Counted from the stretch's first letter, positions 1-64,000 are shown. The stretch is 64,000 bases of DNA from Minisyncoccota bacterium (GCA_041651395.1 JBAZJI010000001.1:315920-379919), one strand, 5' to 3'. The notes: a model not told the origin generated them from the sequence alone. A program made the numbers and translations.

Positions 1-49
1 TTGTAATAGATGAAAATGCGCTAGAGGCGCATATCGAAAAGCCGCAAGT

Positions 50-1264
50 ATGAAGAAAATGGAAAAACTATTAAAAGAGCATACGGCTTGGCGCAACAGC
101 TGCCTAAATTTGATTGCTTCGGAAAATGTAATGTCAGAAGCGGTTAAAAAGGCTTACGGCAATGATTTAGCTGGCCGCTACGCCGAAGGGTTGCCCGGCC
201 GCCGCTTTTATCAGGGCCTCAAATATTTTGATGAGATGGAAAATATTTGCATTGAGGCTTTCAAAAAGAAATTTAATGCCAATTTTGTCGAAGTGCGCCC
301 GGTTTCCGGGGCGGTAGCTAATTTGGCAGCCTTTTCGGGTTTATTTAAGCGTGGCGATACTGTTTTTACGCTTGGCTTAGCCGGTGGTTCGCATATTAGC
401 CATGAAAAGATCGGCGCCGCCGGGCTTTCCGGCCTTAATGTTGAGCATTTGCCCATGAATCCAGATGGGACTATAAATGTTTTTGCTTCGCGCAACCGGA
501 TTGAAAAAATTAGGCCCGCGGGTTTGATTTTGGGAGGCTCGGTTATTTTACTTGAACAACCCGTAAAAGAATTGGCCGAAATGTGCAAGCGCATTGGCAC
601 AAAAATTGTCTATGATGGCGCGCATGTTTTTGGGTTGATTTTTGCCGGAGTATTCCAAAATCCGCTAAGCCTGGGTGCCGATGTTTTGGTGGCAAGCACG
701 CACAAAACTTTTCCCGGGCCCCAAGGAGGCATAATAATCGGCAACCTAAGTGAGGAAGAACAAAAAAATGTTCAGCGCAAGGTTTTTCCCGGAATTTTAT
801 CATCGCATCATCTACACCACATTCCGGCTTTGTATGTGGCTTTTAAGGAATTCGAAAAAAATGGGAAAAAATACGGCGAGCAGATTTTGAAAAATTCTAA
901 AGCCTTAGCTCTTGAACTTGACAAGCTGGGATTTATTGTTTTATACAAAGACAAGGGTTTTACGCACACACACCAAGTTCTTTTAGACGTTGGTAAACAA
1001 GGTGGCGGTGCTGCCTGCGCCCAGTTACTTGAAGACGCCAATATTATTTGCAACAAAAATATGATACCCGGGGACGAAAGTGCCCTGAATCCTGGCGGCT
1101 TGCGTTTGGGCGTGCAGGAGATGACGCGCTTTGGCATGAAGGAAAAGGAAATGAAGCTTATTGCCAAATTATTCCAAGAACTGCTTATTAAAAAGAAACC
1201 GGCCAAGGCAGTCGGCAAAAAGGTGATTGCTCTACGCAAAAAATTTCAAAAGATAAAAATATGA
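50..1264 (+). CDS. glyA: Serine hydroxymethyltransferase, archaeal-type sequence signature
   Basis: 404-aa ORF. It has the LIASENV..RYAEGLPGRRFYQG block and the PLP-lysine motif STHKTFPGPQGG. No SD upstream. Confidence 0.9.
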   Translation: MKKMEKLLKEHTAWRNSCLNLIASENVMSEAVKKAYGNDLAGRYAEGLPGRRFYQGLKYFDEMENICIEAFKKKFNANFVEVRPVSGAVANLAAFSGLFKRGDTVFTLGLAGGSHISHEKIGAAGLSGLNVEHLPMNPDGTINVFASRNRIEKIRPAGLILGGSVILLEQPVKELAEMCKRIGTKIVYDGAHVFGLIFAGVFQNPLSLGADVLVASTHKTFPGPQGGIIIGNLSEEEQKNVQRKVFPGILSSHHLHHIPALYVAFKEFEKNGKKYGEQILKNSKALALELDKLGFIVLYKDKGFTHTHQVLLDVGKQGGGAACAQLLEDANIICNKNMIPGDESALNPGGLRLGVQEMTRFGMKEKEMKLIAKLFQELLIKKKPAKAVGKKVIALRKKFQKIKI

Positions 1265-1647
1265 ATTCAAAAGATTATATCGAATTGGCCAAAGTCACTG
1301 AAACCAAAGACTATAATCCGCCGGTCAAAAGGGTTGATGAAAAAACCGCTAGGCTTTTGCACGGCTTAATGGGAGTGGCCAGCGAGGCCGGCGAACTTTT
1401 GAGCCCTCTTAAAGCTCATATTTTTTATGGCCGGGAATTAGACAAAATCCATTTGAAAGAAGAAATGGGAGATATTTTTTGGTTTTTAGCCATTGCTTGC
1501 GATGCGCTTGATTTAGATTTTGAAGATGTTTGGCAAGCCAACATTGCCAAGCTTAAAGCGCGCTATGGTGAAAAGTTTTCCGAGCATCGGGCAAATAACC
1601 GTAACCTGAAAAAAGAACGCAAAGTCTTGGAGAAAAAGAAGAAATAA
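1261..1647 (+). CDS. MazG-like nucleotide pyrophosphohydrolase
   Basis: 128 aa. It has the all-alpha MazG pattern (EAGEL...EEMGDIFWFL...ANIAKL..RY). ATGA overlap with the glyA stop. Confidence 0.7.
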   Translation: MNSKDYIELAKVTETKDYNPPVKRVDEKTARLLHGLMGVASEAGELLSPLKAHIFYGRELDKIHLKEEMGDIFWFLAIACDALDLDFEDVWQANIAKLKARYGEKFSEHRANNRNLKKERKVLEKKKK

Positions 1648-1675
1648 AAAGCCCCGCCGGGGGCTTTTTATTTTT
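1646..1675. terminator. Bidirectional intrinsic terminator
   Basis: AAAAAGCCCC-GCCG-GGGGCTTTTT lies between convergent genes. Confidence 0.75.
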
Positions 1676-3395
1676 ACCAACCTCCACCACCTCCGCCGCC
1701 GCCACCACCGCCTGCCGAGCCTCCGCCACCCGAGGCAGAGGTGCTATTGGTAAAACCGCTATTTAAGTCGTGGCTTAGGGAGTTAATATCGCTCATCAAA
1801 GCCCCGAGGGCTAAATTGTCGCCGACATTGGAGCCTACATACCAAGGGCGTGGGGGCATTTGGATATCTTGGAATTGCGCCTGCCATTTTTTTTCTACGC
1901 CAAGCATAATAGCCCAGGGCAAGAGTTTATCGAAAAGCTCAGGGGTTTTTTCTGGCGCATTATGAAATTCGAGGCGATCCTTTTCGGCAACTCCCAAATA
2001 AAGTTTGAGCCCCTTAAGGTGATTTTTTGTTTGGCTGCCCAGAAGCGTTTGTTTTGAATAACACAAGTTAAGCGGCAGCCAATACATTCCCATTAATAAT
2101 AAAAATAATGCCAAAGGAAAATTAGTTTCACTATACAGCATAAAAAAGCCAATTATGATGATGGCGCTGCTCGCTATGTAGGCAAAATATCCGCCTAATG
2201 TTCGTTGGTTTTGAGCATAACCTTGCGACCTAAAAAAGTCCAAGGGAACATCCATCAGATCTTTAATATCGCGGCGCAAGGGTTCGCGTGATGTAAACAT
2301 TTTTGCCTCTTCACCCTTGAAATAGGCAAGGCTTTTCCCCGCTACAACACTTAAAATTTTTCTGTCCGGCTCGGGCAGGGAAGCACTATCTTTATTTAAG
2401 TCTTCAAAAATGTAATCGGCGGATTTCATGCCCCAAAAACCTTCTTTTTCTTTTTTTACCAATCGAATAAATCCATTTACCGCCAACCAAATTATCTGTC
2501 CACTCAAAGACGCGCTGGCAAAATGATAATTATTATAAATAGCACCGCCATCCATAGGTGTTAAATTCGGCAAAGGCTCGTATTGCGCCACGATAGGCTT
2601 ATTATCTTTAGGGTCGCGCCCGTTTTCCCAAAAATGCCAGATAGTGAAAGCAAAAAATATCGCCCCCAAAGCTACAAGGAGCCAAATGGTATCTCGGGAA
2701 GCCAGAGGAGTATATTTTCTTTCTTTAACCTCTACTAAGCCTTTATCAAAGCCGACGGCAACAGTTAAACCTTCGCCCGGTTGTAAAACCGGATTTCCTT
2801 GAAATGAAACGGAATTATTTTCCGGATTATATCGGCTTTGGCAACCACCCTGGCTGCCGGGCGGGCCCTGATAGCAGGCTATTTGCAGTTTCTCCGGAGT
2901 TAGGCCGCTTGGTAAAAAAACTGTGGCGCTGGGGTTGCTTATTGGCCAATCCCAATTATTGCCCGTGATATTCCAATATAATTCGTCAAAATTATCAAAA
3001 TAATTTATGGCAGCGGCAATATTGTAGGAAATAATAAATAATTTTTTCCCGCTAAAAGTATTATTCGGGTCGCCGATGCGGAATTTCCAATAATCGCCCT
3101 GGGCGGTTTTTTTGAACGGCAGGGGTTGGCCAAAAGCGTCCACTACCTGAAAGTTTTGGATCGGTAAGGAAAAATCTTTGCCGTTTTTAGTATGGTATTT
3201 GACTGGAATAAACCGGTAGATGCCGTGCAATGGGCCATCAGTGACATTAGCTTCGATTTTTTCCTCAATGGAAATGGAAGCATCTCTATTGATGGTTATC
3301 TCCGAGTGAAAGGCGCTGATTTCATTGGCCTTAGCTGAGGAAAGCCAAAAGAGGCAGGCGGCTAAGGTAAGAAACAGTATTTTTATAGGTTTCAT
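1674..3395 (-). CDS. DUF2207-like membrane protein with poly-Gly C-terminal tail
   Basis: 573 aa. Signal peptide, an extracytoplasmic N-domain, several TM helices, and the tail GGGGSAGGGGGGGGGGGW typical of DUF2207 proteins. Confidence 0.65.
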   Translation of the reverse strand: MKPIKILFLTLAACLFWLSSAKANEISAFHSEITINRDASISIEEKIEANVTDGPLHGIYRFIPVKYHTKNGKDFSLPIQNFQVVDAFGQPLPFKKTAQGDYWKFRIGDPNNTFSGKKLFIISYNIAAAINYFDNFDELYWNITGNNWDWPISNPSATVFLPSGLTPEKLQIACYQGPPGSQGGCQSRYNPENNSVSFQGNPVLQPGEGLTVAVGFDKGLVEVKERKYTPLASRDTIWLLVALGAIFFAFTIWHFWENGRDPKDNKPIVAQYEPLPNLTPMDGGAIYNNYHFASASLSGQIIWLAVNGFIRLVKKEKEGFWGMKSADYIFEDLNKDSASLPEPDRKILSVVAGKSLAYFKGEEAKMFTSREPLRRDIKDLMDVPLDFFRSQGYAQNQRTLGGYFAYIASSAIIIIGFFMLYSETNFPLALFLLLMGMYWLPLNLCYSKQTLLGSQTKNHLKGLKLYLGVAEKDRLEFHNAPEKTPELFDKLLPWAIMLGVEKKWQAQFQDIQMPPRPWYVGSNVGDNLALGALMSDINSLSHDLNSGFTNSTSASGGGGSAGGGGGGGGGGGW

Positions 3396-3465
3396 AGGTT
3401 CAAACTCAGTATAGCAACGGTTTGAAAGGCTTACAATTTCCTGTTATCCTGAAGGCAATAAATAT

Positions 3466-4929
3466 ATGGCCGAGCGCGCCTTTCGCCCCACAATTGGTTT
3501 GGAGATACATGCCGAGCTTAAAACGCAAAGCAAAATGTTTTGTTCGTGTGCTAATTGTACGCACCAAATCGAGCCCAACAAAAATATTTGTCCTGTTTGC
3601 ACCGGACAACCCGGAGTGCTTCCCGTGCCCAATGAAGAAGCGATAAAAGAGGTTATCAAAACCGGTATCGCGCTTAATTGCTCCATTGCCAAAAATTCCA
3701 AATTTGACCGCAAAAATTATTTTTATCCGGATCTGCCCAAGGGTTACCAAATTTCCCAATTCGATTTGCCGATTTGCGAAAATGGGTTTTTAATAATCGG
3801 AGAGAAAAAAATCAGGATAAAAAGAATACATTTAGAAGAGGATGCAGCTAAAAATTTCCACCAAAACGGCCAAACTTTAGTTGATTATAATCGGGCCGGT
3901 GTGCCTTTATTGGAACTGGTAACCGAGCCTGATATTACTTCTGGCGAGGAAGCTAAAAAATTCGGGCAAGAATTGCAGCTTTTACTGCGTTACCTTAATG
4001 TCTGCGATGGGGATATGGAAAAAGGGCAGTTGCGCCTCGAGGTTAATATCTCCATTTCGGATAGTGAAATATTTGGCACCAAGGTTGAGGTAAAAAATAT
4101 TAACAGTTTTGCCAATGCTGAGCGGGCCATTAATTACGAAATCGATCGGCAGGTAAAGGCGATTATGGCCAATGAAAAAATTACGCAGGAAACGCGCGGT
4201 TTTGACGCGGTCAAAGGCATTACAGTTGCGCAAAGAAGCAAAGAAGGTTCTAGTGATTATCGGTATTTTCCCGAGCCTGATATTCCGGTTTTGGATTTTT
4301 CCAAATGGGATATAGATTCTTTGAAACACGAAATTCCTGAATTGCCATGGGATAAGCGCGCCCGTTTTGCACGAGAATTCGAGCTTGATCTCAAATCTGT
4401 GGAGGTTTTAGTCAATAATCGGGAACTAGCCGATTATTATGAAAAAATTTGCACCGAATTGGGCGAAGCGGCCAAGGCAGAAAAAACTAAGGGGGATTTC
4501 AAAAAACTGGCAAAATTAGCCAGCAATTATCTGATAAACGATTATTTGGCTTTGATGTGGGCTACTCAAAAAGACGATAATAAATGGCCGATTACTCCGG
4601 AAAATTTTGCGGAATTTATTGCCAAGGTTAATGCCGGGGAGGTAAACAGCGCGAGTGCCAAAGTTGTTTTGGCGAAAATGTTTGCCACGGGCGCTGATCC
4701 GGGCCACCTTATCCAAGACCTTGGCCTTACCCAGATTGACGATGCGCAGGCCATAGCCCAAGTGGCGCAAAAAGTTATCCAAGAAAATCCGAAATCCGTG
4801 GCCGATTATAAAAAAGGCAAAGAGAATGCCATTATGTTCTTGGTGGGCGGTGTAATGAAAGAAATGAAGGGAAGGGCTAAGCCCGATGTGGCCAGAGATG
4901 TCTTAAAAAAAATATTGGATGCGCAATAA
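3466..4929 (+). CDS. gatB: Asp/Glu-tRNA amidotransferase subunit B
   Basis: 487 aa. GatB blocks PTIGLEIHAEL, CPVCTGQPGVLP and IHLEEDA, plus a C-terminal GatB/YqeY-like domain. Confidence 0.92.
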   Translation: MAERAFRPTIGLEIHAELKTQSKMFCSCANCTHQIEPNKNICPVCTGQPGVLPVPNEEAIKEVIKTGIALNCSIAKNSKFDRKNYFYPDLPKGYQISQFDLPICENGFLIIGEKKIRIKRIHLEEDAAKNFHQNGQTLVDYNRAGVPLLELVTEPDITSGEEAKKFGQELQLLLRYLNVCDGDMEKGQLRLEVNISISDSEIFGTKVEVKNINSFANAERAINYEIDRQVKAIMANEKITQETRGFDAVKGITVAQRSKEGSSDYRYFPEPDIPVLDFSKWDIDSLKHEIPELPWDKRARFAREFELDLKSVEVLVNNRELADYYEKICTELGEAAKAEKTKGDFKKLAKLASNYLINDYLALMWATQKDDNKWPITPENFAEFIAKVNAGEVNSASAKVVLAKMFATGADPGHLIQDLGLTQIDDAQAIAQVAQKVIQENPKSVADYKKGKENAIMFLVGGVMKEMKGRAKPDVARDVLKKILDAQ

Positions 4930-4986
4930 CTATTCACAACCCTTGCTACTTTTGGCCGGGGTTTTTTGCTATTATTAGCTAAGAAT

Positions 4987-7900
4987 ATGTCCGAAAGATT
5001 TTTCTATTTTTTGGTTTTTACATTTTTGTTCATATTTAGCATTGGCAGCGCCTCTGCCATGGAAGCCAGCAAATACTGCATTTCTTCGGGGGTGGCCAGG
5101 CCTTGCCCGTTGATCATCAATTCTCTTTTTATTGGTGCCTATGAGAATGCCGCCCAAGCTGATCCGGCCGTAAAAGCCAAAAGTTTCCGCAGCGAAGTTC
5201 ATACCATAGAGCGCGCCGGCTATACGGATACGGCCGATTCTTTCAATATCTCCGAGGAACAAAATATTTATTTTGCCAAATTACCCGCGAAGGGTGATTA
5301 TTTATTGTTTTCTATTTATAATTCCGCCCAGCCTTCGCTCAGTTGGCAAGCCTATGATGAGATCACGAATTTGAATACTAAAATTGCCTGCGCCAAGGAT
5401 TTGGACGGTTTGACTCAGGACAAATTTCGGGATGCCGGTAAAATAGCGGCCAAAAGTTCTGTTGTAGAATTTGTTTGGCCAAAGTTTCGGACGAATTTGA
5501 GCCGGGGCGATTGTTTTTGCCGCTTTCAATTTACTTTACTGGACAAAGATGGAAGAGTTTACGCGCAGTCAGTAACGCGGCCATTATTGGTTTGCGAAAA
5601 CCCGCCCAAAGTCAGCGGCCCGAGAATTGAAACTGACTTTGCCAGCATTTCTGCCAATAGTATTATTTTCAGGGGCAATTTGCAGCGTTCGGGTGGCGCA
5701 GCTGAAACGAAAATTGCAGTGCAGATTTTTCCAGAGATTGAACTTGGCAAATTTTTGAATGCCGAGGTGAAAGCCAGCCCCAATAAATATCCCAAAGGCC
5801 AAGCGGGTTATGCGGGCGCGGCCTTTTTTGATGATATTTTAACCATTGCCACGGCCCAAAAATATACTATGGGCCCAGTGGAGATATCGGTCAGTGATTT
5901 TTCTTTGCCCAAGGGCTATTGCTATGGTTTAGTGGCTACCAATTCGGCGGGCAAATGGTATGGCGGGCGGATTTGCGGCAATAATATTTATTATTTTCCG
6001 AAAGTGGAAACGCAACCTTTTGATTATGGCAATAATAAAGGAGCGGCCAAAGATGAAATTTCGGCCATCTTAAAATTTAGCGGGTTTGGTAGCGCTAAAG
6101 ATCGAGCCAATCAAGAAGCGGGGGAATCTGCACCGGGACGTGTTTGGTTTGAGGTGCGCGCCAGATACTCCGGTGCCAAATTGGAACAGGTTGGCGCCTT
6201 TGACGCTAAAGTCGGGCAAAAAATTTCAGGGTATAGTGCGGCCAAAAAGCAGGGCGATTATTGTTACAGAGCAGCGGCGATTAATAAGGCGGGAGTCAGC
6301 TACGGCAAAGAAATTTGTATCGGGCAGGAAGGTTCTTGGCCTAATTTGCCAAAAACCAAACCTATTGTGGGCCCGCCAAGCGAAGCGGGTGGTAAAAAAG
6401 AAACACCCCCAACCCCCCTTAAGCCCGCTACGCCGACTTTGTCGACCGGTGGCTATTCTTATGACAATTTTCCCAGTCCGATAAGATTTAAGGCCTCTTG
6501 GGGGAGCTTTAGCCAGAGCCAGTATGGCATGGATGTCAGCTATTGGGTGTATTATTGGAAACAGGGTGAGGAATTTAGTGAAAAAACAGCCCAGAAAAGC
6601 GCTGTGCTTACCAAAAAGATCGGCAAGGGCATGGAAAAAACTACCCAATATCTGGTTGCCGCCCGCAATGATGGCTTTTTCCAAGGTTCATTTTTTGGCC
6701 AAAGCGGTATGGGTTTGGCGCAGAGCTATTGCTATGCGGCCGCGGTTAAAAATAATTCTACAGGTGAAACTTTAATTGATTTGGCCGGCCAAAAATGTTT
6801 CGAGATTGCCAGCCCGGTGGAGATTGTCCAAAATCATCTCGCCGGATACGAAACGGCGATATTGGAAGCTAAAGTTTCCGCAGTTGAGGATGGGGCCTAT
6901 GGTTGGTTTTGGGTTTTTAAGCCTGACAGAAAGCTCGACATTGCCGCCAGTACGGCATATCAAACTTGCCAGTCGGTCGCCCAAGAAATCGAAAGCGCCA
7001 TGGCCAAGCTCAAAGCCGCTGGAAAAAATGAAAAGTCCAAAGAGTATAAGGATTTATTGGCCCGCTATGATGTGCGGCTGTCTTTGGGCACGGTGCAAGG
7101 ATTAAAGCAGGGCGATACTTTTAAGTATGCGCTTTCCGGGCTAAAGAGCGGCTCTGGCTACTGCGCGCAGGCCCGGATACGAAATTTTTTGAACAAGACT
7201 TTTTCGAGCGCTTTTGCGCCGATTTTAACGCAGGATTACGAGGCGGCCAATTTGCAGCTTTATGATGTTGTCGAGCGTGAGGAAAAATTCGGGCAGCGAA
7301 TCGGGACAAATAAACTTAAAATCGAAGGTCAGCTCAAGGATAATGGCGGTGATGGCAAAGGCCAAATTTATGCCTTGCTTTACGAAAGTGATGTTTTTGC
7401 TCTTGACGGCACACCGGATTGCAATATTGAACTTCGGGATAAAAAAGGCCGCTATCGGGTTAAAGTCATAAAGGGGAAAGTTTTCCCGACTTCCTTAATC
7501 AAGCAGGATTTGGCTTGGGATTTTGATAATTTGGAGGCGAGCAACTATTATTGCTATCAACTGATATCCGTTAATAAGGCAGGGACAAAATATTCGGCCC
7601 CAAAGTTTGCCTCGACCTATTTGTCTGATAAATATGTGCGCATGTATCCGGCTGATCCAGTAAAAGAAAGATCGGCCCAGGCGCATGTTTGGGTTGATAC
7701 AAGTTATCTTGCCGTTCAGAGGGGCTATAAAGTAGATAAAATTACGGTTAGCTACGGCGCTTTAAGCGGGTCGGTCGCTACGGAAAAGGGCTGTAAGCTC
7801 AGCGGAAGTAATTCTCTTTCGGGGAAAGAATTAAATTTAGAATCTGATAATCCGGTAAGCGTGCCGCTTAATTCTTTGTGCGTTAATACGAATTATACAG

Positions 7901-9795
7901 CTCGCGCGATTGTCGGCGTTAGATTGGGTAACCAGAAATCCACTCTTAATTCGCTTAATCAAGACGAGTTTAAGACTTTAGCTTTGCCTCCGCAAATTAA
8001 CGGAGCTAAGTCGTCTTTTAAGTATTTCGATGGTGATGGCTCCGGGCAGGCAACATTTAATATTGTGACTTTGGGTGGAAACAATAAAATCCGCTATAAG
8101 TTAAAATTAATTCCCGTTGATGGAGCTTGCCCCGAGGAGACTACGGCGCAAGGCCTGGTTTTGGAGGCGAAAAGGGAATATAAAGACCCCGCATTTAGTG
8201 GCGAGGAGAAAATTACTTTCACGAATTTGAATTTGGATGGCGGGCAGGCTTATTGCGCTTATCTGGCTGCTGAGCCCATCGCCTTGGGGATGAGGGGGAG
8301 CTATTTTGCCCCTGGCAATGGTTGGCGTTTTCTGGTTTTGGCTAGCGGGCCGCGGGTTTCTTTGGGCGAGTTTGATCCGGAAAAAAGTTTAACCATTATC
8401 AATAGCGAACTATTCGCCAAGGCTATTTTTGATCTGAAAAAAACCGGAGACAAAGGGAAAAAATTATTTATTGATCTTAGTTATGTGGTCAAGCGGGCCA
8501 AGCCCAAAGTTGTATCCGAGACTTTCCATATCCAAAAAGAGGTCGATATCTCGGGGCGAACTTTGGAAATGGTAATCCCGCAGCGCAATGAATTCCGCCA
8601 ATCAGAAAACTTCAAGTTCATCAAGCCTGATGATATTGTTTCTGTTTCTGCTAAGGTCAAAAATTCTTCCGGTGTGAGCGCGGAGCTTTCCGGGTTTACT
8701 TTCCAATTTCCCAACCTTGGGGCCGGCTCGAGCGCCGGAACAATTAATGTTCGGCTTAAAGAAACATCGCCGAGCAGCGGTTATGTTAATTATAATGTGG
8801 AAGTGCTTTTCAAGCCCGCTTCCAATACTTGGACTAAGAACGGCAAAACCGCCGAGGCGACTTTTTATCATGTAGCGACAGCGGCAGAAAGAGCTAACGA
8901 CCCGCTTTGCGGCCAGTCGATGAATATTAAACTGACTAATCCCGTCTTTGACGAGGAAACGCAAACTATCTCTTTTGTCGATACCTTGCGCCAAATTCCG
9001 CCGCGATGCAAATTCATGGTTTCGGTGCATTTTGAAAATTATTGGAAGCGCGTTTCCATGGGTTCTTGGCCGAATTTTTCACACAACGGCTATCCCAGCA
9101 CGATTTACAGGCAAGTTTGCGGCTACGATGGCGGGGATTGCATACCCAACGGCAAATATTATGATGTTTTCTTGCGCGAGCCGGATAAATGCGGCGCTGC
9201 TGCTGATGGGGATTGCCCGATGATGACCATGGCCAATATGCTCAGGCATTGGTATGACTCTGACAATGCTGTTCGCAGTTACATGTTTGATAGAAATATT
9301 TATAAGGGCATGAGCTGGTCCAAAGCTTCTTTTGTCCTTAATGGGGGAAGTGGTTGCAATGGCACAATCGGTAATTTGAAGCTAATTAATGATCAGTTAA
9401 CTGAAATCGATAATTCGCTGCCCTTTGGCCGTAAAACGAATTTGCAGGCAGTCAGCATTTTGCCCTCTGGTGACAGCGAGGAATCTCGTTCGCAATTACT
9501 TGACGAGGTGTATCGCCGCGCTTTAAGCAAGGGGATACCCGCCTCAGTGCGCTGTTGCCGCAGTTGGGGAGCGGGCCAACATTTCTTTTTGTTGCGCGAT
9601 GTCATTTATCGGGATCCGAACAAAAAATCCAGTGATGATGATTTGATTTTGATTGCCGATTCAAGTTGCAGCCGCGGTAATGCTGTGACCCGCCGCCAAT
9701 ATTTGGATTCTGAACGCTGCGGGCAAATAGCCGCCTGCCGTGACGGCTATAGTGTGCCGATTGACGTTATCATGTATTGGCTAGAGAAAAAGTGA
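4987..9795 (+). CDS. Giant secreted protein: FN3-like repeat array with a C-terminal papain-like (C39-like) cysteine peptidase domain
   Basis: ATG 4987 gives the signal peptide MSERFFYFLVFTFLFIFSIGSASA; the track start at 4966 is TTG. Repeated beta-sandwich modules end in motifs such as GYCYGLVATNSAGKWYG, DYCYRAAAINKAGVSYG and NYYCYQLISVNKAGTKYS. The C-terminus has Cys (DCPMMTMANML), His (GQHFFLL) and Asp (LIADSS) in papain-like order. Confidence 0.6.
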   Translation: MSERFFYFLVFTFLFIFSIGSASAMEASKYCISSGVARPCPLIINSLFIGAYENAAQADPAVKAKSFRSEVHTIERAGYTDTADSFNISEEQNIYFAKLPAKGDYLLFSIYNSAQPSLSWQAYDEITNLNTKIACAKDLDGLTQDKFRDAGKIAAKSSVVEFVWPKFRTNLSRGDCFCRFQFTLLDKDGRVYAQSVTRPLLVCENPPKVSGPRIETDFASISANSIIFRGNLQRSGGAAETKIAVQIFPEIELGKFLNAEVKASPNKYPKGQAGYAGAAFFDDILTIATAQKYTMGPVEISVSDFSLPKGYCYGLVATNSAGKWYGGRICGNNIYYFPKVETQPFDYGNNKGAAKDEISAILKFSGFGSAKDRANQEAGESAPGRVWFEVRARYSGAKLEQVGAFDAKVGQKISGYSAAKKQGDYCYRAAAINKAGVSYGKEICIGQEGSWPNLPKTKPIVGPPSEAGGKKETPPTPLKPATPTLSTGGYSYDNFPSPIRFKASWGSFSQSQYGMDVSYWVYYWKQGEEFSEKTAQKSAVLTKKIGKGMEKTTQYLVAARNDGFFQGSFFGQSGMGLAQSYCYAAAVKNNSTGETLIDLAGQKCFEIASPVEIVQNHLAGYETAILEAKVSAVEDGAYGWFWVFKPDRKLDIAASTAYQTCQSVAQEIESAMAKLKAAGKNEKSKEYKDLLARYDVRLSLGTVQGLKQGDTFKYALSGLKSGSGYCAQARIRNFLNKTFSSAFAPILTQDYEAANLQLYDVVEREEKFGQRIGTNKLKIEGQLKDNGGDGKGQIYALLYESDVFALDGTPDCNIELRDKKGRYRVKVIKGKVFPTSLIKQDLAWDFDNLEASNYYCYQLISVNKAGTKYSAPKFASTYLSDKYVRMYPADPVKERSAQAHVWVDTSYLAVQRGYKVDKITVSYGALSGSVATEKGCKLSGSNSLSGKELNLESDNPVSVPLNSLCVNTNYTARAIVGVRLGNQKSTLNSLNQDEFKTLALPPQINGAKSSFKYFDGDGSGQATFNIVTLGGNNKIRYKLKLIPVDGACPEETTAQGLVLEAKREYKDPAFSGEEKITFTNLNLDGGQAYCAYLAAEPIALGMRGSYFAPGNGWRFLVLASGPRVSLGEFDPEKSLTIINSELFAKAIFDLKKTGDKGKKLFIDLSYVVKRAKPKVVSETFHIQKEVDISGRTLEMVIPQRNEFRQSENFKFIKPDDIVSVSAKVKNSSGVSAELSGFTFQFPNLGAGSSAGTINVRLKETSPSSGYVNYNVEVLFKPASNTWTKNGKTAEATFYHVATAAERANDPLCGQSMNIKLTNPVFDEETQTISFVDTLRQIPPRCKFMVSVHFENYWKRVSMGSWPNFSHNGYPSTIYRQVCGYDGGDCIPNGKYYDVFLREPDKCGAAADGDCPMMTMANMLRHWYDSDNAVRSYMFDRNIYKGMSWSKASFVLNGGSGCNGTIGNLKLINDQLTEIDNSLPFGRKTNLQAVSILPSGDSEESRSQLLDEVYRRALSKGIPASVRCCRSWGAGQHFFLLRDVIYRDPNKKSSDDDLILIADSSCSRGNAVTRRQYLDSERCGQIAACRDGYSVPIDVIMYWLEKK

Positions 9796-9818
9796 CATTT
9801 TCTGAAATGCAATCTTAA

Positions 9819-9850
9819 GTGCCTGCCTGACGATAGGTAGGCGCTTTTTA
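9819..9850 (+). terminator. Intrinsic terminator of the 1609-aa gene
   Basis: GCCTGCCT-GACGAT-AGGTAGGC followed by GCTTTTT. Confidence 0.7.
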
Positions 9851-9940
9851 TAGAGATATTAAATGCAATTTTTTGCTAAAACCGCGGGTGTTAATGGAAT
9901 CTAAGCCTAAAAGGCTTGATTTTATTAGCAACTTCGTGCA

Positions 9941-9996
9941 TTGATTTTTTGTAAAAAATGTGCTATAATATAAGTATTAACAGTTAAATAAGGAGG
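9941..9996 (+). promoter_or_regulatory. Promoter + SD of 142-aa gene
   Basis: TTGATT (9941), 17-nt spacer, TGC-TATAAT (9964), AAGGAGG (9990), GTG 10005. Confidence 0.6.
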
Positions 9997-10004
9997 AAGA
10001 AGAA

Positions 10005-10433
10005 GTGAAGAAAAATAATATCTTACTGGTTGCTGGAATCGTTGTTGCTCTTGCCCTTCTGAGCGTTGCCTATTTCTGCAACCAAGAAAGGGTCGTATTG
10101 GAAAATGATTACGCAATGTATGTTTCCGATATGTCCGGATATACTGCGCAAAAGCTCAATGTCTGTTTTACCTTAAAGGTTAAACAGATTCCCGATTCCG
10201 GTTGGCTTTTTGCCAAGCTCTCCTATGAAGAGCAAAAGGACGGGAAGTGGCAACAGTATGCAGAGTGTGAAGCTGGCAATACCACGAAGCTTGGGCCATG
10301 GGTGCTTACCGGAGATCCTGGGGCATACCGCGGCGAAGGTTTTAGGGTAAGGATAACGCTTTATCAAACCAGTGCTTATGAATCCTTCATTGTCTTAGGC
10401 CAGTTGGGAACATTCTATTTCCCGGAAAAGTAA
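10005..10433 (+). CDS. Hypothetical membrane-anchored protein
   Basis: 142 aa. GTG start 8 nt after AAGGAGG, with its own promoter and terminator. N-terminal TM helix followed by a beta-rich domain. No family recognised. Confidence 0.6.
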   Translation: MKKNNILLVAGIVVALALLSVAYFCNQERVVLENDYAMYVSDMSGYTAQKLNVCFTLKVKQIPDSGWLFAKLSYEEQKDGKWQQYAECEAGNTTKLGPWVLTGDPGAYRGEGFRVRITLYQTSAYESFIVLGQLGTFYFPEK

Positions 10434-10478
10434 TACCCTTAGGGGTCGGGCTGCACGCAAGTGCGGCCCTTTGTTGTA

Positions 10479-10536
10479 TTGATTTTTATAGAATATATGC
10501 TATAATATAGGTAAATTAAAAACTACATAAAGGAGG
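10479..10536 (+). promoter_or_regulatory. Promoter + SD of 220-aa gene/nadD operon
   Basis: TTGATT (10479), 16-nt spacer, TGC-TATAAT (10501), AAGGAGG (10530), ATG 10541. Confidence 0.6.
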
Positions 10537-10540
10537 TTAA

Positions 10541-11203
10541 ATGATGGAGAGGGAAAAACTTTCGATTAGTGATGCGGACGTCCAAGCCATGCTCGCCGAA
10601 CAAGATAGGCTAGAGGGCAATGGGAATGTTGAAATATTGGAAAAGCAGGAATGGTATTTGGCTATGTGCAAATATGATCCAGTGACGGCGAAGGAAATCA
10701 TCGAGGCGATTGAACTTTACGACGATGGTTTTACGACGGCGCTCTCCAATGTGATGCCATATTCTGAAGCTAAAAATAATTCTTCGGTTATCGTTGCCGA
10801 CCTCTTCCGTTTTTTCTGTGTAGCTCTCAGCCCGATCTACCACGCATATGGCTTGTTTCCCAAAATTAAAAGAAGGGATATTCAGATGTTTCAGGCCGGA
10901 AAAGTTTTGCCAAATGCCTCCAAGGAAAGTTTTGGTAAGTGTTGGGTTGAAACTGCGGAAAAATCTTTGGAGTATGTTCGCGAAACGATTAAATTAAGTA
11001 ACGCTCTCTGGTCTAATGTATTTGAAAGCATAGTCACCAGATTTCTAGACCGAGAGTCTTTGGGCTTATTCAGCATGACTTTGGTATTGGTGCTCAGGGC
11101 TAGCAGTTACTTGCTGCCAATGGACAACGGTGAATTGGCTCAATGGTTCGATAAGCAAGTGGATCCGGGTAAGGGAGGAGGAAAGTATGTCGGTAACGGC
11201 TAA
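10541..11203 (+). CDS. Hypothetical cytoplasmic protein, translationally coupled to nadD
   Basis: 220 aa. ATG 4 nt after AAGGAGG. Its 3' end contains the nadD SD and overlaps the nadD start by 17 nt. No family recognised. Confidence 0.6.
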   Translation: MMEREKLSISDADVQAMLAEQDRLEGNGNVEILEKQEWYLAMCKYDPVTAKEIIEAIELYDDGFTTALSNVMPYSEAKNNSSVIVADLFRFFCVALSPIYHAYGLFPKIKRRDIQMFQAGKVLPNASKESFGKCWVETAEKSLEYVRETIKLSNALWSNVFESIVTRFLDRESLGLFSMTLVLVLRASSYLLPMDNGELAQWFDKQVDPGKGGGKYVGNG

Positions 11204-11789
11204 AAAGATTGCAATTTTCGGCGGTAGCTTTGACCCGCCAACGCTTTCACACCGCCGGGCGGCCCAAAAACTGGCCAGCGAATTCGATCATGTTTTTATC
11301 GTTCCTTGCGGGCAGAGATCAGATAAAGGCAAACCGCACGCTATGAGGATGGCTTTGGAGCGCATGGCTATGTGTGATTTGAATTTCTACAACCTGCATC
11401 CCAATATCACTATAGATTTTTTTGATATCCAACACGACAAATTTACAACCACTTTTGAAATGCAAAAGCATTACGAAAGATTGGGCGAAATTTGGCACGT
11501 GGTGGGCGGAGACCTAATCCTGGGCGGCGCTGATGGTTGCTCGGAAATTCAGAAAAAGTGGAGTGAGGGCTGTTGGCTTTGGGAAAATTTGAATTTTGTC
11601 GTTATACCGCGGCCGGGATATCGCTTCTGCTTGCAGGACTGTCCGCCTCACCGCAAAATTATCTGGCTTGATACGGATTGTTCCAGCACTAAAGCGCGCC
11701 AAGCTGCAAAGCAAAATAATTCCCTGCGCAGCCTTGTCACTTCCGAAATTGAAACCTACATCTTCGTCAAAAATCTTTATCAAGATTAG
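11187..11789 (+). CDS. nadD: Nicotinate/nicotinamide mononucleotide adenylyltransferase
   Basis: ATG 11187 follows GGGAGGAGG. Motifs IFGGSFDPPTLSH, VVGGDLI and SSTKAR (SxTxxR) match the NadD/NMNAT nucleotidyltransferase family. Confidence 0.8.
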   Translation: MSVTAKKIAIFGGSFDPPTLSHRRAAQKLASEFDHVFIVPCGQRSDKGKPHAMRMALERMAMCDLNFYNLHPNITIDFFDIQHDKFTTTFEMQKHYERLGEIWHVVGGDLILGGADGCSEIQKKWSEGCWLWENLNFVVIPRPGYRFCLQDCPPHRKIIWLDTDCSSTKARQAAKQNNSLRSLVTSEIETYIFVKNLYQD

Positions 11790-11793
11790 CATG

Positions 11794-11818
11794 GCCCTGA
11801 GAATCTCAGGGCTTTTAT
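11794..11818. repeat. Palindromic element copy 1 (core only)
   Basis: GCCCTGAGAATCTCAGGGC followed by TTTTAT, directly after the nadD stop. Confidence 0.85.
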
Positions 11819-11866
11819 AGTATTAAAATAATGTTTTTCGGGGCTAAAAGGGGAGTAGTGTTACCC

Positions 11867-11923
11867 TTGATTTCTGGCAATTTTATTGTATAATTAAATA
11901 AATTAACAATCGAAAAAAGGAGG
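11867..11923 (+). promoter_or_regulatory. Promoter + SD of 444-aa gene
   Basis: TTGATT (11867), 16-nt spacer, TATAAT (11889), the leader motif AATCGAAA, AAGGAGG (11917). Confidence 0.6.
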
Positions 11924-11931
11924 AAAGTTTA

Positions 11932-13266
11932 ATGGCAGATAAAGCAAATAAATTTGTTTTCGATCCGGCCGCTGCTGCCCCGATTGCGGCAGAATTGGGT
12001 ATTTTTCCGGGAGATCCGGAAGCGGGTTTGGACTTTGCAACGTTTTGGGAGCGGCGCTTGCCAGAAGTTGGCTTTTCTAATGATTCGCATACCCTGAGCC
12101 AATTTGTGGTCCGGCTATGCAAAAAGGCCAAGCAGTTTAGGGAACAAGCGATGACTTTGAATTTTGCTCGGGGCAAACAAATGTTGCTCAATAAGGGCGG
12201 ACTTATTGCTCTTCGCGAATTGGTCAGAGAAGCCTTTGATCCTAGCTGCGATCTTGATTGGGCCTTGGCTTGCTATATTTGGCAAGACGATGTTGACGAC
12301 AACCTGGAGAAGATGGTTAGGGGAAGAATCGTGTATTTGGCGCGCACTTGCTACAACCTCATCTTAAAATCCAATATCAGCCTGCACTCCCCTTTAGGGA
12401 AATGGTTGTTGGCAAAGGTTTTAGAAGATGTGGATGTCGAAGATATCACCCTGCTCTGCTTCTTGGCCAAGGTTCAAAAAATGGATATCTTGGCCAAACA
12501 TGCAGCGCAAAAAGCTTGCCGGCTAACCAAAAACTTCGCCCCAACCTTGGAGCTTGTAAGGCTTTTAGGCTGGGACTTGGTTAGCGGGGACGAAATTATT
12601 GCCCAAAGTCTGGTAGAAAAAGTCTCCAATATTATGGATGTGGCGCATGCCTCCGAGGGGGAAATTCCCGAGGAGCTTGCTAAGGATTTGTGCTTTAAGG
12701 CTTTGCAGGTTAAGGGTTGTTTGAATGAGGCGATTTATGCACATAACTTAGTCATTGCTAATCCCAAGAATGCCCGTTTAGCGACGGCTATTCGCTGGGT
12801 CATCAAGAAGCGCGCCCCACGATTTGCACTTGCTAGAATCGCCTTTGAAATTTTGGATTTTTCCAAAGCACCAGAGGAAGCCTACAAAAATTTTGCCGAA
12901 TTTGTCGCTATGCAGGCCTGCGAGCTGGAAGAAGTCGGCTATGCCATGCGTTTTGTCAGCGATGCCAAACGCAAGGAAGTGGCCGACAGGTTACCCGCAG
13001 CCAAAGGAACATTGTCTGAGCTTATTAATGGCTATAATTATTTTCTGGAATGCAAAATCCAAGCCGCTCAGGGAACGCCCGGGTATACCGATGCTAAAAT
13101 TTGTTTGGACGTGGCAGAAAACGAATACGTGCGCCATGCCAAAGAAATGTGCCAAAGCGATTTGCAGAAATGGTATTATGTGGTCAGTTCGGCCGCCGTG
13201 GGCAGTCGCTTGTATGATGAGGCCTGTGTCAAAATCGGTATGGAAAGAATTCCCTCCACTATTTGA
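11932..13266 (+). CDS. Hypothetical alpha-helical protein
   Basis: 444 aa with its own promoter, AAGGAGG and terminator. No family recognised. Bracketed by palindromic repeat copies 1 and 2. Confidence 0.65.
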   Translation: MADKANKFVFDPAAAAPIAAELGIFPGDPEAGLDFATFWERRLPEVGFSNDSHTLSQFVVRLCKKAKQFREQAMTLNFARGKQMLLNKGGLIALRELVREAFDPSCDLDWALACYIWQDDVDDNLEKMVRGRIVYLARTCYNLILKSNISLHSPLGKWLLAKVLEDVDVEDITLLCFLAKVQKMDILAKHAAQKACRLTKNFAPTLELVRLLGWDLVSGDEIIAQSLVEKVSNIMDVAHASEGEIPEELAKDLCFKALQVKGCLNEAIYAHNLVIANPKNARLATAIRWVIKKRAPRFALARIAFEILDFSKAPEEAYKNFAEFVAMQACELEEVGYAMRFVSDAKRKEVADRLPAAKGTLSELINGYNYFLECKIQAAQGTPGYTDAKICLDVAENEYVRHAKEMCQSDLQKWYYVVSSAAVGSRLYDEACVKIGMERIPSTI

Positions 13267-13288
13267 GCCGCCTAATGCGGCTCTTTTT
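13265..13288 (+). terminator. Intrinsic terminator of the 444-aa gene
   Basis: GAGCCGC-CTAAT-GCGGCTC followed by TTTTT. Confidence 0.75.
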
Positions 13289-13292
13289 CTAA

Positions 13293-13331
13293 AAACAAAT
13301 AGCCCTGAGATTCTCAGGGCTTTTATGTTTG
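13293..13331. repeat. Palindromic element copy 2 (full 39 nt)
   Basis: AAACAAATAGCCCTGAGATTCTCAGGGCTTTTATGTTTG. It lies 5 nt after a separate intrinsic terminator of the 444-aa gene. Confidence 0.9.
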
Positions 13332-13348
13332 GTTTAAGCCAGTTATTA

Positions 13349-13441
13349 TTGACAAAAATATTAAAAAATGTATAGTATAGGGCGCTCAAAATTGAGCGCT
13401 TGCCAGCATTTGTTGGTAAAAATTTACAACTTAAAAGGAGG
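13349..13441 (+). promoter_or_regulatory. Promoter, operator-like palindrome and SD of flotillin gene
   Basis: TTGACA (13349), 16-nt spacer, TG-TATAGT (13371). The inverted repeat GCGCTCAAAATTGAGCGC sits at 13382-13399 over the expected transcription start. AAGGAGG is at 13435. Confidence 0.55.
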
Positions 13442-13448
13442 TTTATTA

Positions 13449-15674
13449 GTGGAAATTGCAGAAATGATGCCTTGGTTGATTGGTATTGGAATAGGGATTG
13501 TGGTTTTGATTGTTTTGCTTTTTATCAAAGCCTCGTTCCATTTCATTCCGGCAGACATGATCGGAGCCGTTAAGAAGAACTTCGGCATCCGGAAACTTAA
13601 GGGAGATCAGATTATTGCCCTCGAAGGTGAGGTCGGCTGGCAGGCAAGCTGTTTGATGCCTGGTTGGCGATTTAAGTTTTGGCCGCTTTATACCGTGAAA
13701 TTGTTCCCGGTTGTCCAAGTGGGCCAAGATGAAATTGGAGTTGTTTTCTCGCAAATTGGAGAAAATATTCCGGTTGGTTGGAGAACGGCTCGCCAAATTG
13801 CAGGAGACACTGAGGAGATTTACTCTGACGTGGGAAGATTTATGCGTGAAGGCGGGCAAAAAGGCATTCAGAGAGCCGTGCTCTCTCCAGGCCACATCTA
13901 CTACATGCACCCGATTGCTTTTGTGGTGAAAACCGCAACCAGCACTTTTGGTATGCCATTCTCTGAATCAGTAGAAGAAACTTTTGGGCAGTATGAGGAC
14001 CAGAAGTACCGGCCCCTTGAAATCAAGACACAGCAGGGTTCAGATGTTGATATTATTGGTTTGGTAACCATCCTTGATGGTCCGCCCAACCCAGATAATA
14101 CTCCGGCTTCTCGCATTGGCGGATTTTCCGATATTCAAGATGCGGAGACGAAGAGGACCGAGGAGGCGAAGAAAAAATACGAGGCTGATATGGAGGCGCT
14201 CGGCGCTAAAGAAAATATTGAGAGGGAGGAATCGAAAAGACAAAAGTTAAGGACAGCAAGAGACAAATTTGATAAAAGTAAGCAGACGCCCGAGGATAGG
14301 CTTGAATACGACGAAGAAGTCCGCAACATCAAACAAATACCCGAAGCTCAAAGGGAATATGAAGAATCAATCCGCAAACTCGGGCTGGATATCATCAACA
14401 TGCTGTTTTTCCAAAGCAAAGTAAATTTGCACAACAGCTACCAAGATATGCAGAAATTCTTCGATGCAGGCGGTTGCCAAGGTTTGCAGCATGATGTCAT
14501 AACTTATGGCAAATATAACTTCAATCCGTTCTTGGTGCGCGTAGAAGAAGCCCGTGGTTTAGTAGTGCCGCAGGGAAAAGTGGCGGTTGTGCGCGCAGGT
14601 GTTGGCTTGGCATCCGAGGATGTTTCCGGCGAAGGATTCAAGCACGGTTTCATAGTTAGGCCGGGCCACAGAGGAATTTGGAACGAGGCTTTGCGCCCGG
14701 GAAAATACCTCATCAACCCACACATCTATGCTACAGAGCTTGTGCCCACTTCTATCATCACGCTAAACTGGGCCAAGGAGACTTCTGTGGCCCACAAGCT
14801 CGATGAAAGGCTCAGTCAAATCAATGCCCGCTCTAAGGAAGGTTTCCAGTTTTCCATTGACCTGCAAGTGCAGATCCATGTTCCAGACACCAAGGCTCCA
14901 TATGTTATCGTCATGGTGGAGAAGATTGACTACCTTGTCTCCGAAGTCTTGCATCCGGCCGTAGGAAACTACTTCCGCGACAAGCTTCAGGGGATGCAGG
15001 CCATCCAATTTATCCAAGAAAGGCAGAAGGTTCAAGAAGAAGCCACAGAACACATTAAGCAGAAGCTTGAAGACTTCAAAGTTGAGTGCTATGGCGTTTT
15101 TATCCAAGATGTTATCCCGCCAGAAGATCTTGTTGATGTTCTCAAAAATGCCGAACTGGCAGTCCAGCAGAAAAAGACTCTTGAGCAGCAGAAGATAACC
15201 GAAGACGCCAGACTTGCTACAGAAAAGTCCAAAGGAGAAGCGGACCAGCAGGCGGCTCTTGCTAAATCGAAAATCGATATTGAAATCAGTCGTAACGCTG
15301 CCGATGCTCAAAAGCTTAGAGCTGAGGGTGAAGGTGGATACAAGGAAAGAATCGGAGAAGCTGAAGGAAAGGCCATCGAAGCTAGAGGTAAAGCTGAAGC
15401 TGAAGTCATCAAGCAAAAAGGTCTTTCTGAGGCAGAGGCTCTTGAAAAGAAGAATAAAGCCTTGGGCGGAGCCGAGGTTGTTGCCAGCATAGAAATCATC
15501 AAGGCGATTGCTGCCAACAATATTAAGATTACCCCCGATATTCTCATCAATGGGGGAGAGAGTGGCGCCGACAAGAGCACAAGCATAGCAACTGCTCTTA
15601 TTGCAAAAATACTCCAAGGAGGAGCTGCACCAAATTCCGCAATAATACCCCCAACAGAAAGCAAAAAATCATAA
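13449..15674 (+). CDS. SPFH/band-7 flotillin-like protein, unusually long
   Basis: GTG 13449 lies 7 nt after AAGGAGG; ATG 13464 is an alternative start. It has an N-terminal TM helix, an SPFH core and a flotillin-type A/E/K-rich C-terminal coiled coil (AEGEGGYKERIGEAEGKAIEARGKAEAEVI). There is an extra K/E/R-rich insert around 14140-14400. Confidence 0.8.
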   Translation: MEIAEMMPWLIGIGIGIVVLIVLLFIKASFHFIPADMIGAVKKNFGIRKLKGDQIIALEGEVGWQASCLMPGWRFKFWPLYTVKLFPVVQVGQDEIGVVFSQIGENIPVGWRTARQIAGDTEEIYSDVGRFMREGGQKGIQRAVLSPGHIYYMHPIAFVVKTATSTFGMPFSESVEETFGQYEDQKYRPLEIKTQQGSDVDIIGLVTILDGPPNPDNTPASRIGGFSDIQDAETKRTEEAKKKYEADMEALGAKENIEREESKRQKLRTARDKFDKSKQTPEDRLEYDEEVRNIKQIPEAQREYEESIRKLGLDIINMLFFQSKVNLHNSYQDMQKFFDAGGCQGLQHDVITYGKYNFNPFLVRVEEARGLVVPQGKVAVVRAGVGLASEDVSGEGFKHGFIVRPGHRGIWNEALRPGKYLINPHIYATELVPTSIITLNWAKETSVAHKLDERLSQINARSKEGFQFSIDLQVQIHVPDTKAPYVIVMVEKIDYLVSEVLHPAVGNYFRDKLQGMQAIQFIQERQKVQEEATEHIKQKLEDFKVECYGVFIQDVIPPEDLVDVLKNAELAVQQKKTLEQQKITEDARLATEKSKGEADQQAALAKSKIDIEISRNAADAQKLRAEGEGGYKERIGEAEGKAIEARGKAEAEVIKQKGLSEAEALEKKNKALGGAEVVASIEIIKAIAANNIKITPDILINGGESGADKSTSIATALIAKILQGGAAPNSAIIPPTESKKS

Positions 15675-15696
15675 GCAGGAATATTCCTGCTTTTTT
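15674..15696 (+). terminator. Intrinsic terminator of flotillin gene
   Basis: AGCAGGA-ATAT-TCCTGCT followed by TTTTT. Confidence 0.75.
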
Positions 15697-15736
15697 AATT
15701 AAAAATCCTCCACTTGAGTAGAGGAAAAACTAACCT

Positions 15737-15775
15737 AAACAAATAGCCCTGAGAATCTCAGGGCTTTTATGTTTG
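15737..15775. repeat. Palindromic element copy 3 (full 39 nt)
   Basis: AAACAAATAGCCCTGAGAATCTCAGGGCTTTTATGTTTG. It matches copy 2 at 38 of 39 positions; the only difference is the central base. It overlaps the stop codon of the minus-strand 180-aa gene. Confidence 0.9.
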
Positions 15776-16309
15776 AATATTATTGAGGGTGGGTGGGAGT
15801 GGCTGCCTTTGGGGCGGCCGGCGTAAGGACCAGGTGCAGTCAATGTCTAGCTTAACGGCTTCTTTGCGGAATTGGTCCATAAGGGGTTGCAGTTCCTTTT
15901 GCCATTTGGTAAAAATTGTAACTTTGGCAGTGTGGCGCATCCCTTCGCCGATTTTTTTGTAAAGCGTGAATTCAATTTTGAATCCAAGCTTGGGTTTGGG
16001 CGCCCCAGAAGGGCTATACCAAAACATCTTGTAAAAATCGTGGACGCGGTAGCGATTGAGGTTTTTTTCTTCCAACCGCCAAGGAACACCATTGGTAAGG
16101 CCTTGGCCTTTTTCGGACATTTTTTTCACCATAACATCGACTATATGCTCCAGCGAGACGCGCCTTTTTTCATCAAGGGAGTATGCCAGATTGATAATCG
16201 GTCGGTCAAAGAGCCGGCGTTCGTTATGGGAATTTTGTCCTGCCCCGGGTTCGCTGACCGGAACAGGTGCGCCATCGGATGTGGCGCAAAGACAAAATTT
16301 CTGTTCCAT
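15767..16309 (-). CDS. Hypothetical protein
   Basis: 180 aa. The minus strand is supported by a consensus promoter (TTGACA-17-TGCTATAAT), a GGAAGGAGA SD and a terminator hairpin. No family recognised. Confidence 0.6.
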   Translation of the reverse strand: MEQKFCLCATSDGAPVPVSEPGAGQNSHNERRLFDRPIINLAYSLDEKRRVSLEHIVDVMVKKMSEKGQGLTNGVPWRLEEKNLNRYRVHDFYKMFWYSPSGAPKPKLGFKIEFTLYKKIGEGMRHTAKVTIFTKWQKELQPLMDQFRKEAVKLDIDCTWSLRRPPQRQPLPPTLNNIQT

Positions 16310-16313
16310 GTCA

Positions 16314-16412
16314 TCTCCTTCCTACCCATTTCGATTTTTAAGATACGACACTGCCACTACGGGTAATAGGGGCGATTGTTGATATTATAGCAAATAATAT
16401 TATATTTGTCAA
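16314..16412 (-). promoter_or_regulatory. Promoter + SD of minus-strand 180-aa gene
   Basis: On the minus strand: TTGACA (16412-16407), 17-nt spacer, TGC-TATAAT (16389-16384), the leader motif AATCGAAA (16336-16329), GGAAGGAGA (16322-16314). Confidence 0.6.
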
Positions 16413-16436
16413 TACGAGGGGAAATAGCCCAAACTA

Positions 16437-16500
16437 TTGATTTTTGTTTATTTTATGCTATAATATATGATAGATAATTAAAAATCGAAAGGGAAAGGAG
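16437..16500 (+). promoter_or_regulatory. Promoter + SD of multi-HTH gene
   Basis: TTGATT (16437), 16-nt spacer, TGC-TATAAT (16459), AATCGAAA (16483), AAGGAG (16495). Confidence 0.6.
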
Positions 16501-16505
16501 TAACG

Positions 16506-17345
16506 ATGCCAATAGAAAACAAATTGGGCATGTTGGAATTTCTTCGCCAAAATATCGGTCAGATGAGCCTGCTAAAAATGGCCCAAGCCCGCAATTTGGA
16601 GCTTGAAGAATTCCGGGAAATTCTCCGATGGTATTTGGACTGCAGTTTGTTGACTCAGCCATTTTCAAAAATGACCACTAAAAAGCTGATTATTAAGTAT
16701 TATGGAATCATACCCAATGCGCGGCTCGCTAAGCTTCTTGGTCTGACCGAACACAGCTTGCGTCAACTAGCCTATGAATTGCGTTCAAAGAAAAAAATGC
16801 TCCCTGAATCTTTTTTCGAGGATGTTATTGCCAAAGAATTGACCTATATTACCACTGATTTGGAAGCCTTGGCCCAAAAGTATAAAGTGAGTTTGGCCGT
16901 GATTTGTAATACTGCCAAAAAGCTTTATGCAGAGGGCAAAATTCCTTCCAAGGTTTGGCGAAAGAAAAAAATTCCTAAGAGGGACCGCTTAACTAATTTG
17001 GAGAAAAAAGTTTTGGAACTCTGCCAGCAAGGCGGGCTAAGCTATGAACAAATCGCCGCTCTTGCCGGTACAACCAAAGGAACGATTGCCCCAATAAAAA
17101 CGCACTTAAGAAAGCTTGGCTATTATTTGCGCGATGAACGCAAATGCCAACCGCGCGCACCCCTTACTGAGTTTCAGGAAAAGGTGCTCCGTTTAAGTAA
17201 TGAAGGCGCCAGTAGTTTTGCCCAGATAGCCATAGAATGCCAATGCGAGAAGATTAAAATAAACAGGGCCCGTGTGCTTTTACGCAAGCGGGGTTACAAA
17301 TTCCCAAATTTGCCCATAGGCCGGCCACCGGCTAAAAATGACTAA
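16506..17345 (+). CDS. Multi-HTH putative DNA-binding protein
   Basis: 279 aa. There are about five helix-turn-helix-like modules. The last two are clear tandem repeats resembling sigma-70 region 4/LuxR HTH (LTNLEKKVLELCQQGGLSYEQIAALAG.. and LTEFQEKVLRLSNEGASSFAQIAIECQ..). Confidence 0.55.
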   Translation: MPIENKLGMLEFLRQNIGQMSLLKMAQARNLELEEFREILRWYLDCSLLTQPFSKMTTKKLIIKYYGIIPNARLAKLLGLTEHSLRQLAYELRSKKKMLPESFFEDVIAKELTYITTDLEALAQKYKVSLAVICNTAKKLYAEGKIPSKVWRKKKIPKRDRLTNLEKKVLELCQQGGLSYEQIAALAGTTKGTIAPIKTHLRKLGYYLRDERKCQPRAPLTEFQEKVLRLSNEGASSFAQIAIECQCEKIKINRARVLLRKRGYKFPNLPIGRPPAKND

Positions 17346-17346
17346 A

Positions 17347-17366
17347 CTGCCTATAAGGCAGTTTTT
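17347..17366 (+). terminator. Intrinsic terminator of multi-HTH gene
   Basis: CTGCC-TATAA-GGCAG followed by TTTTT. Confidence 0.65.
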
Positions 17367-17394
17367 ATTTGCAGAATTTGGGCTCACGCCTATT

Positions 17395-17477
17395 TTGACA
17401 TTTTGAGTTATTATGATATAATATTATAACGAGAAATTATCAATTTCTTGGCTTAATAACCGAATAATAAAAGGAGG
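17395..17477 (+). promoter_or_regulatory. Promoter, leader hairpin and SD of nadE
   Basis: TTGACA (17395), 16-nt spacer, TATAAT (17417), hairpin AGAAATT-ATC-AATTTCT (17432-17448), AAGGAGG (17471). Confidence 0.6.
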
Positions 17478-17482
17478 ATTTG

Positions 17483-19330
17483 ATGCGCAATCTTAAAGTG
17501 GCGATTGGACAAATTGATGTTGTTCCCGGGAATATCGCAATCAATTTGCGAAAATGCTTGGAAACCATAGAAGCCGGTAAGGCACAAGGATGTGAGCTGG
17601 TGGTTTTGCCAGAATTGGCAACCACGGGCTATCTGTTCGGCGACCATTTTGAAAACAGCCAATTCTGCGAGGATGCCAATAATGCTAATTTGGCTATTCT
17701 GGCCGCCTCGAAAGGCATTGCTGTTATTTGGGGAGGCCTAGAAACCGACTTTAGCAAAAAAGGCGAAGATGGCCGGGAAAGGAAATACAATGCGGCCTTT
17801 GCAGCCCAAAACGGTTGCTGGGTAAAAGGCGGAAATGGGAGCGGCGCAACTTATAAGTATCTGCTTCCGGATTACCGTTTTTTCAATGACAAGCGCTATG
17901 TTTATTCCAACCTCCAACTGGAGCAGTCTAAGGCAATGCGCTCGGGAGCGTTGCAAAAACCTTTCGCTTTCCAATTTTTCGGCGAAGAAGTTTTGGTTGG
18001 AGTGCTGATTTGCGAAGACATGTGGACTCAGGACTACGAATTCAAACCCCCGATCCATTTAGTGGATAAGGGCGCTAGAGTTCTGGTCAATGTTTCCATG
18101 TCACCGTTTTCTTGGCACAAGAATCAGACGCGCCATAAAGTGGTCAGTGAAATGTTGCACGATTGCCATGTGCCTTTGCTTTATTGTAACTGTGTAGGCC
18201 TGCAAAACAACTTGAAGAATTACATTGTTTTTGACGGGCGCTCCTCGGTTTACGATTGCGAGGGCAACCTAAGCTATGAGCTGCCACTCTATGAGGAAAA
18301 AATCGCCTTCATCGATTTGAAAATCGAAGGCAATCACCAAAATTCCTGCGTTGTGGCCGAGCAATACGACGACGATCGCGAGCTTTACACTTCGTTGCTC
18401 TATGCCAATAGGCGGATTTTGGAAAGGCACATGCCTAATGGCAAAGTGGTCATCGGCCTTTCGGGCGGAATCGATTCAGCTGTTTCTGCGGCCCTGATGG
18501 TAGAAGCCATCGGGAGCCAAAGGGTGGTGGGAATTAATATGCCGACAAGATTTAATTCCCGTTTGACGCGCGATTTGGCCCGGGAGCTGGCTGGAAATTT
18601 GGGCATCGAGTATAAGGTCATTCCCATTCAGGATCTCTTTGAGGAGACACTCCTGCAACTGCAAAGCGCCGGCGTCTGTTTGAGTGATTTTGACAAACAG
18701 AATGTCCAAGCTCGTCTCAGAATGCAGGTTTTAGCTTCTCTGGCGGCGCATTACAAGGGAATTTTTACCTGCAATGCCAACAAGACTGAGATTTGCTTTG
18801 GCTACTCGACTTTATATGGAGATGTGGCCGGGGCTTATGCGCCAATCGGGGATTGCTTGAAAAGGGAAGTTTATCAGCTGGCCGGATACCATAATCAGGT
18901 AAGCGAGAGAAAAATTCCCCAAGGTATTATTGAGGTGATTCCCAGTGCCGAGCTCAGCGATTCGCAAAAAATCGAAGAGGGTAAGGGTGATCCATTCAAT
19001 TACCGCTATCACGATGAGCTAGTTAGGGCCTTTATCGAATTTGGCCACGATCCGGGAAAAATTTTGCAGCGCTATGACCAGGGCAATTTGGAAAGTTTGT
19101 TGCGCTTAAACCCGGGGGAGTTGGCCGCGATATTTGCCGACCGCCAAGCCTTTGCCAGTGATTTGAGCCAAAAGTGGGCGATGTATAAAAATAATATTTT
19201 CAAACACGCCCAGTGCCCGCCGATTCCGATTATGACGCGCCGGGCTTTCGGCTTTGATTTGCGCGAATGTATTCCGCCCAACGCAATGTCTTATCGCTCG
19301 GAGCTTTTTAATCAACTCCTTGAAAAGTAA
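17483..19330 (+). CDS. nadE: Glutamine-dependent NAD+ synthetase
   Basis: ATG 17483 lies 5 nt after AAGGAGG. N-terminal CN-hydrolase domain (PELATTGY, VLICEDMW) and C-terminal NAD synthetase with the ATP-PPase motif GLSGGIDSAV. Confidence 0.9.
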   Translation: MRNLKVAIGQIDVVPGNIAINLRKCLETIEAGKAQGCELVVLPELATTGYLFGDHFENSQFCEDANNANLAILAASKGIAVIWGGLETDFSKKGEDGRERKYNAAFAAQNGCWVKGGNGSGATYKYLLPDYRFFNDKRYVYSNLQLEQSKAMRSGALQKPFAFQFFGEEVLVGVLICEDMWTQDYEFKPPIHLVDKGARVLVNVSMSPFSWHKNQTRHKVVSEMLHDCHVPLLYCNCVGLQNNLKNYIVFDGRSSVYDCEGNLSYELPLYEEKIAFIDLKIEGNHQNSCVVAEQYDDDRELYTSLLYANRRILERHMPNGKVVIGLSGGIDSAVSAALMVEAIGSQRVVGINMPTRFNSRLTRDLARELAGNLGIEYKVIPIQDLFEETLLQLQSAGVCLSDFDKQNVQARLRMQVLASLAAHYKGIFTCNANKTEICFGYSTLYGDVAGAYAPIGDCLKREVYQLAGYHNQVSERKIPQGIIEVIPSAELSDSQKIEEGKGDPFNYRYHDELVRAFIEFGHDPGKILQRYDQGNLESLLRLNPGELAAIFADRQAFASDLSQKWAMYKNNIFKHAQCPPIPIMTRRAFGFDLRECIPPNAMSYRSELFNQLLEK

Positions 19331-19336
19331 ATAATA

Positions 19337-19359
19337 CGCACCGCTTGGTGCGTTTTTTT
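19337..19359 (+). terminator. Intrinsic terminator of nadE
   Basis: CGCACC-GCTT-GGTGCG followed by TTTTTTT. Confidence 0.8.
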
Positions 19360-19397
19360 GTGCCTTGGGCGATATAAATAAGGAATAAACAAAGTAT

Positions 19398-19457
19398 TTG
19401 ACAAATATTATAAATAGTTTATAATTAAAGAATTAAAAACCTACATATAAAAGGAGG
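19398..19457 (+). promoter_or_regulatory. Promoter + SD of HD-domain gene
   Basis: TTGACA (19398), 16-nt spacer, TATAAT (19420), AAGGAGG (19451), GTG 19463. Confidence 0.6.
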
Positions 19458-19462
19458 ATTGT

Positions 19463-20209
19463 GTGAAGCAAGGGATTGATATTAAAAAAATGAAATCTCT
19501 TTGGTATCGGCTTTTTGGTGTCGACTTAAGACAACCAAACGACATTTTGGACTTATTTTTTTCGACGATCGTCAAGCAATATAGTGACCCTCGTCGGCGC
19601 TATCATGTTTTGTCCCATGTTGAGGAGGGTTTGGATTTGCTTGAAGAGTATCGCGCCTCGGCCAATAGCTATTTTCATGTTGCTTATGCTTTTTGGCTCC
19701 ATGACATTTTCTATAATCCGAAAACGTCAGACAATGAGAAAAATAGCGCATTTTTGGCCAGTGGTTGGTTGGGATTAATTTTGTCCTATATCCCGGCCGT
19801 TCGGATTATGCCCTCAAACAGCCTTGCGCAGGAAATCAGCAATAATCAAGGACTGGTGACTGACCTGATTTTGGCCACGCGCCATCAAGAACGCCAAATC
19901 GATCCTGATTGTCAGCTGATTTGCGATCTTGACCTCTATCGCTTGACCGGCGACTTCCAGAAAGAGGACATTGAGGACATCCGTTTCGAATACATGCACC
20001 TTGGTGAAAAAGAATGGGTAATTGGTCGCTTGAAATTTTTACGGGGTATTTTGGAACGAGGCTATATTTTCCAGACCCCGGAATTTATTTTGCGGTTCGA
20101 GGAAAAAGCGCGCCAAAACATCAAATCCCAAATTGTTGAATTCGAAAATAAGCTCGCCGCGCTTAATAGGCCCAAAAGCAACTTTAACCTCCTTACAATT
20201 TTCAGCTGA
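19463..20209 (+). CDS. HD-superfamily phosphohydrolase-like protein
   Basis: 248 aa. GTG start after AAGGAGG. The motifs RRYHVLSHV and FWLHDIFYNP resemble the uncharacterised HD-family group (COG4339-like). Confidence 0.5.
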   Translation: MKQGIDIKKMKSLWYRLFGVDLRQPNDILDLFFSTIVKQYSDPRRRYHVLSHVEEGLDLLEEYRASANSYFHVAYAFWLHDIFYNPKTSDNEKNSAFLASGWLGLILSYIPAVRIMPSNSLAQEISNNQGLVTDLILATRHQERQIDPDCQLICDLDLYRLTGDFQKEDIEDIRFEYMHLGEKEWVIGRLKFLRGILERGYIFQTPEFILRFEEKARQNIKSQIVEFENKLAALNRPKSNFNLLTIFS

Positions 20210-20214
20210 ACAAA

Positions 20215-20243
20215 CCCAGACAGAACCTGTCTGGGTCTTTTTT
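20215..20243 (+). terminator. Intrinsic terminator of HD-domain gene
   Basis: CCCAGACAG-AAC-CTGTCTGGG followed by TCTTTTTT. Confidence 0.8.
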
Positions 20244-20330
20244 AATTTTCCACAGGCAAAAATGTATTAAATTTGTCGAGCGCAGAGTATAATTAGGCAA
20301 GCAAGGCTGTTTGCGTGGCCGTTGCTTTTT

Positions 20331-21113
20331 ATGGAGTATAAGAGGTTGTTATACATAATTTTCATATTATTCATATCGCTGACTAGCGTGCATATTTTGG
20401 TGGAGGCGGCTACTTCCGATGCTTATAAAAGCAGCCAGGATAATGCCGGGCCCATGCCTTTTAATGCTTCGACGAGTAATTATAATTTTAAGGCAGTCGT
20501 CGGGGAGCCGGGTTCGGGTATCTCTACCTCGACTAATTATATTTATGAGCACGGCGTGTTCTGGGATCAGGAGCAGGCCAGCACCACTTGCACTATAAAA
20601 TGGGCTACGCCTGAGGGCCGTAGTGGCACAGCCGAAACCAATGACCATGTTACTTTTTATTTAATTGTTAAGGGTGGCGGTAGTACGGTTTTAATTACGC
20701 CCTTGGCCACTACTTCGCATGCGGGCACAACCAGTGAGCAAATTGATTTATCTATTTTGGGTCCGGGCTCTTACGATATCGGGATAAAAACCAACCAACA
20801 CATCACCAAAATGTTGCGGGGAGTCGCTATTGCTACCGGGACAAATGTTTTGAATTTTACCCAAGCCAATAATAGTTCACCTAAGGGCAGCGTGCGGCTT
20901 TTGGCCGGTGATGTGAACGGTGCCGGCAATACCACCTCTACATTGGGAGATGATGTGGTAAATTCCGTGGACGCTTCATTGATTATTTCCCAACTCGATC
21001 AGACCGACCCTACCAATGATACTTACCGGGGGAATTTGAATTTTGATTCGGTTGTCAATGCGGTAGATTTGTCGCTTTTGATAAAAAATTTAGATGTGCA
21101 CGGAGATCAGTAA
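20331..21113 (+). CDS. Secreted protein with C-terminal dockerin-like repeats
   Basis: ATG 20331 gives a signal/anchor sequence. The C-terminus carries two Ca-loop/helix repeats: GDVNGAGN..DDVVNSVDASLIISQL and GNLNFDSVVNAVDLSLLIKNL. Confidence 0.55.
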   Translation: MEYKRLLYIIFILFISLTSVHILVEAATSDAYKSSQDNAGPMPFNASTSNYNFKAVVGEPGSGISTSTNYIYEHGVFWDQEQASTTCTIKWATPEGRSGTAETNDHVTFYLIVKGGGSTVLITPLATTSHAGTTSEQIDLSILGPGSYDIGIKTNQHITKMLRGVAIATGTNVLNFTQANNSSPKGSVRLLAGDVNGAGNTTSTLGDDVVNSVDASLIISQLDQTDPTNDTYRGNLNFDSVVNAVDLSLLIKNLDVHGDQ

Positions 21114-21176
21114 AGAAAATCCTGAATTTTAATTCCAAAGAATTAAGTCCGAAAGAAATAAAAAAGAAATCAAAAT

Positions 21177-23534
21177 ATGAAAGCGCAGAATATAATTTCA
21201 TATTTCTTCATCGCCGCACTTTTGTTGTGCTTTGGCCTGACGGCCGTGGCGGCAGCGCCCAGCGGCAACCATTGGTTTCAAATAATTGCCCAAACCTATA
21301 CCGGCAGTGATGCTACCGGAGATGGCGGCACAGGCGATGCTTCGGATTTTAATTACTATTATGTTGGCCAAACTTTCCGCGGGACAGTGCAAATAAAGTC
21401 CACCGGCACTACGGCTGCTAATATCAAATTAACTTATCCGACTGCTTACCTGACGATTTCCAATTTGCTTGCCGGCTCCTATTTTACCGAATATCCTTCC
21501 ACCGGGCAGGCTACTTCCAGCGGCATTGTCCGTTTAACCGGAACCAGAATGTCTGGTGTTTCTTCGGCTACCGGAACATTTGGTTATATTGATTTTGTAA
21601 TGGGCACATCTTCGGCCTGTAATTATTCCACGACTAGTTACCAAACACTTTCTTTTACGACGAGCACCAACGGTTTAGGTGATGTTTCCAGTATTGCTTA
21701 TCAGGGTATTAATTATTTGGATAGTAAAGAAGATTTTAATTTTCACATTTGGGCGGATTTGAAAAATCCTTTCGCCACCGGGACTAATATAACCAACGCT
21801 TCAACTGGCGTGCCTGTCGACCTTAATTACATTTTTGCCTTACGCGATACCAAGAATGGTTCGAGCAGCAATACTGGAGTTGGCACGGGCATTAATACGG
21901 CCGCCGGCGGCCGAACTTTGACTTTTAATGACGGCACAGGGGCAACGAGCTACTTGGCTTATACTTCATATAGCTGTTCTGGCACTTGGAACACTAATTG
22001 CACCACGACCGTGAACCCGGATAGCCCATTGGCTATTACCGGAGATACGCGTAATTGGAAGTATAATACTTCCTATACTATTAATGTTTCCGGATACGCT
22101 GACCGGGCTTCGACGGCGCAAGCTAATACCTCTTGCCCGGGAGAGGCTAATGGCCCCAATAGTATGGATGCCTCCACTTGGACTTTTACCACCGAGTCTG
22201 ACACCATTGCCCCCAGTGTTTCTTCGACTTCGCCTGCCGCCGGAGCTTCGGGCGTGGCCACAACATCTAATGTGGTTGTAGAAATAATTGATATTAAAGC
22301 GGCTAACATTTCCGGTGAGGGTGTTTCTTCCACCAGCTGTCAAATAGATTTGAATGTTCCTTCTTGGGGCGGCACTTGGGTGAGCTTCGATTCCGCCACT
22401 TCAACTGTTACGGTTACGCCCATCAATTATGGTTATCGTTACACTATTGATCCTTCCAGTAATTTCGCACAAAACGAAACTGTCTCCGCCAGAATCCGTA
22501 ATTGCTATGATTTGGCCAATAATGTGAGTTCTACTGATCCGCTCCTTTCTTGGACATTTGCCACGGCCGATAATGACCCGCCTTATGTCACGCCCGTTAA
22601 CCCGGTTGATAAACAGTCGATCGTGGATACTGCGGCTATAGTTTTTAACTTGCGCGATTTGGGCGTGGGCGTGAGCTTGGCCAATACTTTCATTTATGTC
22701 GATGGTTTATGGTGGTCTAATGCCGGTGGTTCGGGCACGATTGCTACCAGTGGAGCTAATATTGCCTTTGCCACGAGCAATAATTTCAACGGAGGGAATT
22801 ATGCCGGCGACACTTCAGGGATTTCCGCTATTGCTAATGGCTATACTTTTACCCTAAAAAAACAAGGGGCTTTTACCACAGGCTCAATACCCATTGAGGT
22901 ATTTTCCCGCGATACTTCCAATAATTTAATGCATCGTTATTTGTATGGGGCGGTAGCGGGCACAGCGACTTGCGCGTCGAGCACCTGTTATGATAATAAT
23001 TGCTGCTCTAGCGGCACGACTTGGAATGGTTTGACTTGCACGGCCACTTTAGGCAGTGCTTATTGCGGTTCTAATACCTCCTGGAACGGTAGTCTTTGTA
23101 TTGGCTCTGCTTCAAGTGGAGGAATGAGTGCGGGCGGTGGCGGTGGCTTGCCGGGCAAGGATTATTGCGGTTCCAATACGCGATGGGATGGCCGTAAATG
23201 TATTGCTTCGAGCACGGCCGCAGTGGCTAAGTGTATACCCACCACCCAAACAAAGTTTATCGAAATTCCCAAAGAAATTACCAAATACATTTCGATCCCG
23301 AAAATCGAATATCGTTTCGTCGAGAGAGCTGCTGAAGAGCAAAAAGTGGAGCCGATAAACCGTAAGCTTTTAGAAAATCTTTTAGCTATTTTAAGCGTGG
23401 CCGATCGGGCGCCGCAGGATGGTAAGGACGATTTACAGGACATCAAAATCGTGGAAATTCCTCAAGTTGGAGAAACTATCAGAGTAACCGGTAGGGCGCA
23501 GCCCGGACAAAAATTGAAAATAATTGTCAAATAA
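21177..23534 (+). CDS. Secreted multidomain protein: cohesin-like N-domain, SbsA-type Ig-like domains, Cys-motif repeats; C-terminal Ig domain truncated by stop
   Basis: 785 aa with a signal peptide. Ig-like segments begin DTIAPSVSSTSPAAGASGV and DNDPPYVTPVNPVD. The motif C-x-S-N-T-x-W-(N/D)-G-x-x-C occurs three times. The ORF ends inside an Ig-like domain (see findings). Confidence 0.55.
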   Translation: MKAQNIISYFFIAALLLCFGLTAVAAAPSGNHWFQIIAQTYTGSDATGDGGTGDASDFNYYYVGQTFRGTVQIKSTGTTAANIKLTYPTAYLTISNLLAGSYFTEYPSTGQATSSGIVRLTGTRMSGVSSATGTFGYIDFVMGTSSACNYSTTSYQTLSFTTSTNGLGDVSSIAYQGINYLDSKEDFNFHIWADLKNPFATGTNITNASTGVPVDLNYIFALRDTKNGSSSNTGVGTGINTAAGGRTLTFNDGTGATSYLAYTSYSCSGTWNTNCTTTVNPDSPLAITGDTRNWKYNTSYTINVSGYADRASTAQANTSCPGEANGPNSMDASTWTFTTESDTIAPSVSSTSPAAGASGVATTSNVVVEIIDIKAANISGEGVSSTSCQIDLNVPSWGGTWVSFDSATSTVTVTPINYGYRYTIDPSSNFAQNETVSARIRNCYDLANNVSSTDPLLSWTFATADNDPPYVTPVNPVDKQSIVDTAAIVFNLRDLGVGVSLANTFIYVDGLWWSNAGGSGTIATSGANIAFATSNNFNGGNYAGDTSGISAIANGYTFTLKKQGAFTTGSIPIEVFSRDTSNNLMHRYLYGAVAGTATCASSTCYDNNCCSSGTTWNGLTCTATLGSAYCGSNTSWNGSLCIGSASSGGMSAGGGGGLPGKDYCGSNTRWDGRKCIASSTAAVAKCIPTTQTKFIEIPKEITKYISIPKIEYRFVERAAEEQKVEPINRKLLENLLAILSVADRAPQDGKDDLQDIKIVEIPQVGETIRVTGRAQPGQKLKIIVK

Positions 23535-23535
23535 T

Positions 23536-24582
23536 ATGGCTGAACCGCAAATATACGAAGTAACAGCCGACCAAAATGGTAACTGGGAAGTAAATCTCCC
23601 TAATACTTTTGGCAATGGGGTACATGCCGTGACCGCTATTGATCAGGATGGTAATAAGGATGCAGTCGTGGTGGATATTAAGGGCGAACCGGAAACCAAA
23701 ACTGTGGTACAGGAAAAAATCGTTACGCAGGAAGTAGTTAAGGAAATTATGCCACAAGGTTTGTTTCTTTGGGTAACGCTGCTTTATTTAACGGCTATGC
23801 TGGTATCTTTGGGAATGATTTATTTTTCCCGCAAAGCCAAAGAACAGGACGGCAGCCAATCCAAAGCCAAAGGTGTGGGGTTGGTTTTCGGGGTTTTGGT
23901 TATGATTTTGGCGACTGTACTTTATATTTATGCTTCTTATTCTTTTGGCTTAATAAAAAGCTTGGCCCTGAAAGACAATATAATGCAGGCCTCACTGGTT
24001 TCTTTGGCACGCCAAGCTAAAGAAGATGTCCGGCATATAAACATAGAAGGTATTGTCACGGATCCGACTACTAAGCAAGGTTTGGAAGGGGTAAGCATTT
24101 CTGCGGGCTCAACCGTTGTTAAAACACCTAAGGGCGGTGAGTTTGCTTTGGGCTCTATAGTGGAAGGCGAGGGTGTCAAAATCGATTACCCGGTTTTAAG
24201 CCGACCCTTGCGCTATAAAGCCAAAGAAGGTAAGCAGGAAATTATTTTTGACCCCATGCTTTATAATGCAGCTATCAAAGTGACTGATTTGGAAGCGCAC
24301 AATAAGGTAGATGGCATATATTTGGAAATGCTCTCCACGGCCAATCAGCAGAAATTATCATTGGATGAATTTGTTAAGAATTATCAAAAGGGTTTTAATA
24401 AGCTCAATGAAGTAATGCCGGAATTGATTGTTTTGGATGCGAATGTGCATAGCCCATGGAGTTCGCCCCAATATGCGGTGCAATACCCGATGGTTGTGGA
24501 ATTAAAATTAGGAAACGGTCAGGGCGGGGAAAGTAATTATTTTTTTGCTCTCGAGGAAGGGATGTGGAAGTTAGTTCAGTAA
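23536..24582 (+). CDS. Membrane protein carrying the second half of the split Ig-like domain, two TM helices and a CarboxypepD_reg-like domain
   Basis: ATG 23536 follows the upstream stop after a 1-nt gap, in the +1 frame. N-terminus YEVTADQNGNWEVNLP..GVHAVTAIDQDGNKD, then two TM helices, then IEGIVTDPTTKQGLEGVSISAG. It may be the 3' part of a frameshifted single gene. Confidence 0.5.
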   Translation: MAEPQIYEVTADQNGNWEVNLPNTFGNGVHAVTAIDQDGNKDAVVVDIKGEPETKTVVQEKIVTQEVVKEIMPQGLFLWVTLLYLTAMLVSLGMIYFSRKAKEQDGSQSKAKGVGLVFGVLVMILATVLYIYASYSFGLIKSLALKDNIMQASLVSLARQAKEDVRHINIEGIVTDPTTKQGLEGVSISAGSTVVKTPKGGEFALGSIVEGEGVKIDYPVLSRPLRYKAKEGKQEIIFDPMLYNAAIKVTDLEAHNKVDGIYLEMLSTANQQKLSLDEFVKNYQKGFNKLNEVMPELIVLDANVHSPWSSPQYAVQYPMVVELKLGNGQGGESNYFFALEEGMWKLVQ

Positions 24583-24604
24583 TTACCATTAAATTTTCAA
24601 AAAG

Positions 24605-27600
24605 ATGCCTAAAAACATCAAACAATTGTCAGTTAAAATAATTATCGCGACGTTTGGCATGGCGCTTTTGGCAGTCACGGCTTGGGCGGCAACACCGTCT
24701 TTCATGAATTACCATTCGCGGCTACGTGATGCTTCGGGTTTCCCGATTTCGGCGAGCACTTCTATCCGTTTTACGATTTATAATGACGCCACCAACGGCA
24801 ATGGTAATACGCAGGCAACTTCAGCCGGCGGGCCGGTATTATGGAGCGAGCTTTACGATCAAGGCCTTGGTAATTGCGCCCAAGTCCAACCTGATGACCG
24901 CGGTTACTTTACGGCTAAACTCGGTTCTTGCATACCATTCCCTCCAAATTTGGATTTTACTACCAGCACACTTTATTTAGGTGTAACTATCGGCACGGAT
25001 TTATCCAGCAATACCGAGGCTAGCCCGCGGGTGCAATTTGGGGCCGCCCCTTATGCTTTTAATGCCAAGCGCGTTGGTAATTTTTATGACAGTGGTGCAA
25101 ATTCTCTTGTTGGGGAAGCTTTGGGCACGGCCACGGCCGGGAGCAATTTTAATTCAGCTTCATTTTTACTCAATGGTTCGGCATGGACTGGGAGTGCTGC
25201 TACTTCGGTTTCCATGGTTTTGCAAAATATTGTTACTAGCCAAACAGTTTACAAATTGCAAGTCGCCAATGCCTCTGGCGCGGAATTATTTTCTATAAAT
25301 CAATCCGGTGTGGCTTCAACAACGCAATTAGTTGTGGCTCAAGCTATGCAGTTTACCAGCACAACACCAACCATTACTTTGGGAAGTAACGATTCTGCCG
25401 GTATTCTGACAGTTAAAGATAGCGCGGCCACCCCTAATACATTAATGGCACTTTCCGATTCGGGCACGGCAGGGCTTTTGACCGTGGGCACGGTTTCGAC
25501 CACCCAGTTTGTTTTAGGAGTCGATTCCATAACTGATTTGACCGGCGCCGGTCTTAAAGTAGTCGCCAATGCTTTGCGTGCGGAAATTAATTTGTCTACC
25601 GATCAGGTAACTAGCACTTTAGGAATTGATAATGGTGGCACCAATGCCACTTCCGGGCAGCTGACCGCCAATCAAATAATTGTTTTTGACGGCACACGAA
25701 TGATTACCACCGGGTATCGGGTTGTGGATTTTATGTCGAGCAGTTCGGTTACTACCAGCCAATTTACCGTGCTTGGCGATACTTATCTGGCTACCACTAC
25801 CATCTCGACAACTTTGACTGTGCAGGGCAATACTTATTTGGCCACCACTAGCTTAACCTTTCTTAATGCCAGCACGGTTAATGCGGCAAACGCATCTTTT
25901 ACCAATGCTACCTCAGGCAATTTGTATGTTTATAATTCAACGGCCGGCAATTCTACTACCACTAATTTATATGTGAGTAATTCGGCAACATTCAACACTA
26001 CAACCTTTAATGGCCCGGTTACAATGGCCACTACCACCGTTAGCCTCCTTAACGCCTCAAGCTCATTTTTTACCAATGCCACAGCTACCAATTTTTACGC
26101 AAGTAATTTTACCGCCTCAACGGGAACTTTTACCGGGCATTTATCTTTTACCACCGCTTCGGGCACGGCCTTGACTTTGACGAGTAATTTATGGACCGGG
26201 GGAATGCTTCAGGTTACCGGCACATCCACGTTGGCAACAACTACCATTGCGGCACTTACGGTTTCGGGCACCTCCACTCTGGGGGCAACAGTACTTTCCG
26301 GCTTTACTGCGGGATCGGCTTTGTTCGTTGGGGCTAATAGCCAGATCGCTCAAGATAATTCCAATTTTTATTGGGACGATACCAATAATCGTTTAGGTTT
26401 GGGCACCTCCACACCGGCCCAACGTTTGACAATCAATGGCGGAAACATTTTCCAATATTCGACCGGAACAATTTCCAAAATCAGTTCCTCTTCGGCTAAT
26501 TACGCCAACGGGCTTTCACTAAGCGGGAAGATTTTGGCAGTTTCCGATAATGATAGCGGGGCAGGCAACGCTCACTTAGATTTTTACGATATTTCTGATC
26601 GCGCCAATATGTCTTTGCTAAGCACTTATACATCCGTTCAGACTTCCGATTACATGGAGGAGGTTTTTATTGCCAGCAATTTCGCTTATACAGCTGCCTC
26701 TTCAGGAATGCACATTATTGATATTTCCAATCCCAAAGCGCCAGTTTTGGCTGGATTTTATGCTACACCCTCCACAACTAAAAGCATTTATGTTTCCGGT
26801 AAATATGCCTATTTAGGAGTTTCAAAAGGCACGGGCGTTGGTGGGCTTTATGTAATTGATATTTCTTCTTCCACTAATCCGGTTTTGACGGGAAATGTCG
26901 CAGTTAATACTGGCAGTAACCATGTTTTTGATATCGTTGTGCGCGGCAAGTATGCCTATTTGGCAGCCGATGGTGATGGATTAAAGATTGTTGATATTTC
27001 CAACCCGGCAAGTCCGGCGGTGGTTGGGACATATTATTCTGCCGGTCCCACTAATCCTTCGGGCTATGCTGCGGGAGTTTATGTTTCTGGTAAATATGCC
27101 TATTTAGCCGATCTTTCAGATGGATTAGATAATGGTGGAATGAAAATTATTGATATTTCCGATCCGACAAGTCCAACTCTTGCTGCCAATTATGATTTAG
27201 GTGCGCGTTCGGTCAATAATATTATTGTTAACGGGCGATACGCTTATTTGTCAATTTATAATTTTACGAACGGTGAATTGCAAATCGTGGATATTGCGAG
27301 CTCTACTGCACCATTTTTAACATCTAAATATGCCGATAATTTGATTTATGATGTTGCACTTTCGGGCAAAACGGCATTTGTGGCTGACTGGACTGGAGGA
27401 GTAGTGGCGCTCGATATCAGCGGTGCTGATTTGCCGACTCTCAACGCGGGCAATATCGAAACTAGTTTTGCCAACATCACGGAAAATGCCGTGGTGGCCA
27501 ATTCTTTGTATGTGGGCAGCGGTTTGACCGTGGGCCCTTCGGGCATCAAATCAGGTGGTGGTTTGGCTTTTGATTCTACAAGTTCTGCATCGTATTTTGC

Positions 27601-30600
27601 TTATCGCTTGGGCATTGGCACAACTACGCCTGCCTATCCCTTAGATGTGGTGGGCAATGCCAGAATAAGTGGCACAACTACGCTTGGCGCTTATGATATA
27701 ACAAAATATTCCGGAACCGATAATCAAGTTTTAACTTATGTCTCCGGCAAAGCGGTGTGGCAAACTCCGGCAGGCGGTGGCTTGCCTAATGGTACGGTTG
27801 GTTACACCTTAGTGAGTGGTGGCGGAGCGACATGGAACGCTACTAATACTTTGGTTGTAACTTCTTCGGCTCTTGGTTATCGAGTGGGTATCAATACGAC
27901 AACTCCGGCTTTTTCTTTGGATGTAGCGGGCACGGTTAATGCTTCGACTAGCGGTTATCGTCTGGGAACAAATAAGGGAATTATGCACGTTAGTACGAGC
28001 GCCGCACTCACTTCATGGACGCCCAATGGCGCTAATTCGGCAGGCGGGCTTTTTGTGGAGAGTGGGGCTGATGGCGGTTTCTCTGGCCTTTATATGGATG
28101 AGGATATGATAAAATTGGTGACTGGAGCTTCTGGCAATTTTTACCTCATGAATGGAGTTAATGCCACTTCCTTCTCTTTTGTCAGTGGTGGCGGTTTTGG
28201 TATGAATGGTGGGGCTAATAGTTTCATTTGGGCTACTTCTAATCCCAGCGCTATGAGCCCCGGGGTTGGGCGTTTGGGCATTTTGGAAAAAACCGGAACC
28301 GATGCGGTAGAAGTCCGCGATGCCGACTTGGCGGTTTATGGCACATCGACCATGCGCAATATTTTACCCGAAGCCAATTTAACTTACAGTTTGGGCAATG
28401 CCTCATATCGTTGGCTTAATATGTATGCCTCCACTACCTATATTGGTTCGGGCACTTGGCAGCTTTTGCAAGAAGGCGGCTCTGGCGCCTTTATCATCCA
28501 AGATACGGGTGGCAATCGGGCAGGCTTGCTTTATGTTTCCTCTACTAAAGGTGTAGCTATCGGGACCACGACCGTGATGAGTCAGGCCTTTAATTTAGAT
28601 GGTGCTGCCCTGTTTATTCCTACCAGTACCACTCCGGCTTCAGTAACCGGTTCGATGTATTACGATTTGACTAATAATCGATTCAGCTTTTTCCAGAATG
28701 GCGCTTGGAGTTCTTATACGGCGGCCAGTGGCACAGCCATGACCGGTGTGGCGGCCGGGTATAATTCCGTAGCATATTGGGCGGATAATAGTACGTTGGC
28801 GGGTACTTCCACATTTATTTATAATGCCACTTCTTCGCAGTTGGGCTTGGGTGCCACTTCTTCGCAGCTTTCCGCCATGTTGCAAATTAATACCACTGGC
28901 ACAATTTTTAATAATTTGCTTTTAAGTCGAACGCATAAAGGCGAAGGCGAATTGACAATCCAATCTAACACTACTTCTATCGCAATAAATTCATTGGAGC
29001 TTGGCACAATGGCCTTTGGCAATGTTTCATTGGGTCCTTCAGCTGGTGTGGTAGCTCTTGGCGGAGTCACAGCAATTGGATATCAGGCGGGGCATGTAAC
29101 AGTTGCCAGTACAACATTGGTTGGATATCAGGCGGGGTTATCTGGGCCAGGGATTGGTTTAACGGCAATCGGATATCAGGCAGCCACTGCAAATGGCGGA
29201 GGTGCATTTAATACAGCAGTTGGCTATTCCGCCTTGGCTGCTAATAGTTCCAATGATAATACGGCCGTTGGGTATAATTCCCTTGCATTAAATGCTGCCG
29301 CGAACAATACTGCTTTTGGCTCACAATCATTGAGCGTGAATGTTAATGGAATTGATAATACCGCAATCGGATATCATTCCATGAAGGCATTTAATCCAGC
29401 TTCAAGCGATGCAAATAATACTGCGGTCGGTTCCGATGTTTTACCTAATTTGCAGCAGGGAAGTGGAAATACAGCCCTTGGTTACAACACCGGACTAACA
29501 CAGTCAAGTGGTGATTCCAATATTTTTCTTGGCTCAAATATTCAGGCGGAGCCCGGATATACAACTGCGGATTATCGTTTATATATTGATGCGGACGCAC
29601 CGGATATGAACACTCCTGTTCCTCCCACTCCGCCATTTCAGTATGCGATTGTCGGGCAATTAAAAAATGTGGCCGCTGACGGAACCTATGGCCGCATACC
29701 GCACAATGCGATTGGCATCAATTCTTCGCAGGCTGATCTTGATGCGTCGCTGCTAAATTTTTATGTCTATGGCGCGGCCGGTGGTACGACGCCTTGGAAT
29801 ACTCTTTCGGATGCAAACCTTAAAGATGTTAATGGTGATATTTTTGGTTCGGCTTTAGGGATTGTAAATGCATTGCATCCCGTAAAGTATAAATGGAATG
29901 ATTTGGCGAACCAAGAATTCCAGCTCAATCAAAACGCAGAAAATTATGGATTTTTGGCGCAGGAGGTCAATAATATTCTGCCTTCAATAGTTGGTTCCGG
30001 TGGAAAATATTGGATGATGCGTTATGAAGGTATTATCCCGATTCTTACCGCCGCCATTCAGGAACAGCAAGCCCAAATCGAGGCTCTTAGGGTTGCCACT
30101 TCGAGCTTTGCTGGCAATGTTACGGTTAGCGAGCTTAAAGTGGAAGGGAGGCTGATTGTTAAAGATAACGTGACATTGGGCCTTGATACGGTTGGTCAAG
30201 TTATGGTGCCCACAGGGCAAGCCAGTGCGCATATTGCTTTCAGTAAAGCTTATGATACTTTGCCCATTATTACTGTTACGCCTATTGGCATAATTGACGC
30301 CAAATTTGGGGTGGATAATATTACCAAGTCTGGTTTTGATCTGGTGGTCAGCCCGGCCCAGAACCAAGAAATGTTCTTTAATTGGCACGCCTTTGCCATT
30401 GCCGACGAAACTAAGATTATCGTAGCTAATAGTTCGCCTGTTGTAGCTGCGCCTTTTGTCCCGAGTGTGCTGCCCACAAGTACCCCCGAAGTTGCCCCAA
30501 CCTCCACAGAGGCTGTGAATTCCAGCAGCAGTGAGCCGATAATTAATAATGAAATAGCTACATCCTCGGTCTCTTCCACTTTACCCGAGGCGGTAAGCAG

Positions 30601-30619
30601 CAGTGAGCCGATAAACTAA
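24605..30619 (+). CDS. Giant surface protein: LVIVD-repeat propeller, YadA-head-like repeats, phage tail-fibre S74 intramolecular chaperone domain, H-type-lectin-like domain
   Basis: 2004 aa with a signal peptide. LVIVD-type repeats (YAYLAADGDGLKIVDISNPASPAVVG and similar) lie at ~26430-27440. (A/T)(I/V)GYQA repeats lie at ~29040-29540. The S74 block is SDANLKDVNGD..LHPVKYKW..YGFLAQEV..ILPSIV..RYEGIIPILTAAIQEQQAQIEAL at ~29806-30090. Confidence 0.75.
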   Translation: MPKNIKQLSVKIIIATFGMALLAVTAWAATPSFMNYHSRLRDASGFPISASTSIRFTIYNDATNGNGNTQATSAGGPVLWSELYDQGLGNCAQVQPDDRGYFTAKLGSCIPFPPNLDFTTSTLYLGVTIGTDLSSNTEASPRVQFGAAPYAFNAKRVGNFYDSGANSLVGEALGTATAGSNFNSASFLLNGSAWTGSAATSVSMVLQNIVTSQTVYKLQVANASGAELFSINQSGVASTTQLVVAQAMQFTSTTPTITLGSNDSAGILTVKDSAATPNTLMALSDSGTAGLLTVGTVSTTQFVLGVDSITDLTGAGLKVVANALRAEINLSTDQVTSTLGIDNGGTNATSGQLTANQIIVFDGTRMITTGYRVVDFMSSSSVTTSQFTVLGDTYLATTTISTTLTVQGNTYLATTSLTFLNASTVNAANASFTNATSGNLYVYNSTAGNSTTTNLYVSNSATFNTTTFNGPVTMATTTVSLLNASSSFFTNATATNFYASNFTASTGTFTGHLSFTTASGTALTLTSNLWTGGMLQVTGTSTLATTTIAALTVSGTSTLGATVLSGFTAGSALFVGANSQIAQDNSNFYWDDTNNRLGLGTSTPAQRLTINGGNIFQYSTGTISKISSSSANYANGLSLSGKILAVSDNDSGAGNAHLDFYDISDRANMSLLSTYTSVQTSDYMEEVFIASNFAYTAASSGMHIIDISNPKAPVLAGFYATPSTTKSIYVSGKYAYLGVSKGTGVGGLYVIDISSSTNPVLTGNVAVNTGSNHVFDIVVRGKYAYLAADGDGLKIVDISNPASPAVVGTYYSAGPTNPSGYAAGVYVSGKYAYLADLSDGLDNGGMKIIDISDPTSPTLAANYDLGARSVNNIIVNGRYAYLSIYNFTNGELQIVDIASSTAPFLTSKYADNLIYDVALSGKTAFVADWTGGVVALDISGADLPTLNAGNIETSFANITENAVVANSLYVGSGLTVGPSGIKSGGGLAFDSTSSASYFAYRLGIGTTTPAYPLDVVGNARISGTTTLGAYDITKYSGTDNQVLTYVSGKAVWQTPAGGGLPNGTVGYTLVSGGGATWNATNTLVVTSSALGYRVGINTTTPAFSLDVAGTVNASTSGYRLGTNKGIMHVSTSAALTSWTPNGANSAGGLFVESGADGGFSGLYMDEDMIKLVTGASGNFYLMNGVNATSFSFVSGGGFGMNGGANSFIWATSNPSAMSPGVGRLGILEKTGTDAVEVRDADLAVYGTSTMRNILPEANLTYSLGNASYRWLNMYASTTYIGSGTWQLLQEGGSGAFIIQDTGGNRAGLLYVSSTKGVAIGTTTVMSQAFNLDGAALFIPTSTTPASVTGSMYYDLTNNRFSFFQNGAWSSYTAASGTAMTGVAAGYNSVAYWADNSTLAGTSTFIYNATSSQLGLGATSSQLSAMLQINTTGTIFNNLLLSRTHKGEGELTIQSNTTSIAINSLELGTMAFGNVSLGPSAGVVALGGVTAIGYQAGHVTVASTTLVGYQAGLSGPGIGLTAIGYQAATANGGGAFNTAVGYSALAANSSNDNTAVGYNSLALNAAANNTAFGSQSLSVNVNGIDNTAIGYHSMKAFNPASSDANNTAVGSDVLPNLQQGSGNTALGYNTGLTQSSGDSNIFLGSNIQAEPGYTTADYRLYIDADAPDMNTPVPPTPPFQYAIVGQLKNVAADGTYGRIPHNAIGINSSQADLDASLLNFYVYGAAGGTTPWNTLSDANLKDVNGDIFGSALGIVNALHPVKYKWNDLANQEFQLNQNAENYGFLAQEVNNILPSIVGSGGKYWMMRYEGIIPILTAAIQEQQAQIEALRVATSSFAGNVTVSELKVEGRLIVKDNVTLGLDTVGQVMVPTGQASAHIAFSKAYDTLPIITVTPIGIIDAKFGVDNITKSGFDLVVSPAQNQEMFFNWHAFAIADETKIIVANSSPVVAAPFVPSVLPTSTPEVAPTSTEAVNSSSSEPIINNEIATSSVSSTLPEAVSSSEPIN

Positions 30620-30641
30620 TTTTATTTTTTGATCAGCAAAT

Positions 30642-31325
30642 ATGACCGAAATTTATCAACCTTCAAAAAATTCCGAGACGTCAAAAACGGCCAATGCTTG
30701 GAAAATAATTATTTTTATCATTTTCCTATTAGCCATTTGCTTTGCTGCCTGGTATTTTCTTTTTCGGGAAAACAGTAAGCCAGTAGCTCCGCAAAATGCC
30801 AACAACATTCAGGCGCCCCAGAGCCTGTTGGAAAAGATTTCCAAGCATATTATTTTACCTCCCGAGGATCCGATAATTTCCACAGTAACCGACGCGCAAA
30901 AACTGCAAAAAGAAGATGCTTTTTTTTCCAATGTACAAAATGGCGATACGCTTTTGATTTTCCCCAATACCAAAAAAGCGATTTTGTACAGTTCGCAGCG
31001 CGATGTTTTGGTCAATGTCGGGCCTATTATTTTACCTCCCGGGCAGGGTGAAGCGGCGTTAAATATGAAGATTGAGATGCGCAACGGTACTCCGGATCTA
31101 AAAGCCGCCGATACTTTGATGGAAGAGCTTAAAGCCCGTGGAGCGACCATTAGCCGAGTTGTTTTTGCGGCCCGTCGCGATTATAAGAATACGGTTCTAG
31201 TTAATGTATCCGGAAAGGATATTTCGGCTTTGGAGAATTTTTTAGGAGTTAAAGCGATTACGGCGCTTCCCGCGGGAGAAAAATCCGCTAAAGATGCGCA
31301 GGCGGTTATAATTTTTGGAAAATAA
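30642..31325 (+). CDS. Membrane-anchored LytR_C-domain protein
   Basis: 227 aa with an N-terminal TM helix. The C-terminal region (KIEMRNGT..ADTLMEELKARG..TVLVNVSGKD) resembles the LytR/CpsA/Psr C-terminal domain. Confidence 0.5.
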   Translation: MTEIYQPSKNSETSKTANAWKIIIFIIFLLAICFAAWYFLFRENSKPVAPQNANNIQAPQSLLEKISKHIILPPEDPIISTVTDAQKLQKEDAFFSNVQNGDTLLIFPNTKKAILYSSQRDVLVNVGPIILPPGQGEAALNMKIEMRNGTPDLKAADTLMEELKARGATISRVVFAARRDYKNTVLVNVSGKDISALENFLGVKAITALPAGEKSAKDAQAVIIFGK

Positions 31326-31333
31326 AAAATATT

Positions 31334-31726
31334 ATGAAAAAAATAATTACATTTTGTTTCGTTTTGATGCTTGCATTGGAAATCGTCGGTTTGCTGGGTT
31401 TATATTTTGTCTGGAATAATATCTCTTTTGTGAGAAATGACGCCTATCAATCGGTGTTTCTGACCAATAACCAAGTTTTTTTTGGTAAAGTAACGTATGC
31501 GGATAGCCAGTATGTAGTTTTATCCGACGTTTATTATTTGCAGGTTCCTGAGGCTCTACAAAAAGAAGCCACGGATCAGAATTTGGTCTTAATTAAGAGG
31601 GGCAGTGAGCTGCATGGCCCTAAGGACAGCATGAAAATCAACAAGAGCCAAATAATTTTTATTGAGGAAATCAAAGACGATGGAAAGGTGGCACAGGCCA
31701 TAAAAGATTATAAGGCCAAAAAATAA
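31334..31726 (+). CDS. Small membrane-anchored hypothetical protein
   Basis: 130 aa with one N-terminal TM helix. No family recognised. Confidence 0.5.
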   Translation: MKKIITFCFVLMLALEIVGLLGLYFVWNNISFVRNDAYQSVFLTNNQVFFGKVTYADSQYVVLSDVYYLQVPEALQKEATDQNLVLIKRGSELHGPKDSMKINKSQIIFIEEIKDDGKVAQAIKDYKAKK

Positions 31727-31746
31727 TTGGTTTTGTATTGTTTTCA

Positions 31747-32529
31747 ATGTCTAAAGATTCTAGCTTACAACCGCATATTATGTGTAAGAGGGGGGATATT
31801 GCCCGCTATGTTATCTTGCCCGGCGATCCGGGGAGGGTCTCGCGTATCGCCCAACTTTTGGATTCGCCAAAGGAGATTGCTTTTAATAGGGAGTTTCGCA
31901 CTGTTACCGGTAAATATCACGATATCAATGTTTCCATTTGTTCTACGGGCATTGGCGGGCCTTCAACGGCCATTACTATCAAAGAGCTTTGCAATTTGGG
32001 AGCTGAAGTTTTAATCCGGATTGGCTCTTGTGGCTCCAATCAGGAATATGTGGAAGTGGGTGACTTGGTAGTCAGCGAAGGCGCAGTTAGAGAGGACCAC
32101 ACGGCTTTGGATTTTGTGCCATTGCCATACCCGGCCGTTGCCGACAGATTTGTATTGCATGCCTTAGAAATGGCGGCCCATGGGCGACATACAGAAACAA
32201 AACAAAACTTTCGCACCGGGGTTACGCTTTCCGCTGATGGGTTATATTCGGCTAAAAATTTAGAGCGCAAGGATTTTTGGCGGCCCTATGGTGTCTTAGC
32301 CCAAGAAATGGAAATCGGGACTCTTTACCCCTTGGCGCGAATGTATGGGGTGCGTGCCGGAGCTTTGCTTTTAGTGGTAAATAAAATTGGAGTCAAAGAT
32401 TTGTCCGAAGGGATAAGGAAATATGCGGAACAGGCGCAGAAAGGCGAGGGGTTGATGAAAAAAGAAAATCAGGCTGCCCAGACGGTTTTGGAGGCTATCC
32501 GCATTTTGCACGATGATTACGGAATATAA
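31747..32529 (+). CDS. Nucleoside phosphorylase, hexameric PNP/UDP-1 family (uridine/purine/MTA phosphorylase-like)
   Basis: ATG 31747. Motifs ILPGDPGRV, STGIGGPS, IRIGSCGS and EGAVRED. Confidence 0.75.
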   Translation: MSKDSSLQPHIMCKRGDIARYVILPGDPGRVSRIAQLLDSPKEIAFNREFRTVTGKYHDINVSICSTGIGGPSTAITIKELCNLGAEVLIRIGSCGSNQEYVEVGDLVVSEGAVREDHTALDFVPLPYPAVADRFVLHALEMAAHGRHTETKQNFRTGVTLSADGLYSAKNLERKDFWRPYGVLAQEMEIGTLYPLARMYGVRAGALLLVVNKIGVKDLSEGIRKYAEQAQKGEGLMKKENQAAQTVLEAIRILHDDYGI

Positions 32530-32532
32530 GTT

Positions 32533-33123
32533 ATGGGAGAAAAGTATATCGGGACAAAATTCCAAACGGTTTTTAAGGGAGAATTTGCACCTAATGCCGA
32601 GCAGCGGCGTTTGATACGTTCGCTTATTTCTGTGGGTAAAGAATTTAAGAAGATGGGTCTTATTGATAAGAATGGCGGCAACATTTCGGTGCGCTCCGGC
32701 CGGGGGTTTATCATCAAGCGTACCGGTTCGCATCCCTATAACCTTAAATCCAAAGATTTTGTTTTCGTGGCTAAAGTTGCCGGCAATAAGGTCTTTACCT
32801 TGGGCGATTCTGAACCCAGCTCGGAAGCGCGTTTGCATAATCAGGTTTATAAAGTACGCGGTGATGCCAAGGCAGTATTGCACGCCCACGATAAAGATGC
32901 TTTGCGCTGCCGCCAAAAGCTTGGCGGAGTGGTTTATTTGCCGCCCATACCCTACGGCACCCAAAAATCAGCCACGGCTGTGGCTAAGGCTTCTAAAAAA
33001 TCAGATTACATTATTCAGAACAAGCACGGGATAGTGGCGATAGGCAAAGATATTAAATCCGCCCTAAAATTAATCCGCCAAAACCATGCAAGATTTTGTG
33101 AGCTTTCAACTAAGTCTTCCTAA
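32533..33123 (+). CDS. Class II aldolase/adducin-family protein (MtnB/Ald2/FucA-like)
   Basis: 196 aa. Motifs GGNISVR, PSSEARLHNQVY and VLHAHD (zinc-binding His). Confidence 0.75.
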   Translation: MGEKYIGTKFQTVFKGEFAPNAEQRRLIRSLISVGKEFKKMGLIDKNGGNISVRSGRGFIIKRTGSHPYNLKSKDFVFVAKVAGNKVFTLGDSEPSSEARLHNQVYKVRGDAKAVLHAHDKDALRCRQKLGGVVYLPPIPYGTQKSATAVAKASKKSDYIIQNKHGIVAIGKDIKSALKLIRQNHARFCELSTKSS

Positions 33124-34144
33124 AACAATAGAGATAAAAAAAGATTGTGCGTTTATAGTTGATCAACTGGCTTTGCCCCAGCATCTTAAATTTCGCCGTT
33201 TGGATAGCTACCAGGATTGTATCCAAGCTATTAAAAAGATGCGGATTCGGGGCGCCCAAGCCCTTGGCGCTTGCGGTGCCGCCGGCCTTTATTTGGCCGC
33301 CCGGGCTTTTCGCGATAAGAGCGCAGATCGTTTTTCCAAGTATATGGATTATGCGGCCAGCGAAATTATCAAAGCCAGACCCACGGCGGTCAATTTGGCT
33401 TGGGCGGTTAAAAAAGTTTTAGATAGCGGTAATGGCCCCTCCTTAGAGGAGATGCGCGAAAAAATATGTGCGGAGGCGCTACATTTGCTTGAGCATGAGG
33501 AAAAAAATAATATTGCCATCGGCCGCCATGGAGCAGCACTTTTGGAAAGCGGAATGAAGATTGAAACGCATTGTAATGCCGGGTCGCTTTCCGGAGTTTG
33601 GTTTGGTACGGCCAGCGCTCCGATTTATTCGGCTTTAATGTCTGGCAAAAAATTAAAAGTCTGGGTAGACGAAACCCGGCCAATGTTGCAAGGCTCCCGT
33701 TTAACCGCTTGGGAACTCTCCCGAGCTAATGTTGATTATTCCATTGTGGTTGATGGGGCTAATGGCTATTTGATGTCACATGGCTTAGTAGATGCGGTTA
33801 TCGTGGGGGCCGATAGAATTGCCGCCAACGGGGATACGGCTAATAAAATCGGGACATATCCTTTGGCTTTAATGGCTAAAGAGCATAATATTCCCTTTTA
33901 TGTAGCCGCAGTTAATTCCACTATAGATTTTGCTACACCTAAGGGCAGTGACATAAAAATTGAAATCCGCGATGATGAAGAAATTACGGATTTTACCTGT
34001 TATTTAAGCCGCGATGTGGCGCCCAAGGGGGCAGATAGTTACAATCCGGTTTTTGATATTACGCCGGCCAAATTAATAACCGCTTTTATTACCCAGTCAG
34101 GAATTTATAAACCCCACGAGCTTTCACGAGTTAAATTAGCCTGA
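33086..34144 (+). CDS. mtnA: S-methyl-5-thioribose-1-phosphate isomerase-like (eIF-2B family)
   Basis: 352 aa. Motifs IRGAQALG, THCNAGSL, DETRPMLQGSRLTAWEL and GADRIAANGDTANKIGTY. Overlaps the aldolase gene by 38 nt. Confidence 0.78.
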   Translation: MQDFVSFQLSLPKTIEIKKDCAFIVDQLALPQHLKFRRLDSYQDCIQAIKKMRIRGAQALGACGAAGLYLAARAFRDKSADRFSKYMDYAASEIIKARPTAVNLAWAVKKVLDSGNGPSLEEMREKICAEALHLLEHEEKNNIAIGRHGAALLESGMKIETHCNAGSLSGVWFGTASAPIYSALMSGKKLKVWVDETRPMLQGSRLTAWELSRANVDYSIVVDGANGYLMSHGLVDAVIVGADRIAANGDTANKIGTYPLALMAKEHNIPFYVAAVNSTIDFATPKGSDIKIEIRDDEEITDFTCYLSRDVAPKGADSYNPVFDITPAKLITAFITQSGIYKPHELSRVKLA

Positions 34145-34221
34145 TCTTCCAGTGATTCGACATATTGGTATCAAGCTAAAATTCTCAGTGGCAGCTTCCT
34201 GCTTGCCGGCATAGTAATAAT

Positions 34222-34247
34222 TAAAAATCCGCTTCGAGGGCGGATTA
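34222..34247 (-). terminator. Terminator of CYTH-P-loop gene
   Basis: On the minus strand: ATCCGC..loop..GCGGAT followed by TTTTT, abutting the stop codon. Confidence 0.65.
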
Positions 34248-35369
34248 TTTGATTTTTGAAATGAATTTATCAACTTTTGCAATAACCTCTTGGGCTTTCT
34301 TGGAAAAATTGTCGCAAGACGCGATAAAATGGAATTGCGGATGTCTATTCCACGCTTGGACGATTTTCTGCTCGCGTTCTAGGGCTTCTGAGTAGTTTTC
34401 GTATCGGGCGGTATTGCCGGCAAAATTTTTATTGTAAATTTTTTCGTCGGGCATTCCCAAACAGATTACCAAGGCGTATTTGGCATATTCTTGTGCAATG
34501 GTCGTGCAAAACAGTTCTTCAAACCTTTTGTCTCCGCCTTCGATATAAGCCAAACAGTCAACTGTGCCTCGGTCGATAATCATGGCTTTTTTAGGGTTGG
34601 CTTGCATGGCCGCCTGTGCTGAAACGCTGGCTTCAAATGATGATTGGATGTAGTAAACCGATTCCTGAAACTGATCGTATTGGGCGGGGGTGGCGCACTT
34701 TTCCGGGCGCAGGCCGATTTCTTTAATGATTAATGTGGCGATTTCGGGGAAAAAGACGGCGCTATCTTGGAAGTGGGTTTTTAGGATATCAAGTATGCTT
34801 GATTTGCCCGAGCAGGGCCCGCCTGTAAGCACGATCCACGGCATGTGCCTTTGGGAAATCCGGCTCTTGAGTTCGTCAAAGTTAAGGTCTGAACCGGCGA
34901 TTTTGAAAAGATCGTAATTGGTGATGATCCCGGTGATTTCGCACTCCACCTTCATCCAATCCGGAAAGACAATTCGGTCATTGATATCATTGAGGGAATA
35001 TTCGGCAACAACTAGACCGCGCCATTTCCCTTCAAAGAAATCAATTTTCCAACGGCCGATCCTTTTCCGAATTTTTTCCAATGGTCGGCCCAGCTGCCCC
35101 ATAATTGTCCGAACCGAACCGGTCGGACCCAGTGGAACATTTTGACAGCTGCGCACCATCCCTTTGCCGTTTTTGACGCTGAAACTTGATTTGCCATCAC
35201 TGATGCGCAGCCGAAATTCTTTTTTTCTTTCGGTGGCTAAAAAGTAAGCTTGTTCAATGTGCTCTACTTGTGCTTCTTTGGGCATTTTGCTTTGGTCGAG
35301 GTGGACGATAAATCGTCGCTCATACTCAACCTTTCCGTTGAAGTCTCCGCTGACAGGTTTTTTTGCCAT
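34245..35369 (-). CDS. CYTH domain fused to a P-loop AAA_28/NadR-kinase-like domain
   Basis: 374 aa, with AAGGAGG 6 nt before the ATG. The N-terminus has the CYTH pattern (EYERRFIV, IEQAYF, FRLRI, IDFFEG..GLVVAEY, EITG..YDLFKIA). The C-terminus has Walker A LTGGPCSGKSS followed by FFPEIATLIIKE. Confidence 0.68.
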   Translation of the reverse strand: MAKKPVSGDFNGKVEYERRFIVHLDQSKMPKEAQVEHIEQAYFLATERKKEFRLRISDGKSSFSVKNGKGMVRSCQNVPLGPTGSVRTIMGQLGRPLEKIRKRIGRWKIDFFEGKWRGLVVAEYSLNDINDRIVFPDWMKVECEITGIITNYDLFKIAGSDLNFDELKSRISQRHMPWIVLTGGPCSGKSSILDILKTHFQDSAVFFPEIATLIIKEIGLRPEKCATPAQYDQFQESVYYIQSSFEASVSAQAAMQANPKKAMIIDRGTVDCLAYIEGGDKRFEELFCTTIAQEYAKYALVICLGMPDEKIYNKNFAGNTARYENYSEALEREQKIVQAWNRHPQFHFIASCDNFSKKAQEVIAKVDKFISKIK

Positions 35370-35375
35370 TATCTG

Positions 35376-35436
35376 CCTCCTTCTTAAGTTATTGAGGTGC
35401 TCAGTTTAGGATAATCTGGGCCAAATGATTGGTCAA
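35376..35436 (-). promoter_or_regulatory. Promoter + SD of CYTH-P-loop gene
   Basis: On the minus strand: TTGACC (35436-35431), 17-nt spacer, TATCCT (35413-35408), AAGGAGG (35382-35376). Confidence 0.5.
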
Positions 35437-35460
35437 CTGGTGATATTTTTCACCTTCGTG

Positions 35461-35476
35461 TTATAATTTATTATAA
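35461..35476. promoter_or_regulatory. 7-2-7 palindrome overlapping the -10 of the znuA-like/ZIP operon (possible Fur/Zur-family box)
   Basis: TTATAAT-TT-ATTATAA ends 3 nt before the ATG at 35480. Confidence 0.3.
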
Positions 35477-35479
35477 GTT

Positions 35480-36268
35480 ATGCCTAAAAAGATTATTGTT
35501 TTGGTGGCCTTGGGGGTGATTTTGGCTATCTCCCTACCTTTTGCATACCAGAATTTTTTCTCGGCGAAAAATAAAAATGAGACGCCGTATCGTAGCGGCA
35601 ATCTAAAAGTTGTAGCTTCTATTTTCCCGGTAGCCGATATTGCCAAAAGCATAGGCGGGCGCAATGTCGAAGTTGTCACATTGGTGCCTTTGGGCATGGA
35701 TATCCATACTTATGAGCCGACGGCCGAAGATGTTAATAAAATATCAGGAGCCGATATCTTTATTTATGCGGGCCGCGGCGCTGATGCGTGGGCTCGAAAA
35801 TTCGTGGAGGAAAACCCTAATGCTAAATTAGTTTACCTTGATGCTTCCCAGGGAGAAGAAAAAGTCCCCACTCTTGTTGGTAGCGACGGCCAAGGTCATT
35901 ATTGGCTTTATCCGGAAAGTTTGGCGGCCGTAGCGCAAAATATCGGGAATGTTTTTTCAAAAATAGATCCGGATAATAAGGAGTATTATAAAAAAAATAC
36001 TCAGGTTGTCTGCGAGGATTATCAACAATTAGTCCGCCAATACGAAATTTTGAAAAGCTGCCCTAAAAAGGAAGTAAAATATGCAGGGCATTTCGCTTTT
36101 GGCTGGCTAGCCAGTGCATACAAACTACGATTCAGGGAGGGTAAGCCCGCCGTGGCGCTTTTTGATGCCGAGAATCCCGACAAGGCCCAACGTGACGCTA
36201 ATATTACGCTTTTGGAATTTTTGAATATGAATTTGTCAAATCTGAAAACCGCATTAGAATGTAAATAA
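35480..36268 (+). CDS. ZnuA/TroA-like metal-binding protein, short form
   Basis: 262 aa with an N-terminal anchor. Metal-ligand blocks DIHTYEP, GHYWLYP and AGHFAFGW are present. The C-terminal lobe looks shorter than in typical ZnuA. Confidence 0.68.
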   Translation: MPKKIIVLVALGVILAISLPFAYQNFFSAKNKNETPYRSGNLKVVASIFPVADIAKSIGGRNVEVVTLVPLGMDIHTYEPTAEDVNKISGADIFIYAGRGADAWARKFVEENPNAKLVYLDASQGEEKVPTLVGSDGQGHYWLYPESLAAVAQNIGNVFSKIDPDNKEYYKKNTQVVCEDYQQLVRQYEILKSCPKKEVKYAGHFAFGWLASAYKLRFREGKPAVALFDAENPDKAQRDANITLLEFLNMNLSNLKTALECK

Positions 36269-36269
36269 T

Positions 36270-37010
36270 ATGTCACTCTTATTACTGATTGTTTTAAGCA
36301 CGCTCTTTATCGGTTTAGCCGCCTTTGCCGGTCTTTTGGGCTTGGCTATGCAGCCAGAACGGCTCAACCGGATAATATTGTATTTGGTGAGCTTTTCCGT
36401 TGGCGCCCTTATGGGTGACGCCTTTATTCACATTATTCCTGAAGCATTTGAGGAAATGGGCTTTGGGATGCAGGTGCCGATTTTAATACTTTGTGGTTAT
36501 TTGTTGTTTTTTGTTTTAGAAAAATTTTTACTTTGGCGCCACTGCCATGATAACGATTGTCAGGGCCATATTAAGCCCTTGGCTACTTTGAGCATTGTTG
36601 GCGATGCAATACATAATGTTATAGATGGGATGTTTATTGCCTCGAGTTTTTTGATTTCTATTCCTTTAGGCATCTCTACAACATTGGCGGTTTTTTTGCA
36701 CGAAATTCCCCATGAATTGGGTAATTTTGCAATTTTAGTCCATGCGGGGCTAAAGCGGAAAAAAGCTATAATTTATAATTTTGCGACCGGTATCGCATCT
36801 GTTCTGGGGGCTATTGCCACTTATTATATCGGGTTAAGATTTTCCGGATTTTCTATCATGCTTTTGCCCGTAACGGCCGGCGGGTTTTTGTATGTAGCCG
36901 GTTCTGATTTGATACCAGAGTTGCATCACGAAAATAATTTGCATCGTAGTATCAAACAACTAGTGTGTATTTTGTTGGGAATTTTGATTATGAGTATAAT
37001 AGGGAAGTAA
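36270..37010 (+). CDS. zupT: ZIP-family divalent metal transporter
   Basis: 246 aa, polytopic. It has the HEIPHELGNFAILV signature, a His-rich loop and HxxD motifs. Confidence 0.85.
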   Translation: MSLLLLIVLSTLFIGLAAFAGLLGLAMQPERLNRIILYLVSFSVGALMGDAFIHIIPEAFEEMGFGMQVPILILCGYLLFFVLEKFLLWRHCHDNDCQGHIKPLATLSIVGDAIHNVIDGMFIASSFLISIPLGISTTLAVFLHEIPHELGNFAILVHAGLKRKKAIIYNFATGIASVLGAIATYYIGLRFSGFSIMLLPVTAGGFLYVAGSDLIPELHHENNLHRSIKQLVCILLGILIMSIIGK

Positions 37011-37017
37011 AACGAAC

Positions 37018-37797
37018 ATGGGAAATATAATCGAAGTAAAAAATCTCGTTAAAAAGTTCAAGGATGTGGTTGCGGTGGATGATATCTCTTTGGACGTGCA
37101 GAAAGGGGATGTATTCGCCTTGCTTGGCCCCAATGGCGCCGGAAAAACGACCACCATTAGAATGCTGACGACTTTATTGCGTCCGACCAGCGGACAAATT
37201 TTTGTTGACGGCCACGACGCCTTGCAGAAACAGGACGACGTTCGCTGTGATTTCGGAATTGTCTTTCAGGATCCGAGTGTGGACGAAAGCCTTACTGCCT
37301 ACGAAAATCTGGAATTCCATGGAATGATTTATGGAATTGCGCGAAAAGTTCGCGAGGAGCGTATTAAGGAAATGCTGAATCTTGTCGAATTGTACGAAAA
37401 GCGCAATAAGTTGGTTAAGGAGTTTTCCGGCGGCATGAAGCGTCGTTTGGAAATTGCCAGAGGCTTAGTTCATCATCCGAAAATATTTTTTCTCGATGAG
37501 CCAACTTTAGGCCTTGATCCCCAGACCCGCAATAAAATTTGGGAATATCTGCAATATCTAAACAAGACAGAAGGGACGACGATATTTTTTACTACCCATT
37601 ATATGGAGGAAGTAGAAAAATTTGCCCACCATACGGCTATTGTGGATAAAGGGAAGATAATCGCCAAGGGTACCGTGGAAGAAGTAGAACGGCAGGCTAA
37701 TGCTCCCAGACTCGAAGAGGCATTCTTAAATTTAACCGGGCGCAACATCCGCGAAGAGTCTTTCAACGGAAAATTCCGCGGCCATGGGCATCATTAA
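37018..37797 (+). CDS. ABC transporter ATP-binding protein (ABC-2/DrrA-like)
   Basis: Walker A GPNGAGKTT, signature FSGGMKRR, Walker B IFFLDEPT. Confidence 0.88.
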   Translation: MGNIIEVKNLVKKFKDVVAVDDISLDVQKGDVFALLGPNGAGKTTTIRMLTTLLRPTSGQIFVDGHDALQKQDDVRCDFGIVFQDPSVDESLTAYENLEFHGMIYGIARKVREERIKEMLNLVELYEKRNKLVKEFSGGMKRRLEIARGLVHHPKIFFLDEPTLGLDPQTRNKIWEYLQYLNKTEGTTIFFTTHYMEEVEKFAHHTAIVDKGKIIAKGTVEEVERQANAPRLEEAFLNLTGRNIREESFNGKFRGHGHH

Positions 37798-37805
37798 TAA
37801 ATATC

Positions 37806-38558
37806 ATGTTCACAGCAATTTATATTCTTTGGTATAGGCAAATTATAAAATATTTTCGCTCCCCGGTTCGCCTTGTCGGTTCTTTGGGCCAACCAATTTT
37901 ATTTATGATCGCCTTCGGTTTTGGGCTTAATCGGATGTATCAGGGGTCGGGCGGCCAAGGTACCTATTTGCAGTTTATCGCCCCCGGTATAATGGCCATG
38001 TCGGTAATTTTTATGGCCTTCTTTTCCGGAGTGGAAGTGATTTGGGACAGGAAATTTGGCTTTTTGCGCGAAACCTTGGTGGCACCGGTTCCACGGTTTG
38101 CTATTGTGTTGGGCAAGGTTTTAGGCGGTTCGACTATTGCCGTTTTTCAGGGTATTGTGGTATTTTTGGTTTCTTTAGCTTTTGGTTTCCGGCCAGAGAA
38201 TTGGCTGATGGTGCCATTCGGCTTTTTTTATCTTTTTCTTATTGCATTTTTTTGTTCGGCCTTGGGAATTCTAATAGCTTGCAATATGGACGACGGCGAA
38301 GCTTTCCCCGTTATCATGAATTTTGTCGTGATGCCTTTGTATTTTCTTTCCGGCGCATTTTTTTCCGTCAAAGATAGCCCGGATTTTCTCAGAAATATAA
38401 TTAGCTTCAATCCGATTGCCTATGGAGTTGATGGCGCGCGCGGCGCCATGATGAATAATGGTTATTTCGGTTTTGGTACTGATGCCCTCGTGCTTATCGT
38501 TTGTGGTTTGGCGCTTTTGGCGCTTGGTAATTATTTTTTTGCAAAAATTGAAGTCTGA
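37806..38558 (+). CDS. ABC-2 type transporter permease
   Basis: 250 aa with six predicted TM helices, directly downstream of the ATPase gene. Confidence 0.8.
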   Translation: MFTAIYILWYRQIIKYFRSPVRLVGSLGQPILFMIAFGFGLNRMYQGSGGQGTYLQFIAPGIMAMSVIFMAFFSGVEVIWDRKFGFLRETLVAPVPRFAIVLGKVLGGSTIAVFQGIVVFLVSLAFGFRPENWLMVPFGFFYLFLIAFFCSALGILIACNMDDGEAFPVIMNFVVMPLYFLSGAFFSVKDSPDFLRNIISFNPIAYGVDGARGAMMNNGYFGFGTDALVLIVCGLALLALGNYFFAKIEV

Positions 38559-38565
38559 TTTTTAC

Positions 38566-39630
38566 ATGTTTGCCAAAGAATTGTTCAAAATTACGTTGGT
38601 AATAATTTTGTTTGCAGCCGGCTTATTTGTCTGCGGGCAGCTTGGCTGGGAAATTGGCGAGCTTGCAGGCAATATTGCTCAGCCTTTGGCGATTCCCGTA
38701 TTTTTTAAGGCAAAATTGCCTGAAAAACCAGTTCAGATTTTTATCGTTGGAGATATTATGCTTGACCGGGGCGTGGAGAAAAAAATCAAGAAAAGCGGGG
38801 ACTGGGGATACCCTTTCGCAAAAATCAAGGATTTGTTTTCCGGTTTTAATTATGGGGTGGCTAATTTGGAAGGGCCGGTTTTAAGCCAGCCTCCGGATAC
38901 CGGGGCTGCCTCTATGAGTTTTGCTTTTGCCAGTTCCTCAATTATTGGCTTAAAAGAGGCGGGGATAAATTTGGTTTCTTTAGCCAATAATCATACTGAC
39001 AATATGGGCTATAGCGGTTTGGACGAGACGCGTCTTTTGCTCTCCAGGCAGGATTTAGTGGGTTTTGGGCATCCCTACGGCTGTACTACCAGCGATGCTT
39101 ACGCTAGTGGCAGTTTAATATTTTTTGCTTTCAATGATATATTTCCGGGAAATTGCACAAGCGGACAACTTGCGGCTATAATTTCAACTTTGCGTCAAGA
39201 AAATGCTACTTCCGTAATAATGGTTATGCCCCATTGGGGCGAGGAATATTCGCTTTATAGTAATGCCCGTCAAAAAGATTTAGCCCATACTCTAGTTGAG
39301 GCGGGTGCGGACTTGGTAATCGGGGGCCATCCGCATGTGGTGCAGGAAATCGAACAATATCAGGGAAAACTTATATTTTATTCTTTGGGCAATTTTGTTT
39401 TTGATCAATATTTTTCTAAAAATACTCAACAAGGATTGGGTTTAGGGCTTTCAATTTCTGCTAATACCAGCAGCCTCACTCTTTGGCCGCTTGATCTTTC
39501 TTTAAGCCAGCCTAAATTAATGGATACAACTTCTTCGGCTGCATTTTTACAATCTTTGAGTAAGAGATCGAGCCCAGAATTATCCGAGGCGATAAAAAAA
39601 TGTTATATTGAAATCGAACATAAACCATAA
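38566..39630 (+). CDS. CapA/PgsA-family metallophosphatase-like protein
   Basis: I use ATG 38566; the track start at 38458 overlaps the permease gene. N-terminal anchor, then GDIMLDRG, ANLEGP, ANNHTDN, PHWGEEY, GGHPHV and GNFVFD. Confidence 0.8.
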   Translation: MFAKELFKITLVIILFAAGLFVCGQLGWEIGELAGNIAQPLAIPVFFKAKLPEKPVQIFIVGDIMLDRGVEKKIKKSGDWGYPFAKIKDLFSGFNYGVANLEGPVLSQPPDTGAASMSFAFASSSIIGLKEAGINLVSLANNHTDNMGYSGLDETRLLLSRQDLVGFGHPYGCTTSDAYASGSLIFFAFNDIFPGNCTSGQLAAIISTLRQENATSVIMVMPHWGEEYSLYSNARQKDLAHTLVEAGADLVIGGHPHVVQEIEQYQGKLIFYSLGNFVFDQYFSKNTQQGLGLGLSISANTSSLTLWPLDLSLSQPKLMDTTSSAAFLQSLSKRSSPELSEAIKKCYIEIEHKP

Positions 39631-39636
39631 GGGGCC

Positions 39637-41829
39637 ATGAAATTAAAAGGTTTACTATTTGCGGCATTATTTATTTTATTCGGGGCAAATTGTTATGCGG
39701 CGCAAGACGATTCTGCGCGCATAAATAATTTGAACTTTCAAACAAGAGGAAGCGGGATACAAATTTCCGGCCAAGTTCAAAATTCCTCTGCTCAGGATTT
39801 GCTGCTTAAAATTTATTTTTCTAATGGGAGCGAGTCGCTAACGGCAGCTACTTTGCCCAAAGCCGATAATGGACAACTTAATGTTTTTGTCAATAATTTT
39901 TTACCCCCGAAGGGCTATTTGATAAATTACAGTTTTATTCCCAAGGGAGAGGCGGGCAAAATTTCCAATGAAAGCGTCCCGGATACCAAGCCGCGGGTTT
40001 TTGTTGACTCGACATCGATTGTCAATGAAACAACTATGGAATTTGCCCTGCGTCTGAAGAATTTTCCTGATGCCCCGATAAAGGCTAAAATATTTTGGAA
40101 GAAAAAAGATTCAAAAGAAGCCTGGAAGGGATCGCCGGAGGGTGTTATCGATAATAATTTATTCGAAAGGTTTTGGCTTAGTGCAAAAAATTTAGAGGGT
40201 AATGTCGATTATATTTTTAGGCTCGAAGTGAAAAGCCCGACAGTCTCTCTCTCCAAAGAAAGCGAAATAGTCACAATTAATGGCAAAAAAATTGCTCGGG
40301 AAAAAACCGGGTGGCGGGTTTTCAAAATCAGCCGCAAGCCTAAGCTGATGACTCATAGTGTTAAGATGGACAAGTCAAAAATGCCTTGGAAAATTTCTGT
40401 TTTGGCGGGCATAGTGCCTCTGAATATTGATTTTACTGGTTGGTTCAAAATTATCGAACAAGCTAAAGGCGGCAACATTGAATATACGAGCTTGCCGGTT
40501 AAATATAAAAAAAGCCAGTCGAGCTATTCGGCTATTCTGTCGTTAGTGGGGCAAGCTTTAGTTTCAAATAATAAGAAGGTTTTTTATAATTTTAAGCCCG
40601 GGACAAAATATCAAGCTGTGGCTTATGCGCAAAATGCTGCCGGGATAGTGCGGGCCAAAGAAGTGCTTAATTTTGCCATTGATAAAACCGTGCCGGCGCT
40701 TGTTACGGCTTTGCCCGTTAGCCATTTAACTCCCAAATCTGCAGTTCTGCGCGCTCGGGTGGAATATTTTGGTGCCCCGCAGGGCCGAGCGGGATTTAAG
40801 ATCTGGAAGAAGGGCCAAAAACCACCTTATGTTTTTAATCCGCAAAAAGAATTGGCTGCAACGGTCAGCGAAAAAAGCAATTTTGAGCTCCTTTCCTCTC
40901 TAGAAAAAAATACGCAGTATTGTTATTTTCCATGGGCACAAAGTAGCGCCCAGGGCAAGGCGTATTCTACGGGCAGCACTGTTTGCTTTACAACGCCTAA
41001 TTCTGATTATTTGCAAGTTCCGTTTTATTCACAAAATGACCAAAGGTGGGCTAATTGTTCTTGGAATGAATGTAATTCTGGGGCGGTTTTTTGGAAATCT
41101 GGCTGCGGCGAAACCGCCTTGGCTCAAATTGTCTCTTATTGGTATGAACTGAACCCTAAAGTCAAAGAAAATTGGGATAAAGAATTTGTTAAAGTTTTGC
41201 AATACTATAAAACTAAAGACCAAAATATTTATCGACGCATGCTTGTCGTACAAAACGGGGAAAAGGGAGTGAAGGCCGCGGGCAAGAGCCCTAATCCTTA
41301 TTTTCTTAATAAATTGATGCGGATGTATGGGGCAGAGACCTGCGATTGGAATGAAAAACTCTCCGAAGTTTTAAGTATTTTGAATTTGCGGATATATCGC
41401 TTGACAAGTAACGATAAAAATTCCGTTAATTCCAAATTTATTAACCAAGGCATTCCGCTATTGTCGCGCTGTTCTCCCAGTTGGATAACCGGCACCTTGC
41501 CCGGGCATTACGGGACTATTACTGGTTTTTTTGGCAGCAAAACCTATGTAAATCAATACGGCCAGGAATATTTTGACCAAATGTATATCAATGATCCTGG
41601 GAAAAAAGCTGAGGAAGAAAATGATACTAACCCCGTAAAGAGAGGAAAGGCCCAGATGCTTTCTATAAGCCAAGAAACCCATTTTGCAGAATGTGGTTAC
41701 CAATATCGCAATGATAAGAGTGCATGGGAAACTCTAGAAGGCGCGACTGCGGTTTTTCCGGGCGATTACCCCACTACAAATTATTTGCCGCGGGAATTCG
41801 ACAAAGGAACTTATCAGGGTAATATATGA
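39637..41829 (+). CDS. Secreted FN3-like repeat protein with C-terminal Peptidase_C39_2-like cysteine peptidase domain
   Basis: 730 aa with a signal peptide. FN3-like strand motifs include KYQAVAYAQNAAGIVRA and QYCYFPWAQSSAQGKAYS. The C-terminus reads VPFYSQNDQRW..SGCGETALAQIVSYWY..PGHYGTITG..YINDPG. Confidence 0.62.
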   Translation: MKLKGLLFAALFILFGANCYAAQDDSARINNLNFQTRGSGIQISGQVQNSSAQDLLLKIYFSNGSESLTAATLPKADNGQLNVFVNNFLPPKGYLINYSFIPKGEAGKISNESVPDTKPRVFVDSTSIVNETTMEFALRLKNFPDAPIKAKIFWKKKDSKEAWKGSPEGVIDNNLFERFWLSAKNLEGNVDYIFRLEVKSPTVSLSKESEIVTINGKKIAREKTGWRVFKISRKPKLMTHSVKMDKSKMPWKISVLAGIVPLNIDFTGWFKIIEQAKGGNIEYTSLPVKYKKSQSSYSAILSLVGQALVSNNKKVFYNFKPGTKYQAVAYAQNAAGIVRAKEVLNFAIDKTVPALVTALPVSHLTPKSAVLRARVEYFGAPQGRAGFKIWKKGQKPPYVFNPQKELAATVSEKSNFELLSSLEKNTQYCYFPWAQSSAQGKAYSTGSTVCFTTPNSDYLQVPFYSQNDQRWANCSWNECNSGAVFWKSGCGETALAQIVSYWYELNPKVKENWDKEFVKVLQYYKTKDQNIYRRMLVVQNGEKGVKAAGKSPNPYFLNKLMRMYGAETCDWNEKLSEVLSILNLRIYRLTSNDKNSVNSKFINQGIPLLSRCSPSWITGTLPGHYGTITGFFGSKTYVNQYGQEYFDQMYINDPGKKAEEENDTNPVKRGKAQMLSISQETHFAECGYQYRNDKSAWETLEGATAVFPGDYPTTNYLPREFDKGTYQGNI

Positions 41830-42527
41830 AAATCCATCGTTTTTATTGCCAGTTCGAGGAGAAAAATAATAAGATTAAAATTAGCGACAAGGGGCAAATA
41901 AGGCAGTTGCGAAATGTTTTGCGCTTGGCTGCCGGGGATAAGGTGATTGTGTTCAGTAATAATGGAGCTGATTACCTCTGCGAGATTGCCTCTCTTTCCG
42001 GCGATGGTTGTGAACTATCGATTTTAGAGATCCAAGAAGCAAAACAAAATATTTTGCCAAGAATTTGGCTGTTTTGTTCGGTCTTAAAAAAAGAGAATTT
42101 TGAATTAGTTGTGCAAAAGGCTACCGAGTTGGGCGTGTCGCGCATTATTCCGATAATTTGCGAGCGGACGGTTAAGACCGGCCTAAATCAGGAAAGGTTG
42201 GAAAAAATTGCCCTTGAAGCCATCGAGCAGTCTGGGCAAAATTCTTTGCCGCAAATTGACGAGCCGACAGATTTGCAAGCCGCTCTCAGCCTTGCGGCGG
42301 CTTGCGAGCTGAATATTTTACTCAATATGGCCAGTGAGAAGATTAAGCAAGTTTGTTTAGATGCCAAACAACTCTCCATATTTGTCGGCCCGGAAGGCGG
42401 TTGGACCGAATCAGAGGTTGAAAAAATGAAACACGCCGGATTTATTGAAGCGGCCATTGCCCCCAGCACGCTTAGAGCAGAAACCGCCGCTATCGCCGGC
42501 CTTGGGGCAGTAGTCAGCCGATTTTAG
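41826..42527 (+). CDS. rsmE: 16S rRNA (uracil1498-N3)-methyltransferase
   Basis: 233 aa. The N-terminus HRFY...QLRNVLRL..GD fits a PUA-like domain and the C-terminus VGPEGGW..E fits the SPOUT knot motif. ATGA overlap with the upstream gene. Confidence 0.85.
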   Translation: MKIHRFYCQFEEKNNKIKISDKGQIRQLRNVLRLAAGDKVIVFSNNGADYLCEIASLSGDGCELSILEIQEAKQNILPRIWLFCSVLKKENFELVVQKATELGVSRIIPIICERTVKTGLNQERLEKIALEAIEQSGQNSLPQIDEPTDLQAALSLAAACELNILLNMASEKIKQVCLDAKQLSIFVGPEGGWTESEVEKMKHAGFIEAAIAPSTLRAETAAIAGLGAVVSRF

Positions 42528-42579
42528 CCTGTGGAAATCCTCTTTTTGTTTAACATCGGTTTCATTTATAATTTAGTTA

Positions 42580-42816
42580 ATGTTGCAAACTACATATATC
42601 AGCGGCTACACCGTTAAATATGAAGACGGTGAGGCTAATATATTTGATGCGATTAATTACTTATCCAGCGATTTGAGCCAAGAGGAAGCCGCGGTTTTTT
42701 TCGACCAAGCCAAAGTAAAGGGCTCGGCCGCTTTTGAAACCGATACCGAAGGGCAATATACGCTCTCATATAATGCCGACAATACTTATAATTTATTAAA
42801 AAGGGATTTTGATTAA
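42580..42816 (+). CDS. Small hypothetical protein
   Basis: 78 aa. TATAAT lies 7 nt upstream of the ATG, a leaderless-type start. No family recognised. Confidence 0.4.
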   Translation: MLQTTYISGYTVKYEDGEANIFDAINYLSSDLSQEEAAVFFDQAKVKGSAAFETDTEGQYTLSYNADNTYNLLKRDFD

Positions 42817-42832
42817 TTCATAAAAATAAAAT

Positions 42833-45505
42833 ATGTCCAATAAAAAATTTCTAGTATTTTTCGCTGTGTCTGCTTTGGCGCTGCTACTGGCGGGCCCAAT
42901 ATCGGCTAAAACCTATGTTTGTTTCAAAACATTTGGGCGATGTTTGGAAAATTTCAAATATTTTAATCCCTCGCCGGCCTGCACCGGTGATTTGGAAACA
43001 TATTATAAGGGTTTGACTGATGGTATTTGCTACTCCGACCAAGCGACTTGCGAGAATATTTGTAAGGCCGGCGGGCAAACCGGCAAGAAATTTTTTGTCT
43101 GTAAGCCCAATACTGCCAATCCGGCGACAGGCACGTGCGACCCGCACAAGAAAAACGGCACGGAGAGCGCCTATACGACCCAGCAAGCCTGCACTGACGC
43201 GCTAAAAACTGATTATGGCGCGACGGAAGTGAAGGGTCGCTGCTATGAGGAAAATGAGTACGATACATGCCGCACGGCGTGCGGAGCGAGTAATAATGAT
43301 TATTCCTATTCGGTTTGTATTTTAGGTGATAAAAAATGCGAATTGCATCGCTATTCCAAATATCCCAATACTGTCGAAGGTAAAAAACAATGCGAGATTG
43401 ATATAAACAATGACCAAAATTATAAAGGTTTAGCCAAGGGGTATTGTTATTTGGCCAGCGAACTAGAAACTGCCTGCAAGGCAGATTGTGAAAGGGCGAC
43501 AACTTTTGGCAAGCCCGGGGTTTGTATTTTGGGCAAAGGCTGTGAAGCGCATAAATTTGCCGCCACTTATGAAAACGATCCGGAATGGTGCCAAATTACT
43601 TTGACCCGGGATTACGGACTCAATATTACCAACGGCAAATGCTATGCCAGTGACGAGTATTCCAATGATGTAAATAACACGACTTTAACTTGCAACAAAG
43701 AGTGCAAGGCAACCTCGACCGTGGCAACAAAGAAGATTGGGGTTTGCTTGAAGAGTGAGAAAAAATGCGTCGAGCACCAAAGGGCGGACTTTTTCAAAAC
43801 CACTGGCGGAGGATATAACGTCAAAAAGTGCACGGATTATTTATCCTTGGGCATGGATTATAAAGGCGTTAATACTACGGGTAAATGTTATAATAGTGAA
43901 GAAATGAAAACGGGGGGAGTCTGTGATACGGAATGCGGCTCTGCGGTGGCAGAAAATTTTTATGTTTGCAATAAAACCACCAAGGCTTGCGAATCGCACA
44001 AGGTTCAGAGTTATGCCGGTATAACCGATTGCAATGCCGCGTTATCTTCTCTTTATCCCGATCATAGTTTAGCCGCTGATCGCTGCTACACTAAGGCCGA
44101 ATATGAGGGCGGTGTTTGCGGGAGAGACTGTGCTACCAGCCAGCCAACGAACAATTATTATATTTGCAACAAAACTACCAAGGCTTGCGAGCTCCATAAA
44201 AAGCAAGATTATACTAATGTGGATCTTTGTAAAGTCGATATTCGCAATCAGTATTCTGACCATGATCCGGCCACTGATAAGTGCTATTTGAAAACAGAGT
44301 TTGATAATGGGGTGTGCGGCCGCGAGTGCAACCCGAATAATCAGGCGATAGGATCAAAGAATGTTCTTATTATTACTAAGACCCTGGCTTCTCGGCCTAA
44401 AACTTCATTCCCGTTTGGTATACCCGGAATGCTCGATATTACCTCAGCGGGGTTTGCCGGATATAATTTTGAAGTCAAGAACAGTCTGGCAGGTAATCTT
44501 TCCGGTTATGACACAATCGTTTATCTAATGCCCAGCTTTGATGATTTGTTGACAACCGCGGAGAGCGCGGCTTTGGAAGCTTGGATAAAAAACGGCGGCA
44601 AGTTTATCCGTTTTGCCAACGCTATGGCTGAGCAGGATAATTTGGAATGGAATTTTTCGGACTTAAAGACCTTTAAGGCCTCTATTAATTCTAGTGCCGG
44701 CAAAACTTTAACTCCTTTCAAAATTTTGGAAGAAAACCCATTAGCGGCTTATACTGCGGCGCAATCCAGTTATGTTGATGTTTCCAAAATGGCTTATAAA
44801 AATGAAATTGAGGCCTTTGGCAGTTCGGAAATCTGGCCATATAAAGATAGCGCCTGGTGCAATACCGTTGTTCATGCCTCTAACGGCACGAACGATTCGG
44901 TTTTAGCTTATCGCAATTATGGACAGGGAATAATCATTTATAACGGTATCTATTTTGGCTCGGATTTTGGCGCTTCTCCTAAGCCCGGCACCGACACTTT
45001 AGCCAATAATATTACTCAGCTCTGGCTTAATGCTTTGCGCTTTACCTGGAAGACCAATAAATTATCCTGCACCAAACCGATTGCTTCTAATGAGGTAATG
45101 CCTACGCCCAAGAAGCCCGGCACGCCCAGTATTCCTAAAACTTTTTCTGATAAATTCGGACTAGATAATTCGCCGCGTGTTTTTGCCAGTGATGTTGACC
45201 CGATCGGCAATTATGCTGTTTTGTGCGGCACGGTCAATACCGGACCCGGTAAGGATGCTACTATTATTTTTGAGTATTGGAACGGGGCTAACCCTGGCAA
45301 AAAAATTCGGGTGGGCAAAATGGATGTCACGACTAATGATACCTTCTGTCAGCCGGTATTTGATCTTCAAGCTAACGCGACATATTACTTTGTCTTCCGG
45401 GCATACAATGGTGCGGGCAAAGTGAGCTCGGTTCCGGTGGAGTTTAAGACAACAAAGCCGACTGCCCGAGAGCTGGAAATCATAAAATTGTTTAGGGGCA
45501 AATAA
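42833..45505 (+). CDS. Secreted protein: seven tandem six-cysteine modules, a GATase1-like/DUF4350-like middle domain and a C-terminal FN3-like domain
   Basis: 890 aa with a signal peptide. The modules are about 65 aa with the pattern (F/Y)VC..x..C(E)xHK..x..C..x..(G/D)(K/R)CY..x..C..x..C. The C-terminus reads NATYYFVFRAYNGAGKVSSVPVEFKT. Confidence 0.6.
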   Translation: MSNKKFLVFFAVSALALLLAGPISAKTYVCFKTFGRCLENFKYFNPSPACTGDLETYYKGLTDGICYSDQATCENICKAGGQTGKKFFVCKPNTANPATGTCDPHKKNGTESAYTTQQACTDALKTDYGATEVKGRCYEENEYDTCRTACGASNNDYSYSVCILGDKKCELHRYSKYPNTVEGKKQCEIDINNDQNYKGLAKGYCYLASELETACKADCERATTFGKPGVCILGKGCEAHKFAATYENDPEWCQITLTRDYGLNITNGKCYASDEYSNDVNNTTLTCNKECKATSTVATKKIGVCLKSEKKCVEHQRADFFKTTGGGYNVKKCTDYLSLGMDYKGVNTTGKCYNSEEMKTGGVCDTECGSAVAENFYVCNKTTKACESHKVQSYAGITDCNAALSSLYPDHSLAADRCYTKAEYEGGVCGRDCATSQPTNNYYICNKTTKACELHKKQDYTNVDLCKVDIRNQYSDHDPATDKCYLKTEFDNGVCGRECNPNNQAIGSKNVLIITKTLASRPKTSFPFGIPGMLDITSAGFAGYNFEVKNSLAGNLSGYDTIVYLMPSFDDLLTTAESAALEAWIKNGGKFIRFANAMAEQDNLEWNFSDLKTFKASINSSAGKTLTPFKILEENPLAAYTAAQSSYVDVSKMAYKNEIEAFGSSEIWPYKDSAWCNTVVHASNGTNDSVLAYRNYGQGIIIYNGIYFGSDFGASPKPGTDTLANNITQLWLNALRFTWKTNKLSCTKPIASNEVMPTPKKPGTPSIPKTFSDKFGLDNSPRVFASDVDPIGNYAVLCGTVNTGPGKDATIIFEYWNGANPGKKIRVGKMDVTTNDTFCQPVFDLQANATYYFVFRAYNGAGKVSSVPVEFKTTKPTARELEIIKLFRGK

Positions 45506-45506
45506 T

Positions 45507-45725
45507 ATGAAGCCGCAAGATTGCCAGGAAAATTATGAGATTTGTGCCTGCCCGGCCTGCCCGCTCTATAATGAATGTAATGATTATGAAAAAGAGCGCT
45601 TGTTCTGCAGTCGTGGCAAAGCCCAGTGCTCTATGGATGTGAAAAAAGATTGTATTTGCGAAAGTTGCGGCGTCTACCTGGAAAACCATTTGGAAGGAAG
45701 ATATTTTTGTGCCAAAGGCGAATAA
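45507..45725 (+). CDS. DUF2769-like cysteine-rich small protein
   Basis: 72 aa. The pattern CACPACPLYNEC..LFCSRGKAQC..CICESCGV..YFCAKGE matches DUF2769. It starts 1 nt after the upstream stop. Confidence 0.6.
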   Translation: MKPQDCQENYEICACPACPLYNECNDYEKERLFCSRGKAQCSMDVKKDCICESCGVYLENHLEGRYFCAKGE

Positions 45726-45746
45726 AATTAAAACTATCTCTCTAAG

Positions 45747-45772
45747 TCCCCGCCCTTAAGCGGGGATTTTTT
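45747..45772 (+). terminator. Terminator after DUF2769 gene
   Basis: TCCCCGC-CCTTAA-GCGGGGA followed by TTTTTT. Confidence 0.8.
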
Positions 45773-45825
45773 GTTTTCGATTTTCATTTTGAATTTCGGC
45801 GACTTTATGTTATAAAAAATACATT

Positions 45826-46896
45826 ATGGCATTTTCTATCGGAATTGTCGGTTTGCCCAATGTCGGCAAATCTACTTTATTTGAAACAATCACTAAAAAA
45901 CAGGTAGATCGGGCTAACTATCCATTTTGCACTATTGATCCCAATGTCGGAGTAGTGGCAGTCCCTGATAACCGCGTTGATGCGCTGGCCGAACTTTCCA
46001 AATCCGCTAAGAAAATTTATACCACGGTGGAATTTGTCGATATTGCCGGCTTAATAAAAGGGGCGGCAGAGGGTGAAGGTTTGGGCAATAAATTTTTGGC
46101 TAACATTCGGGAATGTGATGCCATTGTTTATGTTTTGCGGGCTTTTGCCAATACCGACATTATTAATACGCAGGAAAAATTAGATCCGGTCGGGGATAAA
46201 ATGATTTTGGATACTGAACTTTCCTTGAAAGATTTAGAGACACTTAATAAGCGATTAGATGGCCTGGCGCGGGAAATCCGTGGCAATAAGGCAGACGCTC
46301 AAAAAGATGATACTGCGGTCCGCAAGGCCATTAAAATCCTCAATGGAGGCAAAATTCTGTATGGGCACCCCGATCTCCTCGAGGAAGACTTGAAATTTTT
46401 GGGCCAATATCAGCTTTTAACGCTTAAGCCGAGAATTTATCTGCTTAATGGTAAGGATTGTGAAGTTGCTCCCTCAGTTTTAGAAACCTTCAAACAAAAT
46501 GATTGGCCTTATTTGATTATTGATGTGGCGACAGAATTTGAAGCGGCGGGTTTAAGCCTTCAAGAGCGCCAAGATTTGGGGGTGGAAGGTGAGCCCGAAC
46601 TTGATGTGCTTATCCGTAAAGCTTATGAAATTTTGGGATTGATAACATTTTTAACTACCGGCACAGACGAAACTCGCGCCTGGACAGTGCATAAAGGCGA
46701 CAAGGCTCCGCGCGCCGCCGGAACTATCCATACTGATTTTGAAAAAGGCTTTATTAAGGCCGAAACCATTAATTGGAAAACTTTATTAGATTGCGGCGGT
46801 TATGCCGGAGCACGGGAAAAGGGCCTGCTGCGATCCGAGGGCAAGGAGTATGTGGTGGCAGATGGCGATGTTATGGAATTTAAGTTTAACAACTAA
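45826..46896 (+). CDS. ychF: Ribosome-binding ATPase YchF
   Basis: 356 aa. G1 motif [16 protein letters not shown], and a C-terminal YchF/TGS-like domain ending [12 protein letters not shown]. Confidence 0.92.
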
Positions 46897-46940
46897 ACAT
46901 TTTTGTAATTTGCAAAGCAGTGCTATAATATAAAAAAGTT

Positions 46941-47048
46941 ATGACGGTAGTTTTTGAAATTGTCGCCATTATTCTGACTTTTATAATGGGCTTTGTTGCA
47001 GGCGTACTCGTCTGCTTTTGGGGAATTTATAATTTAATCAGCATGTAA
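46941..47048 (+). CDS. Possible 35-aa hydrophobic micro-protein
   Basis: ATG..TAA ORF encoding MTVVFEIVAIILTFIMGFVAGVLVCFWGIYNLISM (one TM helix). TGCTATAAT lies 11 nt upstream. It is below the ORF-track cutoff and is supported only by its position and hydrophobicity. Confidence 0.25.
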   Translation: MTVVFEIVAIILTFIMGFVAGVLVCFWGIYNLISM

Positions 47049-47051
47049 AAT

Positions 47052-47747
47052 ATGGACACAGAAAAAAATAATCTGTTTATTTGGGCAGTGGGAGTAGTTT
47101 TAATCGTAATATTGGGGCTTTGGTATTTGCAAAGCCGCCCACAAAAGCCCAGTGAAGATATGGTTGGTCAAACTGTCGACGCGCAAGGGTCGCAGGGTGG
47201 CCCTATTGCTAGTACAAAAACAACAACTATGAAAAATAAACCACAATGCCCGGGATTTAAGCTTCCCGAGGAAGGAAAAAAGTATTTTGCCAAACTGCAA
47301 ACCAGCGCAGGCCATATCACTATTGAGCTAGATGCCGACAAAGTTCCTTACACAGTGGGTAATTTTATCTGTTTGGCTAGCAATAAATTTTATGACAGTG
47401 TAATATTCCATCGTGTTATCGAGGGCTTTATGATCCAGGGCGGGGATCCGGATGGCAATGGGACTGGTGGCCCAGGATACCAATTCGATGATGAGGAATT
47501 TTCTGGAAAATATAGCCGGGGAACTGTAGCCATGGCTAATGCCGGCCATAATACGAATGGCTCGCAGTTTTTCATTATGCACAAGGATTATGAATTACAG
47601 CCTAATTATGTGATTTTTGGGCACGTAGTCGATGGAATCGAAACTGTGGATACTATTGCCACTGCCAAGACCAAATTCAATGGCGGAGAGAATTCAACGC
47701 CAGTTGACCCGGTCAAAATTACTTCCATAGAGATTATCGAACGCTGA
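47052..47747 (+). CDS. ppiB: Membrane-anchored cyclophilin-type peptidyl-prolyl isomerase
   Basis: 231 aa with an N-terminal TM helix. Motifs FHRVIEGFMIQGGDP and GTVAMANAG.NTNGSQFFI. Confidence 0.88.
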   Translation: MDTEKNNLFIWAVGVVLIVILGLWYLQSRPQKPSEDMVGQTVDAQGSQGGPIASTKTTTMKNKPQCPGFKLPEEGKKYFAKLQTSAGHITIELDADKVPYTVGNFICLASNKFYDSVIFHRVIEGFMIQGGDPDGNGTGGPGYQFDDEEFSGKYSRGTVAMANAGHNTNGSQFFIMHKDYELQPNYVIFGHVVDGIETVDTIATAKTKFNGGENSTPVDPVKITSIEIIER

Positions 47748-47754
47748 AAATATC

Positions 47755-47779
47755 AAAACAGCCCTCGCGGGCTGTTTTT
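47755..47779. terminator. Bidirectional terminator between ppiase and pseudouridine synthase
   Basis: AAAACAGCCC-TCGC-GGGCTGTTTTT. Confidence 0.8.
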
Positions 47780-48485
47780 AGTTGTTTAAGTTTTTAACTT
47801 CTTGCTTGGAGAGTTCGCGGTATTTGCCTATTTCCAGACTGCCTAACTCCAGATTACTGATGGCAATTCTTTGTAAACATTCCACTTTGGCGCCCAGAGC
47901 GGCAAACATTCGGCGGATTTGGCGTTTTTTGCCTTGGGTTATGGCTATTTCAAATTCGTCTTTCCCTAAGGCTTTTATTTTTTTAGCTTGGACATGGCCA
48001 TCACCTTCGCCGATATCAATGCCATTTTTCATTTCTTGGATGATACGGTGAGCAGTCAGCTCTTTAGGTGCAATAATTTTCACGATATAGCGCTTTTCGT
48101 GCATGTAACGGGGATGGGTTAGCTTGGCAAGTAATTCGCCGTCATTGGTTAAAAAAATTAACCCGGTGCTATCCTTATCCAAGCGCCCGCAGATTGGCAG
48201 GCCGTGGTACTGTTTGGGGAGGAGAGAATAAATATTGATTTCGTTTCTAAATTTGGCGCTAGTGCAGGTGTAGCCGATCGGTTTATTAAATATTAAATAA
48301 ACTTTACTTGTCTGGGGGTTGATCAATTTTCCTTCGACTTCGATGACATCGGTTGTTTCTGCTTTTTGCCCCAAGGAGGCGGTTTTGCCATTTACCAAAA
48401 CTTTGCCCATGGCAATGAGGGTCTCAGCCTTGCGGCGGGAATATAATCCGGAATTAGCAATGAGTTTTTGGATCCGTTCTTTCAT
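47778..48485 (-). CDS. rRNA pseudouridine synthase (RsuA/RluB family)
   Basis: 235 aa. N-terminal S4 domain (SRRKAETLI..GKVLVNG) and the catalytic motif GRLDKDSTGL. Confidence 0.88.
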   Translation of the reverse strand: MKERIQKLIANSGLYSRRKAETLIAMGKVLVNGKTASLGQKAETTDVIEVEGKLINPQTSKVYLIFNKPIGYTCTSAKFRNEINIYSLLPKQYHGLPICGRLDKDSTGLIFLTNDGELLAKLTHPRYMHEKRYIVKIIAPKELTAHRIIQEMKNGIDIGEGDGHVQAKKIKALGKDEFEIAITQGKKRQIRRMFAALGAKVECLQRIAISNLELGSLEIGKYRELSKQEVKNLNN

Positions 48486-48487
48486 AT

Positions 48488-48542
48488 TTGACTTTTGCTG
48501 ATTATATTATATAATTTGGCAAATTGCAAATTAATAAGGAGG
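48488..48542 (+). promoter_or_regulatory. Promoter + SD of 196-aa membrane-anchored gene
   Basis: TTGACT (48488), 16-nt spacer, TATAAT (48510), AAGGAGG (48536). Confidence 0.55.
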
Positions 48543-48547
48543 AGAGA

Positions 48548-49138
48548 ATGGAGCCAGATGAGTTCCTGAAGACTTGCGGTATTGTTTTTCTTAGCATTAT
48601 TGCGGCCCTGGGGATTATTTGGTTGTTCTTCGCCAAGATATTCCCGCAAACCCCGCAATTAATAAGTTTGCCGGCCAACCAGGCTTTGGCAAAAAATTTA
48701 CCCGGACCAGAGCTGGTTGAAAAGCCGTATTTTTATTCACCGCCAATGACTGCGAAGACTCACTCCTATAGCGAGCGGGCTTTGGGCCAGAGGCTGTCGG
48801 GCATGTCGGGCTTAATAAGTGGTGTGGATGAAAATTATCCCGTTAAGGTTTATTTTCAGGTTATCCACAAAGAAGGAAAAACTGAGGACTATATGAGCTT
48901 GGTGCCTGCTAAATTGCTCCATCAGGAGCTTAGCGGTCAGGAAAGTTTGTTTTTCGATATTTACAACGAGGGCCCTAATATTTATGAAGATGGCCTAATT
49001 GTGCCGCTACTTAGCGAGGACGCCACTATCACGGGCAAAACCTTTTACCGTAGCGTAATTGTCGCCCAAGACGGGCTGACGAAAGCACTGGGCGCTTGGG
49101 AATTTTTGGGCAGAAGCCTTAAAAATAATCCCCCTTAA
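48548..49138 (+). CDS. Hypothetical membrane-anchored protein
   Basis: ATG 48548 lies 5 nt after AAGGAGG. It has one TM helix. No family recognised. Confidence 0.55.
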   Translation: MEPDEFLKTCGIVFLSIIAALGIIWLFFAKIFPQTPQLISLPANQALAKNLPGPELVEKPYFYSPPMTAKTHSYSERALGQRLSGMSGLISGVDENYPVKVYFQVIHKEGKTEDYMSLVPAKLLHQELSGQESLFFDIYNEGPNIYEDGLIVPLLSEDATITGKTFYRSVIVAQDGLTKALGAWEFLGRSLKNNPP

Positions 49139-49184
49139 TGAATGGGGTTTTTATTTTGTCGGCCAATTTTGATATAATCCAGTT

Positions 49185-51632
49185 ATGAAATTTAACGGTT
49201 TGAGCGCCGACGAAGTAATAGTCAGCCGCCAAAAATTCGGAAAAAATATTTTACCAGAAAAGGAAAGATATTCTCCTTGGCAAACGTTTTTTGCCCAATT
49301 CCAAAGCCCTCTGATTTATATTTTAATTGTGGTGGCGGCAATTTCAGTTTACTTCAAAGAAATTAATGACGCGATTCTGGTTTTTGGGGTCGTGTTTTTA
49401 GATGTCGGTATGGGTTTCTGGCAGGAAAATCAGGCGCAGCAGACTTTAAGCGCTTTGAAAAAAATAGTTAGCCACAAAGCTTTGGTTATTAGGGATAAGC
49501 AGCGCAAAGAGATTGCGGTTGAAAATGTAGTTGTGGGAGATTTGGTTGTGTTAGGCGCAGGCGATATTGTGCCTGCTGACGGGAAACTTTTGGAAGGGAT
49601 TAATTTATTGGTCAATGAGGCAATTTTGACCGGAGAGCAGGAAGCTTTACCCAAGAGCGAGCAGGGTGACAAAAAATTATTTATGGGCACAACCGTGCTT
49701 TCCGGGCGCGGAGTTATGAAAGTGGAGGCTATTGGCCTTAAAACAGAGATGGGGAAAATTGGTGCCAGTTTAGTCGAAATTGAGCAATCCCAGACGCCAT
49801 TGCAGCGCCAAATGGCGGATTTTTCGCACAATTTACTTTATATTATTTTTGCTGTTTGCGGCGCGATTTTAATTTTTGGTTTATTGGCCAAAGAGCCTAT
49901 CGTGGGCATGGTTCGTCTTTCTATCATTTTGGCCGTGGCCGCCATTCCGGAAGGGTTGCCGGTTGCCATTACTCTTATTTTGGCTTTAGGAATGCGCCGG
50001 ATTTTGAAAAAGAAAGGACTGGTTAAAAAACTTGTCTCTATTGAAACTTTGGGCGTTACTTCGGTTATTTGCACGGATAAAACCGGAACTCTGACCGAAG
50101 GGAAAATGCAAGTTAAGCGCCAACATTTTACCGATCCGCTTGAGGCTCGCTACTGCATGATTTTGGCCAATGATCAGAAAACTAATTTAGAAATTTCCCT
50201 TAATGAATTTGCGGGCGGCCAAAACGGGCTAGCGCCGCAAGAAGTTTATGAATCGGCGCCCCGATCATTTGAAGAATCTTTTGATAGCCAGAAAAAATAT
50301 ATGCTGACGGTTAACCATCTCAATGGTCTTGATCGGGTATTTGCTAAGGGCGCCCCCGAAATTGTTTTGGCGTGGTGCCCGATGCCCGACGAGGAAAGGC
50401 AAAAGTGGGAAGAGGAAATTTTTGCGTGGGCTTCCTCGGGTTTGAGGGTTTTGGGTTTTGTTACCAAGGAAGCGGGCACGCCTCTAGGGAAGTATGACTA
50501 TAAATGGTTGGGGATTGTCGGTATCGAGGATCCCGTTAGGCCTACGGCCAAAAAATCCATCCAGGACGCACAGGCCATGGGTATAAAAGTGAAGATAGTT
50601 ACTGGTGATTACAAGGAAACGGCGGCGCATATCGCGCGCAATTTAGGTTTAGCCTTTACCGAGAACCAGATAATTGCCGGCAGCCAAATAGAGAAAATGG
50701 GTGAAGAAGAATTGCAGCTTGTGGCATCGCGGGGGGTAATATTTGCCCGGGTTACGCCTTTACAAAAACTGCGCATTGTCAAAGCCCTGCAGACCAAAGG
50801 TGAAATTGTCGCCATGACCGGAGATGGCGTTAATGATGCGACGGCTCTTAAACAGGCCAATATCGGTTTGGTAGTGGATAATGCTACCGATGTTGCCAAG
50901 TCGGCTGGGGATTTAATTTTATTGGATAGTAATTTTCAAACGATTGTCGATGCTTGCGAAGAGGGGCGTTTGATTTTTGCCAACATTAAAAAGGTTGTCG
51001 GCTATACACTTTCCAATTCTTTTGCGGAGATTTTTCTGATTTTTGGCGCTATGTTACTTAAACTGCCTGCCCCCTTAACCATCGTGCAAATACTTTGGAT
51101 ACACTTTATTTGCGATGGGCCATTAGACTTATTGCTTGGCTTTGAGGAAAAGGAAAAATCATTGCGGGATTATTCCCCCAAGGAATTACAAAAGGAAAAA
51201 ATTTTAGATGGCTCTATGAAATTTTTGATTTTCGGTATCAGTTTTGTTACCGGTATTTTGGCCTTAATGTTATTTATCCATTATTACCGGGAGGGGGAAC
51301 TGGCCTTGGCGCGGAGCGTGGCTTTTGCGACTTTGGCGATAGTTGATTTGATTTATGTGTTTTCCTTCAAGAACCTAAAAAGGCTACTCATTAATACGGA
51401 GAATTTTTTTGCTAATAGATACTTGATATGGGGCGTGGCCGGCGGCTTTGTTATGGTTCTTATTGCCTTATATTTTCCTCCGGCTGTCAAAATTTTAGAA
51501 ACCGTTAAATTGACCGCAGTGGAATGGGGAGAAATAATTTTTATTGCTTTGCTAGATCTAGTATTGGTAGAGGCGGTAAAAGCGGTTAATATCGGCCGTC
51601 ACAAAAAATTATTGAAACATGAAAATTTTTAA
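49185..51632 (+). CDS. P-type cation-transporting ATPase (type IIA, Ca2+-ATPase-like)
   Basis: 815 aa. Motifs TGE, IPEGLP in TM4, the phosphorylation site ICTDKTGTLT, and the hinge MTGDGVNDA. Confidence 0.9.
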   Translation: MKFNGLSADEVIVSRQKFGKNILPEKERYSPWQTFFAQFQSPLIYILIVVAAISVYFKEINDAILVFGVVFLDVGMGFWQENQAQQTLSALKKIVSHKALVIRDKQRKEIAVENVVVGDLVVLGAGDIVPADGKLLEGINLLVNEAILTGEQEALPKSEQGDKKLFMGTTVLSGRGVMKVEAIGLKTEMGKIGASLVEIEQSQTPLQRQMADFSHNLLYIIFAVCGAILIFGLLAKEPIVGMVRLSIILAVAAIPEGLPVAITLILALGMRRILKKKGLVKKLVSIETLGVTSVICTDKTGTLTEGKMQVKRQHFTDPLEARYCMILANDQKTNLEISLNEFAGGQNGLAPQEVYESAPRSFEESFDSQKKYMLTVNHLNGLDRVFAKGAPEIVLAWCPMPDEERQKWEEEIFAWASSGLRVLGFVTKEAGTPLGKYDYKWLGIVGIEDPVRPTAKKSIQDAQAMGIKVKIVTGDYKETAAHIARNLGLAFTENQIIAGSQIEKMGEEELQLVASRGVIFARVTPLQKLRIVKALQTKGEIVAMTGDGVNDATALKQANIGLVVDNATDVAKSAGDLILLDSNFQTIVDACEEGRLIFANIKKVVGYTLSNSFAEIFLIFGAMLLKLPAPLTIVQILWIHFICDGPLDLLLGFEEKEKSLRDYSPKELQKEKILDGSMKFLIFGISFVTGILALMLFIHYYREGELALARSVAFATLAIVDLIYVFSFKNLKRLLINTENFFANRYLIWGVAGGFVMVLIALYFPPAVKILETVKLTAVEWGEIIFIALLDLVLVEAVKAVNIGRHKKLLKHENF

Positions 51633-52062
51633 TAAGGAAATCGAGAAATTTTCCTCCAAGACTTACGACTTCATCGATCTAAGCGAAGAAATCATCGCCA
51701 TTGCCAAAGAAAGTCAAATTAAAAACGGTTTGATCAATATTCAAAGCTTACACACCTCGGCCGCGGTTCTTTGCAATGAAAACGAACCTTTACTCCTGGA
51801 TGATTTTCGTCGTAATTTAGAAATGACAGCTGAAAAGGCGGGAAAATATCAGCACGATAACTTAGCTGTTCGGACGGTTAATATTTGTGCGGGTGAGTGC
51901 ATTAATGGGCATGCTCATTGCAAAGCTATTCATTTGCCTACAAGTATTACGCTCAATTTGATCGAGGGACAGATCTCGTTTGGCCAGTGGCAGAGAATCT
52001 TTTTGCTTGAATTGGACCAAGCCCGACCACGGCGGGTGCAAATTATGATAATTGGAGAATAA
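51619..52062 (+). CDS. YjbQ/UPF0047-family protein
   Basis: 147 aa. The pattern HTSAAV..NE...D.......H..NGHAH...GQWQRIFL.ELD..R.R matches the family. Confidence 0.78.
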   Translation: MKIFNKEIEKFSSKTYDFIDLSEEIIAIAKESQIKNGLINIQSLHTSAAVLCNENEPLLLDDFRRNLEMTAEKAGKYQHDNLAVRTVNICAGECINGHAHCKAIHLPTSITLNLIEGQISFGQWQRIFLLELDQARPRRVQIMIIGE

Positions 52063-52112
52063 TTGAGATAAATTCGGGCGTTTCAAGCGCCCTTTTTGTT
52101 GTGAGTTTAACA

Positions 52113-52177
52113 TTGACATTGCTAAAATTTATATCATAATTAAATCAGAACAATTATAATTTAATTGTGAGAGGAGG
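52113..52177 (+). promoter_or_regulatory. Promoter + SD of lipoprotein gene
   Basis: TTGACA (52113), 16-nt spacer, CATAAT (52135), GAGGAGG (52171). Confidence 0.55.
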
Positions 52178-52184
52178 TCGCTAA

Positions 52185-52991
52185 ATGGCGAAAAATGTGC
52201 TTATTTTATTGGCGATTTGTGCTGTATTTCTGCTCTCGTGCCAAGAAATAGCCCCTTTGAGAGATGTGGATATTGTGGCGGTATTCGGTCAAGAATTAGT
52301 CGGAGTAGCCACAGTATTGAGCAATCCTTCTGCTCTTATTCTGGAACCAAAGATTGATGCCAAGTTAAGCGAGCCGATTTTTATTAAAAGGCTCAACCTG
52401 GCTTTTGAACCCGCTAAGTGGTTTGGTTTAGGCGATAGCTCAACAAGGGTTTTGCGTTTAACTATCGAGCTTGGCGGTTTTGAAAGCGTCAATTGGGAGT
52501 TTATTGATGAGGCGCAAGTTTTTTTGCTGCGCTACAACTCCAGCGGGCAGGCAGTGAGGCGTGATAACAACGGTGATCTAGATTCGTTGGTAATGAGGTT
52601 TGATCAAGAGAGTCGGCAGACTTCTTGCTTCCTGAATTATCCGGAAGGGCATTATCGGGTATTTACGCTTTGGCGCGCCAAGAAGAAAAATATTTTTGCC
52701 GTGCAATTCGATTGCCTGGAATTGGAACCGGGAAAATTCTGTCAGCTACTGCGCGCCCAGCCAGTGCTCGACTATGTCAACAATATCGCTGTGCGTGAAG
52801 TGGAGCATGAAATAAATTGCGAGACGCCAGGCTACTCTCAATGCGTTTACGGTCCGGATGAAAGCTGCGGCAATGTCCAAGCCAAATATCTCATTTTAGG
52901 CGAGGAATATGGCCGCCCTTCCGAACTGCAGATATTTGATTCTCCGAGTAAGGCTCTGGAATCTGCCAAATATCTCAAAAAAAATCCCTGA
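52185..52991 (+). CDS. Hypothetical lipoprotein
   Basis: 268 aa with a lipobox-like LLSC. Own promoter, GAGGAGG SD and terminator. No family recognised. Confidence 0.55.
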   Translation: MAKNVLILLAICAVFLLSCQEIAPLRDVDIVAVFGQELVGVATVLSNPSALILEPKIDAKLSEPIFIKRLNLAFEPAKWFGLGDSSTRVLRLTIELGGFESVNWEFIDEAQVFLLRYNSSGQAVRRDNNGDLDSLVMRFDQESRQTSCFLNYPEGHYRVFTLWRAKKKNIFAVQFDCLELEPGKFCQLLRAQPVLDYVNNIAVREVEHEINCETPGYSQCVYGPDESCGNVQAKYLILGEEYGRPSELQIFDSPSKALESAKYLKKNP

Positions 52992-53010
52992 ACGAACAGG
53001 GATTCTTTTA
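52984..53010. terminator. Bidirectional terminator between lipoprotein gene and metG
   Basis: ATCCCTG-AACGAA-CAGGGAT followed by TCTTTT. Confidence 0.7.
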
Positions 53011-53029
53011 TTACTAGAAATCAATTTAT

Positions 53030-54466
53030 TTAAGCGAGTTTAGCAAAAAGCGGCTGGGCTTTTTTAATATTTTGATTCTCTAAAGGTTTTGCCAAATCTG
53101 CCCAAGTTAGATTAAAGTGGTATGTTTGGGCGATTTTCTGGCAAGTGGAGGGCATAAAAGGGGAAAGAATAATAGCGATAGCCTTAATATTTTCCGCCAG
53201 CTTATAGAGTTCTTTTTTATCTTTTGTTTTCCAAACTTGCTGTGCATCTATATGGCGGTTGCAAACGCCGACAAAAGCCATAACACTTTCAAGAACTTTA
53301 TGAAATTCAAAAAGCCCGAATTTGTTTTCGATGTCTTGAAGATCGAGCTTTGCGATTAAATCATTCTCGCAGGCTTCAAAGCCTCCGGCTTTTTCGATTA
53401 GGGCTGAAACTCTCATGACGAGATTGCCAAGATTATTGGCCAAGGTATTATTGGTTTCGATAATGGCGGTTTTGCTTAAATCTCCATCCTGCCCAAAGGC
53501 TATGGCCGAAAAAAGGAAGTAGCGGGCCGTATCCACCCCGGCAATTTGGACCACTTCGGCGGGAGTGATATAGTTGCCTCCTGATTTGGAAATTTTATCC
53601 CCATTTAGCGTCCACCAACCGTGGACTGCCACATGTTTTGGCTGTTCTAAGCCGGCGGCAAACAAAATACCCGGCCAAATAACAGCATGAAACCACGCAA
53701 TATCTTTGGCCATAATATGGGCATCAGCTGGCCAGAATTTGGCAAAATTTCCCGTCCTGTCGGGATAGCCCAGGGCGGTTAAATAGTTTGTTAAAGCATC
53801 AAACCAGACGTAACAGACGTGTTCTTTATCAAATGGCAGCACAATGCCCCATTTAAGATTTTTGCGCGAAATAGAGATATCTTTTAAGCCTTCTCTAATA
53901 CGGTTGCAGATTTCGTCACGCCGGAAAGCGGGAAGGATGAAATCGCTTTCGCAAAGTTTCAAAATTTGTTCCTGATATCTGGAGAGTTTGAAAAAATAGG
54001 TTTCTTCCTCGAGCCATTGCACGGGCTTTTTGTGTATTGGGCAGCAGCCATTTTCCAAGTCTTTTTCTTGGAAGTAAGCCTCGCAGGCTGTGCAGTAGTG
54101 GCCAACGTATTTGCCAAGATAAATATCTCCCTTATCAAAAACTGTTTGTAAAATATATTCAACGGCTTTTTGGTGGTCACTATCAGTGGTGCGGATAAAG
54201 CGATTATATTTTATATCCAAAACTTCCCAAGCTTTTTTGAATTCTGGGATTAAGGTATCCACAAAGGCTTTGGGCTCCATGTTTTGGGCTTGGGCCGCTT
54301 CCTCGATTTTTTTACCGTGTTCGTCGGTGCCGGTTAAAAAATAAGTCTCCTCACCTTTGAGCTTGTGGTAGCGATTGACAATATCGGCAGCCACCGTGGT
54401 ATAGGCGTGGCCGATATGAGGTATGCCATTGGGGTAATATATCGGAGTCGTAACGTAATACTTCAT
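53030..54466 (-). CDS. metG: Methionyl-tRNA synthetase (short form)
   Basis: 478 aa. HIGH motif (PHIGHAY), KMSKS motif (KISKSGG), and a zinc knuckle CTACE..CCPIH. Confidence 0.92.
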   Translation of the reverse strand: MKYYVTTPIYYPNGIPHIGHAYTTVAADIVNRYHKLKGEETYFLTGTDEHGKKIEEAAQAQNMEPKAFVDTLIPEFKKAWEVLDIKYNRFIRTTDSDHQKAVEYILQTVFDKGDIYLGKYVGHYCTACEAYFQEKDLENGCCPIHKKPVQWLEEETYFFKLSRYQEQILKLCESDFILPAFRRDEICNRIREGLKDISISRKNLKWGIVLPFDKEHVCYVWFDALTNYLTALGYPDRTGNFAKFWPADAHIMAKDIAWFHAVIWPGILFAAGLEQPKHVAVHGWWTLNGDKISKSGGNYITPAEVVQIAGVDTARYFLFSAIAFGQDGDLSKTAIIETNNTLANNLGNLVMRVSALIEKAGGFEACENDLIAKLDLQDIENKFGLFEFHKVLESVMAFVGVCNRHIDAQQVWKTKDKKELYKLAENIKAIAIILSPFMPSTCQKIAQTYHFNLTWADLAKPLENQNIKKAQPLFAKLA

Positions 54467-54575
54467 AAAATCAAAGATTAAAATTAAGGTAGGCGCACTG
54501 CGCCATTTCCCTTTCTATATTATGCTAAATTTTAACAATTTGGCAACATGAAAAATGGTGGTATAATGCGGTTAT

Positions 54576-55232
54576 ATGAATACACTGAAAATAATTTCTT
54601 TATTTTTGGTCATTATATCTATTGCGTTAAGCTTTTGGCTATATCCGCAAATGCCTAGTATTCTGCCAAATCATTGGGGTATTAGCGGGGAAGCTGATGG
54701 TTATGCCAGCAAGGAATCGGCCCTTTTTGCTTTTCCGCTTTTGCTTTTAGTTATTTTTATTTTGCTTAATTGGTTGCCCAAAGCCGATCCTAAGCAGGAA
54801 AATATTGTTTTTAACCAAAAATATCTGGATAGAGTGATATTAGCGCTAATGGTTTTTATGTTTGTTGTTAATATTGGCACTAGCGCATTGTATTTAGGTT
54901 ATTCTTTCAATTTTGGAGATTTAATGCTGCCGCTCTTAGGTTTGCTTTTCGTGTTCATTGGAAAAAATATAGAAAATATCAAGCCTAATTGGTTTTTTGG
55001 CATCCGCACCCCGTGGACAATCAATAATGAAGATATTTGGTCAAAAACCCATAAGATAGGTTCAAAAATGTTTGTCGGTTTAGGCTTTTCACTTATTATC
55101 ATTTGGGCCTTGTCATGGTTTAAGTTTTTTAGCAAAGAGGTTGTCTTTTTTATTTTTATGGGGGAGATGATTGCGGTAGTTATTTGGAGCTTTGCTTATC
55201 CTTATTTACTCTGGAAAAAAGGAAAAAAATAA
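54576..55232 (+). CDS. SdpI/DUF1648-family membrane protein
   Basis: 218 aa. It has the block P.HW...G..DGY and NWFFGIRTPWT..NEDIW..THK. Confidence 0.62.
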   Translation: MNTLKIISLFLVIISIALSFWLYPQMPSILPNHWGISGEADGYASKESALFAFPLLLLVIFILLNWLPKADPKQENIVFNQKYLDRVILALMVFMFVVNIGTSALYLGYSFNFGDLMLPLLGLLFVFIGKNIENIKPNWFFGIRTPWTINNEDIWSKTHKIGSKMFVGLGFSLIIIWALSWFKFFSKEVVFFIFMGEMIAVVIWSFAYPYLLWKKGKK

Positions 55233-55237
55233 TTAGA

Positions 55238-55267
55238 AAATCACCGTTGACGAAACGGTGATTTTTT
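55238..55267 (+). terminator. Terminator of SdpI-like gene
   Basis: TCACCGTT-GACGA-AACGGTGA followed by TTTTTT. Confidence 0.8.
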
Positions 55268-55306
55268 GTTTTAATAGTCTAAATTCAAAATTGAATAAGG
55301 AGGATA

Positions 55307-55828
55307 ATGAAGGTGAATTGGTTTATGCTGGCGATTAGCGCTGCTTTGCTTTGGGGCTTGGGTGCCTTTGTCAATAAAATTGCCGTGGGTATTTTTAAGG
55401 CTCCCTCAACCACGGCTATGCTATTCATGGGAGTGGGCATTGGGGCAAGCGTGATTATCTATTTTCTAGTTAAAACTCCGCAGCTGGCGCCGTGGTTAAA
55501 AGTATTTGGCATTGCCTTATGCGCCCTTTTGGCGGCTTTTACAGTTTGCGTGGCCGCTTTTCACTGCCCGGAGCTTAAGTGGCAAGGCCTAGCAATCGCA
55601 TTTTTGGCCGGAGTAATTTGGACAGCTGGCCAGGTGGTGGTTTTTATCGCACTAGACGGTGGGGCAAACGCTTCCCGCCTGGCTCCGATTTACAACCTGA
55701 ATACAGTTGTAACTGTAATCTTGGCTTTGCTCTTTTTAAGCGAAGGGCCGGGAAATTTTTGGGGATACGCCCGTATTGCCGGAGCGGTCATTTGCAGTAT
55801 TGGCACCGGATTGCTGGTAAATTTTTAA
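55307..55828 (+). CDS. EamA/DMT-like small membrane transporter
   Basis: 173 aa with about five TM helices. The start motif ISAALLWGLGAFVNK is EamA-like. AAGGAGG lies 3 nt before the ATG. Confidence 0.5.
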   Translation: MKVNWFMLAISAALLWGLGAFVNKIAVGIFKAPSTTAMLFMGVGIGASVIIYFLVKTPQLAPWLKVFGIALCALLAAFTVCVAAFHCPELKWQGLAIAFLAGVIWTAGQVVVFIALDGGANASRLAPIYNLNTVVTVILALLFLSEGPGNFWGYARIAGAVICSIGTGLLVNF

Positions 55829-55922
55829 GATATCTGCCCTTAAGGGTGGATTTTTTTATGCTTGTGGAAAACAAAACTGACAATGTTTCCGTTTATGTTA
55901 TAATTTTGTAACAAAATAAAAT

Positions 55923-56282
55923 ATGTTCAAAGAAATTTCTAATGTTTTTCAGAAAAAGACAGCATTCAAGTATGTAATTTTTGCCCTGATTTGGACTTTG
56001 GTCATTATGGTTCTATTCAGCGTTCTTGCTCCATGGGCCAATAAAGCTTTTGGCGGTGATGGAGAGCAGACGCTTTATACTTTGGCCGTTTCCGCATTTT
56101 TACCCGGTATTTGGCTTTATTTGGGATTCAAGGCTGTTGTTTATGCAATGCGGGAATTGCAAGGCAAGAAAACTAAAATTGTTTTCACGATTTTGGCTGC
56201 TCTAATGGCTTTAGGCTTAATTTTTGTCGCAATTTATCAAGCCTTAATGGTTCTTTACGCTGCCGGTTTTATTGCAATTTGA
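55923..56282 (+). CDS. Hypothetical membrane protein
   Basis: 119 aa with three predicted TM helices. Confidence 0.45.
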   Translation: MFKEISNVFQKKTAFKYVIFALIWTLVIMVLFSVLAPWANKAFGGDGEQTLYTLAVSAFLPGIWLYLGFKAVVYAMRELQGKKTKIVFTILAALMALGLIFVAIYQALMVLYAAGFIAI

Positions 56283-56291
56283 GCCTAACTG

Positions 56292-56326
56292 AAAACTCCG
56301 GCCCATTAAGGGTCGGAGTTTTTTTA
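56292..56326. terminator. Bidirectional terminator
   Basis: AAAACTCCGGCCC-ATTAA-GGGTCGGAGTTTTTTT lies between convergent genes. Confidence 0.75.
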
Positions 56327-56800
56327 TAACCGTTGAGACTTTTTCTTTTCTTCGCGCCACTCAATCAGATCTTCTTTGTCGCAATATTCCAACCAAGTGC
56401 CATCGGAGGAAACTACATACCATTTCTTTTTGGCCTCACTCCAAACCATTGGGTCGCCCATATAAAAGGGTTTTTTAACAATTTCTTTGGGTTTGAGTTT
56501 ATCAAGCTCCAGCCATTTTTTGAAAACAGTTTCAATCGAGTAGTCTAAATTCCGGCTGCTGGCCCAGTCTGCCACCTTGCGGATGGCGTCTATTGCTTCC
56601 TGCGGGCTACCGGCCAAATCAATAAGCTGTTTGGCGGGTTTGGTAAAGCGGGAATAGATTATTTTTCTCTTTTTGGCATCTTCTTTTATTTGTTCTAAAG
56701 TTAGGCCCTTGGTTTCAAAATAAAAATTAACCACCTTTTGGATAGGGGAAGGCTCGGGTAGAGTTTGCTGGATATGCTTCTCGGCTTTCTTTTTGGGCAT
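56324..56800 (-). CDS. Hypothetical protein co-transcribed with PadR-like regulator
   Basis: 158 aa, lysine-rich. It starts 5 nt downstream of the PadR-like gene on the minus strand. Confidence 0.5.
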   Translation of the reverse strand: MPKKKAEKHIQQTLPEPSPIQKVVNFYFETKGLTLEQIKEDAKKRKIIYSRFTKPAKQLIDLAGSPQEAIDAIRKVADWASSRNLDYSIETVFKKWLELDKLKPKEIVKKPFYMGDPMVWSEAKKKWYVVSSDGTWLEYCDKEDLIEWREEKKKSQRL

Positions 56801-56805
56801 TTTAA

Positions 56806-57120
56806 TTAAGAGATATTAGTGAGAGCGTTTTCCAATAAGTCTTTGGCTTTGCGCAATTCCTCGTTTCCCTTGGGAGTGATTTTATAAATTCTTTTGCGAT
56901 CAATCAAATAACTTTTAACAAAACCATCTTCTTCGAGGCGATATAAAACTCGGTAAGCTGTAATCTCGCCCGGCTTAAAACCGAATTTTTTTTCGATGAG
57001 CTCTCGCATTTCGTAAGCATAGAGCGGATGGTCTTCATTAGCATTCTTTACCAAGACCAAAATATACATCCAGAGATTTTCGATGGTATTTGATTGATTG
57101 AGGCGTTCAATTGGCAGCAT
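56806..57120 (-). CDS. PadR-like winged-helix transcriptional regulator (paralog 1)
   Basis: 104 aa. The pattern LWMYILVLV...YAYEM..LIEKKFGFKPGEITAYRVLYRLEEDGFV....R.YKITPKG is PadR-like. Confidence 0.7.
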   Translation of the reverse strand: MLPIERLNQSNTIENLWMYILVLVKNANEDHPLYAYEMRELIEKKFGFKPGEITAYRVLYRLEEDGFVKSYLIDRKRIYKITPKGNEELRKAKDLLENALTNIS

Positions 57121-57127
57121 AGGCTTG

Positions 57128-57155
57128 TTGACTTACTATTTTACACCTGTAAAAT
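57128..57155 (+). promoter_or_regulatory. Promoter of PadR-like paralog 2/HAD operon in the divergent PadR intergenic region
   Basis: TTGACT (57128), 16-nt spacer, TAAAAT (57150). The near-palindrome TTACACCTGTAA overlaps the spacer and -10. No SD precedes ATG 57205. Confidence 0.45.
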
Positions 57156-57204
57156 AAAAATGAAAGACTTGATTTATCATAAAATAAATTTTTTAATATT
57201 CAAT

Positions 57205-57519
57205 ATGCAACCCCTTGAAAGGCTCAAAGCCAGCACCACGTCAGGGAATATCTGGATTTATATTCTACTTTTAGGTAAAGATCGGGATGTGATTTCCGAT
57301 AAACTGCCGGAGCTTATTTATGAAAAATTCGGATTTTTGCCGAATAGCGTTTTGGCTATGGCGGTTTTGTTCCGGCTTAAAGCCGAAGGCTATGTTACTC
57401 AAGAGAGATTTCAAAGCCAATCAGCCTACAAAACCACTTCTAAAGGTTTAGACGAGCTTAATCGGGCCAGAGAATACACTTTAGGCCTTTTGGAAAGATT
57501 CAGAAAAGCGCAGGCATGA
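57205..57519 (+). CDS. PadR-like regulator (paralog 2)
   Basis: I use ATG 57205; the track start at 57094 runs through the divergent promoter. The 104-aa product aligns with paralogs 1 and 3 (IWIYILLLG..LIYEKFGFLPNSV..LFRLKAEGYV). Confidence 0.6.
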   Translation: MQPLERLKASTTSGNIWIYILLLGKDRDVISDKLPELIYEKFGFLPNSVLAMAVLFRLKAEGYVTQERFQSQSAYKTTSKGLDELNRAREYTLGLLERFRKAQA

Positions 57520-58175
57520 ATGGCTATAAGGCAATAATTTTTGATCTTGATGGAACAACTTTGGATACTGAAGGTGTCCATTTTGATAGTTGGAATTTTG
57601 CCTTGGCTAAACACGGCAAAAATCTTTCTGAACAGGAATATCTCCGATATGCCGGGCGCCATGAGCAGATAGTGGCTAGTGCGGTTATTCCGGATTTGAA
57701 AATTTCCGACTTAACGGTTGAAAAACTCATAGATTACCGGCACGAATATCTCGATACACATATGTATTGCGGCCTTAAATACATGCCCGGAGCCCTGCAG
57801 GCCCTGGAAAAGTTTAATGAAGAGAATTTTATCGTGGCGGCCGCCACGGGTGGTATTTTGGGAGAAACACAGCGTAAAATTCAGAGTGCGGGGTTACAAA
57901 AGTATTTTCGTTTGATAGTGTGTGCCGACCACGTCAAGAGAGGGAAGCCCTTTCCAGATATTTATGAGTATTGTGCTGACCGGCTCGGCGTTGTGCCCAG
58001 CCAGTGTTTAGTTTTTGAGGACTCCAATCCAGGTGCCTTAGCCGCTTTTCAGGCCGGCTGCCATGTAGTGGCTATTCCGAACCGCTGGACAAAGGAGCAG
58101 GATTTTTCTATGGCTATTGCGCGGTTCGAAAATTTTGATCAAGCAATGGAATATTTTTTCCCCAATAATGTTTGA
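57516..58175 (+). CDS. HAD-superfamily hydrolase (beta-phosphoglucomutase-like subfamily IA)
   Basis: 219 aa. Motif I is IIFDLDGTTLDTE; it also has KRGKPFPD and FEDSNPG. ATGA overlap with PadR-like paralog 2. Confidence 0.85.
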   Translation: MNGYKAIIFDLDGTTLDTEGVHFDSWNFALAKHGKNLSEQEYLRYAGRHEQIVASAVIPDLKISDLTVEKLIDYRHEYLDTHMYCGLKYMPGALQALEKFNEENFIVAAATGGILGETQRKIQSAGLQKYFRLIVCADHVKRGKPFPDIYEYCADRLGVVPSQCLVFEDSNPGALAAFQAGCHVVAIPNRWTKEQDFSMAIARFENFDQAMEYFFPNNV

Positions 58176-58227
58176 CAAAGCGGGATATTTTGGCAAACAT
58201 AAGAAAGCAACTTAAATCGAAAGGAGG
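58172..58227 (+). promoter_or_regulatory. Promoter + SD of 192-aa gene
   Basis: TTGACA (58172), 17-nt spacer, a weak -10 AAACAT, then the leader TTAAATCGAAAGGAGG (58213-58227). Confidence 0.45.
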
Positions 58228-58235
58228 CGGGGGCT

Positions 58236-58814
58236 ATGATTTCGGCGCCAGTGAGCACTGTTTTGATTTGGGATCCGGTTGATGTTCTTATTCATGACCA
58301 GAATGCGCTTGCACCAACCGGCAGTGGGGAAATTTGTTTTGAAAGTCGCAATGAGTCATTAGTGCCTCTGACCTTGATTGCCCGACTACCAGAAGTCAGG
58401 CAGATTATCTCAACCATCGTCAGTAGGCATTTATTCCATGATTGGATAGCATATTATAAATTGGACGGGTTGTTTGTTCGGTCCTATTTTTCCAAGAATG
58501 GAACAGCCAAAGAGCATTGTGATTTGATAAAAAACGAATTTCCAACGGCAAAGCGGATAATTTATATTACCAGTGTTGCGCGCAACCTTGACGCACTTTG
58601 TTCACTAGCCGGCCCGGAAAAGAGATTTGAGTCGCCGTGGCAGGAAAAGAAATTGCTCACTTTGGCGTTTTGTCCACACGAATGCCGGTGCCAATTTCGC
58701 GACGCTCAAGCCATTCAAAGATTGGCGGGATATTTTCAAAGAGGTGCTGATCTTATCGTGCAGAATACTGCTGAAGTATACGAAATTGTGCAAAGTTTGT
58801 TAGCTAAACCATAA
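58236..58814 (+). CDS. Hypothetical protein
   Basis: 192 aa with an SD-class leader (TTAAATCGAAAGGAGG) and its own terminator. No family recognised. Confidence 0.55.
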   Translation: MISAPVSTVLIWDPVDVLIHDQNALAPTGSGEICFESRNESLVPLTLIARLPEVRQIISTIVSRHLFHDWIAYYKLDGLFVRSYFSKNGTAKEHCDLIKNEFPTAKRIIYITSVARNLDALCSLAGPEKRFESPWQEKKLLTLAFCPHECRCQFRDAQAIQRLAGYFQRGADLIVQNTAEVYEIVQSLLAKP

Positions 58815-58834
58815 GCGGGGAATTCCCGCTTTTT
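58815..58834 (+). terminator. Terminator of 192-aa gene
   Basis: GCGGGGAATTCCCGC followed by TTTTT. Confidence 0.75.
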
Positions 58835-58862
58835 ATCCTTTATTTATAAGGATTTTCCTATA

Positions 58863-58891
58863 TTGACTAATTAAGCAATATATGGTATACT
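58863..58891 (+). promoter_or_regulatory. Promoter of PadR-like paralog 3
   Basis: TTGACT (58863), 17-nt spacer, TATACT (58886). The leader contains the small hairpin AGTCG-GATTA-CGACT and has no SD. Confidence 0.5.
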
Positions 58892-58923
58892 ATAAAATAT
58901 AGTCGGATTACGACTCAAAATAT

Positions 58924-59235
58924 ATGCTTAAGTTCACAACGCCCAGCGAAAAGCTGCAGAAGACTACTACCCACGATAATTTGTGGATGTACATCTTGTA
59001 TTTAGGATACGAGAAAGAAATCCCAGTTGAAGATGTGCCGCGTCTGATCTATGAGCAGTTTGGCTTTTTGCCTAACGCCATAGTGGTGGAAACTGTTATG
59101 TTTAGGTTGCGCAAGAAAGGATATATTTCCGACGAGTGCTACCAAAGCAAGGCAGCTTTCAAAACCACCAAGAAAGGAGCCCAACAGCTCACTTCTATGG
59201 AACAGATGTTCAAGGAAATGTTGCAGATTTTCTAA
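58924..59235 (+). CDS. PadR-like regulator (paralog 3)
   Basis: 103 aa. LWMYILYLG..LIYEQFGFLPNAI..MFRLRKKGYI..FKTTKKG is closest to paralog 2. Its promoter is TTGACT-17-TATACT. Confidence 0.6.
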   Translation: MLKFTTPSEKLQKTTTHDNLWMYILYLGYEKEIPVEDVPRLIYEQFGFLPNAIVVETVMFRLRKKGYISDECYQSKAAFKTTKKGAQQLTSMEQMFKEMLQIF

Positions 59236-59249
59236 ACTCTAAAGCAAAA

Positions 59250-59271
59250 GCCCCGCAATCGCGGGGTTTTT
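59250..59271 (+). terminator. Terminator of PadR-like paralog 3
   Basis: CCCCGC-AATC-GCGGGG followed by TTTTT. Confidence 0.8.
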
Positions 59272-59300
59272 GTGTCTAATAAAGCTGAAATTTTGTAGGG

Positions 59301-59356
59301 TTGCAAAAAGTATGTTTTGTGTTATATTTTTATCAGCAAATTAAATCGAAAGGAGG
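59301..59356 (+). promoter_or_regulatory. Promoter + SD of HAD2/ATP-grasp operon
   Basis: TTGCAA (59301), 16-nt spacer, TATATT (59323), then the leader TTAAATCGAAAGGAGG (59341-59356). Confidence 0.55.
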
Positions 59357-59362
59357 TTTGCG

Positions 59363-60079
59363 ATGGATTTCAAAGGAGCTATTTTGGACTTCGATGAAGT
59401 TTTGGGGCGAACCGAAGGCTATCAATATCTCAAGTGGAATGTGATCTTAGGGCCGCGCTACGGTGTTTGGCTGACTCCGCAGGATTACGCTTCAAAGTAT
59501 TGCGGAAAATCATCCAAAGATGAGATTCCAGCGCTTTTGTGCCAGCATTTTCCACAGATAGAGATTAGCCCAAGCAAATTGGCTGATCTTGCCCGCCAAG
59601 AACTCGATTATTTTTTTGGCGAGCATAAGATTGAGCTTATGCCTGGGGCGCATGCTGGTTTAGTGACGCTTGCCAACTACTTTGGCTTGGAAAATATGTC
59701 GGTATGTTCAGCCAAAAATGATGAGGAATTGGAGATGAAACTGGTTAGTGCGCAAGTTGAGTGGTGGTTTCCGGGAACAAAAGATAGGAAGCATCGTTCT
59801 ACGCAAGAGGAAGCGGGAAAAGGAAAGCCGGCGCCAGATATGTATATTCTGGCTGCCAAGCGTTTAGGGTTTGAGCCTAAAGAGTGTTTTGCGGTTGAAG
59901 ATACGCAAGCAGGAGTAGATGCAGCTGCCGCCGCTGGCGTTTATGTGGTGGCAATGCCAACCATATTCTCGACCGGCCAAGATTTGAGCCGCGCCAATTT
60001 GATTCTTAAAGGTGGCTGGCCAGAGTTTATTGCCAATGCAGAATTGATTCTGAATTGCAAATATGTTCCAAGTGCGTAG
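59363..60079 (+). CDS. HAD-superfamily hydrolase, divergent motif I
   Basis: 238 aa. Motif I is AILDFDEVLGRTE; it also has GKGKPAPD and VEDTQAG. Confidence 0.72.
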   Translation: MDFKGAILDFDEVLGRTEGYQYLKWNVILGPRYGVWLTPQDYASKYCGKSSKDEIPALLCQHFPQIEISPSKLADLARQELDYFFGEHKIELMPGAHAGLVTLANYFGLENMSVCSAKNDEELEMKLVSAQVEWWFPGTKDRKHRSTQEEAGKGKPAPDMYILAAKRLGFEPKECFAVEDTQAGVDAAAAAGVYVVAMPTIFSTGQDLSRANLILKGGWPEFIANAELILNCKYVPSA

Positions 60080-60086
60080 AGGAGGA

Positions 60087-60908
60087 ATGATGCTAAAAGT
60101 TGTTTCGATTTATCGCGAAACAAAAAATGCAGGCAAGCCAAGGGCGGATAATGAGATCCTGGATAAAACTGGAACCCAATTTTCCAAACGAAGCTTCGAA
60201 ACGTTCTATATGGCGGCAGATGATTTTCTAGCGAATCTCGGAGCTCAATATAGCGCTGACATAATTCTAAGCATGGCTAGAGGCCCACAGATAAATAGTA
60301 CTCTGGCACTACTTCAAAGGCAGACGAATGTTTTTATTGTAAATCCGCCAGAAGCAGTGAGTGCGAGTTTGAGCAAAGTTGATACGTACAGGAGGCTTGA
60401 CCGTTTTGGCGTGTTGATTCCTAAATGCGAGATTTGGGAAACCGAAGCTCTGCAGAACCTTGAACTAAAAGGCAAGCAAATTTTGAAATCTGCCTATGGG
60501 CACGATATGTGGTTTGTGGTGCAAAATGCCAGCCAGCTCGAAGCTGCAATGAACTACTACCAGAAAAAGGGAATTGAGCAGGTAATAAAGCAGGATTTTA
60601 TACTCGGAGTCGATATAAAATTCTATGGAATCGGAGATCGGGTTATCCTGCCAGAGAGCGCAGATAGCTTACCGTGCGAGATCTTGAACAAGATTCCGAT
60701 TGCCGTAGAGCAGATCCGCAAAGCCACAAGCTTAGATGTTTTTGGTGGAGATCTAATCGCTGATGTCGCCAGCAATAAGCTTTATTGCGTTGATGCGAAT
60801 GACTGGCCAAGCTTTGGAACACTGGCGAATTATTCTCAAAGCCAAGCGGCACAAGATATTGCAACGCACATCATTGACAGCTTTAATGCTCAGAGAAGTA
60901 ATAAATAA
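60087..60908 (+). CDS. ATP-grasp-like enzyme (RimK/inositol-phosphate-kinase-like fold)
   Basis: ATG 60087 directly follows AGAGGAGG inside the HAD gene's 3' end. It has ILKSAYGHDMWFV, VIKQDFI.G.DIKFY and the terminal motif CVDANDWPSF. Confidence 0.55.
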   Translation: MMLKVVSIYRETKNAGKPRADNEILDKTGTQFSKRSFETFYMAADDFLANLGAQYSADIILSMARGPQINSTLALLQRQTNVFIVNPPEAVSASLSKVDTYRRLDRFGVLIPKCEIWETEALQNLELKGKQILKSAYGHDMWFVVQNASQLEAAMNYYQKKGIEQVIKQDFILGVDIKFYGIGDRVILPESADSLPCEILNKIPIAVEQIRKATSLDVFGGDLIADVASNKLYCVDANDWPSFGTLANYSQSQAAQDIATHIIDSFNAQRSNK

Positions 60909-60987
60909 CCCAAAAGGGCAACGTATGTTGCCCTTATTTATATTGCTATTTTAGCCAAAAGTGGTATTTTAACTTAATAACAATAAT

Positions 60988-61602
60988 ATGTTAGACACAA
61001 AAAGACATCTATTCAAAGGACTTGAGGGTTTTGTTGCAAATACTTTTGCCAAACTCCCATTAAGTGCTAATCAATACACTTATCTCTCGATTGTGTTTGT
61101 ATTGATTAGCGCATACTTAATAATCAGCCGAGAATTCTATTGGGCATTGGCGTTCTTTGCCCTCTCTGGCTTAATGGACTTCGTCGATGGCTCTGTGGCT
61201 CGCGCTAAGGGCACTTCGGGCCCTTTTGGGGCATATTTGGATACGGTAGTAGACCGGTACATCGAAGGCATAATAATCGTTTCATTAATGTTTTTGCCTT
61301 TGCCGCATTTCTTGAACATACCGCATTATATTTGGATTGGAGCGTTTTTATTCGGATCGATTGCCACGACGTATGTAAAAGCTGCTGCTTCTGAAAAAAA
61401 ACTTGTGGATAGGGAGCTAGTGGGAGGGGTAATGTCGCGCGGAGAAAGAATTATTATGCTGTGTATTGGAATTTTGCTGGCAAACTTTAGTTATACATGG
61501 TGCATGTACGTTATCGTATTTTTGGCCATAATGAGCAACTATACGGCTTTACAAAGAATAACTTCAGCCTTTCGCAAGTCAAAAACAATTTTATCAGCTT
61601 AA
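60988..61602 (+). CDS. CDP-alcohol phosphatidyltransferase family protein
   Basis: 204 aa, polytopic. Signature DFVDGSVARAKGTSGPFGAYLDTVVDRY (D-G-x2-A-R-x8-G-x3-D-x3-D). Confidence 0.8.
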   Translation: MLDTKRHLFKGLEGFVANTFAKLPLSANQYTYLSIVFVLISAYLIISREFYWALAFFALSGLMDFVDGSVARAKGTSGPFGAYLDTVVDRYIEGIIIVSLMFLPLPHFLNIPHYIWIGAFLFGSIATTYVKAAASEKKLVDRELVGGVMSRGERIIMLCIGILLANFSYTWCMYVIVFLAIMSNYTALQRITSAFRKSKTILSA

Positions 61603-61604
61603 AG

Positions 61605-61633
61605 AAAAATCCCGCTTTCAAGCGGGATTTTTT
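61605..61633. terminator. Bidirectional terminator between CDP-alcohol transferase and radical SAM genes
   Basis: AAAAATCCCGCT-TTCA-AGCGGGATTTTTT. Confidence 0.8.
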
Positions 61634-62642
61634 ATAGCACTCCGGATACTCTGGCACCGCATTTTTGGCAACTGCCATTATTGTCATTTCTTTTTGTCAC
61701 ATTCTGGCGGCGTTGGATTAAAACATCTTGGCACTTGGGGCAGAGAGTGTTATTTAGCGGTTCGGCTTTTTGTTTGGGCAAATAAACGTATTGTAATCCG
61801 GATTTTTTCCCAAGGGCTACAATATCAAGTAGGCTTGCGTTTTCCGGCGCGTTGCTACTCTCTAGTTTCCAAGAAACTGCCGGATCAAATGCTAAAACAT
61901 GCCAAGGCGTCTGGGCGCCCAAGTCTGTTTTAATATAGCTGGCCAGTGAGGCAAGCATCGAAATATGGTCGTTTTGTTTAGGGATGATAAGAGTGGAAAT
62001 TTCCAGCCAAATGCCGGCATCTTTGAGCCGTTTGCAAGTGTCTAAAACCGGTTGTAAGGCAGCATTGCAATTTTCCTTATAAAATTTTTCGCTAAACGAT
62101 TTAATATCAATATTAACCGCGTCTAAATAAGGCGCAACCATCTCAAAAAGTTCCCGGCTCCAAAAACCATTACTATCCCAAACGTTTTTTAGCCCGGCTT
62201 GGCGCGCTAAGCGCATGGTATCATAAGCAAATTCGGAAAACATGGCCGGGGAAGTATAAGAATAGGCGATTGATCGGCAGTTTTGGGTTAGGGCCAAATC
62301 AACAATTTCCTGCGGCTCATAGGGATGGCCAAAAGTATCGCCACTCAGCCGCGGCTTTTGTGAAATATTCCAGGTTTGGCAATTAGCGCACATCATATTG
62401 CAGCCCGCACTCCCGATTACCAAAGCCAAGCTGCCGGGCAAAAAGTGATATAGGGGGATGCTTTCGATTTTTTGTATCTGCAGGGCGACAATTTGGCCAT
62501 AATTAAGCGCCATAAGCTCGCCATTTTTATTTTCGCGGACTTGGCACATGCCGCGCTTGCCTTTTGCCACCTGGCAATAATGGGCGCAGTTCAGGCAGCT
62601 GATATTTTGGCCGCTGGCTTTTTGCAAATAAACTTTTTTCAT
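61632..62642 (-). CDS. AmmeMemoRadiSam-system-type radical SAM enzyme (PFL-activase-like)
   Basis: 336 aa. N-terminal Cys cluster CLNCAHYC..GKRGMCQVREN, then PLYHFLPGS, then the radical SAM motif GCNMMCANCQTWNIS. Confidence 0.82.
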   Translation of the reverse strand: MKKVYLQKASGQNISCLNCAHYCQVAKGKRGMCQVRENKNGELMALNYGQIVALQIQKIESIPLYHFLPGSLALVIGSAGCNMMCANCQTWNISQKPRLSGDTFGHPYEPQEIVDLALTQNCRSIAYSYTSPAMFSEFAYDTMRLARQAGLKNVWDSNGFWSRELFEMVAPYLDAVNIDIKSFSEKFYKENCNAALQPVLDTCKRLKDAGIWLEISTLIIPKQNDHISMLASLASYIKTDLGAQTPWHVLAFDPAVSWKLESSNAPENASLLDIVALGKKSGLQYVYLPKQKAEPLNNTLCPKCQDVLIQRRQNVTKRNDNNGSCQKCGARVSGVL

Positions 62643-63373
62643 TATTTGGCGCGTTTGATTTTTGTTTTTACCTTTATCCCTAATGCTTTGGCTGCGGGTT
62701 TGATAAAAGTTTTGTTAAATTCTCTGGCAGTGTTGAGGATTTTAGCTAAAATCGGAATCGCCATGTAAATAAAGTGTGAGTGGTGGCCAAGGCCCATTGT
62801 TTGTTTTTTCAAAATTCCCTGTTTTACATCTTCGATAGTTTTTGCATTGGGAATTTCGGTATAGCTATCGCCAATGCCAGCGGAGAAATGAGCGTCCGAT
62901 CCTCCAGTCATGGCTAAGTTGTATTTTTTGGCGCAGGCTAAAGCTTTTTCATTAAAATCTCCCCATGGCCGGCGGGCATTAAATACTTCCATGCCGTCAA
63001 TTATATCCAAGTAGTCCTCGATATTGCCCTTGAAGCCTTCATAAAAATGAAAAGGGTGAGGAATAATGGCGAGACCTCCTTGGTCGTGTATTTGTTTGAT
63101 AACGTCGCGTAGCTCGTGGCCCAAACCGTCGATTTGTTTGTTAATAAAAAGCGCCAAGACATCTCCTTGTTTGGTTTTAATTTCTTCGCCACGGATAATT
63201 ATAGCGCCGGTTTCTTTAGCAACCGTATCAGCATCTTTCCAACAGCGGCAATTTTCGTGATCGGTTATAGCGATACCATCTAAGCCTTTTTTTTGGGCAA
63301 CTTTTACAATTTTGCGTAAAGATGAGAGCCCGTCGTAGGAATATCGCGTATGACAATGCAGGTCCAGTTTCAT
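62642..63373 (-). CDS. PHP-domain metallophosphoesterase
   Basis: 243 aa. Motifs DLHCHTRYSYDG, IAITDHEN, IPHPF and GGSDAH. Its stop overlaps the start of the radical SAM gene. Confidence 0.8.
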   Translation of the reverse strand: MKLDLHCHTRYSYDGLSSLRKIVKVAQKKGLDGIAITDHENCRCWKDADTVAKETGAIIIRGEEIKTKQGDVLALFINKQIDGLGHELRDVIKQIHDQGGLAIIPHPFHFYEGFKGNIEDYLDIIDGMEVFNARRPWGDFNEKALACAKKYNLAMTGGSDAHFSAGIGDSYTEIPNAKTIEDVKQGILKKQTMGLGHHSHFIYMAIPILAKILNTAREFNKTFIKPAAKALGIKVKTKIKRAK

Positions 63374-63463
63374 TATTTTGATTATAGCTGAAATTACCAG
63401 TAAATACAGTGAAAAACTCCCTAACTATTGAAAAATTCTGGCAAAAATGCTATAACATAGTTA

Positions 63464-64000
63464 ATGAAGAGAAGGGTATTTTTAGCTATAAACCCCGATG
63501 CGCAAGCGCAGGAATATCTTCAGCAAATCAAGGATCAAATTGATTCGTCTTTTGAGGCGTGTCCCATTCGTTGGGCGCGCCATTTTGATTTGCATATTAC
63601 CTTGGCCTTTATCGGTATGGTTGGAGAAGCGGAGATTATTAAGATTCGGGAAGCGGTCATGGAGATTTGCGCCCTTTACGGATATTTTTCTTTGAATATG
63701 TCGCGGGCAGCCTTTGCTCCGGAAGGCGAAATCCCTCCGCGCTATGTTTGGGTAAACTTCAAAAACGATAAACGTTTTGAAGAAATGCAAAAAATATTGG
63801 CCCAAAAACTTCTGGAGCGGGGAATTCGTCTCGATCCTAAGCCATTTCATTGTCATATCACTTTAGGCCGCGTGAAGCAGTTTGAATATCGCCGGATTGA
63901 GCCCGAGGAAATGCCCAATATCGCGCAGGACTTAGAATTTTCTTTCCCGGCAGGAGGAATTTCCCTGATGGAATCACGCAAGACTATGGATGGGGCGGAT
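63464..64000 (+). CDS. thpR: RNA 2',3'-cyclic phosphodiesterase (2H phosphoesterase, ThpR/LigT-like), 3'-truncated by window end
   Basis: This frame stays open from ATG 63464 to the window end, so it is absent from the ORF track. It has two H-x-T-x motifs (HITL at 63593 and HITL at 63854). TGCTATAAC lies 7 nt before the ATG. Confidence 0.72.
   Translation, partial: MKRRVFLAINPDAQAQEYLQQIKDQIDSSFEACPIRWARHFDLHITLAFIGMVGEAEIIKIREAVMEICALYGYFSLNMSRAAFAPEGEIPPRYVWVNFKNDKRFEEMQKILAQKLLERGIRLDPKPFHCHITLGRVKQFEYRRIEPEEMPNIAQDLEFSFPAGGISLMESRKTMDGAD

Follow-up and report, generated by a model that had tools for sequence, protein, structure and literature searches.

Three PadR-fold genes in a rearranged inositol-phospholipid gene cluster of an uncultured CPR bacterium

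Three small PadR-like proteins are encoded close together in the genome of a tiny uncultured CPR bacterium (Paceibacterota), and two of their genes are followed by a gene for a HAD-family hydrolase. Is this arrangement a regulator-phosphatase unit amplified in place, or does it belong to something larger? A preliminary description of the 64-kb stretch of DNA that was analysed, here called the window, favored the first answer and read the locus as a duplicated PadR and HAD module yielding equivalent ligand-responsive switches. The three paralogs of 103-104 aa on which it relied (par1, par2 and par3; Table 1) were confirmed as open reading frames. Comparison with a synteny set of 80 species-level loci, annotated by ORF calling and phmmer, indicates that all three PadR-fold genes belong to a rearranged inositol-phospholipid gene cluster and are not duplicated regulator and phosphatase modules. 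The complete model, in which the cluster is a rearranged form of a conserved one, the par1 protein (PadA) represses through an operator, and the par2 and par3 proteins (PadB) and the HADs are accessory, is somewhat favored.

Table 1. Features of the locus in window coordinates, listed from left to right
Feature	Position	Strand	Description and basis
orf158	56324-56800	-	Conserved hypothetical; always directly downstream of PadA; 60 related ORFs
par1 (PadA)	56806-57120	-	Predicted repressor, PadR subfamily-2; Pfam PF03551, profile, signature residues
Rightward promoter, sigma-70-type	57128-57155	+	TTGACT-16-TAAAAT; 10/12 consensus positions matched
Candidate operator	57137-57156	.	TATTTTAC-ACCT-GTAAAATA; 8-bp inverted arms, 4-bp free spacer
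par2 (PadB copy 1)	57205-57519	+	PadR fold; no Pfam match; without DNA-contact tyrosines
HAD1	57516-58175	+	HAD-IA (beta-phosphoglucomutase-like) phosphatase; start overlaps par2 stop (ATGA)
orf192	58236-58814	+	Divergent homolog of cluster gene orf231; hmmsearch E 5e-8; hhalign probability 92.9%
Intrinsic-terminator-like hairpin and T-run	58813-58838	+	Closes par2-HAD1-orf192 unit; kept in sister species
par3 promoter-like site	58863-58891	+	TTGACT-17-TATACT with TG; promoter scan
Palindrome	58901-58915	.	AGTCG-GATTA-CGACT; between par3 promoter and ATG; unique in window
par3 (PadB copy 2)	58924-59235	+	Monocistronic; 42% identity to par2; NJ sister
Terminator hairpin and T-run	59251-59273	+	CCCCGC-AATC-GCGGGG, after par3; scan, direct reading
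HAD2 promoter-like site and 22-nt leader	59301-59356	+	TTGCAA-16-TATATT
HAD2	59363-60079	+	Divergent HAD-IA phosphatase; Pfam HAD_2
orf273	60087-60908	+	ATP-grasp-like; weak RimK, MptN, Ins134_P3_kin matches
CDP-alcohol phosphatidyltransferase	60988-61602	+	Pfam PF01066 E 1e-17, 65 bits; motif DxxDGxxAR..G..D..D
PHP-family phosphoesterase	62642-63373	-	Pfam PHP, PHP_C; convergent end of conserved cluster

The conserved cluster and its rearrangement

The order efp–orf158–PadA <- operator -> MIPS–PadB–CDP-alcohol phosphatidyltransferase–(HAD)–PHP is found in approximately 60 of the 80 related species loci. MIPS, the inositol-1-phosphate synthase of these loci (Pfam PF01658, E 4.6e-37; TIGR03450, E 1e-137), is kept at the same position, with few exceptions, in nearly all other loci that extend that far. 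Three departures from the common order mark the host lineage: the locus has no MIPS, it carries two copies of PadB, and its genes have been reshuffled. A tblastn search with Paceibacterota MIPS against the whole window gave no match, and L001 and L081-84 likewise lack the gene at this locus; given this absence, de novo synthesis of inositol lipids may have ceased to be the pathway under control here. Among the NCBIfam models, NF040950 for archaetidylinositol-phosphate (AIP) synthase fits the transferase best, at 129.9 bits below the cut-off of 180; the transferase also scores lower with a second model, reaching 83 bits with NF045883 for phosphatidylinositol-phosphate (PIP) synthase, below the cut-off of 170. 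Among the other members of the cluster, PHP is represented by 46 related ORFs and orf273 recurs directly after PadB in six other species, while orf158, which has more than 3800 homologs, matched nothing in Pfam or NCBIfam and no fold in the PDB.

A bacterial inositol-lipid gene cluster is provided by BT_1522-1526 of Bacteroides, and an 'alternative' cluster of Bacteroidetes comprises MIPS, an NTP-transferase, a CDP-alcohol transferase and a HAD of unconfirmed role (PMC9246714). The related Paceibacterota loci likewise carry MIPS, a transferase and a HAD. Unlike the Bacteroidetes clusters, this one has neither a PgpA-like PIP phosphatase nor an NTP-transferase, its transferase comes nearest to the model for archaeal AIP synthase, a PHP phosphoesterase accompanies it more constantly, PadR-type genes lie within it, and in the window MIPS itself is missing.

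PadA and its candidate operator

Members of PadR subfamily-2 are single-domain winged HTH proteins of ~11-13 kDa that dimerise through a helix at the C-terminus, and their DNA-binding motif consists of two tyrosines, which provide most of the DNA-binding energy, and a basic wing residue (Tyr20, Tyr42 and Lys67 in BsPadR; PMC5728393). Judged by its sequence, par1 (104 aa) is a canonical member. It scores 41.8 bits with Pfam PF03551, above the threshold of 27, and the PadA family profile matches 45 PadR-type sequences of the PDB, among them the subfamily-2 structures 5dym (E 6e-9), 4esb and 3f8b. The canonical motif is present as Y36, Y56 and the wing residues R75/K76/R77. Within the PadA family (n=67), position 36 is W or Y in all 67 sequences, T54, Y56, R57 and Y60 are identical in 67/67, and the wing is basic throughout (R75, K or R76, R77). 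The architecture, one winged-helix domain with a C-terminal dimerisation helix in a protein of ~100-115 aa, is that of LmrR of Lactococcus lactis, Rv3488, CdPadR_0991 and BcPadR1/2.

The divergent region of 84 bp between par1 and par2 (57121-57204) and the near-palindrome TTACACCTGTAA within it (57141-57152), both reported in the preliminary description, were verified by direct reading, and the near-palindrome proves to be the core of a 20-bp element of the general form TATTTTAC-N4-GTAAAATA. This element is perfect in the window and is the sole site with up to two mismatches across the 64 kb. Its core occurs exactly once per locus in 60 of the 80 loci, and 59 of those 60 cores adjoin PadA, usually with MIPS on the other side. 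The two arms hardly vary (~1.8-2 bits per position), the spacer is free (~0.2-0.4 bits per position, 35 different forms), and the flanks show no conservation save for the -35 hexamer, which is conserved across 67 loci. A second operator-like site lies 18 bp from the first in approximately 10 loci. That the palindrome forms the centre of an operator conserved in most related species examined suggests that it is functional, and the invariant recognition elements of PadA fit this invariant operator.

The right arm of the operator coincides with the -10 element (TAAAAT) of the rightward promoter, and the left arm, read on the opposite strand, places TAAAAT 16 nt upstream of the start codon of par1, with no -35 element evident for this leftward promoter. 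Acting as a classical homodimeric repressor of PadR subfamily-2, PadA would bind this single operator as a dimer. Since the arms carry TAAAAT for both directions, one dimer would silence both units, switching off par1(-orf158) as well as the rightward unit par2-HAD1-orf192. Other subfamily-2 systems likewise have adjacent, divergent genes with a palindromic operator that overlaps their promoter, but the target there is drug efflux or detoxification genes and here an inositol-phospholipid cluster. The 8-N4-8 form also differs from the site of B. subtilis PadR, which consists of 6-bp repeats with a 6-bp spacer (PMC5728393). The operator and PadA are retained without PadB in L057 and seven other loci; counting against the model, the L076 locus combines the operator with a PadB and contains no PadA.

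Regulation of MIPS by a dedicated protein has a precedent in Corynebacterium and Mycobacterium, where the LacI-type IpsA regulates ino1 (MIPS; PMC3899939). IpsA is alike in being a dedicated transcription factor for inositol-phosphate synthase and hence for inositol-derived lipids. The families differ, being LacI in that case and PadR in this one. IpsA is reported to be an activator responding to inositol, and its gene, unlike par1, reportedly does not sit next to the target in divergent orientation with one operator for both.

The PadB proteins and the HAD genes

The proteins par2 (104 aa) and par3 (103 aa) are the most similar pair, as originally stated, with a BLASTP identity of 42% (E 4e-33) compared to 40% for par1 and par2 (E 2e-22) and 33% for par1 and par3 (E 9e-17), and they are sisters within the PadB clade of an NJ tree. 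The core consensus drawn up for all three is schematic: par1 reads LIEKKFGF and not LI(Y/E)E(K/Q)FGF, and the dots of the consensus do not count true spacings. Their description as PadR-like holds for par1 by profile and for par2 by fold, but profiles do not class par2 or par3 as PadR: neither matches PF03551 at E <= 1 or any NCBIfam PadR model, and a sequence search with the PadB profile retrieved no PadR structure. For the AF2 model of par2 (pLDDT 89.3; elements H-H-H-H-E-E-H), the best 19 Foldseek matches in the PDB are all PadR subfamily-2-type structures, at TM scores mostly of 0.66-0.78, and the model superposes on subfamily-2 structures at TM 0.7-0.78; the same fold is assigned to par3 only through its identity to par2. 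PadB, to which par2 and par3 belong, is a second, old paralog family with a PadR fold. Most related species retain the PadA and PadB families together, a coexistence that distinguishes these loci from other subfamily-2 systems.

The conserved Tyr/Tyr/Lys motif with which PadR binds DNA is missing from par2 and par3. The two signature-tyrosine positions are occupied by D and M in par2, where the wing reads S-Q-S and its basic character is lost, and by E and E in par3, where the wing reads S-K-A. Throughout the PadB family, the BsPadR Tyr20 position holds E, K, D, Q or G in 61 of 67 sequences, none of the frequent residues being aromatic, the Tyr42 position holds K in 42 of 67, with Tyr not among the frequent residues, and the N-terminal half of helix 3 is variable. 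Both genes are under strong purifying selection (dN/dS ~0.03 for par2 and ~0.06 for par3). The median net charge of PadB is +4.5, compared to +7.5 for PadA, and two wing lysines are kept in most PadB proteins; because of this basic charge and these lysines, PadB may yet contact DNA. PadB, which has lost its DNA-contact tyrosines and carries a variable 'recognition' helix, would normally be co-transcribed between MIPS and the transferase, and par2 and par3 are PadB duplicates particular to the host lineage. Most likely they assist the circuit as modulators or sensors and do not act as independent operator-specific repressors.

The HAD-family genes noted after par2 and par3 both exceed the Pfam HAD_2 threshold of 23.8 (HAD1, 106.6 bits, E 2e-30; HAD2, 50.7 bits, E 3e-13), and both exceed the cut-off of TIGR01509 (HAD-IA v3). 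Their catalytic motifs I-IV read DLDGT, AATGG, GKP and FEDS in HAD1 and DFDEV, CSAK, GKP and VEDT in HAD2. No equivalog model attains its cut-off for the substrate of either, HAD1 reaching 115.5 bits (E 3e-33) with NCBIfam TIGR02009, under the required 153.35; from gene context, candidate activities are the dephosphorylation of an inositol phosphate or a phosphatidylinositol phosphate. The two HADs share 31% identity and occupy separate, non-sister branches of an NJ tree, where HAD2 joins the L012 HAD. They would represent unrelated accessory phosphatases of the cluster, not duplicated jointly with the regulators.

Transcription units were delineated by scanning for promoters and terminators and by reading the sequence directly. 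The ATGA junction between par2 and HAD1 was confirmed (57516-57519), but the supposed par3-HAD2 unit dissolves into a monocistronic par3, with its own promoter and terminator, and a HAD2 with a separate promoter. In the sister species (L081-83), par3 is followed directly by the transferase, and both HAD2 and the ATP-grasp gene are absent. The hexamers of the par3 promoter are kept in L001 and L081-83 save for TATACT/TATAAT, whereas the intervening spacer varies. The palindrome behind this promoter is unchanged in the sister species; since only very close relatives are known to have it, this conservation counts for little. As an RNA hairpin it does not reach significance (z -1.09).

Alternative readings and translation signals

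The proposal of three equivalent PadR repressors, with par2-HAD1 and par3-HAD2 as amplified switch modules each answering to its own small molecule, exceeds the evidence and appears improbable. It draws on the sister relationship of par2 and par3, the HAD gene behind each and the translational coupling of par2 to HAD1, and PadB is directly followed by a HAD in L012 and L027 as well. These are, however, the only 2 of 58 evaluable PadB genes of other species with that neighbor, the next gene being the transferase in 34 of 58, so direct pairing is essentially not conserved; what does recur is a HAD in the vicinity, in the same-strand run in 20/58 and within 5 kb in 24/58. The divergence of HAD1 from HAD2, the separate promoters, the sister species without HAD2 and the missing DNA-contact signature of par2 and par3 all speak against such modules, and a search of the three upstream regions found no operator common to them.

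More credible, albeit still doubtful, is that the PadB proteins bind DNA non-canonically, par2 exerting feedback on the shared operator and par3 regulating itself through AGTCG-N5-CGACT (58901-58915). The winged-helix fold is intact, the net charge is basic, purifying selection is strong, the par3 palindrome is invariant and unique in the window while the promoter spacer varies, and the operator-like site 18 bp away in some loci could seat a second dimer. Yet both positions of the main-energy tyrosines are acidic, polar or lysine and never aromatic, the basic wing of par2 is lost, helix 3 varies while the operator does not, the operator survives without PadB, and the par3 palindrome is confined to very close relatives. 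It is highly improbable that the small proteins are not transcription regulators and use the PadR fold, in the manner of AspA or RTP, for an architectural role or in segregation or termination. RTP does appear among the fold matches of par2, and there are sub-threshold matches of par1 to RTP (E 0.004) and of the PadB profile to AspA (E ~0.5), but these are far weaker than those to PadR, a single operator per locus sits exactly on a promoter, and in most of the related species examined the genes lie inside a chromosomal metabolic operon.

The reported distribution of SD sequences is correct in so far as AGGAGG-type SDs precede the genes at 58236, 59363 and 60087/60090 and are absent from par1-3. 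It is not a trait of regulators, as HAD1, the transferase, orf158, rSAM, PHP and MetRS are equally SD-less, and in most gene families of the related loci an SD is missing from 90-98% of the genes. The 22-nt leader of HAD2 nearly duplicates that of orf192 (58206-58227).

Two families of small PadR-fold proteins

The three small open reading frames of the preliminary description are real, as established by ORF listing and direct reading, and their products (104, 104 and 103 residues; table) are related to one another at 42% identity for par2 and par3 (E 4e-33), 40% for par1 and par2 (E 2e-22) and 33% for par1 and par3 (E 9e-17). Their homologs, found nearly exclusively in metagenome-assembled genomes of Candidatus Paceibacterota/Parcubacteria (CPR), fall into two cleanly separate families. 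PadA is comprised of par1-like proteins of approximately 60% identity that match Pfam PadR, and PadB of 99-residue proteins that lack a Pfam match and are 45-50% identical to par2 and par3 alike. Par1 itself lies above the Pfam PadR threshold (41.8 vs 27 bits), the PadA profile matches crystal structures of PadR subfamily-2, namely 5dym (6e-9), BcPadR, LmrR and Rv3488, and par1 is a new member of that subfamily. Against the Pfam, NCBIfam and PDB profiles, par2 and par3 matched no PadR model by sequence, and the PadB matches returned by these searches (PaaX, HTH_45 and AspA) were all below threshold. The AlphaFold2 model of par2 (pLDDT 89.3), compared with the PDB by Foldseek, nonetheless placed PadR subfamily-2 structures at the top of the list (TM approximately 0.7-0.78). 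The profile matches of par1 and the fold comparison of par2 thus assign the PadR fold to all three proteins, and their earlier designation as PadR-like holds for par1 by sequence and for the fold generally, but not for par2 and par3 by profile search.

Par2 and par3 appear to have arisen by duplication of PadB within this lineage. Relative to the sister species, for which dS is near saturation, their dN/dS values of 0.03 and 0.06, respectively, indicate strong purifying selection, and both are functional proteins. Amino-acid identity to one sister-species locus (L081) is 83% for par2 and par3, 78% for par1, 64% for HAD1, 61% for the CDP-alcohol phosphatidyltransferase and 32% for orf192, the regulators being better kept than the neighbouring enzymes.

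Features of the regulator locus (window positions)
Feature	Position	Strand	Description
orf158	56324-56800	-	158 aa
par1 (PadA)	56806-57120	-	104 aa
Putative operator	57137-57156		TATTTTAC-ACCT-GTAAAATA
Near-palindrome	57141-57152		TTACACCTGTAA; centre of the putative operator
par2 (PadB)	57205-57519	+	104 aa
HAD1	57516-58175		follows par2; HAD motifs I-IV
Leader, first copy	58206-58227		before orf192
par3 promoter	58863-58891		TTGACT-17-TATACT
par3 leader palindrome	58901-58915		AGTCG-GATTA-CGACT
par3 (PadB)	58924-59235	+	103 aa
par3 terminator	59251-59273
Leader, second copy	59335-59356		before HAD2
HAD2	59363-60079		follows par3; HAD motifs I-IV
orf273	60087-60908		ATP-grasp-like
CDP-alcohol phosphatidyltransferase	60988-61602		best model archaetidylinositol-phosphate synthase
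Radical-SAM gene	61632-62642	-	between transferase and PHP-family phosphoesterase (PHP) gene

A putative operator and the paralog that would bind it

Direct reading confirmed both the divergent region of 84 bp and the near-palindrome within it, which forms the centre of a putative 20-bp operator. A scan of the 64-kb window returned this as the sole site with two or fewer mismatches, along with one three-mismatch site at 29521 that is within chance expectation; a common operator ahead of par1/par2, par3 and HAD2 is accordingly rejected. Related loci (80, of approximately 10 kb each) were collected from a single genome for each species and annotated by our own ORF calling and by phmmer against the window proteins and marker genes. 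The core TTTTAC-N4-GTAAAA occurs exactly once per locus in 60 of the 80 and adjoins PadA in 59 of those 60, its normal place being between PadA and the gene for myo-inositol-1-phosphate synthase (MIPS). When mismatches were allowed, 67 loci could be aligned, revealing arms of approximately 1.8-2 bits per position about a 4-nt spacer of approximately 0.2-0.4 bits, for which 35 different sequences were found; a TTGACA -35 element lies upstream and the remaining flanks are unconserved. Judged from this alignment, invariant arms about a free spacer are the footprint expected of a symmetric dimer. The site also overlaps promoter elements in the window, where the right arm includes the -10 of a predicted rightward promoter (TTGACT-16-TAAAAT) and the left arm presents, on the opposite strand, a TAAAAT located 16 nt upstream of the PadA start, which lacks a Shine-Dalgarno-type leader (SD); similarly short distances are found in other loci.

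A second, weaker operator-like site that has the terminal TA in common with the main operator is found exactly 18 bp away (start to start) in approximately ten loci (L006, L017, L030, L031, L033, L041, L045, L047, L069 and L073), an arrangement that suggests tandem binding of two dimers in some lineages.

PadR proteins bind DNA mainly through two tyrosines and one basic residue in the wing, represented by Tyr20, Tyr42 and Lys67 of BsPadR (PMC5728393). These positions were mapped through PDB alignments and a joint PadA/PadB alignment. The Tyr20 equivalent is Trp or Tyr in 67/67 PadA proteins, whereas the frequent residues in PadB are non-aromatic (Glu, Lys, Asp, Gln or Gly; Asp in par2, Glu in par3). 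Likewise, the Tyr42 equivalent is Tyr in 67/67 PadA proteins and Lys in 42/67 PadB proteins (Met in par2, Glu in par3), while the wing reads R-R/K-R in PadA and mostly G/S-K-K in PadB (SQS in par2, SKA in par3). PadA has further invariant residues in T54, R57 and Y60, and the N-terminal half of PadB helix 3 is variable. Loci without PadB still keep both the operator and PadA. Given the DNA-contact residues retained in PadA relative to PadB, and the persistence of the site where PadB is missing, we infer that the operator is that of PadA (par1). Net charge is uninformative on whether a family binds DNA, as both families are basic. The clearest loss of PadB is seen in L057 (3834-5894), in which MIPS is followed by the transferase gene across a gap of approximately 300 bp devoid of a homolog; this locus retains PadA and a perfect operator.

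A conserved putative inositol-lipid cluster and its reshuffled form

In approximately 60 of the 80 loci, the left half reads efp(-) orf158(-) PadA(-) up to the operator, and the right half continues as MIPS(+) PadB(+) CDP-alcohol phosphatidyltransferase(+) [orf231] [HAD] PHP(-). The MIPS assignment of the gene of approximately 367 codons is based on PF01658 (E 4.6e-37) and TIGR03450 (E 1e-137). The window transferase scores 129.9 bits against its best model, NF040950 (archaetidylinositol-phosphate synthase), under the cut-off of 180, with a bacterial PIP synthase model next at 83 bits. A cluster of MIPS, a CDP-alcohol transferase and a HAD protein has been published for Bacteroidetes, with the role of the HAD unconfirmed (PMC9246714). 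The window departs from the canonical order, and so do its species representative (L001), a Logan contig (L084) and the sister-species loci (L081-83). MIPS is absent between the operator and PadB, and tblastn found none in the whole 64-kb window. PadB is present in two copies, in the order PadB(par2)-HAD1-orf192-PadB(par3)-HAD2-ATP-grasp-transferase, in which orf192 is divergent but homologous to orf231 of the cluster (hmmsearch 5e-8; hhalign 92.9%).

This arrangement had been read as a duplicated module of PadR-like regulator and HAD phosphatase, amplified as a family of small-molecule-responsive switches. The sequence facts behind that reading are correct: two HAD_2-family genes do follow par2 and par3, and direct reading confirms the ATGA overlap of par2 with HAD1. 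HAD1 and HAD2, however, share 31% identity and are not sisters in a neighbour-joining tree, in which the HAD of another locus (L012) groups with HAD2 and HAD1 stands alone on a long branch. The predicted transcription signals also separate the supposed partners, since par3 has its own promoter and terminator and HAD2 a separate promoter-like site and leader. In the sister species, the transferase directly follows par3, with HAD2 and orf273 absent (L081 10312-10426). Finally, among 58 evaluable PadB genes of other species, the next gene is the transferase in 34, an ATP-grasp gene in six and a HAD in only two; the same-strand run of PadB includes a HAD in 20/58. These observations indicate that there is no duplicated module, and the HAD tree and sister-species synteny contradict its tandem duplication; the HADs were not duplicated along with par2 and par3, and the switch reading is unsupported. 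The better-supported account is of a conserved PadR-controlled inositol-lipid locus that lost MIPS and was reshuffled in this lineage, the apparent module being a rearranged conserved operon rather than a new modular switch family.

The strong SDs reported at 58236, 59363 and 60087/60090 were verified, although their absence from the regulators is no special feature, SD absence being general in these genomes. The SD-bearing genes orf192, HAD2 and orf273, among the few window genes with a strong SD, coincide exactly with the cluster's non-canonical members, and their SDs may point to late acquisition. Ahead of orf192 and of HAD2 lies a near-identical 22-nt leader, AGCAA(C/A)TTAAATCGAAAGGAGG, found nowhere else in the 64-kb window and matched in none of 100 shuffles; it may be a scar left by recombination or a common translational leader. 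The leader and the SD-bearing genes together hint that recombination or foreign origin is involved. The GC content at the HADs (0.47-0.49 vs 0.34-0.44) is modestly raised and not decisive as proof of foreign origin. The palindrome in the promoter region of par3 differs from the operator, and is unique in the window and invariant in close relatives; its reading as an RNA hairpin was rejected, since an MFE of -5.9 kcal/mol is not significant (z -1.09). Searching the window for Rfam families and for tRNAs gave no hits.

A predicted regulatory circuit and its neighbouring genes

CPR/Patescibacteria encode few transcription factors in very small genomes, and little is understood of their membrane-lipid biology. 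The 20-bp operator with near-invariant arms, the adjoining canonical PadR repressor and the target operon of inositol-phosphate synthase and archaeal-like inositol-phosphate phosphatidyltransferase are among the clearest predicted cis-regulatory circuits in this group. They make three questions testable without culture, using recombinant proteins and synthetic DNA: whether Paceibacterota make inositol phospholipids, how that synthesis is controlled, and what role a DNA-contact-deficient PadR paralog serves. Full-text literature searches found no paper connecting PadR with MIPS and no inositol-lipid clusters described in Patescibacteria. An inositol-phospholipid operon as predicted target of a PadR subfamily-2 member, the 8-N4-8 operator, and the conservation, at one locus, of both a canonical paralog and one lacking DNA-contact residues were undescribed in these searches and appear to be new. 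IpsA, which is known to regulate bacterial MIPS, belongs to the LacI family (PMC3899939), unlike par1 of PadR subfamily-2.

As to the third question, PadB, which has the PadR fold, may have lost DNA binding; it would then work as a sensor or an anti-repressor, either titrating the canonical repressor PadA or pairing with it in heterodimers. The two-paralog circuit, conserved in most Paceibacterota examined, would govern synthesis of membrane inositol-lipid head groups, and in this lineage, where the locus has lost MIPS, the duplicated PadB and extra phosphatases would have rewired it to host-derived inositol phosphates. Overall, this scheme is unlikely. One oddity in its favour is that the N-terminal 24 residues (helix 0/helix 1), which belong to the subfamily-2 dimer interface, form the stretch of highest similarity between PadA and PadB.

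A PadA-like gene also lies beside MIPS in DPANN loci, where the bacterial operator is absent. Five loci with the two genes divergent (L069, L071, L077, L078 and L079, most of which carry DPANN or uncultured-archaea labels) come from Aenigmatarchaeota and other mostly archaeal MAGs; they lack the bacterial operator too, and three have a CDP-alcohol transferase after MIPS. These loci, and the archaeal AIP synthase model as best match of the window transferase, suggest that the linkage is common to the two domains.

Several neighbouring genes also recur. The product of orf158, always directly downstream of PadA and usually followed by efp, has a mean column identity of 70% across species, higher conservation than that of the regulators, and its more than 3800 homologs are all annotated as hypothetical. 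It had no sequence match in Pfam, NCBIfam or PDB, and its AlphaFold2 model (pLDDT 74), comprised of five helices and a five-stranded β domain, had none in a Foldseek search of the PDB. A radical-SAM gene lies beside the cluster in many other loci, there adjoining an AMMECR1 gene, which tblastn did not find in the window. Between PadB and the transferase, orf273 is present in at least six other species (L002, L029, L036, L037, L038 and L047), and its product weakly resembles the RimK and MptN ligases as well as the ATP-grasp domain of inositol-1,3,4-trisphosphate 5/6-kinase.
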